Shown: positions 1-28,092 of the stretch, piece by piece | How positions within the stretch are numbered: position 1 is the first letter of the stretch | Layout of the letters: each line of letters starts with the position of its first letter | From: Planctomycetota bacterium | GTDB lineage: Bacteria > Planctomycetota > GCA-002687715 > DRQF01 | Assembly (NCBI GenBank): GCA_036479435.1 | Contig: JAZGFI010000209.1 | Span: 1-28,092, forward strand | Length of the DNA: 28,092 nt | Reading direction: 5' to 3' | Position numbers and translations under genes: made by a program | The notes under the pieces: generated by a model | What the model saw: only the letters and a program-made list of their open reading frames with translations | What the model was told of the DNA's origin: nothing | Database searches by the model: none

Positions 1-20
1 TCACTTGAACGCCCTCCCCA

Positions 21-1067
21 GTGCGTTTTGTGTTGACGTTGAACACCAACATCTACGCGCAGGGAGAGGGCTTTCTTCGTGCTTTTGCGATTACACTTCA
101 CCAATCCGCGCTTGTTCGAGGACTAGAGGCATTGCCTTTTGAGTTCGAATCCTTGGTCCAAACGGGGATCGTGTCCAAGGAGCAATGGCTCGAACTCGAC
201 CCCTTGGTTTCTGATCTCATGACTCGCGTTGCAGAGTGCTCGGGACCAGAGCAGCAAGATTATCTTTTGTCGACGCCGTTTACGTCTTTGTCGGCCTCGC
301 GCCGCGCGGTAAATATCTTGAGTTTGAGCGGCCGGCGCCACGCTGAGAACGGCGACTGGGATCAGGCCACCGTGGACTGCGAGGCCGCTCTCAAAGTCAT
401 CAACTTAGTCGCGGTTCAAAGCCATGAGCTCATCAACCAACTCATCGCCGACGTGTGTGAGCAGATCCTTGTGGCGCACTTACAGCAGATCTCATGCTAC
501 GACGGTTTTCGCGTCGAGGGATTTCTAGGGGTCTGGCTGCAACACCTCGGCCGCCAACCCAATCGCAGGGCCTTTTTTTGGCGAGTCTGGCTTGAGGACC
601 TGCGCTGGGCTCTGACTCAATTCAACGCACGAGACGGCAGATCGAAGCCCCATTTCAATCTCGGCGACTTCGGCCACGAAAACCAGGATGACCTCTCTGC
701 CGTATTGACCAGCCTTCAGCAAGTTGAGGCCGAACTCGAAAACGGCCCGAAAGCGCTGGCCCAACACGACGATGAGCCCGTCGTTCGAGAACTGTTCGCT
801 AGGGGCTTCCAACATGTCCGAGATTGCGCCCAACGCAGCCAGCAACGACGGACATTGACGACTGCGGCCTTGGCGCTTCATTCCGTCGCAAAAGCCAGGG
901 GCAAGTGGCCACGGTCTCAAGAACAGCTTGAAGCCCTGCTGGTCGGCCCCCTCGAAGGCCAAATGCTCGAGCTTCACCAAGGCCCCAAAGGCCTTTGCCT
1001 GCAACCCAAGGGCATGGGTCCCCACACCGCCAGCAGTGATCGTCACCGCAGGTGGCGCCTGGAGTAA
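21..1067 (+). CDS. Hypothetical helical protein (Planctomycete-type); start uncertain
   Basis: 348-aa ORF ending in TAA, with a hairpin at 1097-1139 downstream. C-terminal ALALH..ARGKWPRSQEQL resembles the tails of many Planctomycete hypothetical proteins. An in-frame TGA at 6-8 limits upstream extension. Confidence 0.6.
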   Translation: MRFVLTLNTNIYAQGEGFLRAFAITLHQSALVRGLEALPFEFESLVQTGIVSKEQWLELDPLVSDLMTRVAECSGPEQQDYLLSTPFTSLSASRRAVNILSLSGRRHAENGDWDQATVDCEAALKVINLVAVQSHELINQLIADVCEQILVAHLQQISCYDGFRVEGFLGVWLQHLGRQPNRRAFFWRVWLEDLRWALTQFNARDGRSKPHFNLGDFGHENQDDLSAVLTSLQQVEAELENGPKALAQHDDEPVVRELFARGFQHVRDCAQRSQQRRTLTTAALALHSVAKARGKWPRSQEQLEALLVGPLEGQMLELHQGPKGLCLQPKGMGPHTASSDRHRRWRLE

Positions 1068-1096
1068 GACCAGGCCATCGAGGCAAGTCAACACGC

Positions 1097-1139
1097 AAAA
1101 AGAAAAGCGCGCGTTCAGGATCTCTCCTAAACGCGCGCT
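1097..1139 (-). terminator. Rho-independent terminator, strongest for the minus strand, possibly bidirectional
   Basis: Minus strand reads AGCGCGCGTTTAGGA-GAGA-TCCTGAACGCGCGCT then TTTCTTTTT. It has a GNRA loop and lies between convergent genes. Confidence 0.85.
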
Positions 1140-1182
1140 CTTCGGTTGAGGTTGGACGTTCGCACGCTAGCCGAGGGTGTAG

Positions 1183-2112
1183 CTATCGAGCGACGGCTGC
1201 CTTCCTCTTAAGCGAAGTCAGTTGGGCCTTTTGTTGGATCGGTTCCCAGTAGGCTGTGGTTTCGATGACACTCGTGCGCGACTTGCTCTTGTAGCTCAGA
1301 CGGCTTTTGAGTGGCGTGTCGTCACTGAGCGAATACCAAAGCTCATACTTGGTCTGCGGTGCCGACTTACCGGTTTTTTGCTTGGGCCAACCCGAAACGA
1401 TCGAGCCACGAATGTAGGCGATGTTTTTCCTACCTTCGCGTTTGACGTTGACGAGCTGAAACTTCGCCACGAGCTTGCCGCAATTGGCGACGTTCAAAAG
1501 ATCACCTTTCCAAGTCCAAGTTTCGCGCGCCGCCGTGCTCTTACCGGACAAGATCGCGCCAAATCCGGCCAAGCTTGATCCCAGCAAACCTTGCTGGGTG
1601 GTCATGAGCTTTCAGCACTCACCGGGACGGGCTTCGCCGCGACGGTCGATGGGAAACGCGAGGGTCTCCTTCATCTCGCCGGCAAACCAAGTCTTGTCGG
1701 TATGGCAGCCCTGGCCTTTTTCGTAGCCGCCACCGCGCGTCCACACAATGTCCGAAGCTGACTTCTTGCCCGCTTTGGTCGAACTTCCGAGGTAGCTCGC
1801 CGCCATGAAACGGCCCGAGGTGAGGTAAGGGCTTTGACGCCCCTGCTTTTTGAAAGTCCAATGCAGAGTCGCGGTCTTAGTAGATTTGCCAGACATGCCA
1901 GACCTGCCGTCTTTTTCGACGTAGTTCCAGCTTTCGGTGGCCTCATAGCTGACAACGAGCCGCTTGTCAGCCGGAGGCTGAAAAGTGAGGTCGTAGTGAC
2001 AAAGCGAAGGCAGCGCCAAGGCATCGGGCGAAATAATGACGCTTTGGCCAGCTATCGAGAGGGCCGACAGCCCCAAAATAGGCCCGAGCAACAAGAATCC
2101 GAGTGATTTCAT
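1183..2112 (-). CDS. Secreted protein (309 aa) with in-frame UGA at codon 167; candidate selenoprotein with Cys166-Sec167
   Basis: ORFs 1612..2112 and 1183..1605 are in the same frame: GAG TGC TGA AAG CTC ATG. GGAGG...AGGA lies before the ATG at 2112, followed by signal peptide MKSLGFLLLGPILGLSALSIA. No clear SD precedes the ATG at 1605. A SECIS-like hairpin follows the UGA and a terminator follows the final stop. Confidence 0.7.
1571..1611 (-). promoter_or_regulatory. Bacterial SECIS-like stem-loop
   Basis: After the UGA the mRNA reads AAGCU CA UGA CCA CCCAGCAA GGU UUGCUGGG A UCA AGCUU. The upper stem is a perfect 8 bp, the lower stem starts at +1, and the GGU loop is at +22..+24. Confidence 0.65.
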
Positions 2113-2384
2113 TCCTTTACCTCCGTCGTTTCAAGATCGATACCTTCATTGTGACGGGTAGTTTGTGAATAGGATCACGCGAAATTGACCGATTTTTGCT
2201 AATCGAGCCGAGAGGGCCCCCATCCCCGATTCAGGGCTGATTTCATCGGAATAAAATCGCGATCGACGGCCCCAAGCCCAAGAAGCTAAATTGATATCTC
2301 AGCAGCAGCCCAGCCCCATTGCATGAATACCAAGGCCAAATCGACCGTGGCGGCGACCTGCGATAGAAAGAGTAAGATCAGCAG

Positions 2385-3008
2385 ATGCCTCCCCACCGCC
2401 CAACACAAGAGGACCTCCTAATCGAGCGAAGTTTGGCGGGCGATCCTGCCGCTCTTCAGGGTTTGCTCGTACGCAACCTCCCCACGCTTGAGACCTATAT
2501 TCGTCTCCGCTCCCCGGATCTTGTTGGGCCTCGCGAGTCAGTCACCGACTTGGCCCAATCGACTTGCCGCGAGATCCTCGAGAATCTCGACCGCTTCCAG
2601 CACGGCGGGGAGGGTCATTTTCGGGCTTGGCTCTACGAAACGGCCGACCGCAAGCTGAAAAATCGACGCCGCCACAACCATGCCCAACGCCGCGACGTCA
2701 AGCGAGTACGGCCGATGGATTCCGCCCACGACGCAGCGCGACATCTAGCTGGATTTCGAGGCGTGCACACGCCTAGTGCCCACGCGGAGGCTCGCGAAGA
2801 ACTCGACGAACTCGTCGACTGCTTGGATGAAATCGGCGAAGAGCCACGGCGGCTCATTCTCTTGGCCCGAATCGCCAAGATTCCCCATCGCGTCATCGCC
2901 GAACGACAAAAAATGAGCGAGGCCACCGTGCGGCAAGCGCTTCACCGGGCCCTGGCCGCGCTCGCCGAGCGGATCGCTTCGCGGCGGCGACCTGAGCCGC
3001 CGTCATGA
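2385..3008 (+). CDS. ECF RNA polymerase sigma factor (kinase-associated type)
   Basis: Sigma2 (DLAQSTCRE, FRAWLY) and sigma4 (IAERQKMSEATVRQALHRA) motifs. The stop overlaps the kinase start (ATGA). Confidence 0.92.
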   Translation: MPPHRPTQEDLLIERSLAGDPAALQGLLVRNLPTLETYIRLRSPDLVGPRESVTDLAQSTCREILENLDRFQHGGEGHFRAWLYETADRKLKNRRRHNHAQRRDVKRVRPMDSAHDAARHLAGFRGVHTPSAHAEAREELDELVDCLDEIGEEPRRLILLARIAKIPHRVIAERQKMSEATVRQALHRALAALAERIASRRRPEPPS

Positions 3009-5860
3009 CTCAATCTGACACCAACTATGTGCAGGATCTTGTCGCCCATTGCATCGATCTCTTCGATTGCGAAGGCGCCGGTGGCGTAGACGAGTTTCTT
3101 GCCGACAACCCGCATCGACTCGAGGTCCGCGAGCATCTGGCAATTTTGTCTGACAATGGGCTCTTGAGCCCTCCCGCCCCGCCGTCCATCCAAGGGTATG
3201 AGCTTTCCTATCGTATTGGTGTCGGCGGTATGGGCGAAGTTTGGGCCGCTAACGATCTTCGAACCGGCACGTCCGTGGCCATCAAGACCATTCGTTGTGA
3301 CCTCTTCAATTCACCTCGCCTCATCAAACGACTCCAACGCGAAGTTGAAACGGTCGCCAGGCTCCAACACGAAGTCATCGTACCGGTCATCGACTCCGGA
3401 GAGAATGTCCTTGGTCCCTGGTTTGCGATGCCGCGAGTTTTAGGGGCTTCGCTTGAGTGTTTGCTCAACGTTCTTCCAGGAGTTTCACAAGGCGCCTCTC
3501 CCCTGGCCTTGGCATTGGAGCAGGCCGGTATCGGGGACTTGGACCAAGACGCCAAGCTCTTTTCTTTGGACTACGCTCGCTCGGTCGCCTACATCGGAGC
3601 GAGCGTTGCCGACGCTCTCGCCACCGCACACGCCGCCGGTGTTCTCCATCGCGACATCAAGCCCTCGAATATCCTGATCACACCCAAAGGCGAAGTGCGT
3701 TTGATTGACTTTGGCCTCGCGCGCGACGAACTGCAAAGCCGCATGACGGCGACGGATTCACCCATGGGTTCACTGGCCTACATGCCCCCCGAGCAGCGCG
3801 CTGGCATGCAGGATCTCGACGCGACCGCAGACATCCATGCTTTGGGCGCCACGCTTCACGAACTCGTCACCGGAAAACCGCCGCGGCCCCAAGACGAGCG
3901 AGGAACTTCGGGTTCCAACCCTGGTGACGATTTGGCACCTGGTGGTTTAAACATCGTGATCGAAGCTTCGATCCGGCCGCAACGCAAACACCGCTACTCA
4001 AGCGCCGCGCAATTGAGGGACGACTTGGAGAGAGTGGTTGCCAAGAACTCTCCGAGACCACCGCGCATTCCTCTTATTCATCGGTCGATGGAGGCTGTCC
4101 GCCGCCACCCTGCTCTCGCACTTGGCATCGCCTTGGCCCTCGGCGCGCTGCTCACTTGGGGTCTGCGCGGCAAGGCACCGCAACCAAGGCCGCCGGTCCA
4201 AAATTTAGGGCCCAAATTCTCAATGGAAGAAGCCGCGAAACTTGCTCGTCGACTCTCTGCAATTGACCGACGTGGCCTTGGCAAAAAAGTGACATTGGAG
4301 GAGAGGCTGGAGATCAACCGCGCAATCTTGACTTTCTATGCGCCTTTTCTCGACCGAGCCGATAAAGACATCCCGAAAGTCGCCCTCGCCGACGCATCGG
4401 TCGCGATGAAAACCCTGGCGCAATTAAACTACACCTGCGGAAGTCTGGGCGAAACAGACCAAGCTCTAGAGAACGGACTCAGAGCCTACAAAGAACGACT
4501 GCGGCGCGGGGACGAGATTGGACAAACTCTGGCGGAGTTTGCCGCACTCGAACGCACAGCGGCCCTCCGAAGTGCTTCTCTGAAGCAGCTCGACGAGTCA
4601 ATTAAGCACTTCAGAAACTCGGCGGGATACTTTCGGCGCGCTCGCCCCAAACTAGACAGATCCAAGCACAACCTACTTGATCGCCGCTTGGCGGGGACGC
4701 TCGGCGAGTTGGCCAATGCTCACCGGCTCATCGGCCAAGTCGAGGAATCACTGGCAGTCTGGGATACGGCCATCTCAATGGCAGATTCAAACCCCAAGCT
4801 GCAAGCCTTGGCCATTTCATTGCGCGGCCGCAAGATGCTTGTTCTGAGGGCGAAGGGTCGAGCGCGAGAGGCCGCGAGCTTGCAAGAACTCTGTGTCACC
4901 GCGATGAAGCGCATGTTAGAGGACCCAGAATCGGGCTTGAGTCGAAAACAACGCATTGATTTCTTGCAGGTCCTTGCCCAGGACATTCACCTATCTGGCC
5001 AAAACAGATCCGTTAGCGACTCCGGGCCCTACCTCGCAGAGGTCGTCAAACTGCGGCGGCTCGATCTTGTGGAGCAACCGAAGCACAATGTAGCGCGCGT
5101 CACTTTGGCACTGGCGCTCAGCAACTATGGCGCACATCTCGCGCGGCATGATCCCGAAGGCGCAACTGAGCAACTGCAGCAGTCGCTACGTCTCCTAGAC
5201 GAACTGCCGAAAGAACACGACAAACTAGCGGACGTGGAATCGACGCGGTCCTTGGTACTCAACAACCTTAGCATCGCGCAGCTTCGCTTAGATCCAAGCC
5301 GGGCCGCCAAATATTCGGAGCAGGCCATCTCGGCGCTCAAGGAACTCATCGAATCTCAGCCGGCTCAAGCCGAGTCTTTGAGCATGCTCGGCGGCTTCCT
5401 ACAAAACCATGCCAATGCCTTGATGGACTCGAATCGACCCCGCGAGGCCGTCGAAGTAATCCTTGAGGCGATCGACGCCCAAGAAAGAGCCTTCGCGCTC
5501 AACAAACGCTCTCTGCGCATCCGGTCAACTTTGCGTGTTCATCTTGACGAGTTGATCGCGCTTTACGCAGCCCTGAATGATCCCGTTTCCACGGTCTCGT
5601 TGCTGAAGCGCGTCGAGACTTTCTTCGAGAATGAACCCGAAGAACAACGCTGGATTGCGGAACTCTACTGGAAACAAGCTCGGTCCCCCGAGCAGCCTCG
5701 AGACGCCCATGCCAAAGTCACTCTTGAGGGGACTTTGCGCTGCATCAGACGCGCGCTCAATGCTGGCGTGGAAAGCCCTATCTCCATCGCAGCCAACTCA
5801 AGACTCAGTGGGCTGTTGCTCGAGGCTCAGTATCTCGAACTTATCGAGCGCAAAGAATAA
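3005..5860 (+). CDS. Hanks-type Ser/Thr protein kinase with TM helix and C-terminal TPR-like region
   Basis: Motifs GVGGMGEV, VAIK, HRDIKPSN, DFGLA and GSLAYMPPEQ. Hydrophobic segment ALALGIALALGALLTWGL. Helical repeats of the LALALSNYG / LVLNNLS type. Confidence 0.95.
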   Translation: MTQSDTNYVQDLVAHCIDLFDCEGAGGVDEFLADNPHRLEVREHLAILSDNGLLSPPAPPSIQGYELSYRIGVGGMGEVWAANDLRTGTSVAIKTIRCDLFNSPRLIKRLQREVETVARLQHEVIVPVIDSGENVLGPWFAMPRVLGASLECLLNVLPGVSQGASPLALALEQAGIGDLDQDAKLFSLDYARSVAYIGASVADALATAHAAGVLHRDIKPSNILITPKGEVRLIDFGLARDELQSRMTATDSPMGSLAYMPPEQRAGMQDLDATADIHALGATLHELVTGKPPRPQDERGTSGSNPGDDLAPGGLNIVIEASIRPQRKHRYSSAAQLRDDLERVVAKNSPRPPRIPLIHRSMEAVRRHPALALGIALALGALLTWGLRGKAPQPRPPVQNLGPKFSMEEAAKLARRLSAIDRRGLGKKVTLEERLEINRAILTFYAPFLDRADKDIPKVALADASVAMKTLAQLNYTCGSLGETDQALENGLRAYKERLRRGDEIGQTLAEFAALERTAALRSASLKQLDESIKHFRNSAGYFRRARPKLDRSKHNLLDRRLAGTLGELANAHRLIGQVEESLAVWDTAISMADSNPKLQALAISLRGRKMLVLRAKGRAREAASLQELCVTAMKRMLEDPESGLSRKQRIDFLQVLAQDIHLSGQNRSVSDSGPYLAEVVKLRRLDLVEQPKHNVARVTLALALSNYGAHLARHDPEGATEQLQQSLRLLDELPKEHDKLADVESTRSLVLNNLSIAQLRLDPSRAAKYSEQAISALKELIESQPAQAESLSMLGGFLQNHANALMDSNRPREAVEVILEAIDAQERAFALNKRSLRIRSTLRVHLDELIALYAALNDPVSTVSLLKRVETFFENEPEEQRWIAELYWKQARSPEQPRDAHAKVTLEGTLRCIRRALNAGVESPISIAANSRLSGLLLEAQYLELIERKE

Positions 5861-5887
5861 CCCGCCTCGCCTGGCCAGCGAAGCGGG
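5852..5887 (-). terminator. Rho-independent terminator for the minus-strand gene
   Basis: Minus strand reads CCCGCTTCGC-TGGCCAG-GCGAGGCGGG then TTATTCTTT. Confidence 0.7.
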
Positions 5888-5944
5888 CTATCGGTCACGA
5901 AGTGAGCGAGTGAATAACTCGCAATCGCTCACAACAGGGCTTGG

Positions 5945-7876
5945 TTAGTGCGAACCGTTGCCGGAAAACACGCGATAACCGCTGAACTGGATGAAAATGG
6001 GAAACTCGGGGTTTGGCAAGTAGATCGGTTCGAACACTAAGGTGTTGCGACCGTTCAGACCCAATGTCAACAGATCTTGGTTACCGTCAAAGCGCTCAAA
6101 GATCGGGAACACCGAACTGGAGACGGAATCTTCGCCCTCATGGTACTCGGCCCGGAAACTGAAATCCGCACCCGTGATGGCGGTCAACGGCGGGGTCAAG
6201 CCACCCCGTGAAAGCCCCACAATGCCATCGCTCTCGTTGAGTGAATCGTAGTGGAATTCAATCGTACCGTCTTCGTACAGCACCACAGAAAAGCTATTGC
6301 CGTTGGCCGCCTGAGAGAAAGCCGAAAGGCGTTCCCAGGAAATCGTAACGGCGGTCGTGGGACCCGGTCCGCCGAAGACGCCGCCGTTTTCGTTCGACCG
6401 AAAGCGAATTTGAGCCTGGGCGCCAATGTTGGCGTTGAAGTCATCCCAGAAAGGAGCGATGCGCGGTTGGTCAGAGTAGAGTTCGGACACGGATTCGCTG
6501 AAGTCACTGTCTCCCGAGACAAATGTGATGTTGCCGTTCGAATTGACGAAACACTCGGTGTAGTCGATCCCGTAGAACTCAAAGCCGTCGCCGCCGTTCA
6601 TTCCACTTAAATCGACAATACCTGAGCTATCATCTCCCAGCGGATTTCCTGAGGAGTCCTCGACAATCGTATCGCCCAAGGGAATCTGAAGCTCGTTTTG
6701 GATGACGACGCGAGTCACTGCGGTCAGTCGAAGACCCGAAGTGGCTGTGGGATCAATCATGACCGATTGCATGGCGAATACGCCGTCAGGAGTCGTCTCA
6801 GGAATCGTGATGTCGAGATATTTTTCGCCGCCTCCGATGGTTCCCAGAAGGACGTCACCTGGCGATGTCGGGTTGATACCGTCGATAACGACCTGGATTG
6901 GAGCAGACTGCACCAAGCTAAACTCGCCAATAGTGGTCTGACTAGCACCGCGGTTGAAAACACCCGTCAGAAGCGCAAAGGGAGTCGGCGAAGGATCTGA
7001 TCCAAAATGAAGGGTCGCGTTCTGCCCCGGAGTAAGCTTCATCTCATAGGGAGCCAGGTTGACGAGGTCGCCTTCAGTGTGCGTGCCAACTTGATAGTCG
7101 TCGTCATTCTGGTCGCCAATCAAGCGCATCGAAGCGGCGCGGGTATTGGCGCCACCGCTGCGTACGGTGAAGTTGTCAACGTAGGCCTGCGAGTCGTTGG
7201 TGTCATTGGGGCCACCGTTGGCCACTGAGATCTCGATCCTAAGAAGCTGGCCGGCCACAGTAAGGGAACTGATGTCCGTTTGGGCTCGTTTGTAACCGGA
7301 GGGCGCGGGCTCCCGACGACGATTGTTGTCGCCGATGATGACGAGTGCAAACGGAGCCGACGAACGCACGTAAGCGATCTCCCCACCATTCGCACCGGGA
7401 ACACCGTTGTAGGCCGGAGTGCCCCCGCTGGTACCGTTGTCAACGAAGACCATGTTCTTGACGAGCGATCCACTCAGAACATCGATGATATCGATTGACA
7501 AGAAGTCGTTCTTGCTGGAGTTGTTCTCATGTTCCCTTTGAACAAAAGTCCAGTCGATACCGACGAAGCAGTTTGGACCAGCCGGTCGGGTGAAATTGTG
7601 CTGAAGTTTGGAGACCCTACCGAAGCCAACTCCCGCGGTATGAGGACCGTGTCCTGCCGACGTAAAGTTCGTTGATCCGGCACTAACGCGGGCGTACTGA
7701 GCGCCGTCGCTGGGAAATAAAAGTGATGCACCCGTGAGAAGGGTGGTTGCACTCGGGGGAGTCGCAATCCAGTTCGCGAGTCCGCTTTCAAAACTGCTGT
7801 TGCTTTGGGCGGTCAGGGCACTTGCGGCCAGACAGAGCACCAGGGCAACTCGATTCAAGGTCATTAGGTGTTGCAT
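5945..7876 (-). CDS. Secreted beta-rich protein with C-terminal NIDO/nidogen-like domain
   Basis: Signal peptide MTLNRVALVLCLAASALTAQS (start at 7876 or 7864). C-terminal FEFYG..Y...FVNSNGNITF, IAPFWDD and NSFSVVLYEDGTIEFHY are typical of NIDO-like domains. Confidence 0.8.
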   Translation of the reverse strand: MQHLMTLNRVALVLCLAASALTAQSNSSFESGLANWIATPPSATTLLTGASLLFPSDGAQYARVSAGSTNFTSAGHGPHTAGVGFGRVSKLQHNFTRPAGPNCFVGIDWTFVQREHENNSSKNDFLSIDIIDVLSGSLVKNMVFVDNGTSGGTPAYNGVPGANGGEIAYVRSSAPFALVIIGDNNRRREPAPSGYKRAQTDISSLTVAGQLLRIEISVANGGPNDTNDSQAYVDNFTVRSGGANTRAASMRLIGDQNDDDYQVGTHTEGDLVNLAPYEMKLTPGQNATLHFGSDPSPTPFALLTGVFNRGASQTTIGEFSLVQSAPIQVVIDGINPTSPGDVLLGTIGGGEKYLDITIPETTPDGVFAMQSVMIDPTATSGLRLTAVTRVVIQNELQIPLGDTIVEDSSGNPLGDDSSGIVDLSGMNGGDGFEFYGIDYTECFVNSNGNITFVSGDSDFSESVSELYSDQPRIAPFWDDFNANIGAQAQIRFRSNENGGVFGGPGPTTAVTISWERLSAFSQAANGNSFSVVLYEDGTIEFHYDSLNESDGIVGLSRGGLTPPLTAITGADFSFRAEYHEGEDSVSSSVFPIFERFDGNQDLLTLGLNGRNTLVFEPIYLPNPEFPIFIQFSGYRVFSGNGSH

Positions 7877-8020
7877 TTTGGGATCCAAGCCAGAAAAAGG
7901 TGAAATGAGGTCCCGGTATCTCCGGGTTCGCAATAGCTGTATCACAGCCCTATCCGCTTTGTGACAAAATTAAGTTGTGAAGAATTGGCGAAGCGGTTTC
8001 GGGGGCCCGTCGCAGCGATC

Positions 8021-8045
8021 TTTAACTTTTCATTGCAAAGTTAAA
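8021..8045. promoter_or_regulatory. Palindromic operator-like site
   Basis: TTTAACTTT-tcattgc-AAAGTTAAA, an AT-rich inverted repeat in a divergent intergenic region. Confidence 0.55.
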
Positions 8046-8101
8046 AGCTCGCGACTAGGGTGGAGCCTCAGCAAGTTTGGACTTCAGGCGAGGATGGCGC
8101 A

Positions 8102-8791
8102 TTGAGATTCTTCAAGACCAGCGACGAGCTGCTTCGCGGCCGATTCACGAAAGCCGACGATCTCCGATCGGGGCGCATTGACGTCCCCAGTCGCAAGCTG
8201 CCATCACGAGCTTGGCACTGGGCCTTTTCTACGGCCTGTTCATGGCCCTCTACGCCACCTTGAGGCCCGAGAACGCAAGCCTCATGCCCTTGATCGCCAC
8301 AGCCGTGAAAGTCCCACTCCTGTTTTTAGCAACCCTCGCGGTGACCTTTCCTTCGCTCTATGTCCTGTCGGCCCTGGCTGGCTCGCGGCTACGGGGGCAA
8401 TCAACGCTTCGCTTGCTCTTGGTCACCGTCAACCTCGCCTTGTTGGCGAGCCTGGCTCCCATCACCGCCTTCTTCACTTTTAGCACGACGAGCTAGGCCT
8501 TCATGGTGCTGCTCAACGTCTTCTTCTTTGGGATTGCGGGCCTCGTGGGCTTGAACTTCCTCGCTCGCAGTTTGGGCTAAGTCTTTGAGTTCGATGGCTC
8601 GACGCCCGCACGGCCAGCTGCGAGCTTGCCGGAAAAAAAAGCCAAAGATCCATCGCCCGATGGGCACCCAGATGGCCTGGATTCTCCGCCCCTTCATCGG
8701 AGACCCCAGGCTCCCCTTTGCCTGGTTCCGCGCGCACGAATCAAACTTCGCCGCGGCCGTCGTCGAGGCCATTGTCGAGCTCTTTTCTTGA
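8102..8791 (+). pseudogene. Multi-pass membrane protein, disrupted (family with K[VL]PL[LF]F and Q.AW.LRPF[IV]G motifs)
   Basis: TTG start after GAGG. Frameshift near 8200, in-frame TAG at 8494-8496 and TAA at 8578-8580. An apparent deletion or frameshift precedes GTQMAWILRPFIG. Paralogous to the next gene. Confidence 0.8.
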
Positions 8792-9459
8792 AGCGAGGCC
8801 TCGTTTCGCTCGGCGAGAAGCTGGGCGCGATGCTGCGCTCGGACGGTCTTTTTCGACCGTCAACACTTGGGCATCACCACCGTGACTACGTCATTGCCAC
8901 GGCGGTGGCTAGCGCCATTTACGGCATGTTGATGGGAAGCTTCTCGCTTCGCTGGCAGCAGTGTCTTTACTCAGCCGTCAAACTCCCGCTATTCGTCGCC
9001 GTGGCGACTCTCGTGTGTTTACCCCAGTTCTTCATGATGCATACAATTTTGGGATTGCGGGCCGACTTCAAGGACGCCCTCGGCGGAGTTCTCGCCGCTC
9101 AAGCCACGCTGGCCTTGGTGTTGGCGGCCCTCGCTCCCATGACGCTGGTGGTCTACGCTTCAACTTCGAGCTATCCCTTGGCCCTTTACTATCAGGGCAT
9201 CCCCTTTCTCTTCGCGACTTTGTGCGGCCAAGTCACGCTGGCCCGCCACTACCGCCCGCTCATTGCTCGCAACCCGCGACACCGCAGCTGCCGCAATCTG
9301 TGGCTGTTTCTTTTCGTCTTCGTGGCGACGCAAGCCGCTTGGGTCCTGCGACCCTTCGTCGGCACCACGGCCCTGCCGACGACGTTCTTTCGCCAGGAGG
9401 CCTGGAGCAATGCCTAGGTCCAAATTGCCCGAGGGCTCGGCCAGTTCCTGGGCGGTTGA
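8788..9459 (+). pseudogene. Paralogous multi-pass membrane protein with premature TAG 14 codons before the likely original stop; may still be functional
   Basis: SAVKLPLF and QAAWVLRPFVG match the upstream paralog. TAG at 9415-9417 is followed by VQIARGLGQFLGG and TGA at 9457-9459. Start is uncertain (TTG at 8788 overlapping the previous TGA). Confidence 0.65.
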
Positions 9460-9513
9460 CAGCCTGCGAGCGGCTGCCACAATCCATCCCTGGCAGCGAC
9501 CGTAAGGGACTCC

Positions 9514-10047
9514 ATGGCACAAACAACAGAATGCAGCTCTTGTGGCAAGAGCATCAAGCTCCCCGAAGACGCTGCGGGAAAAAAGATCAAGTGTGCCGAT
9601 TGCGGTGCCATTCATGTGATCCATGCGACGCCGGGCGGCACGCTCTTTTTTACCTCGGCATCGCCGCCACCCGGGGACTCAGGGGACCTTGATGCGCATT
9701 CCGCTCCCCAGGAACTCCGGTCCCGCAAAGGCCGTCGTCGCAAAAAGAGCCGCTCAAGATCCCGCCAAGCATCCCCCGGCTCAGCGAAAAGCACGCCGCA
9801 TCAATCGCGCGAGCGCAAACCATCCAACAACTTGGCCATCGCCCTGATATCGACGCTTTGTTGCTTTTTCCCCCTTGGCTTCGTTTCGATTTACTACGCC
9901 ATCAAGGTTGACGGGCATTGGCGACACGGGGAAGACCGCGAAGCCTACGCGGCTGCGAACAAGGCGAAGAACTACGCCATTTGGGGCATGTTTTGTGGCC
10001 TCGCGATCATGGCGATCTGGCGAGTCATCAAATTCAACAACCGCTAA
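9514..10047 (+). CDS. CD225/dispanin family protein with N-terminal zinc ribbon
   Basis: CSSC...CADC zinc ribbon, then PSNNLAIALISTLCCFFPLGFVSIYYAIKV...GE...A..AANKAK CD225 pattern. Confidence 0.88.
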   Translation: MAQTTECSSCGKSIKLPEDAAGKKIKCADCGAIHVIHATPGGTLFFTSASPPPGDSGDLDAHSAPQELRSRKGRRRKKSRSRSRQASPGSAKSTPHQSRERKPSNNLAIALISTLCCFFPLGFVSIYYAIKVDGHWRHGEDREAYAAANKAKNYAIWGMFCGLAIMAIWRVIKFNNR

Positions 10048-10076
10048 GAACGGGCCGCACGAAGACCGCGACGACC

Positions 10077-10877
10077 ATGCTCAAGCCAAATTCAACGCCC
10101 ATCTACGCCGCCGAGACCTGGCGCAAGTGTCTCGTTCGCAACGACGCCTTCACTTTTGAGGCGCTCTGGAATCGCCCCGAATCTTGGATCGAATCGCCCA
10201 ACGAAGGCCGCGGCGGTTGGAGCGGAGTCAAAAAGATCAGCCTCGATCTCCCCGCCGGCACGACGGCTGAATTTTTTCTGAAGTGCCAAGAGAACTACGC
10301 CTCCCGCAGTTGGCGACACCCCATTTTTGGTGAGCTGACTTTTGCTCGCGAGTTTCGAAACCTGCGAGAATTTTCGCAACTGCATCTCCCCACGCCGGAA
10401 CTGATCTACTTCGACTGCGATCGCGCCCCGGGCCGACGCCGGGCTCTGCTCATGACCACCGCCTTACCGGACCGCTTTCTTTCACTAGAAGAATGGATGC
10501 TCCGTTGGCAACAAAAAGACTGGCCCGAAGCAAAGAACAAGTCGCGGATCATCAAGGCCATCGCTCACATCGTGCGGCGGATGCACGAAGCGCGTTTCCA
10601 ACACAATGGCCTTTATCCGAAGCACATTTTCTTGTCCCTGGGTGGCGCCGAAATTGAAATCCGCCTCATCGATCTCGAAAAGACTCGCCAGCGGCGCCAA
10701 GACCTCGCGTGTCTGCGCGATCTCGACACGCTCAACCGTCGCACGAAGACCTGGACTGACTTTGAGCGCCTACGTTTTTTGATCGACTACTTCGGCCCCG
10801 ACGCAGACCATGCCTTGCGATCTCGTACCCTCGCCAAACTCATGAGTCTTCGGGAAGCTAAAGCGAAGCGCCGCTAA
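10077..10877 (+). CDS. Lipopolysaccharide kinase InaA/Kdo/WaaP family protein
   Basis: WIESPNEGRGGWSGV, FFLKCQENY, HP.FGE.TF.RE, QHNGLYPKHIF and LIDLEK. ATG at 10077 is preferred because the longer ORF overlaps the CD225 gene. Confidence 0.88.
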   Translation: MLKPNSTPIYAAETWRKCLVRNDAFTFEALWNRPESWIESPNEGRGGWSGVKKISLDLPAGTTAEFFLKCQENYASRSWRHPIFGELTFAREFRNLREFSQLHLPTPELIYFDCDRAPGRRRALLMTTALPDRFLSLEEWMLRWQQKDWPEAKNKSRIIKAIAHIVRRMHEARFQHNGLYPKHIFLSLGGAEIEIRLIDLEKTRQRRQDLACLRDLDTLNRRTKTWTDFERLRFLIDYFGPDADHALRSRTLAKLMSLREAKAKRR

Positions 10878-11225
10878 CGCTCCTTGATAGGACAACCTTC
10901 ATAGGTTCGATTGGCTAGGAGCCCCTCGCCTTTCATGACCACCGAGTTCGCCGTCACGGTAGCGCCTTCAGCGATGGCCGCGCCGTACAAGAGTACACTC
11001 CCCGCACTCGTGGTCGCGCCCTTGCGGACAAAAACCAAATCGGTCTTGAGAACTCGGTCTTCAAAACTGTGGGCTTGGAACAGCCCATTGATGGTCGCCC
11101 CGTCTTCAAGCTGAAGCATGTCGGAGTAATTAGAGCAACAATAGCGTCCTTGCGGCCTGCAGCAAAAAGATGTCTGGCAAGAGCGGCCCGAGGCAAGAAT
11201 CGGACGCTTCATCGAAATCCTCCAT
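10874..11225 (-). pseudogene. Remnant of a Pls/PosA-type NRPS-like gene (N-terminal stub plus C-terminal hexapeptide-repeat end)
   Basis: C-terminal DMLQLEDGATINGLFQAHSFEDRVLK...NSVVMKGEGL...YEGCP. ATG at 11225, just after the cupin stop, encodes MEDFDEASDSCLGPLLPDIFLLQAART, which resembles an adenylation-domain N-terminus. Confidence 0.7.
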
Positions 11226-11228
11226 TGA

Positions 11229-12332
11229 TTAGTTGTCGCCATCCAGACTTGCTGGCAGCGTCACTTCGAGGAACTCAAGGTCGTCAGTGGGCTCTTCGAT
11301 CCGATGGCTCATGCTTTGCGGAAGAACAAGCGCGTCGCCAGCGCCCAAGTTCTCAAAGAGGCTCTCGCTCACTTCGAGGCTCATGTTGCCTGCGGTAACG
11401 AAAAGAAAACAAAACTCTCCGTCGAAAGTCAGATCACAAGGATGGTGAACTCCGTAACGTCTTACGATTCGGGCTTCGCCAAGCCCTGCCGTGGCAGAAG
11501 CGAATCCGAAAGGCCGCGCCTCAAAGCCCTCTTGTCGCCAAGGCATCCAAATGGCACCAGCCGCAAGGTGACGCACAAAGCGTTGGCCCCCAAATTTTCG
11601 AGTCTCTTGCACCACCGAAGTCGGCAGCTCCAGGTCCCAGTCCGCCCGAGTTTCGTGGTGTGCGGGACAGGCCACTTCGACGACTTCGAGCCCAGCCGAG
11701 CATTCCAAAACCCGATGCCGGATCAGTGGCGGCTGTAAAACACTATCGCCAGCTTCCAACACAAAGGGCGGCCCTTGGTCTTCGTAGACCAAGCGCACCC
11801 AGCCGCGATGGCAGTAGATCATCTGGAATCGCACTCGGTGAAAGTGGGGACTGTCGGGAACCAAGCCACCTTCAGGAATCTGAATCTGCGACGCGGTGAA
11901 GCGCCCGCCCAAATGCCCGGGTATGAGATCGCGGTAGAGCATGCCCGCGCGCCCAACCGTCCAAGCGTCTCCTTCGCCCAAACGACTGCAAGTCAACTCG
12001 GGCTGCAAGCGCGGAACAAACGCCGGGGCATCAGAACTGGTGTCGACCCATTCAATCTGCAGCCCGTCGGGCCCCACCGTCGGGCGATCAATAGACACGC
12101 CAAGTCGAGGGCTATGCTCCAGCCTTAGGCGAGAAGGTGGAACCCCATCACAATCGCCGCGCTCAAATCGCAAGCGCAAGCCGTAGCCCGAGAGCACCAA
12201 GACCCCCGGATCATCGGCCGGAAACACCGCCTCCCAGCGAAAACCCAAGCGCTCGCAAAAGAACTCCTGGATCTCCCGGATACTCGTACAGGGCAGACAA
12301 ATCTCGGCTTTGCTGATCTCTTTGGCGGGCAT
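11229..12332 (-). CDS. VOC/glyoxalase-like plus double cupin domain protein
   Basis: N-terminal FFCERLGF..EAVFPADDP. Cupin motifs GRAGMLYRDLIP, HFHRVRFQMIYCHRGWVRLVYEDQGPPF and QPPLIRHRVLE. Confidence 0.85.
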   Translation of the reverse strand: MPAKEISKAEICLPCTSIREIQEFFCERLGFRWEAVFPADDPGVLVLSGYGLRLRFERGDCDGVPPSRLRLEHSPRLGVSIDRPTVGPDGLQIEWVDTSSDAPAFVPRLQPELTCSRLGEGDAWTVGRAGMLYRDLIPGHLGGRFTASQIQIPEGGLVPDSPHFHRVRFQMIYCHRGWVRLVYEDQGPPFVLEAGDSVLQPPLIRHRVLECSAGLEVVEVACPAHHETRADWDLELPTSVVQETRKFGGQRFVRHLAAGAIWMPWRQEGFEARPFGFASATAGLGEARIVRRYGVHHPCDLTFDGEFCFLFVTAGNMSLEVSESLFENLGAGDALVLPQSMSHRIEEPTDDLEFLEVTLPASLDGDN

Positions 12333-12451
12333 TGTTCGTCTCGAGGAAAGATCCAGTCGGCGAAGCGGCATTGTACCTCACCGCAATCCAATACCTCAGT
12401 ACCCGTCTCTTGAGAACTTGAGAATAGTCATCGGGCACATTCTCCTCCGAG

Positions 12452-12832
12452 TCAGTCATAGCCAGCGGTTACATCGCGGATGACGCTTGATTCATGACTT
12501 TTCAGCTCGAGTGAAACTTCCATAAATCGTCGTAAGCCGATACCTTGAGGCGAGCGAGGTTCCGGGATCGATTCTCGACGCCCCACTGGTCGCCAGCGGA
12601 CATCGTCATGCCGACGGCCCTTTGAGATCCGATCTGGATTTCGTCCGAAGCCGACCCATCCTTGTAGTTCATTCAAGCCTGGACCAGCGTTGTCGACAAC
12701 AATGACCCCATCTGAACTGTCTTGCCGAAGAACGGTATTGGGACCCAGAGCCACTTCGTTTTGAAATCGAGGGCTTGAGCAGGCGCCGAGAGTGATGGAG
12801 AAGAGAACGAGCACCAAGAACTCAAAATCCAT
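12452..12832 (-). CDS. Putative lipoprotein, possibly frameshifted near 12672
   Basis: GGAG SD before ATG 12832 and lipobox LGAC. An alternative frame after about 12672 (NYKDGSASDEIQIGSQRAVGMTMSAGDQWGVENRS) looks more protein-like. Confidence 0.45.
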   Translation of the reverse strand: MDFEFLVLVLFSITLGACSSPRFQNEVALGPNTVLRQDSSDGVIVVDNAGPGLNELQGWVGFGRNPDRISKGRRHDDVRWRPVGRRESIPEPRSPQGIGLRRFMEVSLELKSHESSVIRDVTAGYD

Positions 12833-13068
12833 GTTGTCTTCTCCATTGTCGTGAGCGACGATCTTGCTGCGAGAGGGAAAAGTCCCCGCCCTTGCCATCG
12901 TTCCGCGGTTTCTGCCCCCTCGACGCACTCGCGACTGAATCTGGCTGATCCAATTCGGAATACCTTTCGGACGCCGAGGCTAGCGGCTCCGAGGGCAGAG
13001 TAATGCTCCGCTGCGGTATTCTGTCACCCTTACCTGCCACGCCACCAGCTTCATGACGCAAGAGCTGC

Positions 13069-13683
13069 ATCACGAGGCCGCAAAGTGGTACTGCCGATTT
13101 CTATCGGGAACTAGGCGAGGTGTTTGGCACCAGCCTTGGCTCAGCGAACCGCTGGGGTAGACTCAAAGTGCACAGAGAAAAATGGAAGACGAAGCTCGAG
13201 TCAAGCCTTCGTCGTCCGGCGATCCTGATTGATGAAGCGCAAGAAATGCCCTCGGCGGTGCTTTCTGAATTGCGGCTTTTGGCCAGCGATCGGCTGGACT
13301 CCCTGTCGCTCCTTACCGTAGTCTTGGCTGGCGATGACCGGCTTACTGACAAGTTTCGGCAACAAGAGCTGATCCCGATGGGCAGCCGCATTCGCACCAG
13401 GCTGACTTTGGAAACCATGTCCGCCACGGATCTGTTTAATGGTATTCAGCACGCCATCACCGCGGCTGGAAACGCGAAGCTCATGACCGTGGAGGTCATG
13501 AAAACCTTGGCCGAGCATTCCTTTGGTAACTGGCGAGCGGCCATGAATAGGGCTCAAGAGCTTTTGCTGGATGCCGCGGTCGATGAGCGTATCGAGATCG
13601 ACGAGCAGCTCTACTTTGATGTCTTCGCCGCTGCGAAAGGGCCAAGAGGAAGGAAGAAGAAGCCAGCTAACGCGGGCTCGTGA
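13069..13683 (+). pseudogene. 5'-truncated ExeA-family AAA ATPase of the type that accompanies DDE transposases
   Basis: ITRPQSGTADFYRELGEVFG, Walker B ILIDEAQEM, LTVVLAGD and SRIRTRL. There is no Walker A, an in-frame TGA lies at 13054, and no transposase is present in the window. Confidence 0.8.
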
Positions 13684-13724
13684 CCATGTTTGTCACTTCC
13701 TGGTGAAACAAAAGTGGGCTCTGC

Positions 13725-13995
13725 TGAGGAGCAACCCGCCAAGGGGCAGCGGGACTCGGAAGCCTTCGGGTAAAGAGGCTCACGACGAGGGAACTCGGGT
13801 GGGCCTCACTTATAAGACCAGGGGTGGCCTCAATAGCGCGATGCTGTGAGCCTCAAGATGCGTGGGTGCTTACACAGGCGACAAACCCTGAACACTGAGG
13901 CTTCGCAACATCACATCGACTCCGGTCCTGACCCTCGAGTAGGCTGAGGTTGCCAGGGTACCTCAGTTAGCCCTTCCAAGTCGAGCGCCACCTCA
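13725..13995. repeat. Cluster of 8 CCTCA/TGAGG motifs; possible transposon end
   Basis: TGAGG at 13725, 13896 and 13945. CCTCA at 13804, 13828, 13851, 13961 and 13991. Confidence 0.5.
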
Positions 13996-14054
13996 GCTCG
14001 GCCAACAAAATGGCCCCCATCGCCGCCTAGCCGACAACAAGTTCCAGAAAATCG

Positions 14055-14080
14055 GTAACGATGGGCCAACTCCAAACAAC
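14055..14080 (+). promoter_or_regulatory. Putative ECF-type promoter, possibly autoregulatory
   Basis: GTAAC-N17-CAAC ending 10 nt upstream of the ATG at 14091. Confidence 0.35.
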
Positions 14081-14090
14081 AAGGGGTGTC

Positions 14091-17000
14091 ATGACCATCA
14101 ACATCGAGCGGCTATTCCGCGACTTTCAGCGCACCCGCGACCCAAAACCTCTGGCTAAAGTGTTCGACGCCGTGGCTCCCGACTTGTTGGCGGCCGCCAT
14201 TCATTTCGAACGCGACGCGAACAGTGCCGAGGACTTGGTCCAAGCCACCTTTTTGACCGCCATCGAACGTGCGGGCGAATACCAGCCAGATCGCAAACTC
14301 CGGCCTTGGCTCATGGGCATCTTGAGCAACCACGCGAATAACCAGCGCCGTTCGACAAGAAAAGTTCCAGACCAAAATCGAGTTCGACAATCCCAATCGA
14401 TTGATCCACATCGCGCGGCCGAGACCAAAGAAAAACGGCAAAGAATCGCTGCGGCCATCGACCAGCTTGAAGAGCCCTATCGCAAGACCCTGATTCTCAA
14501 CCTGCAACACGGTCTTAGCCCGGCGGAGATCGCTCACGTCTTGGCCGAAAGCCCCGGCACCATTCGAGTTCGCATCCACCGCGGGATTGAGCGATTGAAG
14601 AAAATCCTCCCGGCGAGTATCGCCGTTTCGATGATGGTTGCCGCACCGACTCTGGCCGCCGTCCGCAAAGTCGTCATGACTCAGGCGGCGAAAGAACTCG
14701 CCCTGTTTTCGACCTCAACATCTTTGCTCTATGGAGGTGCCCTCGTGACGAAGAAAACTCTAGTCCTTGGTGGAATCCTGATGGTGGTGGCCTTGGCCAC
14801 ATGGCTGGTGGTCAAAGAAACGCCCGATGAGAACGAAGTCTCAGTCAAGCCCGACCACCGTTCAACGACTTCGGCGAGCCTCGAACCCAAACGCAGCCAT
14901 GCCAAGGTGATTCCCAAGGCCGAAAGTGAAGTCGGTGACGAGCAGACCAATGAGAATCCTGGCCAAGAGTACTTGGTCGGAAAAGTCATCGATGGCGTCA
15001 GCGGCGAGGCTATTCCCAACGTCGCTTTTGAGGTCCACCTAAAGCACAAAGTTCGGACGATCGACTTGCAAAAAAAGTGGGGACGCCTGACTCGTTGCAC
15101 GCCGCGGTTCTTAGCGACGAACCGAGGTTGGCCTGCTCCCGAAAGCTGGTTGAGCGATGTAGCCCAAGCCGGGCGAGAAGAGTTCGCCGTTAGCGAGCCT
15201 CCCGCTCCCAACGACATCCCCGAGGCCAGTACTCGGTCCGATGCCGACGGGGCTTTCACTTTGCCCTTAGGCCAAGACAGCGGGATTCTTCGATGTCATG
15301 CCGCTGGGTATGTCGAACGATTCGTCGTCGGCGAAGACGCGAAGAAAGCCAAGGTCATCAGCATGTGGCCGGCGCAAACGCTCTACGGGTCGATCATCGA
15401 TCCCAAAGGCAAAGCCATCAAAGAGAAAGTCGCTCTGGTGTTTCGCGACCATCGACGCGGCGAAAACTTGGGCCCTTGGACCACGACAACAGACGAAGCG
15501 GGAAACTTCGAGGTCGTGGTCGGCGCACCACAAGTCCAAGCTCGAGTTTTGAATCCGGGATACTTGATGCTTACTCAGGGGGTTCACCCAAGCCGACCGG
15601 GTCCATGGACGACTCACAACAACTATCGCACGGGAAACAAGGATCGCCCGATCTACATCGTGTTGCGCAAAGTCGCGGTGATTAGGGTTCGCGACGCGCA
15701 GACCAAGCAACCCATCGAAGATCTATTCTTCAAGTCTCGGGATGCACAGAACGGCTACGCACAATTGAGCGGCCACATTTTCGCGCCGGGCGGACTGATC
15801 GAACTCGATAGATCCGATGGCGCGGCTCGTTCTGAAGTCTGGTTGGAGGAACTAAGAAACGCGCGGCGGGAGTTCACAATCTGGGCAACTGGCTTTGAGA
15901 GCAAGACCGTCCAAGTCGCGAGGCTCTTCAGTCTCAAAGAAGACATCGTCGTTGAATTGGACCGCGGTTCACTCAGCGAACTATCAGGCACGGTGCGGCA
16001 AAAAGGCCAAGGTGCGCCCGGCATCGAGATCGCTTTGTTCGGTCATAGCCCCCGCCAATGGGGCGAAGACCGCAACTACCTCATCGATGCGACCCGATCC
16101 CAAGCCAACGGCGCGTTCCGATTCGCCATGCCCGCGGGAAAGTACTTGCTTCGCATCAAGCACGAAGGCCATGTCCATTGCCGCGTCGTGAGCATTCCGT
16201 CTTCGCGAGACCTTACTATCGAACTCGACCGGCTTGCGTCCGTCGTCGTCTTGATGAAAGACACGCGCGGCAACCCGGTTACAGACCACACGGTGGTCTT
16301 AAAAGGGTCTGACGGGCGCAACCACTGGGAAAGCACGAACAGCAAAGGCAACGCTCATTTCGAGCGCTTGCCGGGCGGCAAATTCGAAATCCTGGTGCCC
16401 AACAAGACCACCAAGGGCTCCTTCAGTCCTGATCAGATTTTGCCCCTAGTCCTCAACGAATCCGAGAACAAGCGAATCGACGTCACACTTCCTTCGGCCG
16501 CCGATTCCATTCATCCGCGCCTCGTGGTTGAAGGCCAAGAGAGGCTCGAAGGATGGATTGCCCAGTACGGCATTACTCTCCCAAGAACCAAAGTTCAGAT
16601 TGCCGCCAACGGCGACATCCCCATCAACATCCCGGCAGACGAAGCGCGCCGCCTTGAGATCGTGAGTCCGAAGGGACAGATCTGGGAATTCCCGGTCCCG
16701 AAGAATCTCGGCGAAGCTTGGGAGATTCGAATACCTGAGGGTGGCAAGGGATATGCCGGACGCGTCCTCAATTGGTCCGGGGACAAAGCGCTCAAAGGCA
16801 TGATCGTTCGAGCGACGCCGATCGGCAAAGGACAGCCGACCCACTACCAAGCCACCACCGACAAGGACGGTCATTTTGAACTCAGCGGACTAAGAGACAG
16901 CGACTACAATTTCCGCATCGAGGCCCCACGCTCACGGAGAGTTGGAACTTCAGCTCGGCTGAATCTGGAGACCCCGGTGCGATCAATCTGGCTCAAGATG

Positions 17001-17363
17001 CATGATGCCCCCACTTCTCCACCGCAGTCTCTAGACATCAATTTCCCACTTTCCGTCGGCAAACGCGGGGAACTAGAAGAAGTCAAGATCACGGGCAAGG
17101 TCTTAAAATCCGGAAGCGCCCTGCCCGACGCAATAGTGTACATCTACGCTCTCTACGACCGACCGCGATATTTCATGCAGCTAACGCTTAGGTCCAGCAC
17201 AGACCGCACGCAAAGCGACGGGCGCTACGCCGTCGCGGTTCCTCGGGCACCCCGATATCGCGCCAGCGTTTTTCTGGATGAATCACGCATGTCGCTGGGA
17301 CCCCACGAGTGGACCGTGCTCGGCAAGGAGTCAGAGTTGCACCAAGACATTTCCTACGATTAG
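14091..17363 (+). CDS. ECF sigma factor fused to a TM helix and multiple carboxypeptidase-regulatory-like (CnaB/prealbumin-fold) domains
   Basis: AEDLVQATF, LRPWLMGI and GLSPAEIA...GTIRVRIHRG sigma motifs. TM segment TLVLGGILMVVALATWLVV. Repeated G.V.D...G..I / TD.dG.F motifs. Start at 14091 (alternative 14061). Confidence 0.92.
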   Translation: MTINIERLFRDFQRTRDPKPLAKVFDAVAPDLLAAAIHFERDANSAEDLVQATFLTAIERAGEYQPDRKLRPWLMGILSNHANNQRRSTRKVPDQNRVRQSQSIDPHRAAETKEKRQRIAAAIDQLEEPYRKTLILNLQHGLSPAEIAHVLAESPGTIRVRIHRGIERLKKILPASIAVSMMVAAPTLAAVRKVVMTQAAKELALFSTSTSLLYGGALVTKKTLVLGGILMVVALATWLVVKETPDENEVSVKPDHRSTTSASLEPKRSHAKVIPKAESEVGDEQTNENPGQEYLVGKVIDGVSGEAIPNVAFEVHLKHKVRTIDLQKKWGRLTRCTPRFLATNRGWPAPESWLSDVAQAGREEFAVSEPPAPNDIPEASTRSDADGAFTLPLGQDSGILRCHAAGYVERFVVGEDAKKAKVISMWPAQTLYGSIIDPKGKAIKEKVALVFRDHRRGENLGPWTTTTDEAGNFEVVVGAPQVQARVLNPGYLMLTQGVHPSRPGPWTTHNNYRTGNKDRPIYIVLRKVAVIRVRDAQTKQPIEDLFFKSRDAQNGYAQLSGHIFAPGGLIELDRSDGAARSEVWLEELRNARREFTIWATGFESKTVQVARLFSLKEDIVVELDRGSLSELSGTVRQKGQGAPGIEIALFGHSPRQWGEDRNYLIDATRSQANGAFRFAMPAGKYLLRIKHEGHVHCRVVSIPSSRDLTIELDRLASVVVLMKDTRGNPVTDHTVVLKGSDGRNHWESTNSKGNAHFERLPGGKFEILVPNKTTKGSFSPDQILPLVLNESENKRIDVTLPSAADSIHPRLVVEGQERLEGWIAQYGITLPRTKVQIAANGDIPINIPADEARRLEIVSPKGQIWEFPVPKNLGEAWEIRIPEGGKGYAGRVLNWSGDKALKGMIVRATPIGKGQPTHYQATTDKDGHFELSGLRDSDYNFRIEAPRSRRVGTSARLNLETPVRSIWLKMHDAPTSPPQSLDINFPLSVGKRGELEEVKITGKVLKSGSALPDAIVYIYALYDRPRYFMQLTLRSSTDRTQSDGRYAVAVPRAPRYRASVFLDESRMSLGPHEWTVLGKESELHQDISYD

Positions 17364-17455
17364 ACCACGCCCACCACCGCTCGCCTCAATTGGATATAAA
17401 CATCTTTAATATCAGGATTTAAGTCCAAGCCTGAAACGGAACGCAAAGCCCCCAT

Positions 17456-17494
17456 TTTCGGCTAATCCAAAATGCCATTTTGAATTAGCCGAAA
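17456..17494. repeat. 39-bp near-perfect palindrome between convergent genes
   Basis: TTTCGGCTAATcCAAAATG-C-CATTTTGaATTAGCCGAAA, with 19-nt arms and one mismatch. Confidence 0.8.
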
Positions 17495-17631
17495 TCGCCA
17501 CTGCTGTTGCCAACGATGATTGAGCGCGACATCAGCTCCAAGATCCTTCAGGCGTCGGCAGATTTCCCCGCGGTCGTCCTCACTGGTCCCCGCCAAAGCG
17601 GCAAGCTATCCGCCGCCCGCATGCTCCCGAC

Positions 17632-19182
17632 CTAATTCGCGAGCCGCTGAAGCTCCATCACCATCTCGTGCATCAACAAAGTGTCTTGGCCGCAGTAGAC
17701 CAAAAGGTCATCTTTGATCTGTTGGCGAGTCGCATCATCGGTTTCAGGATCAAGGGACTTCTTCCAAGACACCACGGCTGCCATCCCGTCTTGAATCCCC
17801 AAGCCTTCGTAGCCGTGGCCGAGAATCGCCGGTGCGGCTTTTTTGATCGAGAAACTCCCTTGCTGGTCGGCGTGCAAATAGCCGGCCTTCAGTAAATCAA
17901 TGGTGTCGTAGAGCCTAGCCTGGATGGCCTCAATCCGAGCCACATAGTCAGCACCCAAAAATGCCGACAACTGGCTGAGAACCGTACTCTCAGCATTTCG
18001 GTAGTGAACGATGACGCTCCCCACTTTGGGTATCGCCGCGAGTAGTGAATCCGTGAAAGCCCGTCGTGGGTCTTCTTCGCTCAGCCACAAAAATGGCTCC
18101 GGTTGTTCGAGTTCGGCGCCGGCTTCGCGCTGGATGTGAATCGACCACTGAAAGGGCATCGTGGCGTAAGCCCAACTGCCGTCGTGACGGGGGATTCCCA
18201 TCCCCGTGTCGTATTCAAAGTCGACGTAGGTGCGAGGCCACCGCATTTTTCCAAGCTCTGATCTTAAGCCGTCGACGCCAATCCAAGGCTCGCCAGTCTG
18301 CACGGCCAAGATTGCGTGTCGTTGGTGTGTCGTCAACACCAGCTCTGGATCATCCAAGCTCAAAGACTCGATGGATTGGTCTTCCCTCCGCAATAACGGC
18401 GCGGCGGTGGGCCTGTAGATCTCGGGTAGGTGCCCAATCCAATGCATCGGGAGTTGTGCCCCGCAGTACCCCGTGCGGCCAAGGTGCCCGCAAGTACTCG
18501 GCCGATCGCCAGCCGCGTTTCCTCGACTTTCTTTACAGCGCGGCCCGGGAGCGGCCATGGGGATCTCATCGTTGGCAACAAGCGCGTGCTGCCGCGCCAT
18601 CTCAACTCGAGTCGAGTCGCCAAGCTCTGCCACCTCAGCGCTGCGATCGACGGCCATCATCAGTCGCTCGGGTTCAAGATCACCCTGCCGAACGTAGGTC
18701 TTGTCGAGAAGCCAAATTCCTGCGCCCACGATCTCAAGACCACTCGCGCGCGCGACCTCAACTTGAAATGCCAAGTCATGATCGAATAGAGGCGTCACCT
18801 TCGTCGAGGCCTTAACCTCCCACAGGTACCAGCCCCCGTCCCGAGGCTCTAAGACATCGGCCACAGCGAGAAGGGCATCCGTCTTCAAGTACGCTTGAAA
18901 GACGACATCCCGAGTCGCGATGAGCCTCCTAGTCCGAGCCTCGCGCGCATCGACGTCCTTAAGTTGCGGATCTCGGCGTTCGAACTCCCTTCGCTCTCGC
19001 CCCACTTCCGCCGCATCAATCAAACCCTCTACCAAGGCCTCGATCGCCACCCCTTCGCGCCGCCGCATTTCCCACTCTGCCGCCGAGTTCGTGGCGGGCT
19101 CCGGCTCTTCACTACGCTTGCGAAGCCAAAGCCGCCGCGAGCAATGCCTGCCAATCAAGTAGTCGGATTTGCTAATTCGCAT
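17632..19182 (-). CDS. DUF2779 domain protein (N-terminal PD-(D/E)XK nuclease-like, C-terminal RNase H-like)
   Basis: ISKSDY..G.HC..RLWL start, ADVL...EVKAST, YVDFE, PFQWSIH, GSFSIK, GIQDG.AA and L.YC..DT. GGA SD upstream. Confidence 0.88.
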   Translation of the reverse strand: MRISKSDYLIGRHCSRRLWLRKRSEEPEPATNSAAEWEMRRREGVAIEALVEGLIDAAEVGRERREFERRDPQLKDVDAREARTRRLIATRDVVFQAYLKTDALLAVADVLEPRDGGWYLWEVKASTKVTPLFDHDLAFQVEVARASGLEIVGAGIWLLDKTYVRQGDLEPERLMMAVDRSAEVAELGDSTRVEMARQHALVANDEIPMAAPGPRCKESRGNAAGDRPSTCGHLGRTGYCGAQLPMHWIGHLPEIYRPTAAPLLRREDQSIESLSLDDPELVLTTHQRHAILAVQTGEPWIGVDGLRSELGKMRWPRTYVDFEYDTGMGIPRHDGSWAYATMPFQWSIHIQREAGAELEQPEPFLWLSEEDPRRAFTDSLLAAIPKVGSVIVHYRNAESTVLSQLSAFLGADYVARIEAIQARLYDTIDLLKAGYLHADQQGSFSIKKAAPAILGHGYEGLGIQDGMAAVVSWKKSLDPETDDATRQQIKDDLLVYCGQDTLLMHEMVMELQRLAN

Positions 19183-19441
19183 GTTCTTCCTTTGTCCAAG
19201 CCGTACTGCCGCTCTCCGGTGCCTATTCGGAACCCCTCGCCTTCAGTCCCGCCTTTACACCCCGAATCGCCCAAGACCGCCCCCATGACCGCCTTCTCAT
19301 GCCTACCACGAGACCCACGTTAGTCTGCGGTGCCCCCTAGCCGCCGCTCTTTCCATTGCCCTCCCCACAAACTTGCCTTTGACAGGGCCACGATCCCCAT
19401 CAAGGCTGGCAGAGCCGTTTCAAGCCGAGAGAGAAATCAAC

Positions 19442-19915
19442 ATGAAATCAGGTGCCCCTGGCGGATTCGAGTGTGAAACCTACATCACAGCGTGGGCCCA
19501 AGGCCTCCACACTCAATCAGCGCTTCGTCACATCGACGACTGCCAATACTGCCGCGCCATCATCCACGGCGAAGGCGACCACCTCAAAACCTCCCAAGAG
19601 CAAGACGAGGGCCTCGCCCAACACTTCGCCGAAGCAAAACAAATCACCGAACAAGGCTTCACTCCTCCCGCACAACCACCCTGGCCAAACCAACCAACTC
19701 CCGAAGCCCTATCGTGCTTCGAAGAGCTAAAACTACGATTTGCGCAAGAACTCGAAGAGGATGACGATGCGGAGGATGCAGCGCCGAAATCCATTGATGT
19801 TCTTGACGTCGTGAAGCCTCACTTGCTTTCGATTCAGATCGCGCTGCAGACCGAGACTGATCCGACCTGGCAGGCTGTCCTCACTGATCTCGTCGTGCAC
19901 GTCACGAATCCCTGA
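19442..19915 (+). CDS. Protein with N-terminal ZAS-like zinc motif (HxxxCxxC)
   Basis: FEC...ALRHIDDCQYCR. ATG at 19442 after GAGAG. Acidic middle region and no TM helix. Confidence 0.6.
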   Translation: MKSGAPGGFECETYITAWAQGLHTQSALRHIDDCQYCRAIIHGEGDHLKTSQEQDEGLAQHFAEAKQITEQGFTPPAQPPWPNQPTPEALSCFEELKLRFAQELEEDDDAEDAAPKSIDVLDVVKPHLLSIQIALQTETDPTWQAVLTDLVVHVTNP

Positions 19916-20154
19916 TGAATGTCACCGGACCATCTTTGGCGCCTCGAGGGTCCAAGTTGACGCTCAACGTAACTAGGGCACGGAGGATGGTCGGTACCGC
20001 CATTTCGCTCGGAGGCGTCACGGCCAGCGTGACCGCGAAATCGGATGGGACCACCGTGGTTTGCTTTCGCTTGCCAGCTTCCCACAAAGGCATCATTGAT
20101 ATTACTCTGTCGGATGAGCGCACATCCGATACGCTGAAAGTTTTCGTTTTGTAG
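19915..20154 (+). CDS. Small beta-sandwich-like domain; may be the frameshifted C-terminus of the previous gene
   Basis: GTTVVCFRLPASHKGII aligns with GTSLLCYRIPTSFKGII of the next gene. TGA/ATG overlap. Confidence 0.6.
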   Translation: MNVTGPSLAPRGSKLTLNVTRARRMVGTAISLGGVTASVTAKSDGTTVVCFRLPASHKGIIDITLSDERTSDTLKVFVL

Positions 20155-20550
20155 AGTCGGCCCTCGAGTTGCCTCGAAGTATCGAACCACAGTGCGGCTG
20201 GCACTCAAATGACCGCAATGCCAAACGGGACTTCGACCGCGTGTTTTAGGCTTGCTGGAAGTTTTAGAGGCTGGGCGGGATCTTGAGGCTTCCGACAATC
20301 GCGGGGTTAGCTTCCCCAGCGTCTTGGTTGGCTGATCCCAACTCATTTCGGCAAGGCCATTCTTCGATACTCTCCCTTTGGTGAGATCCTGAACGAAAAA
20401 CTTCGTTTCTCGCAAGAAGTTGAGTCCACTCAGCTCAGGCCAACGTCTTTGTTGATGATGACAGCAAATTGGGATTGCATTGCCATCTCGCGCCTCGGCT
20501 GCACTTCTCCGTCTATGACCGCACAGGGAACATGGGTTGAAGTGAAGACA

Positions 20551-21033
20551 ATGACGAAAGCAAACTCGACAGAAACCGAAGTCGCCGCGGTCAGAGAAAA
20601 GTCACGACTTGACGTCAGGCAAAGAAAGAGCGGTGGCCACCGCCGCCTTCTCCTAAAATACTTTTCAGCCCTGGCATGCCTTTCCTTGATCGGCGGGACT
20701 GGGTTCTACGCTCGTACGCAAGCCACAACCCCAAGTCCAGACCCTATCCAAGCTGGAGTCCGGAGAGTCGCTGAACTCAACTTCAAGAGGATCGATGAGC
20801 TTGGAATCTCTGATGGCCAACCCGGAATTCTCAGCGTTTGCAGCAACGGGTCGCAAGGCAGCGTCACAGCAACGATCGGATTCGGGACTACGAACCTAGG
20901 CCTCGTCGGAAGCACGAAGCCAGGTGGCACATCACTGTTGTGCTATCGGATTCCTACGTCGTTTAAGGGCATCATCAAAGTCTCAGTTAGTTTGGGTGGC
21001 ATTGCCCACGCTCTCTCCGTCCTAGTGGCTTAG
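20551..21033 (+). CDS. Putative Tat-exported or membrane-anchored small protein with the same C-terminal domain
   Basis: HRRLLLK followed by hydrophobic YFSALACLSLIGG. C-terminus is similar to 19915..20154. Confidence 0.65.
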   Translation: MTKANSTETEVAAVREKSRLDVRQRKSGGHRRLLLKYFSALACLSLIGGTGFYARTQATTPSPDPIQAGVRRVAELNFKRIDELGISDGQPGILSVCSNGSQGSVTATIGFGTTNLGLVGSTKPGGTSLLCYRIPTSFKGIIKVSVSLGGIAHALSVLVA

Positions 21034-21310
21034 GCCGCCAAGCACCGTGTCAGCATTCGGCTCATCGCCGCGAACAAGCTACACCAACCATGGCCACCGC
21101 TAGCCTGCGTCCGCAGCTCAACGCCGCTGATCCTACCTCCCCAAGAACACGGAAACTTTTCGAAAACTGGGTCCGAGTCGCGAGGCAAGACGTCTGCATA
21201 AATGCCTGGTGGCTCTAGCGCATCGCGACGATAGTTACTGGATCGCAATGCAAGCGTAGAGGAGTCCAACCAACCGTGAATTCCCACACCGAAGCTATCA
21301 GAGAACAAAG

Positions 21311-21565
21311 ATGACGAATCGAGAATTGAATCACAGAACGGAACAAGACGAAACGTCACCAGGAGCGACTCGCCTCCAAATACGGAGCCGATTCATCATC
21401 GACGAAAGCGATCTCGCGGGCGACCAAACGGGACCACAAGCAGTGAGATCCGCCGGTCTTCTGACTCGCAATGGGACGGGGTCGAGACGACGTCACGCAC
21501 TAAAGGCCATCGCGGCAGTCGGACTCGTGACACCGTTGTCTGGGATGACGCAACAATTCTTCTGT
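21311..21565 (+). pseudogene. 5' stub of a possible Tat-signal protein, truncated where it meets the DUF6796 remnant
   Basis: SRRRHALKAIAAVGLVTPLSG. The frame then runs into the antisense strand of the DUF6796 gene. Confidence 0.4.
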
Positions 21566-22072
21566 AATTTCCACGAGCAAGATCGGATTGAGCGTGGCCA
21601 ACCAAGGGGGGAAACTGCTGCGCCCCGTGGCCACCAGCCAGGCAAAAACAGCAGAGGATAAGAACATGGCGAGTCGCATGAAGCTCAGAAGGGCCTCGTT
21701 GTAGAAACTCGCCCTTTCGAGCAGCTCCGGCGACTGCAGCAAGAGAATGAGATACACCCGGGAGCCCAACCAGACCTGGCCGAGACTAAGCGAGTAGACC
21801 CCGGTTAACAAAAAAGCCAAACGCCACGACTTGGCCGCTGGTCGCAAGCGAAGATAAAGGTGCCAATAGCCGGCGAAGTAGATCGGAAAGCAAAGTACCG
21901 CGACGAAGTGTCCAAAATTCATGTGCCATTGCGGCACATCACGAAGAAACTCATAGGATTGGCCGTAGCGGCCAGCGGCATCGTAGTGTAGCGCGAACTC
22001 TGCGACACCAACTAAAGAAGCTGCCGCGAGACCAAGCCAACCGGTGGCCTTGATCGTCCCTCGTTCCTGAAC
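21566..22072 (-). pseudogene. DUF6796-like membrane protein, 3'-truncated
   Basis: GWLGLAAASLVGVAEFALHY, GHF.AV..FPIYFAGYWHLY and FPPWLATLNPILLV, after which hydrophobic character is lost. Start codon is unclear (GTT after GAGGTG). Confidence 0.65.
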
Positions 22073-22073
22073 G

Positions 22074-23290
22074 TCAATCACCTCGGGAGAGACTAAGAGT
22101 TGCATCGACCTTCGGAGCGCTGACCATCTTCTGTTCGCCATTCGTGTATGTAACGGTGACCTTGGCAATTTCAGTTTCTTGGTCCAGGCCGAAACTCAAG
22201 ACGTGACTTTGGTCCGAAGCGAGGCCCTCGCCCGTCAAAAAGTGCTGAGTGAGCGTCTTGCCAGAAGCCGTAGTGAGCTGGACGACGGCACCCAGGGACT
22301 CGGCGCGATCATCAAGCCGTGGTCGTCCGTGAGATCGCCGCGGCCAGCAGATTCCGGGATCGTACGACCCGTGTTGGAAACGAAGAAGTCAACGCGACCG
22401 TCGTTGTCGTAGTCACCAACACCGACTCCCATGGGAAAACCATAGACGCTGGAAGTCGGGTTACTGACATTCTCGAAACGCAAGTTTCCCAAGTTGCGGT
22501 AGGTTTTTACTTGGCCCGTGTCATAGGCGACGACAAGGTCAACCTCGCGATCATCATTCACATCGACAAACACACCTTGAAAGGTGTTGTGGATGTAGCT
22601 GAGCCCCGCCGCGGCTGTGATGTCACGAAAGGTATCGTCACCGTTGTTGAGCAACAACAAACTTTGCGCACCGTAGCCATCCTTGTTGAAAATGCGCTGC
22701 CCTTCCATCTTCTCTTTTTTGATGTAAGTCGCAACAAACATGTCCACGTGGCCATCTCGGTTGAGATCAGCGAGAGTCATGGACAAGGGAATGAAGTTCT
22801 CATCGAAGGCGATGTTGAGGTTTTTGCCCTGAAACCTACCGCCGAGATTCCGGTAAAGATAGACGCCCGACTGGCGCGCAACGAACAAGTCTGGGAGACC
22901 GTCCCCGTCAACATCGAGGACGTTGACGCCGTGGGTGGCATCGTTGTCTTTTTTGTCGAGCCCAAGACCGGCGGCGATATTGCGAAAAGCTCCGTTCTCG
23001 AATTTCATCAGACCGTCGGCTTGATCTGACCCGCCTCCGATGAACACCTCAGGAATCCCATCTCCTTCGATGTCGATGATGGCGGAACCCAAAAAAGGGT
23101 GGGAGCGATCCTCGGCAAACTCATGGCTAAAATCAAAGGGCACTTCGGTGAACAGCGGGATCAGTTTGCCGTCGATGTCGACGTCATAGGGGTCGCTATG
23201 AGTTTGAAAGTAAAGGTATCCCCAAACTCCGGCAGCAAGGAGGCCGATTAACAGCAGCCCAATGAGGGCAAAAAGCCACTTTCGATTCAT
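22074..23290 (-). pseudogene. CRTAC1-like FG-GAP/VCBS repeat protein with ASPIC/UnbV C-terminus; internal out-of-frame deletion
   Basis: DVDGDGLPDLFV, DLNRDGHVDMFV and DYDNDGRVDFFV repeats. From about 22319 another frame reads SLGAVVQLTTASGKTLTQHFLTGEGLASDQSHVLSFGL, ending at TGA 22074-22076. Confidence 0.85.
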
Positions 23291-23523
23291 GAGCCAAGAC
23301 CTTCGGGGGGATTTCGGAAATCACGGTTGGGAGAACGCCCTGGAAACATCGGCGATCACCTGACCTATTCCGTCAAACCGAGACCTCTGGGTTTTTTCCC
23401 GAACCAGGCGACAAATCGCCACTTTTCGACAATAAAGTCAGATTGCTCCGGAACGAGACTTTGAAAATTCCGAAAAGCATGATGCCTCCCCCCGGCATCC
23501 TGCTTCATGTCGGAGATTCCATC

Positions 23524-24042
23524 ATGATCAAGCGCCGTAAATTCATCATCGATGGTCGATTTCAAAAACCGATCATGTACTGGGGCGCCCTACTGCCTTT
23601 CAGTATCGCCGCCGCCTTTGTGGCGGTTGTCTTCCTTGTTCCGAACAACGCGTCACTCGAAGCCCTCAGCGGCATAGAAATCCAGTGGTTATTGGTTGGC
23701 GTCGCCGCGTCGTTCTTGCTGGCGACCACCGCCGGCACGACCATTATCGCCGTCTTGTTGACCCACCGTGTTTTCGGGGCGGAGTACGTCATTCGGACGG
23801 CTCTTGAAGGTTTCGTCGTCGGGGATCACCGCCGGAGGCTCTCGCTTCGAAAGCACGACTATCTCTGCGAACTTGCCAAGACTTGCCGTCTCGTCTCATT
23901 GAGAATGGAAAGTCGCGAAGCCATCTTGGAGGCCATTCGAAAGGCCGTTGACGAAGGCGCCGACCTTGGGCAACTGTCCGAGCTTCTCGAACGCGAATCG
24001 GCGCGTCCCAAGGTTCGCGAGACCGAGCCCGTAGCATCCTAG
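23524..24042 (+). CDS. Two-TM membrane protein with HAMP-like domain
   Basis: KRRKFIIDGRFQ N-terminus, two hydrophobic helices, then THRVFG...GD...LSLRKHDYL.ELA. GGAG SD upstream. Confidence 0.8.
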   Translation: MIKRRKFIIDGRFQKPIMYWGALLPFSIAAAFVAVVFLVPNNASLEALSGIEIQWLLVGVAASFLLATTAGTTIIAVLLTHRVFGAEYVIRTALEGFVVGDHRRRLSLRKHDYLCELAKTCRLVSLRMESREAILEAIRKAVDEGADLGQLSELLERESARPKVRETEPVAS

Positions 24043-24558
24043 TCAGACGGCCGGTTGAGACTCCAAGGCATCAGGATCCGGGTGGACCACGGCATCTCGT
24101 AGCACTTTGGCCTGTCGCTCCAGCTCTTTTGCTCCCATGCGCGGGTAGCACGGCAGCACCAAGAGATGCGCCAGCATCTCACGGGTAATCACGGGATCGA
24201 GGTGCGGGCGATCTTCGGGAGGGGCAATGGCCGTGGACCGGCCTAGAGTCGCGGCATCGAGACCTTCAATGCGCAAGTCCTCCATCACCGCAAGCGGATC
24301 GCCAACACAAATCGGGAAAGCCCAAAAGTTGTGTTATGCGTTCTTAGAACCGGGAGCGACGGCCAAGTCAGGAAGACTCGCCAACAGCACGCGACCAGCT
24401 TGACGCCGCGGTTCAAGTTGCTCGGAGCTAAAGCCCTCAACACGCCTTTTCATGAGAGCCAACAATGGGGCCGTACATCGCTTCCAAATGCGTTGGGCCG
24501 AACCCAACTTCGCAACGCCGCGAACCGCGTCCCTAACCGAGTCCTCGTAGTCACGCCC
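24043..24558 (-). pseudogene. C-terminal half of a DegT/DnrJ-like PLP aminotransferase with in-frame TAA
   Basis: ORFs 24334..24585 and 24043..24288 are in frame across TAA 24334-24336 (GSKNA*HNFWAFPI). Ends with LLVLPCYPRM. Confidence 0.65.
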
Positions 24559-24899
24559 ATGCCGAACAACATGAACACCCGCCACTGGTTGCCGTAGGCA
24601 ATGCGGGAGTTGTCACGACTGATGTCCTGAAAGCGCGGAAGACGATCGCGGGAATTTGGTACGCGGTCTAGTTCGTTTCGGATGACGGATGACTCGCCTT
24701 CAATGCGCTGGGTCCAATCAAAGACCGCGGAGTCGAAAATCGCGAGGTCGCCAACTTTTGATTGATCGGAGAAGAACCGGCGCAAGGGCCTTCGAAGTCG
24801 CTTTCCCGTTCCAAAGACCATCGCCCGTCGATTCGCCCGTAGGCGATCAAGCAAGCTGGGTTCGGGGTTTGCGAGAGCTCCCGAATCTGAGATGGGCAT
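24555..24899 (-). pseudogene. N-terminal half of an aspartyl/asparaginyl beta-hydroxylase family protein
   Basis: SKVGD..IFD...FDW...IE.....IR.EL, LPRFQDIS.D..RI and WRVFMLFGMG, then an abrupt end before the HxD/H iron-binding domain. AAGGA SD upstream. Confidence 0.8.
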
Positions 24900-25019
24900 T
24901 TTGGCGATTCGTTTTCCCTTCCTTCGACACAAGAACAAGGGCAGCTATTTCGCGCTTTGCTCTATCAGGTCAATGCTCCCTTGTGAATCCGGACATCACG
25001 TGCTTCAAGGTGTCTACCG

Positions 25020-25610
25020 TTAGGGACGCAAGACGGCGTGATCGCCAGAGTCAAACCCGACAAGCAGCAGTCGCCCCTGCTCCAGGCCCTCCATGGCGAA
25101 TCGGGAGACGATCAGCGCTGCCCCGAGCTGGCCGCCGTATGAAAGACAGCTCGAGGCCTCGAACTCACCTTCGACCTTCGCGACGACCTCCGCCCTTTTG
25201 ATTGCTTCTAAGGCCTCGCTGCCGAGGTAGCGCCCCTCGGGCCACCAGGCGGGGCGGCACAGATTGTCGCTGTCTTCGTCGTCGTAGTACTCGATCCCCG
25301 ACACGTAATAGCCGACGACCGTGGTGTCTTTGCCATCGGGATCTTGCGAAGCTGCGTCAAAAAGACCGAAATAGAAAGCCTCGAGGTTCTCATCGGGCAC
25401 CTCATCCCGAAAAAGGCGCGTGAGCTGCGAGTTCACGCGGGCCACGTCCTTGGTGATCTCGACCGCCGAAAGCCCCACACAGAGCCCCTCCCCAACCTGA
25501 TTCTTCAAGAACCCGACTAGAGATCCCCAAGCGGACTCAGCGTCTTTCGCCTCGTTGGCGATACGCAAAACAAGGTCGTAAGCGTCCGCGCCATCTGCTA
25601 GGTGTTTCAT
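25020..25610 (-). CDS. Hypothetical acidic protein
   Basis: Protein-like from MKHLADG (ATG 25610). Motifs FYFGLFD and C-terminal VGFDSGD. Confidence 0.7.
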   Translation of the reverse strand: MKHLADGADAYDLVLRIANEAKDAESAWGSLVGFLKNQVGEGLCVGLSAVEITKDVARVNSQLTRLFRDEVPDENLEAFYFGLFDAASQDPDGKDTTVVGYYVSGIEYYDDEDSDNLCRPAWWPEGRYLGSEALEAIKRAEVVAKVEGEFEASSCLSYGGQLGAALIVSRFAMEGLEQGRLLLVGFDSGDHAVLRP

Positions 25611-25933
25611 GATTGTCGTCCCCACAAACGCCCTGGGGTTTCGATGCTCGCACCCTGGTCGCCGTGTCATTGAAGGACCGCCTGCTCTCCGTGACTTTCT
25701 ACCAGACGAGCCGCTCGACTTGAAGAGACAAGCGTTCGTTTGAAAGAATTTACATTCGTGATCACGGCGGAGATGGCGAAACACTCCCCGCTTCCAGCGG
25801 ACAAATCTCGGCGCGTCGAAGACGGGCCGAACAACGAAACGTGAAGGCGGCCTACGGTTTACCGCAGGCACGAAAAGGGCTAAAGTGCCCCTCGCCACCC
25901 ATCGAAAGCCTGCCGCCAGGGCGAGGAGACTTC

Positions 25934-26422
25934 ATGAATCGCTTCGCCACCTCTTTTTTGTTGTGCGCTGCGCTCTTCCTCGTCGGCTGTAGCAGGGACG
26001 AAGAGGATGCTAAGACCCGACCTAATTTTGGCACCATTGCCGGTAGCTATTCGCTCGATGTTGTTGCCACCAAAAAAAACGTGGACGTCATCGCCCTTGG
26101 AAACTCGGCCGAGCTGAGATCCATCTCGCTCGACGCCCGCGAGCGACGCGCCGAGGAACTAAAACGAATCGTCGAGAGCGTCGCTGCAAGACTCGTCCTA
26201 AGACCGACAGGCGAATACCAATTCGACCTCGACATTCCGGGCGAGAATCCCACAAACCTGAAGGGTCAATACCGGCTACGCGGCGACAAGGTTCAGCTCC
26301 TATCCGGGGGGCAGGCCAATGCGCTCAAGTCGACGAAACTCGAAGGCACCATCCGCGGCGACAAGATTGAGATCTACGTTTATGTCAAGCCAGTCGTGCT
26401 CTTCGTCTTTGAGCGTCAATAA
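25934..26422 (+). CDS. Lipoprotein, beta-barrel/lipocalin-like
   Basis: GAGGAG SD, signal MNRFATSFLLCAALFLVGC (lipobox), IAGSY and GQYRLRGDKV. Confidence 0.8.
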   Translation: MNRFATSFLLCAALFLVGCSRDEEDAKTRPNFGTIAGSYSLDVVATKKNVDVIALGNSAELRSISLDARERRAEELKRIVESVAARLVLRPTGEYQFDLDIPGENPTNLKGQYRLRGDKVQLLSGGQANALKSTKLEGTIRGDKIEIYVYVKPVVLFVFERQ

Positions 26423-26504
26423 TAGTCATCAAAACTTGAAGGGCAACGGTGCCGCCAAGCGTTGACCAACTGCTTCCCAAAACATCCCAGCCCGGAGATT
26501 CGAC

Positions 26505-27005
26505 ATGACTCATCGCTTACGGCCTCATCTCAACTCGATCCAGATGAACGAAATGATGTTCGACTGGGCCTTCAAGACGGCCAAAGAGGAAGATGCGACT
26601 TTCCGCTTGTCCAAAGACACCAACAGCTTTCGTGAAATCGCGGCGCACCTGGTGATTTCGCGCCATGGATTGTGCAAAAGCTTCGACATCGCCGTCGATG
26701 ATCTCCCCTGGGGTGATCTCGGCGAAGGGATGGAAGCTGGCTTCATTGACACCGACGACTTCCCAAGCCTCGCGACGATTCATGACGCTTGGAACAAGAT
26801 GGCGGCCGTCTTTCGAAGCGGACTAGTTAAGACGAGCGACGAGCAGCTGGCACAGCCCTCACCTTTCCCACTCCCCTGGGACGACTCTTCCACCATGGAA
26901 GACTTCGCGGCGCTCACCGTCGTGCACGAAAGCTACCACATCGGCCAGCTCGGCATGATCACCAAAGCCAAGACCGGTGCGGGATTGATGAACCCTCCGG
27001 GATAG
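26505..27005 (+). CDS. DinB/YfiT-like superfamily protein
   Basis: NSF..IAAHL and HESYHIGQL His motifs. GGAG SD upstream. Confidence 0.88.
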   Translation: MTHRLRPHLNSIQMNEMMFDWAFKTAKEEDATFRLSKDTNSFREIAAHLVISRHGLCKSFDIAVDDLPWGDLGEGMEAGFIDTDDFPSLATIHDAWNKMAAVFRSGLVKTSDEQLAQPSPFPLPWDDSSTMEDFAALTVVHESYHIGQLGMITKAKTGAGLMNPPG

Positions 27006-27101
27006 TCGGTTGTATAGTAAATTCGCGACCTATGAACATGAATTGGGCCGCTAGGTAGCTCAGGCGGTTTACCCCCGCTTTGGCTGATCCTTCCAAACGC
27101 T

Positions 27102-27152
27102 TAGGAGACCGAACACAGCTGTCTTCTTCGTAGCCTCCAGTGTCGTCTCTTA
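27102..27152 (+). ncRNA. Putative structured RNA leader upstream of rtcB (Y-RNA-like remnant?)
   Basis: TAGGAGAC/GTCTCTTA outer stem, bulge, ACAC/GTGT and GCTG/TAGC inner stems. Confidence 0.3.
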
Positions 27153-27176
27153 CCTTGCGGGAAAAAAGGAAGACCC

Positions 27177-27938
27177 ATGCAACGGCATCGAGTATTCGAC
27201 AGTTTCGGCGGCGTGCCCATCAAGGCCTGGATCAACGGAGTCCACCTCGAGGATCAGGCTTTGGCGCAACTCCTCAACGTGGCGCAACTTCCGATCGTCC
27301 ACCAGTGGGTGGCGGCGATGCCCGACGTCCACTGGGGATTGGGAGCCACCATCGGCAGCGTGATCCCCACTATTGCTGCGGTCATCCCCGCGGCGGTCGG
27401 CGTCGACATCGGCTGCGGCATGATGGCGGTCGAAACGTCACTAAGGGCCAACGACTTGCCGGACGACCTGAAGGCGATGCGCTCGGCCATCGAAAGAGCC
27501 GTTCCACACGGAAGCTCGCCGCGCAGATCGCGCGACAAGGGCTCGTGGTCGACGCCGCCTTCGCGGGCCGAGAAGGCTTGGGCCGAGATGGAAGGCGGCT
27601 ACCAAGGGATCATCGTCAAGCACTCTAAACTCGATCGCGGCAAGCACATTCAGCAGCTGGGAACGCTGGGCGGAGGCAACCACTTCATCGAAGTTTGCCT
27701 CGACGAAGCGGGGCGAGTTTGGATCATGCTGCACTCGGGTTCGCGCGGGGTCGGCAACCGAATCGGTACCTACTTCATCGAACTGGCGAAAAAAGACATG
27801 GAGCGCCAAGACCGTCAATTGCCGGACAAAAACTTGTCGTACTTCTCGGAAGGCAGCGAGCACTTCGGCGAATACGTTGAAGCCGTCGAATGGGCACAGG
27901 GTGCGGATCCTCTGCGACGACACTTATATCCTTACTAA
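27177..27938 (+). pseudogene. rtcB: RtcB RNA 2',3'-cyclic phosphate/5'-OH ligase, 3'-truncated
   Basis: MPDVH.G.GATIGSV, VGVDIGCGM, LGTLGGGNHFIE and LHSGSRG motifs. Similarity ends at EWAQ (about 27899); the HGAGR catalytic-His region is missing. Confidence 0.92.
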
Positions 27939-28074
27939 ACATAGACTTAGGTCTTTTTCGGGCTAGAAAATTGGGGCCATCCTTGCTACCTATGCAATGC
28001 AAAACGCAATAGGCCAGCACGGAGACCCCAAATGTCATCAGAACAAGCGTACTCGGAAACACCGTTCGGTTCAT
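27900..28074 (-). pseudogene. 5' stub of a convergent gene with a hydrophobic N-terminus, truncated at the rtcB junction
   Basis: ATG 28074 after GAGAG. MNRTVFPSTLVLMTFGVSVLAYCVL, then the frame runs into rtcB antisense. Confidence 0.35.
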
Positions 28075-28092
28075 CCCACTCTCTTTTCGAGG

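Follow-up and report, generated by a model that had tools for sequence, protein, structure and literature searches.

Is a coding sequence that one in-frame UGA divides into two open reading frames a single selenoprotein gene, a pair of neighbouring genes, or a gene that has been broken by mutation? This question is raised by a locus on a contig of a planctomycete bacterium, which was analysed as one stretch of 28,092 nucleotides (hereafter the window). The list of open reading frames for the window cuts the locus into an upstream part of 166 residues ending in ...RPGEC (1612..2112) and a downstream part of 140 residues (1183..1605), the two halves being in frame and separated only by the TGA at 1614-1612. 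In what follows, we examine the layout of the gene, the fate of the TGA in its homologs, the hairpin that follows it, the selenocysteine (Sec) machinery of the genome, and the protein itself. From this evidence we consider it very probable that 2112..1183 is one intact selenoprotein gene in which UGA167 is read as selenocysteine.

Organization of the gene

The coding sequence runs on the minus strand from an ATG at 2112-2110 to a TAG stop at 1185-1183, and neither its N-terminal nor its C-terminal half contains a further lesion. Translation through the UGA gives a product of 309 residues with U at codon 167 (P0001). In this respect the first-pass annotation, which had described one gene cut by a single in-frame UGA directly after a Cys codon, with a strong Shine–Dalgarno sequence, a signal peptide and a terminator after its second half, is borne out by the features collected in Table 1. 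The putative signal peptide consists, in a by-eye reading, of MK, a hydrophobic run and a final SIA before GQ. A comparable hydrophobic leader is found in all full-length and N-terminal members of alignment A2, with the exception of the 5′-truncated fragment P0029.

Table 1. Features of the candidate selenoprotein gene, with positions in the window.
Feature	Position	Strand	Remarks
Shine–Dalgarno sequence GGAGG	2124-2120	minus	7 nt upstream of the ATG at 2112; read from sequence
Whole CDS	2112..1183	minus	309 codons + TAG, one in-frame UGA at codon 167
Putative Sec-type (secretory) signal peptide, residues 1-21 (MKSLGFLLLGPILGLSALSIA, then GQ)	2050..2112	minus	read by eye
Cys166 codon TGC	1617-1615	minus	immediately 5′ of the UGA; TGC or TGT there in 6/6 loci
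UGA codon 167, very probably read as selenocysteine	1612..1614	minus	TGA in 6/6 loci found independently of the TGA
Full SECIS-like element including lower helix	1571..1611	minus	AAGCU/AGCUU + UGA/UCA
Putative SECIS upper stem-loop CCCAGCAA-GGU-UUGCUGGG	1580..1598	minus	8-bp stem, 3-nt loop
Terminator-like hairpin	1143..1102	minus	19 pairs + T-run; 40 nt past the TAG

The TGA is also stable at the level of the assembly. Contigs from three runs belonging to three studies are identical over 1100-2300 and carry the same TGA, at depths of 16, 71 and 5.5, and two of these runs may be the source of the window DNA. One further run, X8, covers 1259-1484 only, outside the TGA.

An ECF sigma factor gene adjoins the gene in the window and in one of the related loci described below (L027); the two sigma factors are unrelated to each other (E 6.9). 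No conserved gene neighbourhood was found among the loci, and no mercury, organometal or ABC-transport neighbours tied to the gene were found.

Conservation of the UGA among homologs

Six loci, comprising the window, genome G045 and the metagenome contigs L024-L027, were all found without using the TGA, and all six carry Cys-TGA at the same alignment column, followed by an in-frame continuation; neither TAA nor TAG occurs there. Where measured, their protein identity to the window is 31-47%. When 401 genomes of the phylum were searched with a profile, three real matches emerged. In G045, which belongs to a different family, the aligned column reads ...EGAC-U-KALTTREGL..., and the four metagenome loci, recovered with a motif from the C-terminal half (alignment A4), all read ...GEC/GAC-U-[KT]ALT... 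in frame; the same motif had no match in genome contigs, as against these four in metagenomes. At the level of the order, two of 23 genomes matched, and the class of G045 (four genomes) contained no further member. A weak partial match in genome G101 (E 1.7e-4) was dropped, the open reading frames there showing no recognisable homolog. A pattern search of genome contigs further provided a new locus, L047, which is a close relative of L024, together with L048, whose DNA is that of L022; both are kept outside the count of six because the pattern required the TGA and the hairpin and they are hence not independent.

The protein databases tell the same story in fragmented form. Among 1.84 billion proteins, the 33 representative matches consist of 18 N-terminal fragments, nine C-terminal fragments, five uninterrupted proteins and one weak match that was left unclassified. 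Fifteen of the 18 N-terminal fragments, as well as both of two further fragments, end on the Cys before the UGA, and the other three (P0021, P0033 and P0034) end in Ser or Thr instead. A relative 77% identical to the window protein (P0005) is split at the same place. Throughout the searched databases, each selenocysteine-type member is stored as two “hypothetical” fragments; these lie below the length band of a search for proteins of near length with the 309-residue read-through product, which for this reason returned no match. Both flanks of the UGA can be aligned across selenocysteine-type and uninterrupted homologs, and about 25 residues after U are conserved, the uninterrupted homologs included ([KT]ALT[TS]xxGLxGSxLxGFxAxLxGK).

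These observations bear on the idea that the TGA is a true stop between two separate genes whose halves have become fused in some lineages. Gene callers do list the halves apart throughout the databases (18 N-terminal and nine C-terminal), yet the starts that they assign to the C-terminal fragments are inconsistent, and in every case the interruption is a TGA that leaves the frame intact. Past this TGA, the first in-frame start codon is reached after 3, 26, 15, 28, 20 and 59 codons in the six loci; the window, with its ATG only three codons downstream, would suit a second gene, but in the other five loci a start 15-59 codons downstream would leave the stretch of about 25 conserved residues untranslated. 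Moreover, one barrel is modelled from both halves together (see below). We therefore hold two separate genes to be very improbable.

That the TGA at 1612-1614 arose by a nonsense mutation in a pseudogene, or by faulty sequencing or assembly, is the least probable of the alternatives that we weighed. The first-pass annotation had cautioned that the window is rich in pseudogenes, and in G005, the closest relative, the site is occupied by the sense codon GAC. For this gene the caution does not hold, because the same TGA stands after the same Cys in six independently found and divergent loci, is matched by the split at the same place in P0005, recurs in the identical contigs of three runs and is accompanied by no other lesion in either half. 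The divergence of the six loci likewise disfavours their being copies of one mobile pseudogene.

One feature of the family departs from expectation. Most selenoprotein families have Cys forms, and the pairing of Sec with Cys is a standard criterion of prediction, although not a mechanistic requirement. Here that pairing is not seen, Cys being absent from the Sec column in all five uninterrupted homologs: the two Cys-Sec positions hold Ala-Asp in P0003, Gly-Gly in P0008 and Arg-Ser in P0009, with other residues in P0006 and P0007. G005 belongs to the same family as the window genome and is its closest taxonomic relative with the gene; it possesses the Sec machinery, yet it carries a form with neither Sec nor Cys. 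The first-pass annotation had looked to homologs for either a conserved TGA or a Cys at codon 167, and the answer is divided, the TGA being conserved and the uninterrupted proteins having Asp, Gly, Ser and others, but no Cys, at that codon.

A conserved hairpin downstream of the UGA

The 41 nucleotides after the UGA form the stem-loop that had been described in the first-pass annotation, with its GGU loop at +22..+24, and the pairings were found as described there. In the upper stem, CCCAGCAA (1598-1591) is paired with UUGCUGGG (1587-1580) around the loop at 1590-1588, so that the hairpin starts 13 nt past the UGA and the loop lies 21 nt from it. The lower helix pairs AAGCU (1611-1607) with AGCUU (1575-1571) and UGA (1604-1602) with UCA (1578-1576). 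Across the loci, 60-71% of the cells of this lower helix are paired and the register shifts, which makes it only partly conserved; it is treated as an optional part of the element. Since CAG (Gln) is the reverse complement of CUG (Leu), a QQGLL peptide encodes a hairpin by itself.

Folding energy by itself is not significant and has been left out of the evidence. In the window, the upper hairpin by itself has an energy of −11.3 kcal/mol and the 41-nt fold one of −20.1 kcal/mol (z = −1.42, with 21 of 200 shuffles folding equally well); in G045 the comparison with shuffles is not significant either (z = +0.02). Genome-wide, 140 of 174,166 TGA triplets precede a hairpin of similar kind with a GG loop, 23 of them with at least 40 open codons on both sides. 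In the window alone the hairpin is not beyond chance, and its significance stems from its conservation in other genomes.

That conservation is substantial. A hairpin of 7-8 bp with a GGN apex is present 13 nt past the UGA in all six loci, with a loop of 3 nt (5 nt in L027). In the alignment of the six, 47 of 48 cells are paired and three of the eight pairs have changed on both sides, the covariation resting on six sequences and mostly on G045. The observed combination of pairing and covariation was reached by 10 of 500 shuffles, and controls slid along the alignment pair in 19-54%. One compensatory change recodes both sides, from CAG/CUG (Gln...Leu) in the window to CGG/CCG (Arg...Pro) in G045. 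The uninterrupted homolog of G005, which is the only uninterrupted relative with DNA, pairs at three of the eight equivalent positions and has no hairpin. Hence the conservation on which the first-pass annotation had made its hairpin depend is found together with compensatory changes where the UGA is present, and the structure is absent from this uninterrupted gene.

The bacterial SECIS model described in section 5 of a 2026 selenoprotein catalogue has a loop of 3-9 nt, a stem of 4-16 bp, G in the first two loop positions, a spacing of 16-37 nt between UGA and loop, and an energy of −7.5 kcal/mol or lower (PMC13188914). All six hairpins lie within every one of the limits given in that section, with energies of −11.1 to −14.7 kcal/mol for the hairpin alone and a spacing of 21 nt (PMC13188914). 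An Rfam scan of 1000-2400 at E values up to 10 returned three chance-level matches and no SECIS family.

Selenocysteine machinery and an in-genome comparator

The genome contains the whole set of genes whose presence the first-pass annotation had proposed to look up: selA (526 bits), selB (323 bits), selD (372 bits) and tRNA-Sec (67 bits) are all above the curated cut-offs, and selD has an in-frame TGA of its own, read SSGGUAAK. Of this set, selA and tRNA-Sec are also present in G045, the second genome carrying the TGA form. The same genome as the window also has an AhpC-TSA/Redoxin gene (C69, 66 bits) with the motif GSWUTYC, followed by a hairpin with a 13-nt spacer, an 8-bp stem and a GGU loop. 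The geometry of the hairpin in this Prx-like UxxC selenoprotein gene is identical to that in the window gene. More generally, bacterial selenoprotein genes of the SelB/SECIS type likewise combine an in-frame UGA beside a Cys, an intragenic stem-loop with a G-first loop, and a full sel set.

Could the UGA be read through without selenocysteine, the hairpin slowing termination while a near-cognate tRNA inserts Trp, Cys or Arg? The conserved coding sequence past the TGA and the lack of a nearby start would fit such read-through equally well, and so would the lack of Cys at this position in the uninterrupted homologs. However, a complete Sec system is kept in the genome, a UGA beside a conserved Cys is the usual setting of Sec, and the hairpin agrees with all criteria of the bacterial SECIS model as given in the catalogue (PMC13188914) and shares its geometry with that of C69. 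In addition, were any residue acceptable, at least some of the six loci should have a sense codon instead. This alternative appears improbable to us, and the insertion of selenocysteine remains the preferred reading.

Protein family and predicted fold

At E values up to 1, P0001 has no match in Pfam, and neither P0001 nor three uninterrupted homologs have one in NCBIfam. The predicted model is a single β-barrel built from both halves of the protein (pLDDT 84.8, pTM 0.80). In structure alignments the model matches lipovitellin (1lsh_A, Z 14.2, 211 residues, rmsd 4.9, over residues 45-296), as well as vitellogenin (Z 12.2), ApoB100 (12.1), MTP (10.6) and LolA-type chains (6.4-8.4); Foldseek ranked the same groups first, with TM scores of 0.43 at most. 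The predicted fold resembles the LolA/LolB/LprG carriers and the barrel at the N terminus of lipovitellin, vitellogenin, ApoB and MTP, without a family match to any of them. Membrane β-barrels also reach Z 9-11, and sequence identity to the lipid-binding barrels is 4-12%; the likeness may be one of general barrel architecture only. We know of no lipid-binding β-barrel protein that carries Sec.

The sequence comparisons suggest that the family is distantly related to DUF6263 (PF19777). Profile-profile alignment (hhalign) gave a probability of 84% and an E value of 7.6e-6 over 129 columns, the two families have a common P-G/E-K-x-V-x-x-G-D-x-W segment, and the Atlas structure neighbours of the uninterrupted homolog P0003 are DUF6263 clusters (TM 0.64-0.67). 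The DUF6263 Pfam model itself does not match P0001 at E values up to 1. DUF6263 occurs in 56 of 151 genomes of the phylum and has no match in the window’s own genome, and no in-frame stop was seen among the DUF6263 matches listed. A literature search for DUF6263 by name found nothing; the domain is uncharacterised and has no known function, and therefore it explains nothing further about the gene.

Comparison with known selenoproteins

The 2026 catalogue distinguishes in its Table 1 119 selenoprotein families and subfamilies, which are defined by Pfam, NCBIfam, cd or PTHR models (PMC13188914). Judged by Pfam and NCBIfam, the window protein would fall into none of those 119 families, and the supplementary tables of published selenoproteome surveys may carry a provisional name for it. 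This agrees with the first-pass annotation, which had recognised no selenoprotein family in the sequence: the protein has no Pfam or NCBIfam match and is absent from the families of that table (PMC13188914). It differs from the known selenoproteins of the SelB/SECIS type in that its fold is not thioredoxin-like and no Cys-form homolog was found.

A motif of adjacent Cys and Sec (CU) is found in several of the tabulated families, namely SaoL, SaoB (CUxxT), SaoC, HgcA, MbdU, the Csac_0668 2Fe-2S protein and KCU-star, and several of these CU-motif families comprise exported proteins or binders of metals or organometals (PMC13188914). The window gene has in common with them the Cys and Sec side by side, here as C-U-[KT]-A-L-T, and an annotation that stops at the Cys. 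None of their NCBIfam models matches the window protein, and a functional analogy with them is something that we infer from the motif.

A vicinal Cys-Sec pair is also known from mammalian thioredoxin reductase, where a C-terminal Gly-Cys-Sec-Gly forms the redox centre. In both proteins the pair sits on a flexible segment, which for the window protein is a prediction, and could form an eight-membered selenenylsulfide ring. The differences are equally evident: in the window protein the pair is internal (166-167 of 309) and reads G-E-C-U-K, with Glu and Lys/Thr rather than Gly as flanks, Pfam detects no flavin or pyridine-nucleotide domain, and the protein is probably exported.

A proposed mechanism and candidate functions

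On the reading that we prefer, the 8-bp hairpin with its GGU apex, 13 nt downstream, would serve as a bacterial SECIS when the ribosome reaches UGA167, recruiting SelB-GTP-Sec-tRNA(Sec); selenocysteine would then be inserted and 142 more codons translated. The 309-residue product would be exported by means of its N-terminal signal peptide and is predicted to adopt a single antiparallel β-barrel with an internal helix, resembling lipovitellin/ApoB/MTP and LolA, in which Cys166-Sec167 would be placed on a flexible, low-confidence loop joining the two halves of the barrel.

Since the proposals for function come from fold resemblance and motif analogy only, they are offered with restraint. We take the Cys-Sec pair to be the probable working centre of the protein. 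That it is an envelope redox site which would cycle through a selenenylsulfide has in our estimate about an even chance. A more tentative possibility is that the barrel holds a soft-metal, metalloid or chalcogen ligand to which the pair binds, and we would give some other role a smaller, though real, chance. It is also conceivable, if rather unlikely, that this would be the first selenoprotein on a β-barrel of the lipid-carrier type (DUF6263, LolA, lipovitellin), with the mobile Cys-Sec loop acting on a hydrophobic or soft-metal ligand inside. If so, it might for instance reduce lipid hydroperoxides in the planctomycete envelope or, alternatively, capture and hand over an organometal, metalloid or chalcogen species.

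With 18 split fragments as against five uninterrupted proteins among the representative clusters, the form with Sec is, unusually, the main form of the family. The aligned sequences suggest that lineages losing Sec also drop its partner Cys (C-U to G-G, A-D or R-S) and do not substitute Cys for it. If the lipid-carrier reading is right, such a joint loss would make Sec irreplaceable for the chemistry of the protein, and not merely a better Cys.

Significance

Annotation routinely splits selenoprotein genes, and this family would be an instance. To the roughly 119 selenoprotein families inventoried so far, which in the tabulated catalogue are dominated by redox proteins of the thioredoxin fold (PMC13188914), it would add one that is exported and unlike thioredoxin. 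Because the relatives without Sec have lost the Cys too, the family may serve as a natural experiment on whether Cys can stand in for Sec. For one branch of DUF6263, a large and uncharacterised superfamily in Planctomycetota, a reactive Cys-Sec centre would provide the first functional handle. Finally, the compact and conserved SECIS, with its 13-nt spacer, 8-bp stem and GGN loop, is common to known selenoprotein genes of the same genome, and such an element may be useful for finding the remaining selenoproteome of the planctomycetes.

Gene structure and reading frame

The gene under study lies on the minus strand (2112..1183). The ORF split described in the first-pass annotation, at one in-frame TGA after a Cys codon, is seen in the sequence, together with the strong Shine-Dalgarno motif and the terminator that it had reported. 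With the TGA translated as Sec (U167), the product has 309 residues, and its N-terminus (MK, a hydrophobic run, then SIA/GQ) looks like a signal peptide when judged by eye. Contigs of three runs from three studies match over positions 1100-2300, including the TGA, and two of these runs may be the source of the window DNA itself. A Pfam search with the neighbouring 348-aa ORF returned no family.

Features of the window and of other contigs of the same genome (G000)
Feature	Position	Strand	Remarks
N-terminal ORF	1612..2112	minus	166 aa, end ...RPGEC
C-terminal ORF	1183..1605	minus	140 aa, start MTTQQ
In-frame TGA	1614-1612	minus	sole separator of the two ORFs, which share one frame
TGC (Cys) codon	1617-1615	minus	immediately 5' of TGA
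GGAGG		minus	7 nt 5' of ATG
Terminator-like hairpin	1143..1102	minus	19 pairs and T-run
ECF sigma factor gene	2385-3008	plus	divergent from gene under study
Ser/Thr kinase gene	3005-5860	plus	951 aa, TPR repeats; 4-nt overlap with sigma gene; divergent from gene under study
348-aa ORF	21-1067	plus	convergent with gene under study
tRNA-Sec	C117:33648-33741	minus	adjoins selD, selA (loci L010, L011, L013 span C117:33648-36236)
selD	C117:33916-34842	minus	between tRNA-Sec and selA; itself a selenoprotein, in-frame TGA read as SSGGUAAK
selA	C117:34884-36236	minus	adjoins selD
AhpC-TSA/Redoxin gene (L032)	C69:3997-4740, TGA at 4347	minus	66 bits; in-frame TGA in GSWUTYC
MsrA-like candidate (L033)	C274:3989-4858, TGA at 4501	minus	in-frame TGA in ...AIFGMSUYWVGE...

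Conservation of the Cys-TGA junction

When whole genomes were searched with stops read through, one relative turned up in 23 genomes of the order (G005; 36% identity), an uninterrupted gene of 297 aa with Ala-Asp at the Cys-Sec of the window and a single TGA as its terminal stop. Extending the search by profile to 401 genomes of the phylum brought in G045, a genome of a different family, whose gene reads ...VDRRGCCSEGAC-U-KALTTREGLPGSS... with its TGA exactly at the column aligned to that of the window. This genome also has selA and tRNA-Sec, and the selenocysteine reading thus withstands a comparison that was able to refute it. A fourth, weak match of the profile search (G101) was set aside, its homology not being confirmed.

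With HMMER run exhaustively against 1.84 billion representative proteins, 33 matches were obtained at E up to 1e-3, namely 5 uninterrupted proteins, 18 N-terminal fragments, 9 C-terminal fragments and a weak 492-aa match whose sequence was left out of the comparison. In 15 of the 18 N-terminal fragments the last residue is a Cys aligned to C166 (typically ...RGAA[SD]PGEC), and the two additional N-terminal fragments from a word-indexed search share this end; the other three of the 18 (P0021, P0033, P0034) end on Ser or Thr near the same column, and could represent Ser/Thr-Sec variants or else genuine truncations. When metagenome contigs were searched with a motif drawn from the C-terminal half and independent of the TGA, four loci were obtained (L024-L027), all of them running upstream in frame across a TGA immediately after Cys (HGEC-U-TALTSQQGLLGS, QGEC-U-KALSTQQGLLGS, EGAC-U-KALTTRQGLLGS and QGEC-U-TALTTQQGLLGS, respectively).

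The first-pass annotation had named a nonsense mutation as the alternative and codon 167 of homologs as the place to look. There, the TGA after Cys is kept in 6/6 loci found independently of it (window, G045, L024-L027), none of which has TAA or TAG at that column, but the other expectation, Cys at the Sec column, fails in all five uninterrupted homologs, which have A-D, G-G, R-S or other residues instead. In some members (G045, L025, L026, L027) the motif is extended to C-x4-C-U by a third Cys four residues upstream. In the alignment, the uninterrupted homolog P0008 keeps this upstream Cys, with Gly-Gly where Sec-type members have Cys-Sec; it seems to have lost both Sec and the adjacent Cys together, with no Cys replacement. 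One further contig locus (L047), L048 (the same DNA as the G045 locus) and the database member P0020 are likewise assigned to Planctomycetota.

Sec-type members share a conserved stretch of about 25 residues following the TGA, and from GLxGS onward the conservation extends to uninterrupted homologs. The nearest in-frame ATG, GTG or TTG lies 3, 26, 15, 28, 20 and 59 codons past the TGA in the six loci, and the starts that gene callers assign to C-terminal fragments are inconsistent in position. An AlphaFold model (30-row alignment; pLDDT 84.8, pTM 0.80) is a single barrel with strands from both halves of the gene, the Cys-Sec pair lying on a low-confidence linker (pLDDT 67 and 53 for the 10-residue blocks around 161-180). 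The conserved continuation, the distant starts and the one-barrel model argue against a genuine stop at the TGA.

The probable SECIS hairpin

On folding, the RNA 3' of the UGA forms the pairings of the first-pass description (AAGCU/AGCUU, UGA/UCA and CCCAGCAA/UUGCUGGG), with the GGU loop at +22..+24. Taken alone, this hairpin is unremarkable: its energy has z = -1.42, with equal folding in 21/200 shuffles, and in a genome-wide scan (stem at least 7 bp, at most 1 G-U pair, loop starting GG, spacer 10-16 nt) 140 of 174,166 TGA triplets were followed by a similar hairpin. At least 40 open codons flank the TGA on either side in 23 of these 140 places (e.g., C17:17550 and C6:7324, both plus strand), most of which look like chance or wrong-frame matches in GC-rich DNA.

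Upper stem and loop at six loci aligned without gaps, the stem-loop occupying the same columns throughout
Locus	5' arm	Loop	3' arm
Window	CCCAGCAA	GGU	UUGCUGGG
L022 (G045)	CCCGGGAG	GGA	CUCCCGGG
L024	CCCAGCAG	GGU	CUGCUGGG
L025	CCCAGCAG	GGC	CUGCUGGG
L026	CCCGGCAG	GGG	CUGCUGGG
L027	CCCAGCAA	GGG	CUGCUGGG

Conservation of the hairpin is borne out across the six loci, with standard pairs in 47/48 cells of the upper stem and two-sided changes in 3/8 pairs, a combination attained by 10/500 shuffles; when the partner strand is slid by 1-3 columns, pairing falls to 19-54%. A Gln (CAG)/Leu (CUG) pair in the window becomes Arg (CGG)/Pro (CCG) in G045, so that the amino acids differ on both arms, a compensatory change for which protein constraint alone would hardly account. 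The lower helix (AAGCU/AGCUU, UGA/UCA) is present in the window but only partly conserved elsewhere, its register shifting and 60-71% of cells being paired. In the uninterrupted G005 gene, pairing is possible at only 3/8 equivalent positions.

As set out in the SECIS section of a 2026 catalogue, the bacterial model comprises a loop of 3-9 nt, an upper stem of 4-16 bp, a G in the first two loop positions, a UGA-loop spacing of 16-37 nt and an energy of -7.5 kcal/mol or lower (PMC13188914), and the hairpins of the six loci agree with it on every point (UGA-to-loop distance 21 nt; -11.1 to -14.7 kcal/mol for the hairpin alone). The comparison argues that the hairpin 3' of the window UGA is a SECIS element.

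Selenocysteine machinery and other probable or candidate selenoprotein genes

In the G000 assembly (5.47 Mb, 299 contigs, 92% complete), the search for Sec machinery recovered all that was sought, i.e., selA (526 bits), selB (323 bits, above cut-off), selD (372 bits) and tRNA-Sec (67 bits), and the organism can thus read UGA as selenocysteine. The AhpC-TSA/Redoxin gene on C69 is followed by a hairpin (13-nt spacer, 8-bp stem, GGU loop) identical in geometry to that of the window gene. UxxC is a known selenoprotein type, and this gene probably encodes a Prx-like UxxC selenoprotein, liable to splitting by annotation. The gene on C274 has a hairpin of 7 bp (loop GGUU) 3' of its TGA and a PMSR (MsrA) match below cut-off (21.6 against 23.7 bits), and is a candidate MsrA-like selenoprotein.

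Objections and overall assessment

Several points speak against the selenoprotein reading. Among the five uninterrupted homologs there is no Cys form, which is unusual for a selenoprotein family. Covariation was judged on a small sample (six loci), with much of the signal from G045, and folding energies are unremarkable, including that of the window. Since CAG and CUG are reverse complements, the QQGLL peptide alone encodes a hairpin, and an Rfam search of the element matched no family. These objections appear outweighed by the conserved Cys-TGA with its in-frame, conserved and start-less continuation. We consider it very probable that window 2112..1183 is a real, intact selenoprotein gene, for which we infer selenium insertion itself from sequence.

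The read-through protein matched no Pfam and no NCBIfam family, both at E up to 1. The catalogue describes 119 prokaryotic selenoprotein families and subfamilies, each by a Pfam, NCBIfam, cd or PTHR model (PMC13188914); no Pfam or NCBIfam model of its Table 1 matched the protein, and supplementary tables of the surveys could hold a provisional entry. Its thioredoxin-like families, identified by cd numbers only, have a fold unlike the predicted barrel. The family is not in the lists checked (Table 1, Pfam, NCBIfam), and the recoding mechanism is of the known SelB/SECIS type.

Fold and possible role

The top structure match of the model is the lipovitellin N-terminal barrel (Z 14.2, 211 residues aligned, rmsd 4.9), followed by vitellogenin (Z 12.2), ApoB100 (12.1) and MTP (10.6), with autotransporter and porin barrels at Z 9-11 and LolA/LolB-type carriers at Z 6.4-8.4. 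Foldseek ranked lipovitellin, ApoB, LolA-superfamily and LprG chains highest (TM 0.43 or lower). The ESM Atlas neighbours of the uninterrupted homolog P0003 are DUF6263 clusters (TM 0.64-0.67), and hhalign matched the family to 12 DUF6263 domains of the phylum (probability 84%, E 7.6e-6, 129 columns). On these two matches, the family is predicted to be a distant branch of the DUF6263 superfamily that bears Sec and has a barrel like those of lipid carriers. DUF6263 is common in the phylum (56/151 genomes, often in several copies each); G000 gave no match to it, and a full-text search found no paper on it.

No conserved gene neighbourhood was seen among the loci compared. In L027, as in the window, an ECF sigma gene adjoins the copy; the two sigma factors are unrelated.

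In the proposed role, the protein would be exported, and the mobile Cys-Sec loop of its barrel would serve as the reactive centre. There is roughly an even chance that this loop acts as a selenenylsulfide redox site. More tentatively, the loop may instead bind a ligand, which could be a soft metal, a metalloid or a chalcogen; this option is raised by analogy with several catalogued vicinal-CU families (SaoL, SaoB, SaoC, HgcA and MbdU; PMC13188914) that are linked to metals or organometals.
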